A stretch of DNA of 64,000 nt from Sarea resinae (GCA_026026165.1 JAPEUD010000013.1:62001-126000), one strand, 5' to 3'. Numbered from the stretch's first letter, positions 1 to 64,000 are shown. Translations and numbers: made by a program. Notes: generated by a model from the letters alone, not told the origin.

Positions 1-1880
1 TTGGACGAGAGCGCATGGAACGGGAGGAATTAGAAGGCCCGCCTCGGGAGATTTTCAACGACGATGATGATGCCGTTTCTGACCAGGAGGACTCGGACTC
101 TGCAGAGGAAGACGAGAAGATCAAACGCCAGCTCCTCAAGGAAGACAAGGGAGATGAGTTCGACTCGACGAAGCTACGACGATACCAGCTGGAACGTCTG
201 CGCTACTACTACGCCGTGCTCACCTGTTCGTCGCCTTCTGTCGCGAAAGCCATCTACGACACTACGGACGGGACAGAATACCTGACGACGGCCAATTTCT
301 TCGATCTCCGCTTCATCCCGGACGACGTCAGCTTCGACGACGATAAGCCGCGCGACGAGTGTGAGCGCATCCCGGACGGCTACCGACCGAATGAATTCGT
401 CACGGACGCCCTCCAACATAGTAAAGTCAAACTGACCTGGGACGCCGATGACGTGGTCCGGAAAGACGTCCAGCGCCGGGCCTTTTCGGGCTCGAAAGCG
501 GACATTGGCGAGAACGACCTCAAAGCTTACCTCGGCAGCGACAGCTCCGACGATGAAGCCGACGATGATGATGATGATGATGATGATCCCATCGAAGACC
601 AAACCGAGGCGCCTAAGATGTCCAGAAAAGAAGCCGAGCGCCAGCGCATGCGCGCCCTTCTCGGTCTCGGCGACTCTTCTGCGCCAAGCACGCGCAAATC
701 CAAATCCAAAGACGCGGACGGCGGCCGGCCGGTAGGCGACATGCAAATCACATTCACGTCGGGTCTCTCAACAGCCGATCCCTCTGCGGCGGCGGCGGGT
801 AAGAACAAGTCCGTCTTCGAGAACTCGCCCGAGCGCGAGGAAACGACGGTCGAGAAATACGTGCGGAAGGAAAAAGAACGGAAAGCTCGGCGCAAGGAGA
901 AGCTCAAGGCCTCCCGGACCGGCGAGTCGACGGGTGAAGGGACTACTGCTGCTGCTTCTGCGGAGACTGGGACGTCTAAAGCCGCTACCCCTGTCGCGGT
1001 AGCGGAAGATGGCGAGGAAGAGGAAGACCTGGGCTTCGACGATCCTTTCTTCACGGCCGGTCCCCGCGCCGCCGAGGGCGACGACGACGACATGCCCCCG
1101 CTCTCCAAAGCGGACCTCAAACGCGCCAAGCGTGACAAGAAGAAGCAGAAGAAACATCGACACGACCACGATGATGATGATGACGACGCAGCAGCAGCCG
1201 AAGCCAAAGCGCGCCAACGGGCCGAGCTCGAACTGCTAATGCTAGACGACCACCCCACTCTCGCCGCGGCCGCGGCCGCCGACGCCGACGACGGCGCCAC
1301 GGAAGCTCAAGAACGACAACGGCGCATCGCGCACTTTGACATGGCCGCGATCGAAAAGGCCGAGAAGCGCAAGAACAAGAACAAGAAAGCGAAACAGGCC
1401 AGGAAGAAAGGCGCCAATAGAAACGCCTCTGGTACTACAGAGACGGAGCAGGAAGAGGAGCAGCAACCCGGCTTCGCGCTCGATGTCAAGGATCCTCGCT
1501 TCCAGGCCCTGTACGAGAAACACGAGTTCGCTATCGATCCCACCAGTGCTCGGTTCAGGGATACGCAGGGGATGCGGTCGTTGCTTGAGGAGGGGCGGAA
1601 GAGGAGGAGGAGAGGTGGTGGTGGTGGTGGTGGTGGTGGTGATGGGGAGGGCGAGGGCGAAGATGGAGCGGCGGTTGGGGACGGGGTTGGTGATAGGGGT
1701 GGAGCAATAGGTGGGCGAGAAAAGGCCGGCAAGAAGAGGAAGGGGAGGGTCGGGGATGGTGGAGAGGGTGAAGAAGATGCGGGAATGGTGGGGGGAGTGG
1801 GTGGGGCCGGCGATGGCGGCGAGCTGGAGCGGCTGGTCAAGAGGGTCAAGAGTAAAGTTGGTGGTAGTGGTGGTCGATGA
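1..1880 (+). CDS. ESF1: Pre-rRNA processing protein Esf1 (5'-truncated by the window edge)
   Basis: The frame is open from the window start. It contains LRRYQLERLRYYYAV, ANFFDLRFIPDD and TDALQHSKVKLTWD, plus a C-terminal NUC153-type DPRFQALYEKHEFAIDPT motif. Confidence 0.93.
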   Translation, partial: GRERMEREELEGPPREIFNDDDDAVSDQEDSDSAEEDEKIKRQLLKEDKGDEFDSTKLRRYQLERLRYYYAVLTCSSPSVAKAIYDTTDGTEYLTTANFFDLRFIPDDVSFDDDKPRDECERIPDGYRPNEFVTDALQHSKVKLTWDADDVVRKDVQRRAFSGSKADIGENDLKAYLGSDSSDDEADDDDDDDDDPIEDQTEAPKMSRKEAERQRMRALLGLGDSSAPSTRKSKSKDADGGRPVGDMQITFTSGLSTADPSAAAAGKNKSVFENSPEREETTVEKYVRKEKERKARRKEKLKASRTGESTGEGTTAAASAETGTSKAATPVAVAEDGEEEEDLGFDDPFFTAGPRAAEGDDDDMPPLSKADLKRAKRDKKKQKKHRHDHDDDDDDAAAAEAKARQRAELELLMLDDHPTLAAAAAADADDGATEAQERQRRIAHFDMAAIEKAEKRKNKNKKAKQARKKGANRNASGTTETEQEEEQQPGFALDVKDPRFQALYEKHEFAIDPTSARFRDTQGMRSLLEEGRKRRRRGGGGGGGGGDGEGEGEDGAAVGDGVGDRGGAIGGREKAGKKRKGRVGDGGEGEEDAGMVGGVGGAGDGGELERLVKRVKSKVGGSGGR

Positions 1881-2349
1881 GATGAGATGCGATGAGACGA
1901 GATCAGGTCGATGGGTAAATAGACAAATCAGCCAAATGAATGGACAAATAGATCGGTGATATTTCAGTGCCCGTCTGATTGTGATGCGAGATCGTGAGGT
2001 CGTGAGAGGGGAGGGGTTCATTGAGCGATGGTCTGTCTGTCTGTCTGTGTCTGTCTCTCTGATTATGTGACCATGTGACCATGATTATATGACCATATAT
2101 ATATATATTTATTGATTTATTTCATCTCGCCGATGATTTCCAAACCCCCCCCCGAATCCGACGTCGTTGATGTAAAACTGTCCTGGTTCCCCCCTGCTAC
2201 ATGAGTGACCAATCCCCCCGTTTCGGTTTTCTTTTCGGATGACTCCTTATTGTTTTTTTTACTCCCGTTGCTGGTCTGCGCCTTGAGATCCCCCGTACGT
2301 ATGAGATAAGCCGGAAGATGATAAGAAGATAAGATGGAAATGTGATGAA

Positions 2350-2493
2350 ACGAAATGAAATGAAACCAAGGAAGGAAGGAAGGAAGGAAGGAAGGAAGCA
2401 GAGAAGAGAAGAGAAGAGAAGAGAAGAGAAGAGAAGAGAAGAGAAGAGAAGAGAAGAGAAGAGAAGAGAAGAGAAGAGAAGAGAAGAGAAGAG
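2350..2493. repeat. Compound microsatellite (GAAG)n followed by (GAGAA)n
   Basis: Directly visible tandem repeats; about 18 GAGAA units from 2401. Confidence 0.97.
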
Positions 2494-2746
2494 AGATAAG
2501 ACAAACAAACAGATAAAACCAAGAACGCCCCCTCCTCGGCGCGGCGATCTGGAACCCGGAAGACTTGACACCGGCACCCGAACGAAAAACAACCACTCCT
2601 TCTCCGAAGCACAAGCACATGCACAAGCAAACGAAAAAGAGATATACAAGAAACAGACACACACACCCCCCACCCTCCTCACATTCCTTCTCTTGTTGCT
2701 TTCCTTCCTCACTTTCCATTCTGACTTTCCTTCCTTCCTCACTTAC

Positions 2747-3499
2747 TTACTTGATCCACCCCTTTTCCTTCAACTTCTCCTTGAAGGTCTGATCGCGGTC
2801 GCGGCCCTTGTCCAAGTGGCCATCGCGCGAGCCCTGGGTCGCGAAGATGCTGTTCTCGCGCTTTTGGAAGCGGGACGGGGGCACTTTGGATGCGTCTGTT
2901 TTTTTTTTTTTTTTGTTTTTGCGTGAGTGGGTGTTTTGGGATAGGAGGGAGAGGGGATTAAAGAGATAGTGTGGGGGGTTGGGAAGAGAGGGAGGATGAG
3001 GATGGGGACGGGGAAGGGAAGGCGATCAATGAGTGGAGATGAGGATGAAGAAGAGGGGGGGTTAAGGTTTTGGGCGAGAGAAAGGAAAAAGGAGGCGGTG
3101 GCAAAGGCGAGGAGAGGAGACGTAGTGAATAGATACAAGGGGAAGAAGAGAATAAAGAGGCCCTTCGAGAGTCTTATGCTAAACAAGGCCGAGAAGGCCC
3201 CCCCAAAAACGGTGAGAGCGGCCAGAGGCAAGCAAGTGGATCAGACACTAAGACAAAAAACACATACCCCATTCCTTACTCAAGCGCCGATCCCGCGTCG
3301 CGCCCGGCGCGGCCATGCGTGCGGCCTCCTGGACCACTTCCTCTGACGACGACGACGAGCGCGAGTCGGTGCGCGAGAAGGGGTCGTTGTCCGGGGTGCG
3401 CTGCGCGGCGAATGGGTCGGCGTCGGTGGTTGCGGCGGCCATGGCGTGGGTGTCTGCTTTTGTGTTTGTTGTGTTTGTTGTTGCGGCTGGGGTCGTCAT
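2747..3499 (-). CDS. Small (126 aa) two-exon protein of unknown function; exons 3499-3268 and 2895-2747
   Basis: A GTATGT donor at 3267 and a CAG acceptor at 2896 join ...RDRRLSKEW to DASKVPPSRFQKRENSIFATQGSRDGHLDKGRDRDQTFKEKLKEKGWIK* in frame. I recall this C-terminal block from other filamentous-fungal hypothetical proteins. Confidence 0.75.
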
Positions 3500-4972
3500 G
3501 GTGGAGTGGCGGGGGAGTCGGTTTGCGTGGTGTGTTTGGGTGGGGAAGATGGTTGGTTTGGGAGGGCTGGTTTGGAAGGGGAAAGGGGGTTTTTCTGGAC
3601 GTGGGACGAAGGGGGGTTCTGTGTATTGAGTTAGTCCTCGGGCGTTGTGATGGATGAATGCTGGGAGATGGCTGGATGATAGGACGGAGGGAACGGTCGG
3701 GGAGGGGGAGGGGGTGTATCAATCACATCACATACCGTCGATGGCTGCGGGGCCGACAAGACAGGAGTCAATATAGGATGTGGGATCTTTGGAGTATTAC
3801 AAAGGTCCTGGTCTTCAAGGCAGGCAGGCAGGAGAATGGTCGTTGAGGGTTGAGTGACTGGTGGACGGAAGATAAGAGGCAGCGATGGGGATGCTGGATG
3901 ATAGACGAATATCATTCCTCGGAATCCTCGGTCGAGATCCGGGCTGACCCAGGGGGCTGTGGGATTACGATGAGTAGATTACAGAGGGGAAACACGGCCT
4001 AGGTGAGATAAGTAGACATGTAGGTGCTATGATGAGAAAGCGGGGAGCGTTGATAAGATAGATGGAGGAGTTGAGTGAGACGCCGGTGGACGAGGGGCTC
4101 TCCAGAGGGCGAAAGAGCCAGCATCATATCATCATCGCATCATCGCATCATCGCATCATCGCATCATCGCATCATCGCATCACTTCACCTCGTACCATTA
4201 AGGTTGATCTCACTCGATTGATGATCATCTCCCGCCGTACATCGATAGGATGGATGGGATGGATGGGATGGATAGGATGGATCGGATGCATCAATGCAAT
4301 GGCATCGATGCATCGCAGATCCCTCGACGCCCGATTACGTCGCCGCCGCCCCAGAAGATGCTAGCGCCACCGACGGACTCCCTCGTCAAGGACTCACTAA
4401 GTCCAAGACACCCGACCCAAGGCAGATGAGAGGCTGAGAGAGCACGACCGAGCATGAATGCGCTTGAAGAAGGGAACTAGAGAGGAGGCACTGCCTCATA
4501 CTTGGTAGATCAGCGGCGCATCAGCGGCACATCAGCAGCTGCACATGCATGTGAGGTAGAAAGCTTCCCCGCCCTTCATTTACTCCCCGCATCCAGCCAC
4601 CGTGCACTTCTGACGAGGGCGACGACGACGACGACGACGACCTTACTCATCCTACTACCACGACTGCTTCGAGTATCATACGTACACTCATATGCCCATC
4701 GCCGAGATGCACAGATGAGAGTTCGAATAGATTAGAATCACCATGTTCAGATGATATCGCGGAAGAGAAAACCGCACCATGATCGCGACCACCACGAGGA
4801 CGGCACATGCTCGCTTCGGCCCACGCGAGCACCGCTCCGAATGGGAGATGCGGCGGTCAAGTCAACAACGCCTGTTGCCGCCACAGGCGCCCGCCCGACG
4901 CTGTTCAAAATATCCCCTCCCCTTTGTACACGTACGAATCTCCTCGAGGCCCCGTGATACACGCTCCGTCCC

Positions 4973-7900
4973 TTACCTCGCCTCTTCCTCTTCCTCCTCT
5001 TCCTCCTCTTCCTCCTCTTCCTCCTCTTCCTCCTCTCCCGTACTCTCCACACGCTCGGCCTCCGTAGCCGTCATCGGTGCCGATTTAGACTTCTTGGCCT
5101 GCTCGGGGAAGAGTTCGCTCAAGAGGTCCGGCAGGAATCGTTCCAACCGTCGCCACGTTTCTTCCCACAGCTTCTCGTTCTGCGGATCCTGCTCCGGGGG
5201 GACCAGGTACCCGCCACTAGACATGACGAGGATCACGTTCTTGAGGCTTTCCGGGACGGCTTCCTCCTACATTAAAGTCAGTCGCTGTCGCCAATCAACT
5301 ATCAACCGACTTACCAGATTATCCCCTTGACCACTGTTCATCAGCCGATCCATGACGTCGAGAATTCGAAGCCAAAGATCAAGCATTCCATCCCACTCAG
5401 ACAGCAGAACCAGATAGTGGAGGAAGATCTTGCAGAGCAACGTAGCAGCCTGGACACGAGTCTCACTCATACCCAGCGGATCCGATTGATAGACCTCTGG
5501 TTTGAGTAGCCGTATGATAAGTGGGAAGAGCACTTCGCCAAAAATAGCTGTCCATTCATTGTGATCGGTCGAAGTGAGTTCTGGCGACTGTAAAGTTCGC
5601 TGCAGGGACGAGAATGCTTGATGTCGGATCTCTCGACAAGGATTGACGCATTGAGCGGTCAATGCACGGAAGATTGGCGACCAGTAAGTTCCCCAAGCTA
5701 ACCAGTCAGTGGTGCAATCCTTACCAGGAGCGACAAACTTACCATCCGCTCTTTCGAGATGAGAGTGCTCGATCAGAGAAGGAAGACGGCTTGTCAACTG
5801 GTAAATGATGCGAACAGCGTGTGCGCCGCGAACCACCACCTCACTACTCCTATTTGTCGTTAGCAACGTCTCTAGAAGAAAAGAGGGCGACGCACTCTGG
5901 CTTGGGCTGCTTCGGAGACTTCCCTCTCAGAGAGGCTTTGTCTTGACGTTGCTCGAAAACGGCTCCAATACTGCCTGCAGTCGCATAATCGCCCAGCAGT
6001 AATACGGCAGATTCATAATTATCTGCGGTAATGGCTGTTGGGCTACCGACGGTCATGTCTTCTAAAATGTCGAACACCGTTCCCGAAGCCTCCGGCGACA
6101 GATGCAAGCTGCGAAGGATCGTCCAAAAGTCTGGCGAATTGCTCATCTCGTTCCTCAGTGTGGCTGGCCCTTTGATGCAGTGAAACATTCCTTTGGCAAT
6201 TAACAGGGCGGACTGGTCTAGTATCTCCTGATCGAAGCTAGAGATCGTATGCAGAACGACCGGCGTACGGATGAAATCATACTCCTGCTCTCTATTAGAA
6301 TAGATCCCTGTAGTAAACCAGACTACTTACGTGACTCGCGCAGAGGAGGTTCAATAGGTAGAAAACAGTCCTAGAAATTACCACTGGATGAAAGCTGGAC
6401 GAATCTCGAAGCACAGATTGAAGTGCTTCAGCAACATCACTGCCAACAGTCTCCAGCGTTTCCCGATCTCGCATCGCAAGAATCGTTGAAAGCTCGAGCA
6501 AGAAGACCACCAGCGGATCATAGTATGGCGAATCGGCCCTCCTCCTGTGTCCATTTGACCTGGGAGTATTCGGCAGTACTTCGGGTTTGACGACGATCAC
6601 TGCAGGCGATGACTCTGGCAGCTGTGCCAGCAGAGATGATACCAAGGCCATCAGCGACTTCGAAGGCAGTTGACTAAAGTGATCAGTGACTATCGAGAAA
6701 ACATCAAGCCGTAGAGCCTACAGTATATTAGAGAACACCTCCCCCATAGAGCAAGCATTGACGCAATCGACTGTGCATAAAGTGTTCTCGAGTTCCTCAT
6801 CCGACGGCTCCGGCGGCTCGTCAGCAGCATAACTCTGGAGGTAATTCGCAAAGGCAGAGAAAAGACTATTGTCGTTAGCCCTTTCACCACGGTCGATGAC
6901 CTGGGCGGGGTTTTGTAGCGGGATCGGCGGGATGTCTAATGCCGTCTGTGATGCAAAGAAAGGAGGAATTAAAGAGTTGATGAAGAGGTTGAGCCATATG
7001 CGAACAAGCTAAGTCTAGGTCAGTGACAATTTCTCTGAGATTGGATCCCACTTACGTATTTCCAGCCATCTCTGACAATGGCCTCATTTCCCGTGACAAC
7101 CCGGAAGAGCACAACGGTTGCTAACTGGGCTTTGAAGTCTCTGCCGAACTTGACTGCTAATTCGCTGACCATGACACTCTTGTCGCCAGCCTGAACTTCG
7201 GTATTCAATGCCGTGTTTGCTGGTCCAATCGTTGACAGAGTACTAATGGAACTCAAGCAGAATATGATGTGGTCAACGGCATCAGTAAGACAATACCTTG
7301 CAGCGATACGTGCGCATTGATCAAAGCCTGTCACAACTCTCGAGAAGACAGCATCGTCCGAGGCAGACAAGAAGACATATGACAAGGTTGCCACTACCGG
7401 CTTCCAAGTGGTGGCGAACATGTCCGCATCGAACGCATTCGTATCGCAGATAGTCAACTTGCCAGCAGATTCTGTCTTTTGAAGTAGTTCTCTCCAAGCG
7501 TAGTCGAAAGCATGTTGGTTGTCATGCTCGTCGGGAAGGATGATCTCATTGGACCTAATTTCATTGTAAATGTCTTGCAGGTATTCAGGGGCAAAGTCTT
7601 GCCCTCCGTTCACGCCCCGCAGATTTTTTGCAAAATCTTTGAATGACATTCGACTAGAGGATTTGACGTTGGGATTGTGCTGATCAGTGTTTAACATGAT
7701 GATGGCATATGTGAGAACGTAGACGGCATCTTTGTCCGCAATGCCTTCTGGTGTAGAGCTCGCACAATACTTCTCCGAGAATGAAACAATGATTCGTTCG
7801 ATCAGGGGCGATTCTCCAGGTAGTCGAAAGGAGCCCAAGAGCTGTCTCAAGGCTTCATCGACACGTTTGCCGGTAAAGTCAAACAGATCTATAAAGGCCT

Positions 7901-10160
7901 TCAAGAATGGTTCGTGAGTTCTCTTTGTCAGATATTCCCCAAGAACCTTTTTGGATATCCGGGATGTTCCCTTCAAAAACCGGGCGATAGAATGTGGATC
8001 TTCAGGATTCTCAACCACCCCCTGAGAAGCAAGATAAAGGATCCCCGCCTTCGGATCCTCATTGAATTTCGTAGCCCCTCGGATGATGACTCTCTTCCGC
8101 AATCTCTGCTCCCGGAGTTTCTGTCGGTCGGGAAAGCCCTCGAATTTAGGTTCCTCATCGAGTCGATCAGAGATGAACTGAACATAACCGAGCAGGGCAT
8201 CTAAGCATAACGGGGGAACATTTGTAGTACTCCAAGTCGCCGAATCCGGGAACGCATTCCGTGAGAGAAGACCGACCATGTCTTCGCAAAGATCGCTGCG
8301 ATCAATCTCGCAATCGTAATTCACGAAAAGCTCGACCATGAAACTTGGGATCCTTGCCAACGCCCCAACGCTTTCCACCATGGCCTCGCGAGCATCTGGC
8401 TTCCTCGAGCCACCCTCCATACCAAGTCTCTGTCGATCTTTCACAGGCACTGGCGTAGCTCGCCCACTGTTTGACTGTGAAGGTGGGGGTCTCACAAGTT
8501 TTGGAGCTTGTGGGACGCCGGCATAAAGTGCCGGATCAATACCAGGCTCCCGAGGGATATCTACTCGAGGATGAAGACAGGCAACCAAATAAGATATGAA
8601 CAACTCTTGCTGCAACTTCAGAACCCCTCGGCAAGTCGCTAAAAGGGTGCCGGCAACACGCAACGATTCGTTCAAGATGGCCATATTGTCAGAGCGAACA
8701 AGTTGAAATAGAAAACGACATAGGTAATCCTTGGCAGGATCTGCTAAGCTCGGATGCTTTGCGATAGACGGGCCTGCAACTTCAAGAGCGACGTCGATAA
8801 TACGAAGTGCTATCACTCTCATCGTGTCCGTATGCTGTCGATTGTGAGGGTCAAGCAGGTCGACCAGGACTCTGAAGAGTTCACGGATTGACGGCAAGGA
8901 ATAGGGCTTGACCTCTGTATCATCGGTAGCCATCGTATGTGTCGTATCGACTGTGCTGCCGTTGATTGCTATGGCCGGTGGAGCTTCGTCACCACTATCA
9001 GCGGACTTTTCGGCATAGTCAAGGATCTGCTGCTCATTCGCTCTGGCTGGAGATACGATGTGATCGCCCTTGACTGAGGGATCCATTTTGACTGTGTCCA
9101 TGTCCTCCTTGGTTTGTTCCTCCAGAGCTCCTACTTCATCTCCAGCTTCTTCTTCGACATGCTTCAGTCGCTCAAAGACTACCTGGCACATGGTAATCAT
9201 GGACATTTCTGCTGACCGTCGAAGTAGTTCGGACAGTCGCGGCTGGCAGCACATACTCAATCCTGTCTCCATCATCTCGCAGACACTTTCATCCCCAAGA
9301 ATATCTCCACCTGGTCCGGTGATCATGCCCTCCATGAGCTTGAGTATTCGAAGCAGGACGACCTCGTCGGCGGCAGAATCGCTTGCTTCAAAGCGACAGT
9401 GCGTGATGGCAGACGACAAGAGCTGCATAGCCAGAGACAACCTTGGAGAGTCTCTGCTGATGATGTTATACGAAAAGAACTTTGTAATCGCGACAAGAGC
9501 GAGTGAAGTAATTGGGGCCGAAGTCGACGATGATCGTATGACCTGTAGAAATGGATGAAGGAGAGCCGGTGTATCAAAGGTTCGAATGTCTAACGAGTAT
9601 TAGCAGAATACATACCAGCATGATATCGGTGATTTACCTCTGCATCCCACGAGATCGCTTCGTAGTCGCGCAAAAGCTGACATTAAAGGATTATCTTGAA
9701 TGCTTTTCCCTTTCTTTCCTCTGAGTCCCCACCGATTCGCAAGGCCCATGTCCTCCTCGGCAACTCTCATGCTACCAATTGATTCTCTGCTCCCTCTTCC
9801 ACCCCGGCTGGGGACTTCATCACCTGGGGTCGAGGGCCGAGATATCTCTCTGCCGTAGCTTGTAGAAGCTCCGCCTCCAAGGATGGCGGAGACCGAAGAA
9901 TGAGCCCACCGGGCATGTTTGCGCATAGCCGACGTGACGGTGATGCATTCTGTAGTTATGAGAGCTACCGGATCGACAGCTACAGACACGGTAGTGGGCC
10001 GATTAGGAGGCTGGCGTGGAGCGAACAGGCGATCATCCATGGGCGAAGCTTGGCCGACATTGGTTGCTATCGTGATGCTTCGATATTGTGCAGACACCGT
10101 CCTGTGGCTTTCTGGTCGCGCCGGTCCCGACATGCCTTTATTATTTCTATCATCGCTCAT
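4973..10160 (-). CDS. Large Sec7-domain ARF guanine-nucleotide exchange factor, GBF1/Gea1-Gea2 subfamily; exons 10160-9638, 9589-7056, 7008-6722, 6673-6331, 6284-5896, 5849-5315, 5266-4973
   Basis: Sec7 motifs FRLPGESPLIERI and YAIIMLNTDQHNP, and HUS box FVNYDCEIDRSDL. Six GT-AG introns with branch sites keep the frame. The C-terminus ends in poly-Glu. Confidence 0.93.
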
Positions 10161-11088
10161 TATGGGTGCTGGTGATTGGGATTCATGTCAGCATTGAGCC
10201 AGTGGAAGCAGCAGCATCTCGAATCTCGTTCGGGAGCGGGATGAGACAAGACATACTCCAGACCCTGTGAGCCTCCCTCTGATTTGAAAAAAGGCCTTGT
10301 GATATGTCAGATCTACAGATACATGCCGAAATGTGTAAGAAATACAACGTCTCAAGGGTCGTGAAGGCTCAATTCGTGCAGTGCGTTTGGACCCTACTTT
10401 CCAAGCTGGAGGTATATCTGGCAGGCAAGATAGGTCCAGGTGTACAAAGTGTACCTCTACACATCGAGGCTCTGAGGGAAGCTCGACGTTGACAGATCGA
10501 AGAGGGTTAGTCAGCGGCAAATGCCGCTGATTCAGGTTCGGCCAGCGCCCGCCTACCGTACCTTAGCCCTAGGAACCCCCCCATGCGGAAGAGGCCGGTC
10601 CGGCTGGAGAAGCTCTACTGCCTACTGCCTATCACATGTATGTCAGGTCGTCACGCATCCGGAGATGGCCCACGGGCACCCATCCAGTATGAGAAGAATA
10701 ATAATCATTGAACGTGTTGATAAGAGGTATAATAGATCAATTCCACTATGCTTACACAGCGACACAGATAGAGGCCTCCCCTCATCATCCATGCCTTCAC
10801 TTGCATCCACACAAGTGCCTTTTCTGCCGGAGGTTGGGGCAGATCCAGATGTTGCTGGCGCCCATGTTATATCGCGTTCTCCGTGCGACGCAGGAAGTAT
10901 CTCGAGGCCCCCAACTATCTCAGAGATCTCCTATGTTGCGTCCATTGGCAGCCGATATGCTGCAGTTCCTCTAAATAACTCCGTAACCGTCGCTATATAT
11001 CAAGCAAAACAACACACGAAACTGGAAAGACTGATTAGTTGCACATCACTATATGGTCTCGAGAGTCGAGGCTCACCTCTGTAGATCC

Positions 11089-12793
11089 TCAGCGCGCGTC
11101 TTGTGCCACCTTCTCTGCTCCCGCGACCACTTCTGCTGCATCTTTGCCTGGTAAAGCCGCGCCCTCGCCTGCCACTGCTGCAGCGGCCTCCTTCTCCATT
11201 TCTTTCTTTGCCTTGATCTCCGTAATGAGAGCTTCGACCTTTTTATTTTCTTGTTCCTTTAAAGCCATTTCCTGAATATCGGCCTTGTCCTTCTCCCACT
11301 GACTGTTCGGATCGGCGAATTCCTCCTTGATCTTCTTAGCTCGTTCGGCGCGCTCTTTCTCCTCATTCTCCCGAGCCAGTCTTTCCTGCTCCATCTCTTC
11401 CATGTGCCGAATATCATCAACACTGGGCTCGTAAAGATGCCAGATGGTGTAATGTGGCAGACCGACTACTGAAAATCCCATCCTCTTCGCCATCTGCGCA
11501 AAGTCAGTATAGATATAGCCATCGATCTGTAGACATGTATACCTTTCCAAATCCCTCCGTCTCAGCGTGCTTTTGGAAGCTGAACGCCGGGAAGTGTACT
11601 CCAGAGCGGAACACCTTGGCTTTGGCCAGAATGCTCACACCTCCGACACCATCGATTTCCATTTCCATATCGGGATCTCCGTAGGGATCTCTCAAGTAGG
11701 CAAGATGAGGACGCCAGGTAGCATACTCAGCATATCCTTCCACGATGACGGCATCCTCGTCCAACGTGTTTGCCAGCGCGAGGGCCGTCTCGGACTCCTG
11801 CCATGAGTTCAAATCATAAGGCTGTTCGCCCCCCAGCCAGTCAGGCAAAGGTCGCCAAACATCTTGGATTATGTCAGCCGATGAAAAGCCAGGAGACTTC
11901 CTTTAACTTACTGGGAACAATGACATCTTTGTTATGCCGCATTAGATCCTCAAGGATCGTGAAAGGAGCAGTCTCAACATCCGCATCTCTCCAATAGACC
12001 CAGCTATGCGTAGGTCGTAAGGCTGCACTGAGCAACCAATTCCTCGCCTGAGCCATCAGCTTTCGCCTTCCTGCCTGTGCAGCAAATCCATGACGACTCT
12101 CGACATCTTGGTTGACCTTTTGCCCGAAATCCTTTTCAATGACAGAGATCTCGCCATACGGTTGCTTTGGGTCAGGGTCTGATTGGAGCTCGTTGAGCAT
12201 ACGAGAGAGAGACTCGAGGGTATTATCCTTGGAGTCCGACACCAAGAATGCCAAGTCGATGAGATGATGCGGGTACGTAAAGTTGTGGAGGTGTGAAAAG
12301 AACATCGGTAGATGTGATTCGGCATCACGTAGCGGAGCGCACAGTAATATCCTCTCCTCTCTCTCCCATCCCCGTGCGGTTCCTTGCATGTTTGCCAAAT
12401 CATAATATCTTACAGTCTCAAGCTGAAAGTCCTCGGCGGAAGATAAAAGGCCGAGCGAAAGCGTGGGTAGAACGGCGGCGCGCAGTGAGGGGAAAAGAAG
12501 GATGATCACCAGGGTTGAAAAGGCACAGACGCCTGCTAACCGTATGAGAAGCTGTCTTCGTCGGCGCATGGCTGGTTGCGACCGAGGCTGGAAGCTTTGA
12601 AAGTGTCAGTTCGGTCACGATCAGATTGTTCACGATCATCGACAGCTGCGTGACAAAGGCGTCCAACATACCGGTGCGGTGAGATCGAAAAGGTGCCTGT
12701 TCCCATCCCGGATCCATGTCCAGGATAGGCACTCTGCCCGTTTGAGAAGGCATGCCTATTCATCTTCTTGGGCAATGCATGCGTGGGAAGCAT
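11089..12793 (-). CDS. ANP1: Golgi alpha-1,6-mannosyltransferase complex subunit Anp1 (GT62); exons 12793-12672, 12594-11912, 11862-11543, 11493-11089
   Basis: Type II membrane anchor, ARNWLLSAALRPTHSWVYWRDADV (DxD), DGVGGVSILAKA and HAETEGFGKMAKRMG. Three GT-AG introns restore a single frame. Confidence 0.88.
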
Positions 12794-12997
12794 CCAGGGA
12801 GGCTGTGAGATTGTCGAGTCCGGCTACGGAATGCCAGACTCGTTTGACACGGTGCCTGACGCGAGAGGACGGGCCTCCCTCTCTTCAGCGAGCCACCGTC
12901 ACCGTCTTGACGTGAGCTCAACGTCGGCTGAAGTGCGCGCGTCTGAGAGAGAATGCGTCGTCAACCCAGACCTTGGCGAGAAGGGGGTTGCGATGTG

Positions 12998-13050
12998 CGA
13001 TGGGCGATGGGCGATGGGCGATGGGCGATGGGCGATGGGCGATGGGCGAT
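12998..13050. repeat. Heptamer tandem repeat (CGATGGG)n upstream of ANP1
   Basis: Directly visible. Confidence 0.95.
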
Positions 13051-13908
13051 GAGCAATTCTTATTATTGTGGTGCAAGTACGTGGCTTCAACGACTTGGAC
13101 CGATGATGGGGCTCGGGCTCCCTGACTGTGGACACTGTAGGGAATTACGAATTAATCCAAGGTCGACTACGACTAGCCCTGGAGCAGCAGTAGAAAGATC
13201 CCTTGAGTTACGAATTCATCTGAGCTCGTCGTACCGGTCAGGTACCTGCCAGGTCTCGCGTCGCCGCCGAGGCCATACTCCACCGCGCACAGATCGGTCA
13301 TGAAGAGACCGATCCAATACTTCCAGCCCTTCCTCTCTTGCCCTCCTCGCTCCCCGTACTGTACGACTCCATGTCGCCCCCAACTTTAAACTCGTCCCTC
13401 TCAAATTCGGACTTCCGAATCAAGTTACTGGCGACACGAGCATGTTTCGAAATTGAGGTTTGCGACAAAGTGCGTACGACGTCAGATGGAGACATCGGAA
13501 AAAAGGGATGATCGGAATCTCTTATCCATTGTCTCGGATTCATATCGTAGATCTGCTGCCTCTTCCCTCATATCTCGTCCGAAGCAGATCTATTGCAACT
13601 GCTACTGCTATTCAGGGCTGAACACCATCGTAAGATAGTACCTCGTATTCAAAGGGAGGCCAGGACGGGCTGATATACGACATATTATACGACATATACA
13701 ACATAATCGGCGGGACACTATCTCAGCTAGTCTCTAGACTTCACACGGCACGACTGCATCTATTTAGAGTAATGAGTTTTTGTATATTGTCGATATTCAA
13801 GTCCATTATTTCGTCACCGTCATCCTTGAGTCAGATGCAAGTCTACCCGATCATGTCAGTGAAGCACTTGCGAGGTAACAACGACATGAATTTGACAAAG
13901 GGAGCAGA

Positions 13909-14158
13909 GCGCTCAGATAAGCCGGGTTTACTCAAACCCTCCTACCGGCCTCAAGTCCAAACTGCCCAAGACGGACTGACCAGACGCAAGGCTCTGAAGC
14001 CAACATGACACGCGCGCCCTTTCTCTTCCCGAAGGATTCGAAGCGGACGCAATACAACTCCACAACCTATCATCCCTAGCCGAAGCCAAGTCCGGTGCGG
14101 GAGGGTGGCTCGGCAGGAAGGACTTCGTTGAATGGATAGACTGTTGTCATCGTGGCGC
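13909..14158 (-). ncRNA. Long (about 250 nt) structured box C/D RNA, family unassigned
   Basis: A terminal GCGC/GCGC stem flanks box C variant ACGATGA (14153-14147) and box D CTGA (13916-13913). There is a long-range stem (14105-14092 with 13948-13937) and two C(UUCG)G hairpins. It lies inside the third host intron. Confidence 0.72.
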
Positions 14159-14293
14159 GGGGTTGACTCAGAGAAAGTATAGCTTACCTATTGGCGGGGA
14201 TGTGGTTTCTTTGTTCCTAGATGTAAGCTATATGGTGTCAGCCGTCGTCCAAGCAAGAGCATTGTAGAAAGCGATAGCAGAAGCCAAAGATAT

Positions 14294-14391
14294 GAACCAG
14301 GATCAGAAAATTGGTAAGATTGGTATATGGGTATCATCAATGTTGTTCAGTAGCAGAACTGATAATTATATTTTTTCATCATAAGAGGTTC
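14294..14391 (-). ncRNA. snR61: Box C/D snoRNA, snR61 family; predicted guide for 25S Am1133 (yeast numbering)
   Basis: Box C ATGATGA (14382-14376), guide CAGTTCTGCT before D' CTGA (14350-14347), C' TGATGA, box D CTGA (14306-14303) and flanking stem GAACC/GGTTC. The guide plus a downstream CTTACCAA pair with 25S UUGGUAAGCAGAACUG. Confidence 0.87.
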
Positions 14392-14532
14392 AATGGTAGT
14401 TTCGAGAGTGGAGGAAAAAGAGTCTTACCAAATGTCAATGACGATGTCAAGACGACACTGTGAAGTTCTATAGAGAGAATTAGTCTTCTGCATCGAGAAG
14501 AATAGATCGTTTCTCAGCAAGGGCAAAGTGAA

Positions 14533-14612
14533 AGGGTCAGATGGTAGTGCATGTTGTTCAATGGCTCATGGAAATCGCCAGAACTGTGTGTGATAGGTTT
14601 TCCTCATGAAGA
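14533..14612 (-). ncRNA. snR55: Box C/D snoRNA, snR55/U33 (SNORD33) family; predicted guide for 18S Um1269 (yeast numbering)
   Basis: Box C variant ATGAGGA (14607-14601) and box D CTGA (14540-14537). The preceding CATGCACTACCAT pairs with 18S GUGGUGGUGCAUG and puts the D+5 position on U. It matches the U33 3' end as I recall it. Confidence 0.85.
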
Positions 14613-14949
14613 TATGATAGTTGGAGAGAGGACAGGCAAAGGCTCCGTACTCACAGTGATGATGCATAGCACAAGGAAGGAAGGAGTTAGCAAGTAAAAA
14701 CTTGGAAGCTTATTGATGCTCTTGGAGATTGTGTAGGTGCGGTGTGTTGTGGGAGATGCTGAAGAGAAAGACGAAGGGAAAGGCGAAGAAGAAGTTACTT
14801 GGACCAGAAATTTACGAAAACTCGCTTGCGCCAACCCGCGCTTGGGGCTTGGACTTCACCACAGCCTAACGAGCTCAAGCGCCGTCGATCTAGAAATCGT
14901 CGCAGACACGACGAAGCCGCAGTGCGAAGAGAATGATTGCAGCCTCACA

Positions 14950-16076
14950 ATGACCGATCGACGGCGCATCAATGGGCCTTCTGGGGGCACGATTCCTCCA
15001 GTGTTCGCTTCTTCAATTACGGGCAGTAAGCTCCAGCATGCCGCCCGCCCAACTAGGACCAGAGGGCCTAATGACTTGAGAAAGATTTGTGAGCCTCCAG
15101 CACGAGCATTTTTCCGTTTGGGACATTGCGCTAACTTGTTATTTGTACAGTCCTGAAAACTGGCCTCGTTCCCTCGGCATCTGGCTCTGCGTACCTTGAG
15201 TTAGAACCGTCAAGCCCCAGCGACACTCTGGAGGCATCACTCATCGCTCCGCCGTCGGCGTTGAAACTTACCTGCACCGTTCATGGCCCGCGCCCACTTC
15301 CCCGCTCAGCGCCATTCTCACCACACCTTTTACTCTCGACACACGTCAAGTTTGCCCCGTTTGCTGCTCGACAGCGACGAAGCTACATCCGCGACGCAAG
15401 CGAGCGCGATCTGGGCGTCCATCTCGAAACAGCGTTGCGCGGTGTCATCCTCGGAGACCGCTGGCCGAAGAGCGGGGTGGAGGTGGTCATCACCGTGCTG
15501 GAGGGCGAAGAAGATCGCTGGTGGGGAGATGAGGTTGGTGGTGGGAGTACGGGTATTGGCAACGTTGGCGGCTGGGGCATGATGAATGTTCTCGCTGGCT
15601 GTATCACGGTTGCGTCGGCCGCCATTGCTGACGCGGGTATCGATTGTGTCGACCTAGTCTCTGGAGGGATCGCCGCCATTGTGAAAGCTCCACAGGAGCA
15701 CAATGAGGACAAGACAGGCTCAATTTCTGAGAGTCTGCAGCTCGTACTGGATCCTTGTCCTTCGGAACACCGAAGAATAGTCGGAGCTTGTGTTGTCGGG
15801 TATCTGGCCTCGCGCGACGAAATCACAGAACTATGGCTCAAAGGCGACATCCCACCGTCAAGCTACGACACGAAAGACCCGGGCCAAACGACGGTGGGCC
15901 TGGAGAAGCTGGTCGACGGCGCCGTGATTGCTGCTGGGAGATCTTGTCTGGTGCTTCGGGAAGCTCTGAAAGAAGCAGCAGAACTGAAGCTCAACCCATC
16001 TGGCGGGCCCGCTGTCAGCGACGAGAACAAAGGCCAAAGCAGCGGCCCTGATGAAGCTATGGATCTGGGCAGCTGA
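14950..16076 (+). CDS. MTR3: Exosome core subunit Mtr3 (RNase PH family); exons 14950-15088 and 15151-16076
   Basis: Begins MTDRRRINGP, then FLKTGLVPSASGSAYLE, CTVHGPRPL, VKFAPFA and RWPKSGVEV. Intron GTGAGC...GCTAAC...TACAG. Confidence 0.9.
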
Positions 16077-16566
16077 GCCATCAGCATCTTCACGCTTTCT
16101 TTGAGATGTATGCATAGCGTCGGCGTTTCTGTGGCACTTTGCTGGCGGCTGTATACGCTTCTACGCTGTGGACAAAGATTATTGAAATATGTTTTACTGA
16201 GCTTCCATATCCTTCTTTTGGTATCCGTCTTCGTGGTCCCACTTATTGTGTTTGTTCTCCGGCAGATTGTCGTCCGGACGCCTCATGCGGCAAAGAGGCC
16301 ACCTGCAGCGAAATCAAAGGGCATGCTGCAGATCTATAGAAACTCTTTCTTCCATTTCATGCAGCCAGCCTTGCTGGATTGTCCTTATCTTTTCTTGAGC
16401 TCAGTCTATAAAAGCTATATTCGAACCCCAAACCTGATAAACCTCCTACTCAGACACCCAACCAAGTCTTCTCGACAGTCACGAAAGAAGGGAGAACAGC
16501 AGCAGCAGCCGTCCAAGCCAGCCTCTTTTCCCATTGATCTTTTCTCTCATTCAAAACAGCGCCGCC

Positions 16567-18140
16567 ATGCCCTCCAAGATCCAACTCGACGAGAACCTCT
16601 GGTTCCTCTACACCTGTCTCCAGAAATCAGACTACAAATCCGTGACTTCCCCTCCCCTTCCCTTCCCTCCCCTTCCCCCATCCCACCCCTCGACCTGGAC
16701 ACACCTACTATCTCCCTCCCCCCAAGCACCGCCAAAACTGACGATTCCAAACCCCCCTAGATCGACTTCGTCGCCGTCGGCACGGCCGCAGGACTCAAGG
16801 CCCCGGCGGCGCGGATGCGCTATACGCGTCTGAGACGGGCCATCGAGAGCGGCACGTTGATCGGCACGCATGGCACCCCGTTCGGCGGGGTGGGCAATGG
16901 CAATGACAATGATAACCGCAATGGCAGCGGCAGCGGCAACGGCAGCGGCAACGGCTGTGGCACGGCCAACGGCAGTGTGAATGACGGTTTCACAGCGACG
17001 ACATCGCCGGCCGCCAGCGTCATGGCGGGAACCAGGACCAACGCGCAGAGGGCACGGGTCCGCGACGCGCGCGAAACGGCCCCCGCACCAGCATCAGCAC
17101 CGCCAGCAATAACAGGCCCAAGAACAACAAGAATAGCAACGACAACGACAACGACAACGAGTAAGAAACGCAAACTCCCGCCCTCCCTTGCAGCCAGCGC
17201 GGGCGGGAGCGCGAGCGCGAGCGCGGGCCAAGGACGCCGCCACCACGCGCGCAAGCGACGCGCCAGACATTCGCACGCTCTCCTCACCGCCGACGAGGAC
17301 GACGACGACGACGACGACGACGACGAGGCCGTCGATCTGGCGCTCGAGCAGGAGGTCGAGCTCGAGCCCATCCAGACGCGCAGCGGGAGTCGCATTTCGC
17401 GCAGTCTGGGCGATGTGGTGGGGTTTACGCGCGGGTTCTATGAGGAGAGAAATAGGGGCGGGGATACGGATGATAGTGATGATGCTGATGAAAGTGGTGA
17501 TGGGGATGGTGGGGATGACGAGGATGAGGACGATAGCGAGGCGGGCTTGGAGGCATTATTGGTCAAGGATGGGGGAAGGGTGGCGGGCATGATGGGTGCG
17601 TTCAGGGTCGCGCGCGTGGTGCCAGCGGAGACTATGGCTGTGGCTGCGGCTGGAGCTGGAGCTGGAGCTGCGGTGGGGGAAGGGGAAGGGGAGGGCGATG
17701 GTTCCATCCTCGAGGACCAAGACTCGCAGCACGAACATGCCTGCTCCTTGTCGTCGTCGTCGGCGTCGTCGTCGTCGCGCATGACTACATACACTCGACT
17801 CACATCGCCCGCCACCGTGCACATCATCGAGGATCAGCCAACAACAACGACGCCGGCCGCTGATGCTAGCGTAGCGGCCGCCCCCGCTCCCGCCGAGAAG
17901 AAGAAGAAGAAGGAGAAGAGCAAGAACGGGGCCAGCTCGTCTGTCAATTCCAGTGGGCTCTCTGAAGAAGAGCACAAAGAGGAGGAAGGGTCATCAGTCC
18001 ATGCTCGACGGGTAGATAGCACGCTCGAGCAATCTCCCTCGCACTCGGTCTCGGTCTCCCCTTGCCCTTCTATCACCGAGCACGACGACGCTGTTGCCGT
18101 CGATGTACAGAGGGGGGAAGAAGAAGATTCGTCGCGATGA
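16567..18140 (+). CDS. Protein with an N-terminal fungal Myb-like/HTH domain and a long low-complexity tail; exons 16567-16641 and 16761-18140
   Basis: The intron GTGACT...ACTGAC...CTAG joins MPSKIQLDENLWFLYTCLQKSDYKS to IDFVAVGTAAGLKAPAARMRYTRLRRAIE in frame. The tail has an NLS-like KKRK and acidic tracts. Confidence 0.75.
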
Positions 18141-19320
18141 GAAGAGGAGGAAGAGAAAGGGGCCTGATACCGGTATCCGATACCGCCAAGCCACCGCAGA
18201 AAGACTCTCATGTAGGCGCGCCCCTGGATAGCTGGATGGATGGATAGCTCTCTTTGCTCGACGTAAATAGTCACAGGAAACAGAAAACAGAAAACAGTAT
18301 TGCAATATCACGCTTATTTGATTTCTATCCCGGCTCTGATTAAAGCAACTTTTTTAAAGCCAGCCTAATCGAAGCAACCTAACCACAACTCTTTTGACTA
18401 ACTAACAATTAGAGATAAAGGGTGTGAGCTAGAAAGTGGTGAATCGGTGCAAGGGGGCCCAGGTGCAAAAGGGTAGAAATTGTAGGTAGGGACAAGAAAT
18501 TAGAAAGGGAATAAGAGAGAGAGAGGCCGCCGGGGGGGGGAGGGGAGGAGGAGGGCAGGAGGGCTAGAGTACAGGATTCACATTCTTTTAATTTTCATCT
18601 AGTCTGTACCTAGGGTGTTTTTTTTCAATCTTCTCTTACATATCCTTTAAGTCTATAATCCCCTTTTCTTCTCTTCCCTTCTCTTCTCTTCCCTTCTCTT
18701 CTCTTCCCTTCTCTTTCATTAATAAAAGTAGATATCAAAAGTCCCGATAGAGCGCTCTTATAGCTACTATATAAGAAAGCTCGTAGAAATAGAGCGTGCT
18801 ACCTACCTACCTACCTAGTTACCTACCTTAGGCACATAACCATAGCGAACCAAGCATATGTGCTTATCTTCTTTCTTTCTGTAACCAGTAGCGCGCTTTC
18901 TCCACGTAAAGCTCTGATACATACTACAGAAGAAGGATTTTTCTCATCAGACATATGTTCTCGAATCTTCGATCCCATAAGAGAGAGCTTGGAAATAGGT
19001 AGAGACTAGGGACAGGACCTACAGAGCTAGAGATGGAAAATAGAACATGGGTCTAGAAACAGAGATATGCCTCTTTCTAATATATACAATATTATGATAA
19101 AATATGATACAGGTTAACTAACACAACAGAGCAGGTGGAAATGAATCGTATTCCAATCCAATCAGAAAGTAGAAAGGAGAAAATTCAACAGAATACGGGA
19201 TTTACCATCTATTAATGCATTTTCTTCCTCTCTCGATCTGTCTGTCCCTTTCTCCCGCCCCGCCCCTATCTGTCACTTTCCATAGGATTTTATCCAGACG
19301 TTGACGTTGACGTTGACGTT

Positions 19321-19321
19321 G

Positions 19322-19358
<37 letters not shown>
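19321..19358. repeat. (CAA)n microsatellite within an SSR-rich intergenic region
   Basis: Directly visible. Confidence 0.95.
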
Positions 19359-19982
19359 CGACCCCCCCCCCTCCTCCTCCTCCTCCACCACCTCCTCATA
19401 ACACCCGTACAGTCTCGTCTCTCTCTACTTGATTCCCACTTCACCTGGTCAGGTAGACTAAGGAAGCAAGTATCCTGATAGGTAAATATCTCGATATCTC
19501 GATAGATAGCTAGAGAGCTAGATACCTATAGCCGGGAGACAAAGTAGGTAGATACCTTAGGTATCTATCTATAGTAGTAGTAGTGGGGGTGGCCAGAAGT
19601 TTCACAACACCTCCACAATCCCCTGGGCTTAGTGAGGTTAAGAATATCGATACTTGTGACCAGGGACTGTAGATGGATAGATGGATAGGTAGATAGATGG
19701 TAAGAACTAGCTAGCTAGGTACCGAGAGAAAGAACAGAACAGAAATAGTATGATACAAAATAGAAAAATTATTTCTTCTTTTTGGGGAAACAATAGTCCG
19801 AATATGCAAAATAGCTGATCCCAGCTCCGCCCGCCTCTCTGAGCTGCTATCGAGACCAGACTGTAGGACTTGGCGCCTTCCCTTCTCTCCTCCCTCCTCC
19901 AATCTCTTACTGACTCATCTCACAGTCCCACAGTCCCAGTCCCAGTCCCAGTCTTGAAGCCCATCCCATCCTTACACTCCAT

Positions 19983-22260
19983 CTAATCCGACGGCAGCCG
20001 ACCAAGCCATCTCCACGTCTTCAGGCCGTTCTCAATGTCACCAACAAAGGTGCCGTTGACACCGGGAGCGACCAGGACGCCGTCTCCGGCCGGGATACCC
20101 GCATTCTGCATGGCGACGACGCCAGAGCCGAGGAAGCCGACCGTCTTGCCGTAGCTGTAGGCGGCGCGCACGATATCCAGCGGGCGGCCCGGCGGGTACA
20201 GGGACGAGTAGGCGAGCGGCGAGAACAGAGAGTCGGCGCCCGAGGTGACGACCAGGGCGTCGTAGAGCACGGCGTCCGTGGCCGTGTAGACGGATTGGTT
20301 GACGGTCGTCGACACGTTGCCCTTGCTGTTGACGGTAGCGTTCGACGGCGCCAGGATCGTCTCCGTGATGATGGTCGGCACAATGCCCAACGCGGCCAGC
20401 TGCGTGGCCAGCGTGTTGGCTTGCGGCAGAGACGTGCCATTGGCCGTGGTGGCGAGGATGGCGACAGTGAGACCGGCGACGGTTGGCAGCGGCGTGCCAA
20501 AGGTGGCGACGTCGGCGGTCGTGTTGTCATGATAATAAGTGCTGTTCGGCGCAGGCGGCGTGATGCCGACGGCGGGACCGACACGGGCCGCAAGCTCGTG
20601 AGCGATCTTGTTGAGCTGGCCGATGACGTTGGACCGCACGGCCATGGACTGCACGCCGGAGAGCTCGAATCGGATGGCGTTGACGACCATCTGCTGCTCG
20701 GCGGGAGTGATCGAGTTCCAGAACAGACGGGGTTGGGTCCAGTAGTCCAAAAAGGTCGGCGACACGTTGCGGACATAGTGGCCGTCGACAGTGCGCTTGG
20801 GGGCGGTGAAGAACCCGCGGCCGTTGAATTGGTCGGCCTGTTTCGGGTTGCCCTCGTTGAGCGTGTTGGTGCTGTACGCATTGTTGTTGGTTGGGATGTA
20901 CATCTGAGCGGCGCCATCGCGGTTGTTGTTGTGGATCGGGACGCGAGGCCGGTTGACCGGCAGCTGCTCAAAGTTGGGGCCGCCGTGGCGGTTCAGTTGG
21001 GTATCCAGGTACGAAAAGAGACGGCCTTGCAGAAGAGGGTCGTCGGAGAAATCGATACCGCGGACGACGTGCGACGGGCAGAACATGGCTTGCTCAACCT
21101 CGGCGAAGTAGTTGGTCGGGTTGCGGTTCAGCGTGTACTTTCCGAGCGGCGTAATCGGCACGTATTCCTCGGGCACGATCTTGGTGGGATCAAGCAGGTC
21201 GAAACCGTACTTGAGCACATCCTCCTCCTCCATGATCTGCACGCCGACCTCCCACGAGGGGAAATTGCCATTGGCGATGTTGTTCCAGAGGTCCTCGCGA
21301 TGGAAATCCGCATTCTTTCCGGCGAGGACTTGCGCCTCGGGCCAGAGAAGACCGGCAACACCTTGCTGACTCTTGAAGTGCCACTTGATGAGCTTGGAGT
21401 TTCCGTTGGCATCGACAAGTCTGAACGTGTGGATACCAAAGCCATCAACGTGGCGGAAGGAACGCGGGATACCATGGCCGGACATGGCCCTAAACGATCA
21501 GCGTGGACTACCTATTGAATCCAGAAAAAAACTTACCACAAGACGGTGTGCAATGCCGAAGGGTTCTGCGAGAAGAAGTCCCAGGCGCTGTCATGCGCCG
21601 TGGCGGCTTGGGGAATCTCCCGGTCAGGACTCGGCTTCACCGCGTGGATCAAATCCGGGAATTGAATGGCGTCTTGGATGAAAAAGATGGGAATGTTGTT
21701 GCCCACGACATCTGAGAAATCGTTAGCTTGCCATTGATACGCAAAGACGGGTCGGACGTACCAAAGTTTCCCTCATCCGTATAGAATCGCAGACTGTAGC
21801 CGTGCACATCTCGCACGGTATCGGCACTGCCTCGCGACCCAGCAACAGTCGAAAAGCGAAGGAGGACATCCGTCTCCTTGCCCTCATAAGCCAGGAAGCT
21901 GGCGTCCGTGATATTGCTCCAATTGCCGTAACTCGTAAAGGTGCCAAAGGCGGCGGCACCTCTGGCGTGGACGGCGCGCTCCGGTACGCGTTCGTGATCG
22001 AATCGAGTAATCTTCTGGCGGAAGATGAAGTCCTCCAGCAGACTTGGTCCTCGATCACCGACGGACAAGGTATTCTGCTCGGCAATGGGCGTGCCGCTGT
22101 CGGTGGTCATATACGCATCGCTGTCGTCCAGTTCGAATTGCGACAGGAACTCCTCATTGTCACGCTTGACGAGGGTCTCGGCGCGGTCGAAGTATGGGCA
22201 TCCAGCTGAAGCCAAGCCCGCCAGGGCGAGGGAGCCGTAAAGGAACGAGTGGAGATGCAT
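19983..22260 (-). CDS. Secreted large-subunit monofunctional catalase (CatB/CAT-3 type), 726 aa; exons 22260-21762, 21711-21537, 21489-19983
   Basis: Signal-peptide-like [23 protein letters not shown]. Contains [15 protein letters not shown] (distal His), [13 protein letters not shown] (proximal Tyr) and a C-terminal DJ-1/flavodoxin-like domain. Two GT-AG introns. Confidence 0.95.
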
Positions 22261-24688
22261 GTTTGGGCGTCTCACGGCAAAAGCAAGACGTCTATCCTCC
22301 TTGACGGTGCAAAAGGGGGTGCCGATGAAGAATCCAGGGACAGCCAATATATGTACGAACCATCCTCTGATGCATTGCGGCAAGCGATATGTGAGGTCTC
22401 AACCCAACGCCTACAGTAGTCGCAAAGCCAAGGAGCCATTTCCGCGCATCCTGGTAGATCGGATGCGCCAGACCATCATCACATCCTTTGCGGCAGATCA
22501 TCGCATCAGCGGGACTGAGATGCAAACATAATCAAGCCGGCGAAAAGGCAATCTAGACTTGCGTCCAAGCAAACGGGCATCGACGCGGTCGTACGATGGG
22601 CCGGGGAAGCCTTCATCGGCCTTCGTTGCTGGTCGTCGAGCGTGGAGGGAGAGTGGTAGTCAGCGACTAAGATGACTAGCCGGAGTCGATGGGGCCGAAC
22701 CCCCTTCTAAAGTCGCGTCAAATCGAGCTTAGGGGCAGGGGAGATCGCCCTAATGAATCGAGCAAGACAGTCGGGCAGGGATCGAGCACAGCAGGCTGGG
22801 GTCGGCCGTGGTCAGCCGGCCGCGTCCAATGGCGGTCGAGTTTAATCATGATAGTCGATGTGACGAAAGCCGCGCAAGGAAATTGGGGAAGACGAGAACG
22901 ACAATCGAGCAGAGAGGAGGCCGCGATGATAGGCCGCAGGAAATGCCAAGAGAGCCCGCTCGCCGTCAAGATCCCGCCACGGTGCATGTACGTTGATCGA
23001 AAGAGACTTCATAGTATCAGTTAACCGCCCGGCACGGCATTCCCGAGCTGTCCGTGAGGTGGTCCAGTGCAAGACATGCAGCCGTCAATCGACTGCCGGG
23101 ACCGTGTCTGACTCTATTCTTACTTACTCCCTTGATCTCGTATTGATGCATGGCCTGCTTGCCTGCTGGCCTGCTGGCCTGCTTGCTCGCTTGCTCGCTT
23201 GTTGATCTGGTCACCCTGGATGAGGATGAGGATGTTGATGATGGTGGTGATGATCTTGGCACATCCGACTCCACAGTTAGCCGGGTGGAGATGGTCAGCG
23301 CTCGTTATGGCGGTCCCCTGATTGGATCGACGCACGTTCTTCGACGCGATTCGGATCACGAAAAGCACGAAAAGCACGAAAGGCGAGCTCGCGTGGTCAG
23401 CCTTGGTCGTCGCACTGCTTCTCGTGTGGTGAAGCCGCCATTCGTACCGCGGATGATGCTGTCGACCTTGAGCCCGCTCGAGGCTGAGGCAGAGGCAGAG
23501 GCAGAGGCAGAGGCAGTGGACCGTCATACAGAGCTGGACGCAGTCATCGAGAAGACCGTCGTGTCAATACGGCTACACATCACTGGGAGCCTGAAGGCGC
23601 AAGGGAAGCTCGTGCCCTGCAGGCTGCAGCCCTGCAACAACCAGAATGACCCTGAATACCTTCCCGACCTTGGTCCAGTTCATACAGTACTCTACTCCGT
23701 ACATCCAACCCGGCTAATTGATGAGTTCAAGGGCCAAGCGACATCGAATGTTTCCCCTCCGAAAACAAAGTACAAAGTACCTCTACCTTGGTACTCCGGA
23801 AGGATCCGTGTAGCATGTTATGGACGATGGAAGTACTTCCTCCACTACTACTCCGGAGTATGTAAGCGACCGCAATGAGAACGCCCAAGGGCCCAGGGCC
23901 CATCCCATGGATCCCATCATCGTCATCCGCCTTAGTCACACCCGCCATCTACTACTTCATAATCGCCTCCGTCTCAGAGGCTGGAACCCCCAACGGCTTC
24001 CTCCGCAACCTAAACCCTTTGGTTTTCCCGTAATCAACCATGATTCCATCAATGCTTCTAGAAATCTAGACACCGGACCATTAACAATCCAGGAACCGGC
24101 CGGATGCTTCCTCCACGGCGCCATCATGCCTCCGCTTGAGTACTACCATAGTCTAGAATGGAGGAGAGTAGAGTATCCATTGTAGCTGCTCGACCGTGCT
24201 CGTCGATCCCATGATTCATGCACCACGTTTTTACCCGGCCGTCCTGACTTTCCCCAATGACACTAGAAGCACTTCCTACGCAGCAATAAGATAGCTGACC
24301 GGGGACGAGAACATGGATACCATCGTCGGTACCGTAAGGCGTTTCAAGACCTCAACAAGGCCCAAAGAGAGAGAGAGGGAGAGAGAGACGCTCAGCTCGA
24401 CGGGCGGAGAGAGCGAAGATGGCGCCACTCATTGCATCACGATCCGGCAGATTTGCTAATGGCATGGTTGGACCGTTCTTTTATCCAAACCCTCAACACG
24501 CTTGCCTGGGTCCCAGTACTATGTAAAGCAAAGCCACCAACGACACCGGAAGAAATGATCAAAGAAGCGACCTGAGGAATCATACAAGCACGATCGCCAT
24601 CGCCGCCGCCGCCGCCAATCTCCCCACTTTCACCCCGTCCGGACCCCCCAAAGAGTAACTCGATCCATGATACATGTGCTTGACAGAT

Positions 24689-27600
24689 CTATCCCCACGT
24701 GCCACCGCCACCACCCCTGCCCTGTCGTTTCTGCGCAGAGAGACGCCAGTCGTCCTCGCCTGCAAAACGGTTGTACAGCGGTTGGATCCGCTCGGCCTTC
24801 TTGCGCTTCGAGAGCCGGTCCGTTGGGGCCACTTTGAAGAAAGTAGGAGCCGCTTCGACGAGCCACTGTTGTTGTCATCAGTATTCGGACGCTATAGAGC
24901 ATTGTAGATAGACAGGAAGAGACATACCTTTGGCTCGATGGCCGTAGTGCAGTGCATGTACTCCTTCGTCGTGAGCACCAATGTATGAAAGATGACATGC
25001 TCTGCCGGCTTCCCGAACAGCGCCGAGCTGGGATGCATAGACACAGGCGTGCCCTCGATCAGCGTCTTGTATCCCTCGGATGGATCCTTGCGCGCCGCAT
25101 TGCGGAAAAATCCTGAGCACAGCGCTTGGCGAACGCGATTGGTGTTGCGTCCAGACGAGACAATCTGGTGCTTGTAACGCTCCATGATGCCGACGAGCTG
25201 CTGACGGACGTCCTGCGCACGACGCATGGAACGAGCTTGGATAAAATTCTCGAAACACCAAGGATTCGAGAACTTGGATTGTTTCCACCCGTTGTAGACG
25301 TTGAGGAGGGTGAGATGATCGCCGTGTGGGTCGTGGAACTTGGCTTTCTTTTGATCGGCTTGCTGCTGCTTCTCCTTGGGCCGATAGAAGACTGTCTGCA
25401 CCGAAAGCATGGCGACGATAGTAAGGATCTCATCTGAACAACCCATATCGACAGATGCGATAAGCACCTTGGCTAACGCGGGTTCCATAGGGAAATCGGC
25501 CATCTTCCGGCCAAGGCGAGTCAGGAGACCTTCATCGTCGAGGGCGGAGAGAGCGTACAGCTCTTCAAGCGCAGTCAGCATGGTGTTGGTGGGAGGGGGA
25601 TCCATGAAGTCGAAATGGAGAAGGTCATTGATGCCCATGGCCTTCAGCATGAGAATGGTGTGGGACAGATTCTGACGTTGAATTTCGGGGATTGAGTTTG
25701 GTAACATCTCGGATTGGTAGGCTGCCTCTGTGTACAATCTAAAGCATTTTCCGGGACCCGTTCTTCCTGCACGACCAGAACGTTGCCTAGCTTGGGCTTG
25801 CGAGATCGGCGTGACGACCAAGGAATCCATGCCCAGTTTGGGATCGTAGGCATTTTGCTTAACAAACCCTGGATCAATAACGTAGTAAATCTGATCGATC
25901 GTGATGGACGTCTCCGCAATATTGGTTGCGATAACGACTTTCCTGCTCCCGGGTGGGGCAGGATCGAAAATCTTGCTCTGCATTTCACTGGGCAGGGCAG
26001 AGTAGACCGGTAGGATGATGAGCTCTGGAACGCTAGGCCCGAGCGCTTTCATTCGCTCGTACAGAATCTCGCAACTGGTATCGATCTCCTCCTGCCCGGT
26101 CAAAAAGAGCAGAATATCTCCTTGAGGCTCGGTGAGATGGATCTGCATGACCGTAACAAGAGCTGCATCGAGATAGTCTGACTCTGGTTCTCTCGAATAC
26201 ATGATCTCAACGGGATACGTTCTTCCAGGGATCGAGAAGATCGGGCAGCCATTGAAATACTCGGAGAATTTGTCGGCATCAAGTGTAGCTGAGGTTACAA
26301 TCACCTTCAGATCCGGTCTCCGCTTTAGGGTCTTCTTCAGTAGACCAAACAGAACGTCGGTCGCGATCGTCCGCTCATGCGCCTCATCTAACATGATGAC
26401 CGAGTATTTCCTCACATCGGGATCCAATAAGACTTCTCGTTGCAGCATGCCGTCCGTCATATACTTGATTTTGGTTTCTGGGCTGGTACAATCCTCAAAA
26501 CGAATAGTATAGCCAACTTCTTGACCAAGCCGGCATCCGACTTCTTCCGCAACTCTCTTTGCCACCGACATTGCAGCGACACGACGTGGCTGAGTACATC
26601 CAATGATCCCATTGTTGGCAAAACCAGCCTCGGCGAGATACTGAGTCAATTGAGTAGTCTTTCCGGAGCCCGTGTCTCCGACGACAATCAAGAGCTGATT
26701 GTCGCGGACAGCATCCAACAGCTGGTTTCGAAACTTGTAAACTGGTAAGCTCTCTCGCTGGTCCTTGATAGACATCGATGTTCGTTTTCCAAAGGATTGG
26801 TCCTTGCTTTGAGTTGCGCGTTTCCATTCCGGCAAAGTCTCCCCGCCTTTATTCGGTTGCACGGTGCGTAGTTCACTGGCAAATTTCCTTTGATCGGCAC
26901 TGATCATAGGGTCTTGCCACTGTGCGTTGAGATCCACCTGGGAAGCTTGCTCTGCCGCCTTGTCTTGAAGCTCTTGTTGTCGAAGCTCCCGTCGTTCCTT
27001 TGCCAGTGATGTTCCTGCCATTGCAGCTCGATTAAGGGAGCCGTCAGGAGCTTTGACGACACGAATGGGAGATAGCTCTAGAGACTGCTTTGTTTGTCCC
27101 GCCAAGAACGGAGGTTCTTCGTCCTTGACCTCGATATCTATATCTTCCTCTTCCTCGAAGGTTCCCTCGCCAGTCAACGTAGCATTGTACTCTTCGTCGA
27201 TATCTGGATAATCCTGTGCAGATATGGCGCCCGATGCAATCAACTGTTTTATCTCCCATCGCTCTGGTGAAGTCATTCGCTTTTTGTTCTTCATCGACCT
27301 GCCATTCATATCTCCCTCAATGACAGGAACTTCTGAACTAAGACTGCCATATCTGCTATTGCCGTTGGCCCCATTTCCCATTCCTTGACCGTCAAGACTC
27401 TCCATGTTTGCGCCCGAAGCCAACCGTTTCTGCGGTACAAGGTCTCGGCCAGTGACCTGGTCCACTTCCTTCATGGAGAGCCCTATCCGTGAGTCTTGGA
27501 TACTGACTACCTTGACCTTCACGGGCTGATTTCTTGAAACAAGGTCAGAGGGATGATTGACCCGTGCCCCCTCTTGCATAGCTGAAACGTGTACCAACCC

Positions 27601-28458
27601 ATCCACCTTTCCCTTCACTCCTTGAAGATTGACAAAAGCCCCAAAGTCCTTTACGCCAGTCACCCGGCCATCGTAAATTTTGAACAATATTGGGGCATCG
27701 TCAATCTCGGGCGTGGGAGGCCGCTTGAAATAGTCGTCGTCCTCCCGATTCCTCCGCCTGCTGCTCTTGTGTCCATCTCTTCTGCTCCTGTCCCGTTTAT
27801 CATAGCCATCTCGTCCATCAAGGCCATCGAAAACGTAGTCGTCATTCCGGCCTCTTCTATGACCCCGATCTCGGCTGTGAGACGGAGAACTAGACCGACG
27901 TCTTTCTCTTCTGCTTCTGCCTCGACCATAGTCCTCGTCAATCTCAGGGCTACGGCTGCGCTTCCGGTTTGACCGTCCATTCTTCTCCTCTTTGGACTTC
28001 CCAGCCAAGCTCTCCAGCATCGCAAAGGTGTCATCCAGCGCTTCCATCTTTGCATCGCCCTCAGTCGCTTTTGTCTTGTCGTCCGTATAATCCTCTTCCG
28101 TGAAAGGGCGCTCCTGGTCAGGCACAGCTAAGCCCTTGAATATCCTCGTCTTCTTCTCGATCGGGTCCAGCTTGATATCGTCTTCCTTTTCGCCACTTCT
28201 CTTGTTCCCATTCGCGGCTTGCTTGTACTTTGGGTGCATCGCAAGGATGGATCGGTCGATACTTTCGACCAAGCTGAGCGGGAAGTCGGCGCCCATCTCG
28301 TCGAGCTTCGAGCGATACTCTTGTAGAGAGCTGCATTTTGAATGCAGGTCTATCACAAATTCGGCGAGCGTCTTGTCGTTGATGCCGAGATGGTTCTGGA
28401 GCTCGGAAGTGACCTTTGAGACGAGGGACAGAAACTCGAGGGACGCAAGATCATCCAT
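24689..28458 (-). CDS. PRP22: Spliceosomal DEAH-box RNA helicase Prp22; exons 28458-24928 and 24865-24689
   Basis: N-terminal PWI-like region, RS-rich segment, S1 domain (KDFGAFV), GDTGSGKTTQ, DEAH, SAT and QRSGRAGR. The last exon reads WLVEAAPTFFKVAP...DWRLS. Confidence 0.96.
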
Positions 28459-29327
28459 CTTGGGTGGCTGCAAAACGGCGCATCAGCAGATGATGCTGAG
28501 AAGACCGCGAAAGCCGGGTCAATACTGCGTTGCTGCCGGCGGTTTCAATAGTAGGTGGTTGAATAATACTTTCCGAGGTCGAAGGCTTTCTACAGCGTAA
28601 AGCGGCGATAGAATAATTGGGTGGCGGATCGCTGACGCCTGCCGTACACTCTCCGTCACGCGGTTATGCCGTTTGCGCAACTAACCACGACATCCATGAT
28701 GCATCATCCCTCATTGTTTACGACCGTTTTGTCTGGTTATGCATGGAAATCGTCAGGGTTTCAGCTTTTTCTTTTCACTATACTACGAACGTCGATCCCG
28801 CATGTCTACTTACAAAGCTACGAGAGCCCGTGTGAGCCATGCAAAAAGAATTGCATTGGAAACTGCATTGGACCAACGAGCATCCAGTGCTACCCTTGTA
28901 GCTGTTGATTGAAGCCTAATATTATGGTTGTGTCACATACTCAAGGCCAGACTTACTTGAGTAGTCACGGATCAATTAAGAAATAAGAGATATATAGAGC
29001 CATGCTGAATTTGTAGGCGATAATCAGCTTGTGGTGTTTCGGCTCTTCTTATGGTTCGCGCGGGGTCAAACGAGGAGGCTGAAATGCAAGGCATGCAGGA
29101 GGGATTCGATGAACGCAAGAGTGTAGGTAGGATATGGATGGACTGTGCACGAGAGATGAAAGAAGGATATCTAACACCCATCAAAACCCGTCTTACAAAA
29201 CAGAACGCCCAAGGTTGATACTCGAGAAATGAACATGATGCTAACCCGTTTCCGCCCCTATATCATGCCATGCCATGCCATGACATCATATGAAGAATCA
29301 GTACAATACAACTGCAATACTGCGTCT

Positions 29328-31827
29328 CTACTTCTTTGACGAGAAAAAGTGATGTTTCTTCTTCTTCTCGTCCTTCTTCGGCTTTCCACCTATTACAATA
29401 GCTGGAGGTGCGCTGGCTGACTCGCCCTGCGCTGCTCCGGGCCCAGATCCATTGGTAGCGCCTGACTTGCCTGCAGATGCAAATGACATGGCTGCCATGC
29501 TCGCCGCCAAAGCTGCTGGCTTCTTCGCCTGGGCTGGTGGCGCAGCTGGTGCGGTTTGCGGCTTAGGTTCCGGCTCGAATAGGTGGGCCGGGGCTTTTGG
29601 TGGCGGTCTTAGGGCCGGAATATCGAGCATGCGTTTATCGACACTCAAATCTTGGACTTGTCTCAGGAAAAGTCCAGGGGTAAGCATGTGCGAAGTGGCA
29701 AGAACGACGTCACGTGGGGCGTCCGGGGTGGCAGAGATGTCGTAGCAGGCGCGGGCCTCGGAGTAGGTGGCGCCGCCGGCAACGAAGACAACGATGCGCT
29801 GCCGGGGTTCCGTGGACGAGAGGCGCGATTTCGCCCAAGTCGGTTTGGCGCTGCGGAGAGAGGCTTGCGAAATATTATCGTGAGCTCCTGATAGGGGATC
29901 CGGGGCGTCAAGATGGGGTTTGGTGAAAGGAAAGACCGTTTGGTCTAGAGTGCCCCTGACATGTTCTTCGAGCATGCGCTTTAACGCTGGTTCGAAGCGG
30001 GAGAGATCGTATGATTCGTCTGATGCTGGTTGTGGAGCTTTTGTTTTGTTGTTGAAGAGGGGCTGGGGCGGAGGGCGATTGTCTTTCAGGGCTTTGTGGA
30101 CGCGGGCACCGAGGAGGTCGAGATTTGTGATGGCTTCGCCGTCTTGAGGGGGTAGCTGGGAATGCGCAAGGAGTTTTTGGATGTCGGCGGGGAGAAGGCC
30201 ATCGCGATAAAGGTCATATAGGATAATGAGACGTAGCCGGTCCGGAGGCGACACGCTCTCATCATCAAGAAGGCGGACAATCTGGCCGGCTACACCCTTG
30301 GGCTTCTTGTCATCTTCATCACGGCCGGTAGCAAGTACCTATAGGAGTTAGATGGTTTGCAGTACTGGTTGAGTAGAGGAAAAGTGTACTGACCTGCTCA
30401 ACGGAGGCTAAGTCTGGCAATTTTCTGCGCTGGAAAATATTCATGCATTCTTGGGCCATGCTTAGATGTAAAGAGTATGCTTCTTTGAGTTCCTGAAATT
30501 GTGGTAGACCCGCAAGCATGTCTTTGATCGCATTTAAACTATTCGGATTCTCGTCTCTGCAAGAACATCAGCTCTTGATCATTGTTATCAAAGGCACGAC
30601 GTACTTGTTCGTGAAATGAGGATTGTCCTGCATAAATTTCTGGAAGTCTCCCATTAATTTCTCGATGGTATCTTTCATATGTTGATGTCGATTCTCCACC
30701 CATATTCTATCCTTTTCCCCTATCTCCATATCTTTCTCCTCTTGATTCGGTTCACCTTCATTGACAATTGTCTTATAGAGTACCTTGTCACCTTCTCTTA
30801 TTGGAAGCAAGTCATGTGCCATAGCCTGGTAGGTGAATTCGTGGACCAGGGGCGCATAGAGATCCATAGACCGGTCGGTGATGAATAAAGCGCCTCGTGG
30901 ACGAGTGGACGGGGGAGGAAAATCTTCATGGAATTTGGCATATTGATCCAGCTCCTCCTGCACAAATCGAGCAAGATGAGAGCATAAAACACTGGCTTCA
31001 TGGAGGGGGTTTCGTGGCCGGTAGTACCGGATCGTAGGATATTCTCCTAAAGAGACACAGACTGCAACAATCTCCAATACTCAGTATTCAGTATCCTCCA
31101 TGAGAGTAAGGCATTACCTTTTGGGCAAGGTTTTCCATGTGCTGTCTGACTAGACCGTTCAGGGCTGGATGGAAGAGAACAGGAAAACTCCAAGGATCTC
31201 GAAATGTGGCCAGATGTGATTCTCGAGGGAAGTAGTCGATATTTAATACCCTAAATTGGGCGATCTGGTCTCTTGCTGGGGGAGACTTGTCTAATCGGCC
31301 GCGCGAGACTGGATCGAGTACTGCTGATGTCAACTTCCGCTTCGCACAGAGGAGAATTCATCTTACTTGAAGTCCAGAGCAAGAACGACTTGCGATACCG
31401 TCGCCTCTCAAAGTCCGCCAGCAGACAATCTACGATATGAGGTTGAGGAGAAAGGAAATATACGGCAAGCATATCCTTATTCATGGGCCGCTTGTGTTCG
31501 ATCTGCTCAATGTCTGACTGATCAGGCTAAGTCCATCTTCCGCAGACAATGCGAACATACTGGTGACATTTTCGTTCAGAATGTCGTCTTCTTTCAAGAC
31601 GTTGTCAATGAGCTTCTTGCTTGTCTCGTCGATGACCAGGACCTTCCACTAGGGGTCTGTTAGAGCTGACGAGAACAAGTCGGTATGAGGGATTGGGCTC
31701 CGTACTTCTCCTTGCGCTGTGTGCCGGATCGTGGAGAGGATGACTGAAGATCGGATCAGTCTCAGAGCATTTCAATCGGAGGGAAATATATACGGTCGCG
31801 CTGTATATCAATGAGCGACACGCCCAT
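29328..31827 (-). CDS. SEC1: Sec1/Munc18 exocytic SM protein; exons 31827-31794, 31743-31706, 31648-31561, 31513-31367, 31320-31118, 31071-30605, 30556-30394, 30338-29328
   Basis: Spliced start [18 protein letters not shown]...WKVLVIDE, then [39 protein letters not shown] and [10 protein letters not shown]. Confidence 0.92.
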
Positions 31828-32382
31828 GCTGGACCGCCGGTATGGCCTCCCACACCACGTGCGGAGCCGTTGCGGCACTGAGGAATTGGAGGAGACGGAT
31901 GATTTGAAGAGATGGAAAGAGTCGGATGGAGCTCGAGACGGTGGCTGATGACAAGATCAAAGGTGATCGAGAGTTACAGCGAGGACTTGGGGGTTGATAT
32001 CATGAGTTCATTACTATTGACTATCGATTGCTGGTAAGGAGGGGATGGCTGAACGATGATGATTGCTAGGTTGGTAGCAGTATCCAGCCGTATCTTTATG
32101 CTTGATCCCTCAATACAGTATCTCGCATAGACCCAGAGCGCTCACATGCGGCTCGGCGTCGCCCAAACATTTCTCCGCTAATCCCAGTCCCGACGTCAAT
32201 AATACCTATGAAGAGCCCTCGGGCTACAGCCTTGACTACCCGGATTGAATAGCACTATTCTGTAGCTCGCAAGCCTGGATATTTCTCTTCCTATCTTCTT
32301 GTACCACGTCATCGAGATCGGTTTCTTCTCCTCGACCTTTTTCTAACGGGGAAAGATGCGACGATAGCAAGGGGAGGGAAAA

Positions 32383-34793
32383 ATGCGAGCTTCTGGAGGC
32401 CAAGGCGGCCAGTGCATATTCTGCGCCCTGCGCCGCCCAAGATTTATCCCGCCACGACCACAAATTGGACGACCCACAGGTCGTGCTTCACCAGCGAGTT
32501 CAGCTACGGTCTTCTCCAGGCCTTCCAGTACTCTAAGATGGAGGGTAGGGTACTTTTCTGTCTGGGAGTTGCTCTGGAGCTTACATATTCTCAGATACGC
32601 AGGGACTCGAGGCCGGAGAATGCAATCTTTGCTACGAAAGTGAGGTCACAACAACCGAATCATCATCTTCGAAGTCGTACCGGATACGAAGACTTGGAAG
32701 ATATCATTACAAAGCGTACAGATCTCCTGCTGGGAGATGAAAAAGTTAAGAAATTACCATTGGTCCAGAGCCTCAATCTTTCATCCGAAGAATACGAGCG
32801 AATGGCGCGGAGATTCAAGGCTACTGTGATGGCGATCTTTAACCCGGATCGTTCTGATACGAAGCAACAACTCTTGAAGAAGCTTCGCACCGCTTTTGTC
32901 GATCAGGACTACGATGGTTTGGACGACGAATTGAAATATGAATTCTTTCTCAGCATTACCAAGACCAGACTCTCTAAAGCCGACGTCAAACGTCAGAGGA
33001 TGCTTGCTGATCTGCGATATCCGATCGAATGGTATCCAGGCACGAGGGAAATGCAACGAACAATACATCTTCATGTCGGACCGACAAATTCGGGCAAAAC
33101 CTACCATGCCTTGAAGAAACTTGAGGCGGCCAAGTCCGGAGTGTACGCAGGCCCACTAAAGTTACTTGCTCATGAAGTCTACACGCGCTTGAGCGCTCTC
33201 GGTCGGCCTTGCAATTTGATTACTGGCGACCACCGTATAATAGAAGCAAAGCTGGACCAGTCACTCAGTACTTGTACGGTAGAGATGATCCCACTCAACG
33301 TCAATCTTGATGTGGCTGTCATAGACGAAGTTCAAATGCTTGCCCATGATTACCGCGGATGGGCATGGACGCAAGCATTACTTGGAGTCAAGGCAAAGGA
33401 GGTTCATCTATGTGGAGAGGAACGCGCGGTCCCATTAGTCCGAGAATTAGCAGTCGCCATGGGTGACAAGCTTGAGATGCATCATTACAAACGTCTCAGT
33501 CCATTAAAGATGATGAGTACAAGTCTGGAGGGCGACCTGAAAAAACTTAGAAAGGGGGATTGTATTGTCGTTTTCTCAAGAAAAGCTATACATGCGATGA
33601 AACGCGAAATCGAACGACTGACTGGGAAGAGAGTAGCCATGGTCTATGGATCCCTACCCCCGGAGACGAGAGCGCAACAGGCAAAGTTGTTTAATGATCC
33701 GGACAATGAGTATGATATCCTTGTTGCGAGTGATGCCATTGGAATGGGATTGAATCTGTGAGTTGCCACATTCTTGCTGCAGCATCTTCTTCTGACGTGA
33801 CTGCTAATTCATCAAAGCAATATTAAACGGATCATTTTCGAGTCCGTGGCAAAAAATAACGGAATAACATATTCAACCTTGGACGTATCGAACATCAAAC
33901 AAATTGCGGGCAGAGCGGGTCGGTATCGTACTGCCGAACAAGCAACAGCTGAAGCTAGACCAAAAGAAGGAAAATCAATTGCCCCCGCCATACCACCTAC
34001 GAAAAGTCTAGGACTGGTCACAACTATGGAAAAGTTTGACCTTCGGATCGTTCAGCAAGCTATGGATTCGGAAGCGGACTCTCTGAAAACTGCAGGGATT
34101 TTCCCTCCTTATACCATTCTTGAACAATTTGCGGGCTATTTCCCCCCTGAGACGCCTTTCAGCTATATCCTGCTCAGATTACACGAGCTCTCCAAGATGC
34201 ATCCACGGTTTCATCTCTGCTCGCTGCAAGACCAGATATTCATCGCTGATCTTATACACAACATCAAAGGCCTTACAATATCCGATAGAGCTACTATAAC
34301 TGCAGCACCTCTTCATTACCGAGATCCACTGATGCCGCCGATGATGGAAGCCTTTGCGAAAAGCATCGCCAGTCAACGGAGCTGCAGCTTACTCGACTAT
34401 CCGGAAATCAATTTAGAGGTTCTCGACGAGCCGCAGTCTCGGGACCCGGACTACCTAAAGCGTTTGGAGTCGCTGCACGGAGGTATGGTGTTGTATTTGT
34501 GGTTAAGCTACCGATTTCCTGGTGTCTTCCCGAGCAGGCCTTTGGCAATGCACGTCAGGGAGAGTGTGGAACGAAGGATCGACAACGTCTTAGACCAAAC
34601 AGAGTACAATCCGAAATTCATGGCAAAGAATAGACGTCTCAGGGAAGAGTCGGTGCTCCGAGATCTCACCTTGGGTTCCTTGGATGAGAAAATTGATAGC
34701 AAGGCTGCAGCAGCACATGGCCAATCTGAGGACGCAGATGTAAATGAGCTGTCAGAAGAGCCACCCGAAGAGCGAAAGGCAGCGGTAGCTTGA
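32383..34793 (+). CDS. SUV3: Mitochondrial degradosome RNA helicase Suv3; exons 32383-32544, 32595-33757, 33818-34793
   Basis: HVGPTNSGKTYHAL, IDEVQM, RGWAWTQA, VASDAIGMGLNL and KQIAGRAGRY. The N-terminus is Arg-rich and presequence-like. Two frame-preserving introns. Confidence 0.94.
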
Positions 34794-36386
34794 TTGCTGA
34801 CATAACAGTGCATTGCCTCAATCTAAGACAGCACAGATTTCGAAAAGAAATGATCGTCTAGTGAAATAATACATCACTTGTCTATACCATCGCGGGGCCG
34901 TCAAATTCGTAGGCCCGTCTTCACAAGTCTGTCATCGCAGGTCTGTCAGTTTTCAGATCCGCCAATCTTTCTGGACTACGCTTGCTTTGGTCTTGCCTTT
35001 GCCTTCGAGTCAGGCCAACTCATCCATGGATACCTTGGATACGTTACGCATGATTTCGGTTTGAGCCAGCATTTCCAGCGAATTCATCGGAACTGCCGAT
35101 CGCTTTTGCAAGGTAGACCTGCAAATCTCCTATATAGCCTCAAGCCGAAGATTTGCTCTTCTTTTGCCTCACTGTATCTCATGCAAACGAAGACTTGGCG
35201 ATTGAATGTCCTGAGCTTCGGTCTTATATCAAAGCTCGAGCCTTTTCTGCCATCCGCCATTTGAAATTGGCCATAGTTGTCAAGGTGATCTTCATATCAA
35301 CGCATTGAATATGTTTGGCCAAAGCTTGTTCCGAAGACATGGTCCCTCACACGTTCAATCCAGCCACAATCTTAGCTCGACATAACCAAAGTTGATAAAG
35401 TTCCTAAGGCGGCAATGGCACCCTGGCTGAGAATGATCGAAATGCAAGTTGGCAATACCTACCTTACCTTCCATACAGCATCGCGGTTTCCATATTTAGC
35501 CATGGCTCTTTCTATGTTTATTTTCAATTGAATCAAGACGACTTCATAGCTCAAACCTCATCAATAAGCCTTGTTCCTCCCCTTCTCAACTGCCTTCCAT
35601 TCTCTTCTCGATTGACTTCTCACTTATCATCCACTCCCATATCGTGATGTGGGCGCGCATTGGAACTCATCAAAACACTCGTCAACTTTCTGGATCTGCA
35701 TTAGCACCGTCCTTGGCTTTGGTCCACTGTTGATATCTCCGTCCGTTGGGTATTGAAGTTATTAATACTAGCAGCGTCATTATCGTCCTTGTCAACATCA
35801 TTCACTTCTTGACACGGGTCATTAGAGTTTTGGGTGATAAATCATCATCTTTAAATCCTCGTAAGTCTCCGTCCACACTTGCTGATCCCCTTTCTTCAAC
35901 TTCAAACCTTGCATCTTCTCGCATCAGTATTCTTGTCTGCATATTCTTCAGTGATGGTACCCAAGCTCTTGCTCACCCAATTTCTAATCCTCTATGAGCT
36001 TGAAAACTCATTTAGGATCCGCCATTTCGTCTGATATTCACCATCTTGTTGACCCCTCCCCCCCCTCGTCCATAGTTCCCTTCACTGCAATTCTCTATCA
36101 ATCTTGCAGTTGTCGGTCTTTCATGACTCAAATCGTGAAGAGCTACTCTGTCATCAAGCATTCTCGTGAACGACACAGTGCCGTTAAGCAGATCTGTGAA
36201 GGTCAGTGCCACACCTTCTGTGGAGTATGACCCCCATAATCGGCCACTCCACATCAGATTCCATCCACTGGGTCTTGAGGAACCACCTTTGATTAGTCTG
36301 CCTCTAGGGTCCAGAGAGTTCTTCTGGGACCTTTTCTTACCTGTCTTTAGGTCTGGGGCCTGTTCACTCGTTGCTAGCACCAGAAT

Positions 36387-38209
36387 ATGGACTACCATGG
36401 TAACGGGCCGGCCACCGGCGTAAATCGAATCCCGCTTGGAGGTACGAGAGATCGGGATCGTCATCATAACCGGCTCCAAATCCTTTCTTCCATTACGAAT
36501 CGAGTTGGCACTGATGAAGGCGGCAATGATTACCATCGCCCTAAATATCGTGAGTTGCCTCCAGATATCCCGGCTGGACTGAGAGAAAGAGACCGCCATG
36601 ATCGGCCTCCCAATTACCACCCTCATCCTTTGCCACCTCAAGTGGCCAGCTTCTCGAAAGATGTCCCCACAGGCCCAAGAGCTCTCACTGGCCGCTATCA
36701 GCACCAACAACTGCATTCGGATGACCCTACAGAGGGTAGGCGTGCCAGTCAACACCAAAGCTCATATTCTTCCGCCATAGCCGCCACACCCCTTCAACCC
36801 CCGCAGCCTGCTAGGGGTGGAGCTCCGGCATTATCCACGCCGATAGGTGAAGCTCCAGGTCTCGAGAATCGACCGTATCATCAGCCAACCCCGGCAGCAG
36901 CTTCATGGAATCATCTTCCACCAATCAGAAGCTCGTCGATGCCAGAGGTCCCGGAAAAGATCCTCGCAGGGCCACTAGACAAGAAAACCTGGCATGAGAG
37001 ACGTGACGGGTGGTTTCAGGGGTACCAAGATGATCACTTGGCTCGCACTTCGGTTCCTGAATTCGAAGACGATTTTTCCCCTGAAGTCATTGAAGCCAAT
37101 AAGCGGAATGTTCATGACCCTCACTGGAAGGATTTTGTCGACAATCAAGACTGGAGCCGTGAAGATGCGACTTTTTCTCTAGAATATATCATTGCAGATT
37201 GGACCGATGTGAGAACCAACCGATGGCTGCATGAAGAAGGGAGAGCCACTCATTTTAAGATTGGAAAGGTCTTAGACTTGGTATGGAACGCAAAACCGCC
37301 GCTTTTCCAGGTCCTTCTCGATCGCAAACCCGTTGAATTTATGAGTTTCACGCCCAGCCAGGTACTAAAGATCGTCTACTGGGAAGGCCGTGCTCCGTCC
37401 AGAATGTATGTCGAGATCGAACAGGATTTTTTTGCCGGAGAGGCCAAAAGTCTCCTCAATTTCTTTCTGAAAATAACGAACGCGGAATTCGCCAGACTCT
37501 ACCAGATTCTGAGGGCGGTACTCGGTAGTACAAGGATCGAGTCGGAGAAGCAGATGTGAGTGGCAGATTGCTTTCCTTTGTGTTCTGGTTCTGTCCTTTG
37601 ATTCTGCATTTAACGCAAGCAGGCGGCTAATTCGTAATCTTCTTTAGGCGGTATTTCAATGATCGCAGCGCCGATTTGAGGGAACTGCAGCGGCTTGGCG
37701 GAGCGAGGGTAATAGCCATCAAAAAATGGTTAGACGCAAATGAGGTCAATGAGGTCACTGCACCAGTACCAATGATCAACACCTTGCCACCATCATCACA
37801 ATCAAACCTGGGACTTTCCTCAGCCTCTACAGCAACGCAACCGCCTGCATCTGCCTCGACACGGCAAGGAAGCCAAGCTCGTCAGCATAATAGTCTCAAT
37901 ATGATGAGGCCACCAGCTAGGCCTAGGTCAAGATCGGCAAGCCGGAGGCCCCGTCAACCTGAGCCTCAATCCTTGGGCCCTTATTCTCTGCGAGGCTCTA
38001 GGGACTATGCCACATGGAGGGCTCCAGGGGGAGACTGGTCACGCGCTATACCCACGAGAGATAATCGTGGAAATCCCGTTGTTATAGCCGGGGACGACGG
38101 TAGGGGGAACAATGGGAGGGATAGAGATGCTGATACCGAGAGAAACGCCCACAGAGAGAGTGACGGTGGTGGTCGGCAGAGAGCGAGAGGCGGTAATGGG
38201 GGTGCATGA
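36387..38209 (+). CDS. Hypothetical protein with disordered termini and a central globular domain; exons 36387-37555 and 37648-38209
   Basis: A 390-codon ORF joins a second ORF in frame through GTGAGT...GCTAAT...TTTAG. No family recognised. Confidence 0.65.
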
Positions 38210-39541
38210 AGAGGTCGGACATCTGGTCCAGTTCCCCCAATTCCCGCGAGGATGAATTGAGATTGTCCGTGGTGGCGATGATGTTGTTTCCTTTTTAGTG
38301 GGCCTGCCAGCGGATTATTTGTTTTGTTTGGCAATGCTCTGCGGTTCTTTGGGCAAATCTGCTTTGGGCAATGGACTGGATCGGTGGCTTTGAGTGCTTG
38401 GACTACCGATGGGATACTTGTTGGCTGTATGATAAATGCTGCTTATGCTTTCTTTCTTGACACGAGTTTGGGCGTCGGTATTGGCATTGGCATTGGCATT
38501 GACATGGGCATGGGCATAGGGGCATTGATGAATGGACGGCATCATGAAATCACGATTAATGATGATGATAAAATAAAACCAAAATTCCTCTCTCTGTCTC
38601 GCCATGGTTCCCTCTTCGATTAAGGTGTGGATTTGCTACTTGGTGGAGTGTTTCTCAATCGAGATCTTGGTCTGATGTTTCAGAGCTTGATTGCTTCTTG
38701 TTCCTAAAGATTTAACAAGTTGACAAGGGGGCATGATGATGAGGTCTCTCTAGGTACCTTAAGCTGAAGTACGGTACTCGGGTACGCTATGGCCAAGAAA
38801 AGGGTAAGGTAAGGTATTGTGTGATGGATATATCATAGGTAGGGAGCGGTGAGGTTTGTTGGATGGTTGAATAATATGAATGTCTAACTATATCTTAGAT
38901 AGAGGATAGTTTCGGACGCGTTGTTTATTACGTTTTTCTCTCTCTGCAACCTCTCTCTCTGAATTCTCTTGATATTGTCGGACAACAAGCCAAAAGGGTA
39001 GCGCCCCTTTAAAGGACTTGCTTGTAATTCGTCTACAGTTTGTATTCCGACGGGTATTGCTCTGTTTTCTTCTAGGTGCAGAGTAGAAAGGTAAGGCGAG
39101 GGGGGAATAAGTGGATGATTTGGGAATTAGGGGACAAATAAGGGGATGAATAGCGAGGTGATTGGCGAGGTGAATGGATAATTGGGTGAGTCAGAATGGG
39201 AATAGCTGGATGGACGGATTTGGCGATTACTAGATTTTTTTGAGGTAGAGAGAGGGAGGAGGGGGTGGGGGGGTTTGTGGTGAGAGAAACCTATGCCATG
39301 TTTTAATATGCTATGCTGTGCTATGCTAGACTATATATACCATGGCCAGCCATGAACGCCTGATTTTATTCTGTGACGGCCACCTCTTTAGACATAAGCC
39401 ATGCCCTTCGATCCGATCCCATCCCAGCCCAGCCCAACACAAGCTGAAACGACCGATAACGCCTCTACCTATGCGCCTAACCTGTCCTGATCATACCTGA
39501 TCCCATAGCGCCCAAGAAAAAGAGCCCGGTTAGGGGGTAGA

Positions 39542-40522
39542 TTAGGGCGTGCCCAGATACCTCAAGACGTCATCACTGGCATAGAACATCTCGTGCAATC
39601 GATCCTGCTCCCGACGAGAGGCCTCGGCGCGTCTGCGCACCGTCTTGGCGTCTTTCTTTCCTTCGGCCTTTCCGTTTCCATTTGGGTCTCGCTTTAGCCT
39701 GCCATTCATCCCCTGTATTTTGCTCGACCGGATATTCACCTCCCCCTCTTGCTCTGCCTTATGCCTCGTCGCACCTGCCTTCGCCTTCTTAACCTCTCGA
39801 TCCTCATCCTCGCCCGAAACCCGAGTCTCGACCCCTAGGCCCACGGTGTCATTCTTGATTTTCCCTTTGACCGGCACGCGGATGCCGGAGCCCGAGGCGC
39901 CGAGCCCGAGGCGACTGTCGGGGTCCCAGCCGTAGGAGGAGAGGTAGCGGAGGCCGAGTCTGGAGCGGTCGAGGTGGGAGGGCGGATGCGAGTGGGGGAG
40001 GGAGAGCTGGTGAGGGAGAGTGGCTTCATGCGGGTGAGTGGTTGAGGGCGTGGTGAGTGGCAGATTACAGATGTCGCATAGGGGTGATGGCGGTGGCGGT
40101 GGTGGTGATGGGGGCGTGGATCCGGCTTGGTCCTTGGCCGTTTCTGTACTCTCCTCGTCGCTGCTGGTTCTCAGTGTAGCGGGCTTTGCTTCCGTTCCTG
40201 GTCCCTGCTGCGTTGCTTGGCCTAGCACGATGGCTAGATACCGATCCCCTACTTGTCTCTCGCTCGCCGCCGCCTTGTTCTCTTGGATATGTATCGTACT
40301 GGCCGTGAGCGAGGACTCGGTCGTAGATGGAACGAAGGGGACACGCTTTCGTTTTATGCCGGCGCCGAAAACGCGCTGGTCTTGGAGCGGGATGAAGTAT
40401 TCCTCTTCGTCGTAAGAGGAGCTGGGGCCGGGGGCGTTGCGGTCGCGGTTGGGCGAGTGCGGGGCGGGATGCTGATCCGGTGCCATTTCTCTGGGCCGTG
40501 GTGGGTATGTGATGGAGGGCAT
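39542..40522 (-). CDS. G-patch domain protein (GPANK1-like, with CxxC...H...H motif)
   Basis: CDICNLP...HEATLPHQ, followed by the G-patch GLRYLSSYGWDPDSRLGLGASGSGIRVPV. Confidence 0.85.
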   Translation of the reverse strand: MPSITYPPRPREMAPDQHPAPHSPNRDRNAPGPSSSYDEEEYFIPLQDQRVFGAGIKRKRVPFVPSTTESSLTASTIHIQENKAAASERQVGDRYLAIVLGQATQQGPGTEAKPATLRTSSDEESTETAKDQAGSTPPSPPPPPPSPLCDICNLPLTTPSTTHPHEATLPHQLSLPHSHPPSHLDRSRLGLRYLSSYGWDPDSRLGLGASGSGIRVPVKGKIKNDTVGLGVETRVSGEDEDREVKKAKAGATRHKAEQEGEVNIRSSKIQGMNGRLKRDPNGNGKAEGKKDAKTVRRRAEASRREQDRLHEMFYASDDVLRYLGTP

Positions 40523-40810
40523 TTACTGCTGGTGTCGCGGGGCTTTAGATGCTGCACTTGGCAATGCTCAGCGGTGCCCATTCAGCCAGTTTCCGCCTCT
40601 TTGAATTGAATCCGCAACTGGCATATTCTTGCAAGATCACAGCGCTGGGTAGATGTCATAGCAATGTTTCTCTCCAGGCGCGAGGATCTTATCTTATCAG
40701 ATCAGCATCATCGAGAGCTTCTATATCCGTCTGGACCACAAGCGTCTCCTAAATTCCATCCAAGCATCTAAGCACTCAAGCATTCAAGCATCCAAGCACC
40801 TTACGGCGAG

Positions 40811-42084
40811 ATGCCTCTGCCACTTCTCGCCGATGCTATCTTCAATGGCCCATCTTCTATTCCTTATGGATATGCCATCTTGAAAGCCATACCATGTCTC
40901 TTTTTGATCTATGTCCTGAAGGTGTACTTCGGAGGTGCTACGAACCGGTCTGAGCGAGTGATGCACTCCAAGGTGGTGATGATTACAGTACAGCGCCTTT
41001 CTTTCAGTATGACTGCAATCGCTAATGTGCAAAGGGTGGAACATCCGGAATAGGAGCTGCAGTGGCCCGATTACTCGCCGAACGAGGCGCTCAGGTCGTA
41101 CTCTTGACCCGTCACCCTGTCTCGGACCCTTTCCTCGTCGACTATGTCGACGATCTTCGCGAAATCACCAAGAACGAGCTCATCTACACCGAACAAGTTG
41201 ATCTTTCTTCTCTCCACTCGATCCGCCAGTTCGCTACCAAGTGGGTCGACAATGCGCCACCTCGAAGATTGGACATGATTATCCTCTGCGCCAATACCAT
41301 GACTCCACCAACGGGAAAACCAGAAGTCACGCAAGACGGGCTCGAGTCTAGCTGGGGCGTCAACTATTTGGCCAACTTTCACCTTCTGTCAATTTTGAGT
41401 CCGGCCATCCGAGCACAGCCCGCGGACCGAGATGTCCGCATCGTCTTCGCTACTTGTTCGAGCTATATCGGAGGCGACCTGAACCTTAAAGAGAAGAAAA
41501 GGAAGGAAAAGTTTGCCAGCGGGAAAGTCTACGGGACGAGCAAATTGGCATTGATGGTGTTTGCGCAAGCTTTTCAGAAACACTTGGATGCGTACGAGCG
41601 CCCTGACAAGCAGCCCATGAACGCTAGAGTGATGCTCGTCGATCCTGGTTGGTCTAGAACTCCGGGCATGTTACGCTGGATGAGTGCGGGCTCTTTGTGG
41701 GGATTATTGGTCTACCTGGTCATGTGGCCTCTCTACTGGCTGGTCTTGAAGTCTCCAGAACAAGGAGCTCAGAGCTTCCTACTCGCGGCCATGGAGGCTG
41801 ACCTGGGCCGAGGCGCCGGTGGAAGATTTTTGAAGGAGTGTCGGGACGTGCCCTTTGCAAGGAGAGAGATTGGAGATGATACGGTGGCCAAAGACCTATG
41901 GGAGTTGAGCGAGAAGCAAATCGAGAAACTGGAGAAGGAGGGAGCAGTGAAGAGAGCGCTGAAGAAGAAAGAGGCGGAGGAGTTGGAGAAGCAGAAGACT
42001 GACAGTGGGGAGAAAGCCAAAGAGCAGACGGCCTCCACTGGAGGGAAGAAGGCCGGTTCAAGACGGAGTCGAAAGACGGGCTGA
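40811..42084 (+). CDS. Short-chain dehydrogenase/reductase, Pbr1 (YNL181W)-like; exons 40811-40987 and 41035-42084
   Basis: Splicing creates VVMITGGTSGIG (TGxxxGIG). Also KWVDNAPPRRLDMI and the catalytic YGTSK (YxxSK). Confidence 0.88.
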
Positions 42085-42602
42085 TGGGAAAATCTAACGA
42101 TGATTGCATAGCGGAGGCGTCCGAGACTTTATCTCCTGGCGATTAGTGTGTACATTTTGTAGTAGCGTTGTGAAACGATCATTTGATACTGTTTTCCTCT
42201 TTACATCCTCCGTGATATGAATTCAAGAGCCAGTAAGCGTAATAATTGCATTTGTGGCACCAAATTTCCCTGTGCAGCCGAGGCATCCATCCATGGATGA
42301 CATCTTTGGTTGCCGTTTTATATGCAAGGTACAAAGTACTTCGTATCTCGCACATCACCTTCCAGGCAGCTGCCGCGCGCCTCGTCTCGCCTACAACTTA
42401 AGCTCCATCGAAGCTCATAGAGCCGCATCACCACAGCTCCGCCATACCTCATCTATCGCCATCGTCCACCATCGTCCATCGGCCACCATCCAACCTTATA
42501 AGCCTCTCGACCCTGCTAGCTATCTATCAAACCAGCCATCATCTGTCAAAGCAGCATCAGATCTACAGCAAAGCTCTCCCAATCTACGGACTTATTCTCA
42601 AA

Positions 42603-43306
42603 ATGGTACGCCTGGCTTCATTTCACTCGCCTTCCCATCAACCAGACCCCGGCCATCTTCGTGCTCCCTCTACGCAGATCCAGGAGCTAATATAATCACA
42701 CGCAGTCTCTCCGTATCACCCCCTCCGCCACAACCTCGAATCCCTCCCACACATCCGCCCCCCTCTCTGCGCCCTCTGCACCTGGCCTACCCGACCCTCT
42801 CCGAAATCGCCAAAACCACCCAATCGCCCCCTCATCGAAAACGAACACGACATCTGCGCCAACTGAATCTGCACACCCGCTAGAATCGCGTCTCAAAAAC
42901 TGGGCCGCCACGCAAGAGGCGTTGAAGATGGAGTCCCTACGCCGCGTCTTTGGCATCGCGGAACCTGTTCGCAGAGGCATGGAACTCAAGATTGCAAGGG
43001 AGGGCGAGTGGAGACCTGCTGTACTTGGGGGTGGGATCGGGAGAAGCGGCGTCCATGAGGAGGTGTTGGGAGGCAGGGATACGGAGATTAGCTGGGAGGA
43101 TGTGTTTAGGGGTGCGTATCTTTTCTTTCTCTTTCGGGGATTGCTTTCTCCTTCCGCCTTCAGAATAGAGGGGGAAAGAAGAAACAGATTCCACGTATTG
43201 GCGGGCTTTTCATACTAACGTCCTGGCTGCTCACACAGGCGATGAACTCCGCGACATCCCTGATTTCCACACGGAGATGGAGGCGAGGCTGGGAATGAAC
43301 TGGTAG
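42603..43306 (+). CDS. UMP1: Proteasome maturation factor Ump1, 158 aa; exons 42603-42605, 42706-43111, 43239-43306
   Basis: HPLESRLKNW, LRRVFGIAEPVRRGMEL, HEEVLGGRDTEISWEDVF and DFHTEMEARLGM. Both introns are GT-AG with branch sites. Confidence 0.9.
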
Positions 43307-44267
43307 GACGTCTATGTCATCAACTTGATGGGTCGACATTTAATATCAAATGGGATGGGACTATCTCTTTACCTCTCATTGGAAGCATCATGGAAAAGAG
43401 GGCGCGGCAAGGTAGAGCCGAGATTCTATCTGCAAACGGGGCTGGGTGCTGGTTGGTCGTCGCTTGATGGGCATGAAGTGGTAGAGCATTGGAGAAGTAG
43501 CGATGGTTACTGGGTTGGCTGGGTGTAGAGAAGGAGAGGGAGTCATCGAATGGAATGGTTGACTGATTCATGGTGTAAGTAAGAAAGCAAGAAGAGCGTT
43601 TTCGTTCATTTCCAATGCAATGCAATTACCACAGATCTACATTGGTCCATGAACATCTGACCTCCTCTCGGGTCTTTCATTGTTGCCCTGCTCATCTCGC
43701 AATGGAAACTTTCTCCAAGGTCTTTGGTGATAGGAATAGGACAGAAGGTGTTTATAGCAATCCATGATGCTTGCCTTTTTGCTGTACCCTAGCGGAAAAG
43801 TCGACGATCGGGTTGAGCCGAATTTACCCCACAGACACTGTCATCGTAGGTACTCGTAGCTCGACGTCTCGTTCGTTCAACCTCGCATTTCTTCCTTCGC
43901 AGCGGTTGAAAGTCTCTACTTTGAATTCATTGTCTTCGTTCAAAATCGACTTAGCATAGGTGCTAGTCTATCAGCAAGAGTATCACGAAGCATGCCTCTT
44001 TTATCGAGCCATAATTAAGACAAATACCTAGTGCAATGCAAAGTAGTTCTGTTCCAAGGCGGCCGATAATAAAGTTCCTCAAGAGCCGTTTTCTAGTCTA
44101 GATTAGGGATCCCGATCCTCAACATCCGCCGAGGGGTCTCCGCCTCAGCTTGCTCTTCCGATAGCCACCATCACAACAACGTAGTAGCAGATATACAGCT
44201 GGTAGACCGAAAAGCATCGGGAATCTTCATCAGTCAGGGCGCTCTACCAGTGAAGCAATTGGCTGCA

Positions 44268-45956
44268 ATGTCAACGAGCCGGACGACGGCCGTTTCTGCC
44301 CCTGGTAAAGTCCTCTTGACCGGGGGCTATCTCGTCCTCGACCGCCACTATACCGGTCTGGTTTTTGGCCTCGATGCGCGCATTCACGTTCACGTCAAAC
44401 CTCTGTCCACCATCCCTGGAGTGAGCCTGTCCGAAATCATTGTCAGGTCACCTCAGTTCAGAGACGCCGAATGGAGATACGGCTACAGACTGGCTGAACA
44501 TGACGGCGGCATCGAAGTCACTCAGCTGAAAGGGTCAGTGCTGAATTCTTGTTTGCGAGCACTAACTCCCGCACTGTCTGAATCCTTTTTTCACCTGCTT
44601 TTGCAATCAATTCTCCCATTATACTCCTGAGAGGAGTTTCTTGTTTATTTTAGTTCTATCATCCTCTGCGAAGAACCATGTACCTTTTATGCATCGCAGA
44701 CAGCGCATTCATGCACTATATATCTTTTTCAAAGCACGCAGGGCAGCTATGGGCGATCATCGCTCACCAAAAGTCAACCTTGGCGCCTTCCAAGTCCATT
44801 TTGTCACTAATTGTATTAACTCTATAGCTCTTCAACAACATCACTCTCTCGGAATCCCTTCGTCGAAACCGCTCTTAGCTACGCCCTCACCTACGTTTCA
44901 TCACTCGGCTCTCCTAATTTTGAGCCGTCCTTAATTACCATCTTGGCAGATAACGACTACTACTCCCAGCCTAATTCAAACTCTACACAAATTGCAGGAA
45001 AAGGCGATCGTTTCATAAATTTTCATGTACCCCTTTACGAAGCCCACAAGACCGGATTAGGGTCATCGGCAGCCCTTGTAACGGCTTTCACTGCAGGCAT
45101 ACTCGCCCATTATGCGCCGCAAAAGGACTTCATCTCAACGGACGCTGGAAAAGCCATACTCCACAACCTGGCTCAAGCCGCCCACTGTGCCGCGCAGGGA
45201 AAAGTTGGTTCTGGTTTCGATGTCGCTGCGGCCGTCTACGGTTCCTCTGTCTACCGACGCTTCTCACCCTCCATACTGGAAGCGCTCGGGGAGAAAAATT
45301 CATCGTCATTTGCGACGAGGCTGAAAGACGTTGTCGAAAACTCGCTCGAGTCGGCCAAATGGGATACGGAGATCATAAAATCCGCCGTCAGCGTACCTCG
45401 GGGGGTGAGGCTGGTAATGTGTGACGTCGACTGCGGCTCGCAGACGGTTGGCATGGTCAAGAAACTACTGTCGTGGCGGAAAGAGAACCCGAAGCACGCG
45501 AATGACTTATGGAGCTCCCTACAGCAGAACAATGAGGCACTCAGTCATGCTCTCGTGACACTCGCTCGTCGAGGGTTGAAATCCGATGATGATCTTCAGC
45601 TTCTTCGGACTTCGATTTCTGATATTCGCTCCCTTATTCGGGAGATGTCGACGGCCGCGGATGTTCCCATCGAGCCCAAATCGCAGACCGACCTCCTGGA
45701 TGCATGTTCCCAATTACCAGGAGTTGTTGGAGGCGTCGTGCCCGGGGCTGGGGGATTCGATGCTGTCGCTCTACTGATAAAGGATAAGGAGGAAGTGTTA
45801 CTTGGGCTGCAGAAGTTCCTCGAGGATTGGAAGGTCACGGTGGACGACAGCAGTGCGGGAAGTCGAATCGGAAGGGTTCGACTATTGGGGGTCAGGCAAG
45901 ACATGGAAGGGGTCCGGATGGAAAAGGATGACGAGTACGGCGATTGGACGCGATAG
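44268..45956 (+). CDS. ERG8: Phosphomevalonate kinase; exons 44268-44533 and 44828-45956
   Basis: SAPGKVLLTGGYLVLD, NPFVETAL, KTGLGSSAAL, AHCAAQGKVGSGFDVA and VPGAGGFDA (GHMP kinase motifs). Confidence 0.95.
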
Positions 45957-46698
45957 GATGGCGAAGTGAAGCAATGGTCCTTGGCGCCGAATCAGGAGAT
46001 AATGTCCCCAAGTTCACCGTCTCGTTCTTGCTGCTTCATGCGTGTCTACAAGTACGAATACTGCATGCGGTCGAGGGAGGAGGTGAATTCCCCTCGGCCT
46101 GCTTGCTTTTCTCCTTCCGGCTCATCGCTCTACCACGTGTTGGTTCTATTTATTGGGTGTATGGGGATGACTAAGAAGACGACGAGCAATCAAGCTTCCA
46201 GCCAGCGGCCTCGCTCCAATGCACGGCGGAGACTAAGAGACTACGAGACGGGTAGAGTCCCAAGTACAGGCGAGGTACTTCGTAGTACCCCTAGTAGCGT
46301 CTCATAGTGGTAGCACCATGGATACCATCATGGATACCAACCCACACCAGCCTATACCCATTCCATGTAAAGTACCTTGGCCCCTCGGCCCATACTATGG
46401 TACTCGAGGTACGAAACTACTCCGGAGTAGATACTCGGAGGTACTTTGTGCAATACCTCATCATCCATCTCAGCCAAAGTAGGTACGGATACGCAGTGAG
46501 GTAAGACAAGACCAGACAAGACACTGGAATCCAGCAAGACAAGACGAAGACAGAAGACGACAGACAGCTCACATCACCGCCACACGACATCTCCCTCCCA
46601 TCCCATGCTCCTCGCAGGGCCATGCTCCAACATCTCCCTCTTTGACCGCGTTGCACTTCCCTTTGCACCTTCCAGACGAGACGTCTTCGCCCGCATAG

Positions 46699-47683
46699 AT
46701 GGCGTCCAATTCGTCAATGCCAGCAGTGCCGCCGAATGAAGAAGCCACGGCCACGGCCACCAGCACTTCCACGGCTCATGGCGAGCCGTCTGCCACCAAT
46801 CCAGATGGTATGCCAGCTTCGCATGTCGAGATGAGCAATTTGGAGTCTCAGACGCGTTCAGGTGCTCGTTCGAGCGATGTGCCGCGGTCGTCCGGGGTAG
46901 TGGCTTCATATACGCAGGCCGATAGCTCCAAGGACATTCAACTCATGGCTTCATCGTCATCAGCGGACGCTCCAAAGGTCTCACACGGCACGAGTCAGCA
47001 TGCAACGCAGACGTCGAACGCTACAGCATCCTCGATACCGCCCGATCAACAGTTGGCGAGCGCTGCAATTGGACCCTCCCTAGAGCATTCGAAGTCTACG
47101 AGGAAGGAAGCCGAGCGTGCTGGACCAACGGTGCATATTACGTTACTTTTGATCAATGGAGCGAGACACCCATTCAAGATCGATGAGAAGTACTTGAAGA
47201 AGCGGAACGTGAGCGCGACGGGAATGGATCCGTTCAACATCAGCGTGTATACTCTAAAAGAGTTGATCTGGCGAGAATGGAGAGATGGTAAGGTTTCACG
47301 CGCGGCATGAGACTGCTTGCAAGCAGGCAGTCAGCTTGTCTTCTGTTCAACGATCAATTGGCTAAATCCAAAGTGACAGAATGGGAAGCACGTCCCTCGA
47401 GTCCCAGCTCCATCCGTCTGATCCATTTCGGACGATTGCTAGACGACAAGACGCCATTGAAAGGTCAGAGTTCCCTTGGACTATCCATCCTTGACATCTT
47501 GACCGCCTTCTCACATATGACCCAGACTGCCGATTCAATGCCGAATCCCCCAACGTCGTGCACATGACCGTGCGACCCCAAGAGCTTGTCGACGAAGAAG
47601 ACGCCAAGACGGCGAAGCAGGGGTATGGACGAGACCGGGAAGGTAGCGAGTCGACTGCTGGATGCCGTTGCGTCATTCTGTAG
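46699..47683 (+). CDS. UBL3/MUB-like membrane-anchored ubiquitin-fold protein with a C-terminal CAAX motif, 276 aa; exons 46699-47287, 47380-47463, 47526-47683
   Basis: DPFNISVYTLKELIWREW, IRLIHFGRLLDD and NVVHMTVRP. The spliced C-terminus is GCRCVIL*. Confidence 0.88.
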
Positions 47684-50049
47684 AGAGGGTTTGATGATGG
47701 CATCCCACGTCATCAATCTCTTCTCGAAGAGACCGCGTCTCATCCCCCGATTGATGCCGCTATTGCAATCTCTCGATGACACCGAAGAACAAGATACCAT
47801 ATCCGCCGCGCACCTCCTCAACGCTCACCAACCCGACAAGTCCTCTTTTCCGATTATGCTCTGTCTCTTGTTGGCGTTTTTCGGTCCTGGGATTGTGATG
47901 TTCCGGTACGGTTTTGTAACGCTCTATAAAGGGGCTTTTTCCTCGCTTCTTTCCTCTTTTCTATTTCTCTTTTTCCTAATTTCTCACCACACATCCTCGC
48001 CTTTCCCATCCCATGACTTGTACCCACGTCAAACCCTGAACCGCCCTTACCTCCTTCACATCACGCACCCGGACGCTTCTCTCTCCCTTTCCTCCGTCTC
48101 CCGCCCTTATCCCCAGAAACGCCATCACTTTCTTTTTTTTTCCGTCGGCTTTTCTACTTTTGCCAATTTTCATTTCATCTACCTTACTTTATTTCCCTTC
48201 TCTTCCAAGCTCTTTCGATTATATATCCCCATTTCTCCACCTCATGACGTGGTCGGGTTTCTTTTTTTGTTCACTTCGACCTCGTTCGAGAGACACGGAA
48301 AGAATGGAGACAGAGGACTAAGGAGAGATTTCACGTTTTTACTTGGTCGAGGCCATCTAATGAGATGATGGGATGGGATGGAAGTAGACGTCCTAGTAGA
48401 AGAGAGAAACAGAAACAGAAACAGAGAGGAACAGAGAGAGAAAGAGAGAAAGAGAGAGAGGAGAGAAGAGAGGAATACATATACCCTAAACCTCTACACC
48501 CTAAAGCTCTGTCTATACATCTATACCTCTATGCCTCTGACCTTCTATGCCCCTATCTCGTATGCTATGCTACGAACCGCGCTTCCCCTTCCCCTTTTCC
48601 TCCCGCCCATCGCCCATCGTAAAACGTCATCTTCTTCCCTCGCTTGCTGACTACCCCTGACGCGTGGCACGAAGCGTATGCGATGGATCGATCACTTGGG
48701 ATCTTTTATTGATATAGTAGTGCGTAGTTAGGGTTCAAGGGTTCGCGATATTGAGTACCCTGTAGGCATGAAAACGAGACGGGATGTAGGTAGGTGAGGT
48801 GAGTAGGTTCGCAGATAGAGTAGAGCAGAGCAGAGTAGGTTAGAGTGAGTTAGTTAGAGCAGAATAAGTTAGTTAGAGTGAGTGAGTTGGTAATCCCTTG
48901 GCTTAATCCACTTTGACTTTGACTTGGACTTTGACTTGGACTTTGACTTGGACTTGGACTTGAACACGAAGATTTCTGAACATATAGTCAGTAGATATAG
49001 GGCGGATTATAGTTTTGGTTGCGAGATAAGCTAGGTAGGTTAGTAGAGTAGGATAGTAGAGTAGGTTGTAGTAGGTGGGTTGTAGTAGAGGGTTTGTAAT
49101 AAGTGGGTTGTAGTAGGTGGGTTGTAATACGTTGTAGTAGGTGGTTTATGATACATAGTTGTAGTTATATAGAGGTAGAGAGGTTAGAGAGGTTAGAGGT
49201 TAGAGGGGCTAGGGTAGAGAGACTAGGGTAGAGAGAGAGAAGAGGAAAGAGAGGAAAGAGAGGGTTTCTAGGTCTAAGAGGGATACAAGGAGAGAGAGTA
49301 GGAGAGAGGAGAGAGGAGAGAGGAGAGAGAAAAGAGAGAGGAAGAGGAGAGGAAAAGAGAGAGAAAGAGAAGAGCAAAGAAAAGTTTTCTAAGTCTAAGA
49401 GAGATATAAAGAGAGAAGAGAGAGAGAGAGAGAGAGAGTAGAGTAAAGAGGTTAGAGGGGTAGAGTAAATAGCTTGATTTATAGATTTATAGATTGTATA
49501 TTTGTTAATTAGTTATTCTGTTGATTTGCTAGTTTGTTTATATATGAATTTGCTAGATTGTTTTGTTTTCTCTCTCTCTCTCTCTCTCTCTCTATCCCTT
49601 TTCAATCCTTTTTAGGGACCGGCTAGAAGTTGATTGTATCATATACCCAGCCAAGCCAAGTGAAAGTGAGAGAGATTAAATACACCAGTTACTCCCGAGC
49701 GGACAGACAAGAAAAGGGTAGGGTATACGGAGAGCCGGTAGAGAGGTTCTGGGAAAATGTCATGGGATGGAATAGGATGGAATAGGATGGAATGGGATGG
49801 GTCGGTCAGTCGATTGAATCAGATCCAGGATGCGGTGGGCTCTGGGTACGGTTGCAGATGAGATGGCCAGGACGTGTATGGGCTGGAGAGAGTGGGGAGG
49901 GATTGGAAGCGGGGGAAGGGGGAGGGGGAAGAAGACACTTTGTATTATGGCTTGGGAGGGAGGTGAATGGGGTACCGTGGTGTGGTGTGGTGTGTCTGTC
50001 TGTGTCTGTGGCTGTCCATCGGCAGAACCTCTCTCCAGACAAAGACCAG

Positions 50050-50988
50050 TCAATCCAAGACGACCGACCCCGTCGCCAGCCGCTGCTCGTAGATCTTCCT
50101 CATCCTCGTCTCCGCCTTTTCCGAAATCACCGCAACGACTCGGCCGCGGTCTTCAAAGATATCCCTGTACCAATCCCTGCGGAGCGCGAAGAGACACCGC
50201 ATCAGCGCCTCGCGCTCGCGCGGCCGATGCCAGTAGACGAACCCGGCCAGCTTGGCGTCGTGCCAGATGCGGTTCGCCAGCGTGTGGAAATAGCAGCCGC
50301 GCACCAGCTCCGCGATCGGCAGATGCGAAGACGCGTCCGAGAGGCCGGCGAGCCCGTCGAGCTCGAAGCAGACGTCGCGGCGGGACAGGCCCAGCGTCTG
50401 GGCCGCCGCGTCGATTTGGTCCAGGAAGGGCAGGTGCGGCGGCGGCGGCGGCGGCGGCATGGCATGATGTGGGGTGTGGTATTTTTGGACCATATAGTTG
50501 AAGTCCAGATCCCGCTCTTCGTCTAGCTCTACTGAGATCTCCTTCCACAGCTGCGGCCAGGGCACTTGGTCTCGAGTCGGCCTTTGGAAGCCCGGAAGGT
50601 GGTCGGCTAGGTACTGGCCGTACTGGATGTTGATGCGGAACTCCATCATCGCGGGCATCCAGTAGGTCAGGATCTCGTAAAGGCCTCCAGCTTCGTGGGG
50701 CTCGATTCTACAGCGGGGACATTGCCACCTCCTGCTGTCTGCTTGGAACTTCTGTCTTGCGATGCGGGCTTGATGGCGACTCTGCGCCTCATTCTCTGCC
50801 TGTTGCCTTTTTGCCGTTTGGGCTTTTCTTTGCAGCTGGAAGGCCCTGGTCTTTTGCCTAAGTAATGGGATCAGCTGTTTCATATTTTCCCACGCGGAGA
50901 CAGCCCAATCGGTCGCCGGCGCCGGACTTGTGTTCATTGTGCTATCGGCGTCCGGGATGAGCGACATGGCACTATCGTAGTCGGCCAT
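50050..50988 (-). CDS. Hypothetical protein (single exon, about 312 aa)
   Basis: Long ORF with protein-like composition: a coiled-coil-like segment, CPRC and a helical C-terminal domain. No confident family. Confidence 0.65.
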   Translation of the reverse strand: MADYDSAMSLIPDADSTMNTSPAPATDWAVSAWENMKQLIPLLRQKTRAFQLQRKAQTAKRQQAENEAQSRHQARIARQKFQADSRRWQCPRCRIEPHEAGGLYEILTYWMPAMMEFRINIQYGQYLADHLPGFQRPTRDQVPWPQLWKEISVELDEERDLDFNYMVQKYHTPHHAMPPPPPPPHLPFLDQIDAAAQTLGLSRRDVCFELDGLAGLSDASSHLPIAELVRGCYFHTLANRIWHDAKLAGFVYWHRPREREALMRCLFALRRDWYRDIFEDRGRVVAVISEKAETRMRKIYEQRLATGSVVLD

Positions 50989-53835
50989 GGGCACGAGGTA
51001 GCAATAATCATAGAAAACATAAATTGTAAATATCAGATACTGTACGGGGTGACGCGGATCCTGACGTGTTTTCTTGTGTCCATAAGGATGCCGCCAGCTG
51101 CATGCAGATAGATAAGAAGTTCTTCAGTGGACAAGGAGCAAAGGCGACATGGTCTTTAGATATAGTTGCGGAAAAAGTGCACTTGGGTTGAACCTAACCC
51201 GCAAGTGACTCACTCATCTGTTGCGAATTGGCTTTTGACGTTTCTCGCACTGGTAGCTGAAGTATTAGATTGTCATTGAGTCGACGGCAGGCTGTTTGGA
51301 AATTCCCTGATGCGGGTTAGTACACATGTCAATTTCAACCCGTCTTTTGGCTGTCGAGCTGTTAGAGATGGATTAGAGGGATACGCCCTTCATTGCCCAC
51401 ACCAACAAGCTCTACTCTCGTAGAAGAGGCACGGTGGGTCGGGAGCAAGATGAACGAGACGGCTTGACATTTCCAATTCTGACGACCTCACCATGATGAA
51501 CCTCACCATGATGATGGTGCGGACTGGAAGAATGTTTGCTTTAGCTAGTTGTGCAACTGTGGCAGTGATGGGTGATGTGCATGCGATCCCATTTACCGTT
51601 CTCTATTGCTGTAGATAGAAATCTTATTGTCAAAAAAAAGCCCCAGCCCCCCTCACACGGCTTCACCAAAGATTCGTCGATCTCGCAGTGTCAAACATGA
51701 GTATTCGAATCGATTGCGAAAGCGTAGGCGGCGAAGTAGACATAGTAGAGAACAATGTCGCTGCCAATCAACGAATGGGCAGTAGGAGGTCTCACCTGTA
51801 GACTTGTGGTATAAATTGGATACTCGGAGACGGTTTTTCGACCATGCGACGAGGGTATCTTGGCCCAGTAGGTAATTGCGGGCACTGTGAGATCTTCCTT
51901 AGCTAGCTCTGACGAGGGGAATGTGCGTTCTATAGTCGTGAACTCCTAAGAGAGAGACCGTCTCCGCATGACCTCTTCGTCTGTTTCTGGGGCTATGCAA
52001 TTGCATTCGGCTGATCCCTTTTCGCCGCAAGTGGGCTGGTGGTGATTTTCGATACGTATAGGTCCGTGGTGAATGAAGCTTTTGCTTTTGGGGATGGAAA
52101 CCACAAGAGGGCAATCATACCGAGCAGACTGTGTGAAACTGCCAGCTCGTCTTTCGTCCAGGATCTCAAGCACTCTCCGGTTCAGGGGTTGATTTTCTCT
52201 TGAAGCTTTTGGCAACATCTTCAGATACACCCGTTTCTCTGCCGTGATCACAATTCATTCTAGAATTCGCTACTAGCGACAGCCCGAGGCTTGCTGAGCC
52301 AGAGAAGCGGGCCGAATGGCGAGTGGGATAGAGTAGGCCAGAGCTATAACTTTGAGGTGCCAATGGCAGACCCTTCCAAGGCCATAGACCTCGGGGTATA
52401 CAGACATCGGACCTGGTGAGTCTACCAGAGTCCCTCAAAACGGTATTCGAGTCATCCTGCATAGACGAAGTACACATCAGCAGGAGAAAGGAGGAAATGT
52501 CTTGTTGTGGAGCTTTCTCTTGTCTAGTCTATATCCATCGACTCGGTCAAGGCTTTCAATTTCCTCGGTCCTCTGTTGTACTGTTTTGCAGTCACAGTCA
52601 TCACAGTCAACATCAATTGGGGCGGCGCTACAATTCGGAGGGACTGCTGACACTATTGGCCGTCTTCTGCTTTCCAGTCTACCGCCGAGGATGAATATCA
52701 GGAGCTGTGATGCTTTCATCCACCTGGCTTGATCAATGGCCAGGATTGCTATCTCCATGGACTGCAATCGTCTTCACCTCATCTTCATTGTGCCAACCCT
52801 CCATACGGATTCGTTGGTCGAAGAACGTACGCTTCTGGAGTACCGTGTCCCAAAGACGTTCTCTTTCATCGACCCAACCGACTCCGGCCTTGAGACATTG
52901 TTACCAACGCTTTCCATTGGCTTCGAGACACGCGACAGACAGCAACGCCGTGGGGGAATTGAGTGATGAAACAAGGTTCACCGACTTGAAAACGCATTGG
53001 CATGTGTCGTGGATATATCAAGGTCGGGCGTTGCCCCGATCGGCGCCCTCGAGTGCCGGCGTTAAGGGCGGACTACGACTCTAGCTTTACCTGTCACGGC
53101 AAGTCTCCCGCCCCGGGCGAATCGAGTGGCAGGCCCAGGGCTAAGGGTAAACAACGTTAGATCGGCACATCGCCGCTCAGTCACGCGGTCGAACCACCAG
53201 CACCACCAGATTCCAGATGCCAGATGCCAAGATGGTACGTTTCATTGTTCGATAGGGAATGGACAGCAGGAGTGCACTGGAAGGGGGCCAGGAAGGGGCC
53301 TAGTCAACACAGGAGGTGGCCGAAGTGATGAGATGCGTTCACGTCCACGACGGGATAGGTTGGATTCCCGAATCATTGATCGCCGTGCATTCTCCAGATA
53401 TCATTTTTGAGTTTCGATACCGCGGATGATCCCCATGAAGTCTACTCCCAAACGCCCCTGCGACTGTTCCTACATGCTCCGTCAGGTAGTGGTCTCTATG
53501 ACTCACCCGATGGTGCAGGTACTGTATGTCAGAGCGAACCCTCGAGGCGAGGCTCGAGTACTACTACCAAGTGCCAGCTTCGACGGGATCCCGAAGAAAC
53601 GGACCAGCATCCATTGATCCATCCAGTGCGTCCCTCCCGAGTCTTCCGCCGTCCTCATGTTCATCAATCGCGGGGAATGAACTTCTCCTCCCGCAGGCAT
53701 TGATCCATCTCGATTCCGGAGGACGGAGGACGGTGCATGGTCGAATGATATCGTGCTTCCAATGCAACTTAATGCCGCACAGGCGCCAATTGCCGGTCTG
53801 CACTGATGCACACTCCCTGTCCCCTCGCTGGGCTT

Positions 53836-53903
53836 GGTATCCCGCTGGGTATCCCGCTGGGTATCCCGCTGGGTATCCCGCTGGGTATCCCGCTGGGTAT
53901 CCC
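53836..53903. repeat. 12-bp tandem repeat (GTATCCCGCTGG), five copies plus a partial unit
   Basis: Units start at 53837, 53849, 53861, 53873, 53885 and 53897 (partial). Confidence 0.97.
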
Positions 53904-55034
53904 CCTGCCTCCAGCTGTCCATCAATTGCCAAATCCCATGGATGAGACAGACTGAGTACACGGAGGACAGCGTAGTCGTATCGGTAGTTGCAACAAGACA
54001 ATGCTACGGATTACTTCATACTTCAGACTCTACTATGGACGCTGAGATCACATCGTCAGCGGTCAATCGTCATGCTCATTCACCGAAGCCGCCAACTCGG
54101 ACGGTTCCCTTCGGCCATCTTCTAGCGGGCATCGTCGTGTGCCATTCCAGGCTGACGGCTTATATACGGAGCACTGAAGTACTACGGCTGACGGCGGACG
54201 GGCTATGCAGAGAGTGACTCGTGAAATGTATGGGGTTTGCTGGCGGGTGGAAGTACTCCGGATCATTCGTATCCCTGCCATGGCCGACTTCAATTGCTTT
54301 TTCCCACGGGCTTGATCTGATAATCTTGCACGCCCGGTCGAGTAGAAGAATCTGATCCTCCAGCTCATCACCACTCTGCACCGTCCCTTCTTCGTCGACT
54401 CTTCCCCCATTCATCACCAATTCTTCACCAATTCTTCACCAATTCTTCACCGTCCATCCATCGTTGGGGCATCACTGCGTCTCTCTTGTTCGCTGCGTCT
54501 TTTAGGGTCGAGGACCAGAGCGACTCCGTACTTGGTTCGCCACTGACGACTTCCCACCATAGCCGAGCTCCACTGCTTGCACGAGCCTTGCCTTAGCCTG
54601 TCCCCCGTCTTCCCTTCTTTTCTTCCCTTGCCCTCGAGGTCGCTCGTCGTCGATACACTACTACTTCACACTCCGTACATCGACATTTTCCCAACGCTTT
54701 CTTAGTCGCCTCGAATGCACCTGATTCCGATCGGACCTAGTTCCTTGTGATCCAGACGCCGAACGCGTGGCGGGTCCAGCGTGTCCACGATCACGTTGAT
54801 CGTCGTGACTCCTGTGTTTTGGTTATCAAGGAACCGCATCTCCGGTCCTCGAACGCTTCTTTGTCGTCAGATGAACGACAGGCAAGAAGCGGATTGAGAC
54901 TTTTCGTGCGTCTCTTTCTAGTCTTCCTCGCTGCTCCTTCCCTTGATCGGTTTGAAGAAGCATGAGATGATCACTAATACACCATCCTCACTGCAGCCTT
55001 CCCTTCTTTATTGAAGGGCTCAAGCCGTGTCAAA

Positions 55035-58000
55035 ATGGTTTTCAAATTCAGCCATCTCGCCCGTCAGGGGCTTGCCAAATCCTTCACCCACGGTTACGCA
55101 CAGTCTGTCGTTGCGGCCACCCAATCCTCCTACGCCTCGTCAACGACCTCCTTCGGACCCCTCGGTACACAGTCGGCCTCTCGTTATAATAAGTCTGGAG
55201 CACCACAATTCCAAAATGCCTTTCACAGCACGAATGCCTCCAAGGCGAACAACCTGAATGCCAATGCCAGCGAGGCCGGCCTATCCGCCTACTATTCGGC
55301 ATGGCAGCAAGAGCACCAGGAAGAAAAGGAATGGCGGCAGTTCCAATTGTCGAAGCGATTAGGATTGAGTGGACCCGGAGTCGTGCATGAAATAAAGGGG
55401 AAGAGAGAGACAGATGTGGATGGCCGATCAGGAACTCCAGTTGCCCAGGACAGAAGTACTCTCGATCGATCGTACAGCACAAGCGCCATCGATGACCTGC
55501 GAAGAGAGGAAGATCGAGCAGTCGAGGCCGCCGCGGTCGCAGAGATCGATGCTGCCATCGCCAAGGAGATCCAGTATGCCAAGGAGACGGCCTTGAACGG
55601 CCACATCACCGAGAATGTCGAGGGCGAAGAGGCAATTCAGAGCAAACCGTCCTCGACATCTCCTATTGCTCCTCGCCAGTCACCTGCGCTCACGGCGGAC
55701 TCGGTCGCTTCGGAAGCGTCCCCCACCAGCGAAGGCACGGCTGGTACTGCTGCGACCTCGGTCATTGACTCGCAGTCGCAGTCGCAGTCCTATTCCGAAC
55801 ACATCGTCAAGCTGCGCGAGAACCAACGCTATGCCGAGATTCCTGCCGTCTTTGAGGCCATGCTGGTGGCCGGGATCAAACCGACTGCTCCCGCCTACAA
55901 TGCTCTGCTTCTTGCCGCAATTAAGCTTCCCAGGGCCAGACATCAAGTGGTTCCAAAGGCCCTTGATGTGTACTCGGATATGTTACGCCGCAAGGTCATG
56001 CCGGATGTCGTCACCTATACCACTTTGATCGACCTCTTGAGTTCTCGCGCATTAGATGTTCAGGGCATGAAACGGTCATTGGAAGAAAAGCGCACTCGAT
56101 TCGGTGGCATGGAGGAGGCCGGAAAGTTCATGTTCCGATCTCACGAAGCAGAGTTGGGTATTCTCGCCGACGACAATTCTCTCAGTATTGCTATCAAATT
56201 GTTTGATCTTTCGACCACTGGACACAACAGTCATGTCTATTCGGCCGAAACCTATCGAATTCTGGTAACCGCTTGCGCAGAGCAGGGCCGTGTTGATGAC
56301 ATGATTCGAATCTTTGCACACATGGAAGATCACCAGGTGATCCCCTATGCCTCCGCCTTCTCTCCAATGATCGAGGCTTTCGGCGCTTCGAAAGATCTCA
56401 GCAGCGCGGTTGAGTGCTACAACGAATACAAGGCTTTGGCCGTCGCAAACGACAACGGGTTCGATAGCGTTCTTGATCGCAATGACAACGACGTCTATGC
56501 TTCTCTGGTCAAAGCTTATGCGCTCTGTGGTCGTCTAGATGGTGGGGTTAAATTCCTGGGGAAGATAGTCGAGTCGTACGAGCCGGTCACCGAATTCAAG
56601 GAGCAGCGTCTCGAAGCTGTGCAGGACACCGTGGTCGTCAAAGCACTCGTTCAAGCTTCTCTCGAGAAGAACATGTTCTCTGATGCTCTCAAGCAAGCCG
56701 AAGAACGGAGTCTGGGTCCTCATGCCTATCATCAAGCCATGGCGAAGATATGCGCTGCCGCTGCTGACAAGAACGACCTGACTGTCGCTACAAAGGCATT
56801 TGAGAAATTGGCTTCCAGCGACGTTGGTATCGCTGTTCCCGCAATGTCCATGCTTGCTCTACATGTCCGTCGAGGCGAAGTGGAAGCAGCTAGGTCATAC
56901 TGGGATATTCTCTCGTCTCAAGTCCCCGTGTCGTCGGCGTTCATTGAACCGACAGCCATGTATGCTGTCTGTCTTTCAGGGTCCGGTTTCGTTGATGAAG
57001 GTGTCTCACAAGCGCGTCAAATGTTTGCGCGCGTCCGCATTGCTGCCGGACTGGGAGCTAACCTTGATATGATTGAGGAGATCGACGAGGGCATCGAGTT
57101 TATCGGTCGATTTCTTTCCGAGAAAGCAATCATTCCATCACCTGCTGCAGGGATGGATTTGGTCTGGGCTATGGTTGAGAATGGAGGTCTTGTGACCTCT
57201 GTTGCTCACCAGGTCCTCTCGAGCTTTGGCCATGACAGCATTTCACAGCTGGGTTGGAAGGATCTTACTCTGCTCCTACAAGTTCAAGCAGGCATGATCA
57301 TCAACAAATCCAGCGCGCTCGATATCGCCGGCATATCAAGGTTTACTCAACTGTTCGAAAATGTTCTTTCCAGTGGCATGCCCTTGGACAAGCGTACTAG
57401 CCATTTGATCGAGCAGGGTCTTGCTATCGCTGGCAAAGATCGTCCAGATTTACTCCAGCAGTGGCAAAACTACTCTCGTCAAATTCTCGAGCAGCCTCCG
57501 CATACGCCACTTCGGTATCAACATCCGCCTCAACCTTCGCCAGTAGCCGCAACTCCGGTTCCGGCATACGAGGATAACTTTGACCCTTATGGCGCTTCCA
57601 CCGACTTCAAGGGTTCCGCCGTCATCGCGGATATGCTCGAGAAGGGTAATAGCAGAAATGGGTCCAGACTCGATGATGCTCTTGTCAAGTTCAAGAATAT
57701 GCGTCGCGCGGGCAGACATCCTCGGTACATTACTTACGCCAAGCTGATCTCTGCTGCCGGTAGAGAGGAGAGGGCGACTGTCGCCAACGACATCCTTGCC
57801 ATGGCGAGAAACGATATTCCGCTGCTTCTTCAATACCGAGTGGTCAGGTATGGATGGGCCTCCATCCTGGATGCCATGCTGGGAGCCTGTCTCTCGTGTG
57901 GCAATCGTGGTCAAGCTGCCCAGTACCATCAGGAATTGCTCGACATGGGTTCCGCGCCTACTGCCAACACATTCGGTCTCTACATTACCACTCTCAAGGA

Positions 58001-59012
58001 TTCGACGAAGACCTTTGATGAAGCCACCGAAGCCGTCAACATCTTTCATCGTGCCAAGTCTGAGGGCGTCGAGCCTTCATCGTTCCTTTACAACGCTCTG
58101 ATCGGGAAACTTGGAAAGGCCCGCAGAATCGATGATTGCCTGTTCTACTTTGGCGAGATGCGCTCCTTGGGCATTCGACCGACAAGCGTCACGTACGGTA
58201 CGATTGTCAACGCTCTCTGCCGTGTCAGTGACGAGCGATTTGCTGAGGATCTCTTCGATGAAATGGAAACCACACCGAACTACAAGCCGCGCCCTGCTCC
58301 GTACAACAGCTTGATGCAGTTCTTCCTGACCACGAAGCGGGACCGGGGCAAGGTACTGGCCTACTACGAAAGAATGAAGTCTAAGAACATTCAGCCAACC
58401 ATGCACACGTATAAGCTTCTCATCGATACTCATGCTACGCTTGAGCCAGTTGACATGGAAGCTGCTGAAGCTGTTCTCGAGACCATTCGCCAGTCCGGAC
58501 AACATCCAGAACCTGTCCACTTTGCTTCTCTCATTCACGCAAAGGGTTGCGTCCTCCACGACATGGAAGGGGCTCGCAAGGTCTTCGATGATGTTCTATC
58601 AGACAGAAACATTCGACCGCAAGCATGTCTCTATCAAGCTCTTTTCGAGGCCATGGTGGCCAATCATCGCGTCGCCGACACAGAGGCTCTTCTCAAGGCG
58701 ATGTCCGTCCGACGGGTTGATGTTACGCCCTACATTGCCAATACCCTCATCCACGGCTGGGCTCTCGAGAAAAACATCACCAAGTCCAAGGCGGTCTATG
58801 ATGGGCTTGGTCTGGCGAAGCGTGAGCCCAGCACCTACGAAGCAATGACTCGAGCTTTCCTTTCCGTCGAGGACAAGAAGAGCGCAACGGCTGTGGTACA
58901 AGAGATGCTGTCGCGAGGATATCCCGCTGCCGTGTCCGGAAAAGTCTTGGAGTTAGTCGGCGGTGGCCATTCGTCGGCCAATAGTGTCATCGATCCCGAG
59001 GAGTCTCACTAA
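55035..59012 (+). CDS. Large pentatricopeptide-repeat (PPR) protein, probably mitochondrial
   Basis: Intronless ORF with many PPR-like units, e.g. PTAPAYNALL, PDVVTYTTLI, PSSFLYNALIGKLGKARRIDDCLFYFGEM, PTSVTYGTIVNALCR and PTMHTYKLLI. Confidence 0.92.
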   Translation: MVFKFSHLARQGLAKSFTHGYAQSVVAATQSSYASSTTSFGPLGTQSASRYNKSGAPQFQNAFHSTNASKANNLNANASEAGLSAYYSAWQQEHQEEKEWRQFQLSKRLGLSGPGVVHEIKGKRETDVDGRSGTPVAQDRSTLDRSYSTSAIDDLRREEDRAVEAAAVAEIDAAIAKEIQYAKETALNGHITENVEGEEAIQSKPSSTSPIAPRQSPALTADSVASEASPTSEGTAGTAATSVIDSQSQSQSYSEHIVKLRENQRYAEIPAVFEAMLVAGIKPTAPAYNALLLAAIKLPRARHQVVPKALDVYSDMLRRKVMPDVVTYTTLIDLLSSRALDVQGMKRSLEEKRTRFGGMEEAGKFMFRSHEAELGILADDNSLSIAIKLFDLSTTGHNSHVYSAETYRILVTACAEQGRVDDMIRIFAHMEDHQVIPYASAFSPMIEAFGASKDLSSAVECYNEYKALAVANDNGFDSVLDRNDNDVYASLVKAYALCGRLDGGVKFLGKIVESYEPVTEFKEQRLEAVQDTVVVKALVQASLEKNMFSDALKQAEERSLGPHAYHQAMAKICAAAADKNDLTVATKAFEKLASSDVGIAVPAMSMLALHVRRGEVEAARSYWDILSSQVPVSSAFIEPTAMYAVCLSGSGFVDEGVSQARQMFARVRIAAGLGANLDMIEEIDEGIEFIGRFLSEKAIIPSPAAGMDLVWAMVENGGLVTSVAHQVLSSFGHDSISQLGWKDLTLLLQVQAGMIINKSSALDIAGISRFTQLFENVLSSGMPLDKRTSHLIEQGLAIAGKDRPDLLQQWQNYSRQILEQPPHTPLRYQHPPQPSPVAATPVPAYEDNFDPYGASTDFKGSAVIADMLEKGNSRNGSRLDDALVKFKNMRRAGRHPRYITYAKLISAAGREERATVANDILAMARNDIPLLLQYRVVRYGWASILDAMLGACLSCGNRGQAAQYHQELLDMGSAPTANTFGLYITTLKDSTKTFDEATEAVNIFHRAKSEGVEPSSFLYNALIGKLGKARRIDDCLFYFGEMRSLGIRPTSVTYGTIVNALCRVSDERFAEDLFDEMETTPNYKPRPAPYNSLMQFFLTTKRDRGKVLAYYERMKSKNIQPTMHTYKLLIDTHATLEPVDMEAAEAVLETIRQSGQHPEPVHFASLIHAKGCVLHDMEGARKVFDDVLSDRNIRPQACLYQALFEAMVANHRVADTEALLKAMSVRRVDVTPYIANTLIHGWALEKNITKSKAVYDGLGLAKREPSTYEAMTRAFLSVEDKKSATAVVQEMLSRGYPAAVSGKVLELVGGGHSSANSVIDPEESH

Positions 59013-60191
59013 AAACATTTTAATTACGAGGACGATGGCTTGATCGATCAAATGGTCTCCACCGTTTCACTTTACATATACAGCTTTAATACACTTCCTA
59101 ATATTCGCCGAGACTCGGGTGGCGACGGAGTATTGACGGATGCCGAAGCCCGTTGGGGTGCTAAGGTGGTTTGCCTACCTGTTGTCACATTCTACGAGAG
59201 GTGCATAGAGCATGGCAGTCCCGTGGCTGTCGCTCTTCTTTCACTCATTCCACTGAGCGAGCGAGCGAGATTGCTGCGATCGGATTCATCATATTGGGGA
59301 CCCGCCGCCGCGAAGCGAGCAGGTGGTGTTATCACGGCGTTTCTTTTTACACGGCGTTGGAGTGTGCCTCTGGCCTCATGGATGGCTGGGTGAGGACTGT
59401 AGGATAGGAATGGGCGGATACGATAGACACATCTCTACTCTTGCCTTGGATCTGGAATCGCATGGCGGATGGCAAGTCATTAGCTGAGCATAGCGATTGC
59501 TGGAAACTTGGTAGAAATCTAATACCACGGTGAATTGAAACCGACCACACTTTCGATAGTTTTCATGTGAGCTTTGCTTGATCGAGTTGAATTGATTTTG
59601 GGCTGCGTATTCGTACAGCATGGGAAGACGATGATCGTGATCTGCAAATCGGGAGAAGGTGCACCATTGTTGGTCAATTGGAAGTGTGGGCGGGGTGATC
59701 CGATCGGATCTGATCTGATTAGGATGATCTGATGATCTCAATGTAGACGTTTAGATCCGTCCGTCTACCCCTCTGACATGAGAAAGCGTAGTGATATGGT
59801 GATGATGATGATGCCTCGAAAGGCGTGGAATATTCTAGTATATCTTACTTTCTCTAATAGAAGGCAAGATCATATGTGAACAGAAAATGCGGGCATAGGA
59901 GCAACAAACATGGGATGCACAGGGCAATAGCGGTGGTGGTGGTGGTGGGGTGGAGAATCTCCCGCTACTGTCCTGCGTCACCACTACCCTGGAGGTGGGC
60001 TGTCTTTACTGCAGAGATGCCGCAGCGCCGAAATCCACTCACTTCTCCTCCTCATCATCGTCACCTCTTGGACTCATCCTTCCTTGCATGTCCCAGCTTT
60101 CCATAACGATAGACCTTGGAGCCATCTGTACGGAAGAGCACCAGGCTTGAGGACAATTTAGGATTCCCTCGAGGCGCCTTCGATTCAACTT

Positions 60192-61293
60192 ATGCGCCGC
60201 GCCGTATCCGCGTCCTTGACATTGATATCACGCCGTTCGGTGCCTGCTACGTCGACGACAACCCTCAAGAAGACACGTCCTTCTGGAATCAGCCTCACGA
60301 CCAGCAGCAGCAGCAGCAGGACGTTCGTCTCGACGAAGAATCAACGGAAAGCAGGAGAGTCGGAGACAGAAGCACCGGCAACGGCAACGAAAACAGCAAT
60401 GGCGTCGTCTTCGGAAACGGCAAAGGAGTCAGCGGAGATCACGCCCACGCGGACGGAATCCCCGTCTGCGCCGGTGCCGCCGGAGAAACTGCTCTGTAAG
60501 CCGTCGCATCCTCTATCACATCACGCATAAGAAAAAAACAGAAAAAAAACAAGCAAGCAAGCAAACCAACTAACCTCGAGGGGGTGGGGGAAAACCAGTC
60601 GCCTCAGCCGCCGGCAAACCCAACCAGCAAGCCGCACAATTCACGCTCTCGTCCCTAACGCCCGCCACGCTCTCCGCCTCGCCCCTAACCCAATTCCACA
60701 CCTGGTACAGCGAGAGCAGCACGCACCCCCCCACAGTCAAGACGCCGGAGACATGCACGCTCGCGACGGCCTCTCTGCCCAGCGGCCGCGTGTCCGCGCG
60801 CATCGTCTACCTCAAGCAGCTCGACACGCGCGGCTTCGTCATCTACACCAACACGGCGCACTCGCGCAAGAGCGCCGACCTGCGCACCAACGGGCTCGCC
60901 TCGCTGGTCTTCTGGTGGGCCGAGCAGGAGCGCCAGGTGCGCGTCGAGGGCGCCGTCGAGTTCCTGCCCGCGCCCGAGAGCCAGCAATACTACGACACCC
61001 GCATCCGCGCCTCGCGCATCGGCGCCTGGGCCAGCCCCCAGAGCGCCGTCATCGCCGACCGCGCCGAGCTCGAGCAGAAGGTCCGTGAGCGCGAGGCCGA
61101 GTTCGCTGGGAACGAGAAGATCCCCGTGCCGCCGCATTGGGGCGGCGTGAGGCTCGTGCCGGATATGGTCGAGTTCTGGCAGGGCCGCGAGGGCCGGCTG
61201 CATGATCGCTTTCGCTACACGAAGAAGGGTGATGGCGGGGTCGGGGCCGACGACGACGGCGAGGGCTGGAAGGTTGAGAGATTGGCGCCGTAG
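60192..61293 (+). CDS. PDX3: Pyridox(am)ine 5'-phosphate oxidase; exons 60192-60495 and 60599-61293; second in-frame ATG at 60399
   Basis: CTLATA...SARIVYLK, RQVRVEG, SRIGAWASPQS, EFWQGREGRLHDRF and ERLAP*. Intron GTAAGC...ACTAAC...CCAG. Confidence 0.93.
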
Positions 61294-61433
61294 GGTGGGA
61301 GGGGCTCGGGTGCGTGTGGTTATGAGTATGGATGTTGCTGGCGTGTGAAATCGTGAAGGAGAGGGGAGTTTATGGTTGTAAAGGAGTGGAGGGGAGAGGA
61401 GAGGAAAAGACGACTCTTGGGGAAAGAACGTAT

Positions 61434-61467
<34 letters not shown>

Positions 61468-62768
61468 CGCGTGTGCATCATGTCCCAAAAGGCGTTGAAA
61501 TCGAGAAGCTTTTCAGTTTTTTCCAGTCTGGCCATCTATCTATCTATCCATCATCCCCACTCTATTTTCTTCTGGCTGACAGCTGATACCACACTACACG
61601 ACACGACACGATACGATACGATATGATATGATGCTTGCCCCGCCCTATCCTGTCTTTAGTAGTATGACATATTATATAATACAATATAACATTGTGTAAC
61701 GGAACATGACAGGACACAACACAACACAACACCACTTTTGGCTTTCCCATCCCCATGTCTTCCCTTGGTTCCCCTTTGTTCCCCTTCTCCACTGTTCTCT
61801 TCCCTTGTGCACCATTCCCTTCCCCTCTCCACCCTGCTCTTCTCTTCCCCTCTCTACCTAGCCCAAACAGCCCTCCCTGAACGGTTGAGATAGCGTACAA
61901 CAAACAGAGACGTTACTACGGCTCTGAAGGAAAAGACAAAAACACAAAACAGAAACAGAAACAAAAACAAAAAAAGAAGACGAAACCGGGTTGGAAGAGA
62001 GCCGTGAAATAGCTTTGGGGGAAGAACGACGAGAAGGGACGAGATGAGACGGGACGGGGCGAGACGAGACGAGACGAACGGAAGGGGAGAGCAGGGGAGG
62101 GGCAAGAAATGGAACTGGATTGAATGGAATGGGTATATAAATGGACTGTGGAATGAGAAAAATCGGGCTCCAGAAATAAAAGGGGGAGGGATGGAGGAGA
62201 GAAAAGTAGGGAGAAGGAGAAGGAGAGAGAGAGAGACAGAGAAGGAGAGAGGGAGAGAGAGAGGGAGAGGGGAAGGAGAAGAAAAAGGCCATCCGATTAA
62301 TCTGCGACTCGAGTCGAAGACAGAAATGTGGATGTGGATGCGAGGCATTGCCGATATTTTGGTTGCCTTATTATTGAGTAGGTTGATGGATCGATGAAAT
62401 TGATTGGACGGAGTGAGCGATAGGGTCGGATATGAGGATATGTCTATTGAAATCAAGAAGGCTACAGCCGGGGTTTGCTTCGATTCGACCAGGGATACAG
62501 GGACCGCGGAGATCAATTTCGGCGACATCTCGAGACACAATCGCGTCCAAAGCGAAGCAAGGAGATGGATGAGGTAGAGGTCAAGTGGGTTCTGCTGGTG
62601 ACAAATAGGTCTAGTCGTCGATTTGGGGGACTCCTATAGGATAATTCTGGTCGTTCCCTTAGCAGGGTCGTGGGAGGATCATCCATCTAACGACATACCC
62701 TAGACCGTCACCATGACTCCGATTGCTCCGTTCACGGAAAACATTTCTCTGACACAAGTGTAATCTAT

Positions 62769-64000
62769 TTACGAGATCACAAAAGGCGGCTTGCCCTCGC
62801 CGAATAATAGATGTGGTTTCCTCGCCGCCAGGTCCAGGATCGTTTGCGCAAAGACCGAATTGGCCCAGGCGAACCAGCTCCCTAACGTAATCGATCAGTA
62901 AATCCGAACACTCGAGGAGGTTCCATCAGTCCTTACTCGTATATTCCCCTAGTCGATTGACGTTGATACTCTCATGCACCAGGCCCAGCTTACTCACATC
63001 CCTAACCATGTGCAACGATTCCACTATCTCCGCATCGTTCTCACTAGTCATGGCCTGCACCAACAGGCTCATTGGCCACGCATTCTGCAATCCGATGTGC
63101 GGACCACCGACTCCCTTGAACGTCTTTCCAGCGAGATAATAAGGATTCCCTTGCTGCTCCAGAATCATCTTGCGTGTATTCTTGTAAACGCTATTGGAAG
63201 AGTCGACGAAGCCGAGAAGAGGGAGAGCGAGGAGCGAAGGCAGATTGGCGTCATCCATGATGATGGCAGAACCATAGCCGTCGACTTCGTACGCGAAGAC
63301 TTCTCCGTATTTCTTATGCGTCACCACACCGTGCTCCCACACGCCCTTCTCCATGCTTTGACCCCGGTCACGCAGCGTCTTTGCCAGCGCGGCTTTCCCG
63401 GCCTTCTCGAGGATTTCGGCCGTGCGCTTCAGCTCAACGGACATCATGGCGTTGGCAGGGATGTAAAAGCCGAGGATCGTCGCGTCGTCACTGGGACGGA
63501 AGGCACTCCTTACAAGTCCGGTCCTGTCGTGCAAGGGATTCCCGACCCCGGCAAGGTTGAGCGTCTCCGTGCCAATGTCTGTCCTCCTCTTGAAGGTATA
63601 CTCGTTCCTCTGAAACTTGCCCGTTGTTGCATTAAAGGTCGGTTCGGCCTGCTTGTCGAGAACCTCCAATATCGTCCTGAGAGCTTCGTACCACCGGGAG
63701 TTCAGAAATTCCGTAGAACCGGTGCTTTTATGGAATTGGTTGGTCAAGGAAAGGAAGTGAGCGAGAGAGTCAAGCTCGTATTTGCATTCAAAGACAAACG
63801 AAGGTTCATAGGCAGGATGAACAGTGTCCTCCTGGCCGTTGCCCGTGGGTGGTAGACGGCTTGGAGGAGGCGGCTGAAAGGCATTGCAGTACGGTGATTC
63901 AATAACGAATTCCGCCTGCGTATTTATTGCCCCTAGTATCAAACTGTATATCTTCTTGTCCTTCTTCGCGAGCACTTGGTACTGAGCCAGCTGGTTCGTC
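62769..64000 (-). CDS. Glycoside hydrolase family 125 (exo-alpha-1,6-mannosidase-like), 5'-truncated; exons 64000-62937 and 62881-62769
   Basis: FECKYELDSLA, SAFRPSDDA, FAYEVDGYG, MDDANLPSLL and HES. The spliced C-terminus contains YTRSWFAWAN. Confidence 0.92.

Follow-up and report, generated by a model that had tools for sequence, protein, structure and literature searches.

The orphan snoRNA CD53 of N. crassa is 212 nt long, has been cloned and seen on northern blots, and is placed on chromosome IV as 'intergenic' in excerpts of the survey that describes it (Liu et al., 2009; PMC2780460). According to the same excerpts, the N. crassa homologues of snR55 and snR61 also lie on chromosome IV (PMC2780460). 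In excerpts of a second survey, Nc_CD_53, present in several Pezizomycotina, is singled out as the sole C/D family whose members reach 200-300 nt (Canzler et al., 2018; PMC5824354). The best target given there for Nc_CD_53 is column 25S-3500, which was not unambiguous (ICI 0.71, mean mfe -11.56); this column is also assigned to the pseudouridine of snR86 and Nc_HACA_7 (PMC5824354, excerpts). The RNA described below is mentioned neither in passages of PMC3596301, whose subject is the snR57-snR55-snR61 cluster, nor in those of PMC8216456. In the literature searched, no mention of CD53 was found beyond the two surveys of 2009 and 2018.

A box C/D snoRNA is a stable RNA bound by Snu13, Nop56, Nop58 and fibrillarin, and other long RNAs of this class are known. 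U3 is a long C/D-class RNA that carries, besides its terminal C/D pair, an internal closed box B/C motif of the k-turn type. The RNAs snR190, snR4 and snR45 are also long, have short or unproductive antisense elements, and have been proposed or shown to be non-methylating. A k-turn is made of a three-base bulge followed by tandem G.A and A.G pairs, between a regular stem and a non-canonical stem; in the C/D k-turn, position 2 of box D' and position 5 of box C' face each other.

The RNA analysed here is encoded in a stretch of 64,000 nucleotides from Sarea resinae (GCA_026026165.1 JAPEUD010000013.1:62001-126000), called the window throughout; its features are collected in Table 1. A reading made from the sequence alone had proposed boxes, a terminal stem and an enclosing intron, and all stand at the positions it gave. 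On the minus strand, GCGC (14158-14155), a single c and ACGATGA (14153-14147) open the element, and TAAACCCGGCTTAT (13930-13917) and CTGA (13916-13913) precede the terminal GCGC (13912-13909).

Table 1. Positions of the long box C/D RNA, of its parts and of the neighbouring elements, counted from the first letter of the window
Feature	Position	Strand	Basis or remark
Whole box C/D snoRNA, 250 nt, terminal stem to terminal stem	13909..14158	-	window sequence and 35 distinct homologues
Terminal stem, 5' strand GCGC	14155..14158	-	partner 13909-13912
Box C ACGAUGA	14147..14153	-	C at position 2, where U is usual
Guide 1 (D' guide), AUCCAUUC plus position 1	14129..14137	-	D'+5 is A at 14133
Box D' ACGA	14125..14128	-	family form C/A, U/C, G, A
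5' strand of the stem just inside D'/C'	14115..14121	-	partner 13937-13943
Junction strands GCC (with 13944-13946) and GAGCC (with 13997-14001)	14107..14114	-	pairing and covariation
Closed internal k-turn-like module	14058..14103	-	CUCC.GCACC, GGA, hairpin CUUGGC-UUCG-GCUAGG, GAUGAUA, GGUUGUGGAG
Variable insertion including the TCC-TTCG-GGA hairpin	14002..14057	-	0 to ~58 nt in homologues, not alignable
Helix GAGCC/GGCC around stem-loop 13958-13982	13947..13994	-	pairing and covariation
Box C' UGAGUAA	13928..13934	-	UGA-N-UAA kept in the family
Guide 2 (D guide), UAAACCCGGCUUAU	13917..13930	-	first three bases overlap C'
Box D CUGA	13913..13916	-	invariant across 34/34 alignment rows
Host intron	13843..14187	-	GTAAGC 14187-14182, branch-like ACTGAC 13860-13855, TAG 13845-13843
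snR61 in the preceding intron	14300..14387	-	RF00476, 68.9 bits
snR55-like RNA in the first intron	14535..14611	-	RF00472, 36.5 bits, gathering score 50

Homologues were collected with a pattern built from two conserved motifs and scanned once over a metagenome collection. The pattern held ATCCATTC and GGGATGATNGGTTGTG; since both are in it, their invariance in the homologue set proves nothing. The scan matched 58 loci, 56 of which have a full copy; of the two others, one ends at a contig end (L040) and one was not matched by the 3'-end pattern (L052). The full copies gave 35 distinct sequences, which were grouped by eye into about 17 lineages and range between 192 and 245 nt, counted over boxes C to D (208-261 when 8-nt flanks are included). 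The alignment used below, A1, holds the window sequence and 33 of the 35 distinct homologues, the near-duplicates L036 and L057 being omitted. In addition, about ten contigs of other organisms (eight from two RNA runs, two from a DNA run) match only 14053-14157, with 80-90% identity, and then diverge; the 5' two-fifths of the snoRNA is thus conserved in other organisms.

Box C in A1 has the form NGAUGA, N being any base, with GAUGA kept in 33 of 34 rows and GGAGGA as the exception (L024). This departs from the RUGAUGA consensus, as the U before GA is not kept. The flanks that form the terminal stem vary by lineage (GCGC/GCGC, GUGC/GCAC, UUGC/GCAA, AGGUCUU/AAGACCU), and both-side changes are found at all four pairs in the homologue alignment. 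Over the 17 lineages, cognate flanks pair with -3.28 kcal/mol, compared with -1.56 when flanks are swapped between lineages; none of 5000 permutations was as low. The earlier call of an atypically long intronic box C/D snoRNA is borne out; the 35 distinct homologues keep the boxes.

The gene neighbourhood is conserved as well. A branch-like motif followed by YAG starts 44-61 nt past box D in 16 of 17 lineages, and a hexamer resembling a 5' splice site lies 30-53 nt ahead of box C in 13 of 17. At 15 of 16 lineage loci snR61 is found upstream on the same strand, the remaining locus (L007) having no match at the gathering score. The snR55-like RNA of the window scores below the gathering threshold of 50, so it would be missed by automatic annotation; a contig from one public run carries a piece of snR55 about 440 nt off the conserved core. 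The ~250-nt snoRNA is probably processed out of the third intron of a non-coding gene that also hosts snR55 and snR61.

Four public runs were compared over 13600-14900. A 376-nt contig of an RNA (metatranscriptome) run covers 13788-14154 on the snoRNA strand, with four other letters and nine gap letters; contigs of RNA runs may hold DNA. Neither spliced reads nor RNA ends were seen in the run contigs over 13600-14900, where absent splice joints and parts without cover are alike uninformative; nor do the small shares in two of the runs (X3 and X4) indicate a habitat. Two further observations concern the same strand. After the third intron, at 13745-13842, GGATGA and CTGA are separated by ~100 nt and flanked by a weak stem, which may be a further C/D-like RNA or chance, and Rfam gave no match for this stretch. 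Downstream of the host gene, at ~13025-13085, about eight copies of the heptamer CATCGCC follow one another in a run.

Comparison with Rfam gave nothing for the element at the gathering score, and with E up to 10 the 271 bases alone returned two lncRNA matches due to chance and nothing else. This comparison, which had been proposed with the first reading, gave no snR69 or snR71 match with E up to 10, and none for U3, U14 or snR45, in agreement with the opinion that the RNA resembles none of these three. The same reading had called the RNA highly structured. By energy this is not the case: the MFE is -93.2 kcal/mol, compared with -89.1 +/- 5.1 kcal/mol for shuffled sequences (z = -0.80), and 41 of 200 shuffles equalled it. 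An MFE no better than that of shuffles, an imperfect box C and the lack of an Rfam match are what would be expected of boxes that occur by chance in an intron without any functional RNA. Such an accident is hardly credible in view of the 35 distinct homologues, the covarying stems, the invariant box D, the conserved synteny and the fixed spacing to the branch site. On comparative grounds, the element is a genuine, conserved, atypically long, intron-encoded box C/D snoRNA adjoining snR61.

Box C is followed by guide 1 and box D'; a structured insert of ~185 nt then separates D' from box C', after which come guide 2 and box D. Box D' stands directly after AUCCAUUC-N, and box C' 11-12 bases ahead of box D. 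Position 2 of D' and position 5 of C' covary: the combination is C with G in seven and U with non-G in eight of the 17 lineages (Fisher p = 0.0034, counted over lineages that are not fully independent). The stem just inside D'/C' is also supported by comparison between lineages, cognate strands pairing with -7.09 kcal/mol and swapped ones with -5.51, and four of 5000 permutations being as low. This stem uses GGAGGG (13937-13942), which had earlier been paired elsewhere.

For the guides, the target set consisted of eukaryote-type LSU pieces rather than the rRNA of this fungus; they are contaminants of prokaryote assemblies and were found with a 17-base motif of the LSU primer type. The scan gave at least 47 loci, of which one (L077) was identified as LSU_rRNA_eukarya with 1016 bits, the others being judged by motifs only. 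The pieces cover about the last three quarters of the LSU, to which the target search was confined. A search for an LSU motif in viral contigs gave 13 loci, and none of the eight tested was rRNA. The source of these pieces deserves a remark of its own. Many short contigs in prokaryote assemblies and MAGs (L072-L118) have eukaryotic LSU rDNA motifs; this is contamination worth flagging, and it is confirmed for L077 by its score. One record titled as a cyanobacterial assembly (L076:1-4017) carries eukaryote-type LSU rDNA with an insertion of ~1.5 kb between the GTAAC region and GAATGGAT; the insertion contains a long open-looking stretch and resembles a group I intron that carries a homing endonuclease.

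The best site of guide 1 is the U of CATGAA[T]GGAT in 4/4 eukaryotic LSU pieces and for 17/17 lineages, the 8-mer being fixed by the search pattern. Because the 8-mer is part of that pattern, it is invariant by construction. It is also present on two loose contig ends that were found by similarity alone, and absent from one loose end merged from two contigs. The duplex has 8-9 bp and energies between -10.1 and -13.8 kcal/mol, which 0-43 other sites equal; it is short for a methylation guide, whose antisense element is commonly about 10 nt or more. The sequence-only reading had rated the guide after box C as weak; it turns out to be the one conserved across lineages. Its proposed LSU partner, AAUGGAUGG, scores below the best site GAAUGGAU, and is present in only 5 of 16 LSU pieces, many of the pieces not extending as far as that region. 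No conserved complementarity stood out between the other conserved elements of the snoRNA and the LSU pieces.

The yeast equivalent of the guide 1 target U is, as we take it, Psi2314, made by snR86, and in budding yeast this LSU uridine is presumably a pseudouridine only. We also take the U at yeast 2254 to be the U of GTAAC. In eight of nine LSU pieces the target U lies 60 nt past the U of GTAAC. Column 3439 corresponds to yeast 2254 in the excerpts of Canzler et al. (PMC5824354). When the target U was set to human 28S 3797, the base in 10 LSU pieces agreed with the human table at 9-11 of the 11 modified positions compared. In the excerpted table, human 28S 3797 is a 2'-O-methylpseudouridine (Psi-m) at 100% (PMC6182160). 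From these registers we infer that the U opposite D'+5 corresponds to human 28S Psi-m3797.

Guide 2 behaves differently in the window and in the family. Across A1, its conservation is limited to (C/U)GGCUU. In the window, it pairs with LSU GTGAGCTGGGTTTA at 14 of 15 positions (11 Watson-Crick and 3 G-U), with D+5 on a G, and the duplex (-19.2 kcal/mol) is the single best site in 3/3 LSU pieces. The match to the peptidyl-transferase strand with D+5 on G, which had been proposed for the LSU stretch GUGAGCUGGGUUUA, is thus confirmed in the window; the stretch itself was found in 7 of 47 loci among the matches listed, one of them identified as LSU_rRNA_eukarya (1016 bits). As a trait of the family, this part of the proposal does not stand, since the match is weak in 16 of 17 lineages. 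Judged from these duplexes, the peptidyl-transferase guide is a feature of the window's lineage. By base identities, and in the numbering of PMC6182160, the target G is the residue after Am4493, which makes the equivalent residue G4494.

One alternative, which the first reading had put forward, is that the main job of the RNA is at the peptidyl-transferase centre, guide 2 on GUGAGCUGGGUUUA either methylating the G beside a conserved Am or acting as a chaperone of the strand. The 14-bp duplex of the window, stronger than that of guide 1, agrees with it. The peptidyl-transferase site is moreover the only match to the conserved hexamer, wobble allowed, common to all five LSU pieces that reach it; positions 3-7 of guide 2 stay paired there in 13 of 17 lineages, and a close relative in an RNA run has no listed change within guide 2. 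However, the other 16 lineages reach only -6.3 to -13.0 kcal/mol at this site, where 5-12 of 15 positions pair and which 0-71 further sites equal in strength. Three lineages are one base shorter before box D, which shifts the D+5 register. In the excerpted rows of PMC6182160, modified positions go from 4493 Am to 4500 m3U, and 4494 is absent. We consider a main function at the peptidyl-transferase centre unlikely, and prefer the methylation directed by guide 1.

The fold of the insert was assessed on the alignment. The whole fold model is 88.2% paired, and both-side changes occur in 22 pairs and 172 cells; none of 500 shuffles equalled it. Slid controls were 34-43% paired, with no more than 55 cells of this kind. 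Constrained to this model, the window RNA has -83.4 kcal/mol. The GCC/GGU junction helix (alignment columns 56-61/242-248) is 89.4% paired with three pairs changed on both sides. In the adjoining GAGCC/GGCUU helix (62-66/185-189), pairing stands at 92.3% and both-side changes at 14 cells, and no shuffle out of 500 was as high; its changes are A-U to G-C in four rows and C-G to U-A in nine. The GAGCC/GGCC helix (192-196/238-241) is 92.6% paired, and the stem-loop helix that it surrounds (205-215/219-230) has both-side changes at 8 of 10 pairs.

Two hairpins and a long-range helix had been drawn in the interior by the first reading. The TGGC-TTCG-GCTA hairpin is upheld by covariation of helix 85-90/104-109. 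The stretch of the TCC-TTCG-GGA hairpin is absent or different in most homologues. The long-range helix CCCTCCCGCACCGG / CCGGTAGGAGGG is complementary in the window, yet it is 77.9% paired in the alignment, compared with 76.6% in shuffles. Two pairings were tried and rejected. The first, this same long-range helix of CCCUCCCGCACCGG with CCGGUAGGAGGG, has one pair changed on both sides, and its columns are taken by covarying helices. The second, guide 2 with GAGCC (14107-14111), is 94.7% paired with shuffles equal, and the covarying partner of GAGCC is GGCUU at 13997-14001.

The module inside the insert has a hairpin, CUUGGC-UUCG-GCUAGG, that covaries, with four of six pairs changed on both sides. 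Its closing helices are 99% paired and nearly invariant, so their pairing is unproven. The arrangement of CGGA and GGAUGAU suggests a k-turn, with the hairpin as regular stem, GAU as bulge, GA opposite GA and then U.G. In the GGA of the module, the A is invariant and the adjoining G is U in 8 of 34 rows, GGGAUGAU being in the search pattern. At 14093, a near-identical relative from an RNA run carries U instead of G, read on the strand of the RNA, which changes CGGA into CUGA, the canonical D-box word. From this model, we infer that the structured insert with its extra k-turn may serve as a protein-binding scaffold.

Such a scaffold would also suit a non-modifying assembly snoRNA, whose short guides tether it to pre-60S and whose insert k-turn brings in a dedicated factor, after the pattern of U3, snR190, snR4 and snR45. 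Several traits fit this possibility: the two conserved antisense elements span no more than 8 and 6 nt, conservation and covariation are mostly in the insert and not in the guides, the closed topology of the module is that of a protein-binding site rather than of a guide, and the family is still an orphan in the excerpts of two surveys. Nevertheless, boxes D' and C' are kept and covary, as an active methylation unit would show, D'+5 coincides exactly with a U whose human counterpart is 2'-O-methylated, and neither a partner protein nor a phenotype is known. A purely non-modifying role seems doubtful to us, and the methylation directed by guide 1 remains our preferred reading.

Taken together, we regard the RNA as a genuine ~250-nt C/D snoRNA, a probable member of CD_53, whose guide 1 is predicted to direct methylation of an LSU U. 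Guide 1 (AUCCAUUC plus one base) would pair with LSU GAAUGGAU and thereby set the U opposite D'+5 as the target. The likeliest job of the RNA is that fibrillarin bound at C'/D' would 2'-O-methylate this U. As a mechanism, D'-guided 2'-O-methylation of the U equivalent to human Psi-m3797 is the likeliest that we can infer, and we give it about an even chance of being correct. The extra k-turn module probably binds a further protein of the Snu13 type, which would stabilise or specialise the particle. In the window lineage, guide 2, extended to 14 bp with GUGAGCUGGGUUUA, may add a lineage-specific methylation of the G or hold the strand during assembly.

If the methylation is true, an orphan receives its assignment, and a modification that filamentous fungi share with animals has an explanation. 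Whether an old scaffold can acquire new guide functions is a question for which the 14-bp match to the peptidyl-transferase strand, specific to the window, offers a clean case. A bolder and rather improbable possibility is a two-armed tether for pre-60S folding, with guide 1 on the domain IV strand around the U equivalent to human 3797, guide 2 on the peptidyl-transferase strand of domain V (to its full extent in the window lineage), and a third, closed k-turn recruiting a factor absent from ordinary methylation guides; if true, a long C/D snoRNP would couple modification at one site to timed folding of the catalytic centre.

The LSU strand bound by guide 2 of the window is also that of snR69, snR71 and N. 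crassa CD27, which guide the Am and the Cm on either side of the G. These RNAs are 85-101 nt long and have D or D' +5 on A or C, whereas the window RNA has it on the G between. An snR69 or snR71 would have +5 on the C or A of GUGAGC, and in the window +5 is G. The guides snR86 and Nc_HACA_7 belong to another class, that of the H/ACA pseudouridine guides, and share column 25S-3500 with the window RNA (PMC5824354, excerpts). By analogy, they and the window RNA could together yield 2'-O-methylpseudouridine, as at human 28S 3797.

The likeness to U3 is in design only, namely in the extra internal closed motif of the k-turn type. The boxes of U3 are A, A', B and C', its pairing partners are the 5' ETS and 18S, and it is not intronic in this way; no Rfam match links the two. 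Likewise, snR190, snR4 and snR45 gave no Rfam match and have different targets, and in contrast to them the window RNA has a canonical D'+5 on a known Nm site.

The closest described system is CD_53. The earlier description of the RNA as unassigned holds for Rfam, where it has no family; in print it probably does not, as the RNA most likely belongs to the orphan family Nc_CD_53. We file it under CD_53 because length, energy range and target agree: it is of the box C/D class, its 250 nt fall within 200-300, and its guide 1 lies on the column of snR86. This membership, which we consider highly probable, was set by length, energy range, distribution and target, and not by sequence comparison. A difference is that the N. 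crassa copy is listed as intergenic, whereas the window copy is intronic behind snR61. The box layout, the fold of the insert and the extra k-turn of the window RNA do not appear in the excerpted descriptions of CD_53. The family is the one box C/D snoRNA of exceptional length in filamentous ascomycetes, with orphan status since 2009. Our comparison supplies it with a box layout, a covariation-backed fold with an extra k-turn-like module, a fixed genomic home behind snR61 and a concrete candidate target.
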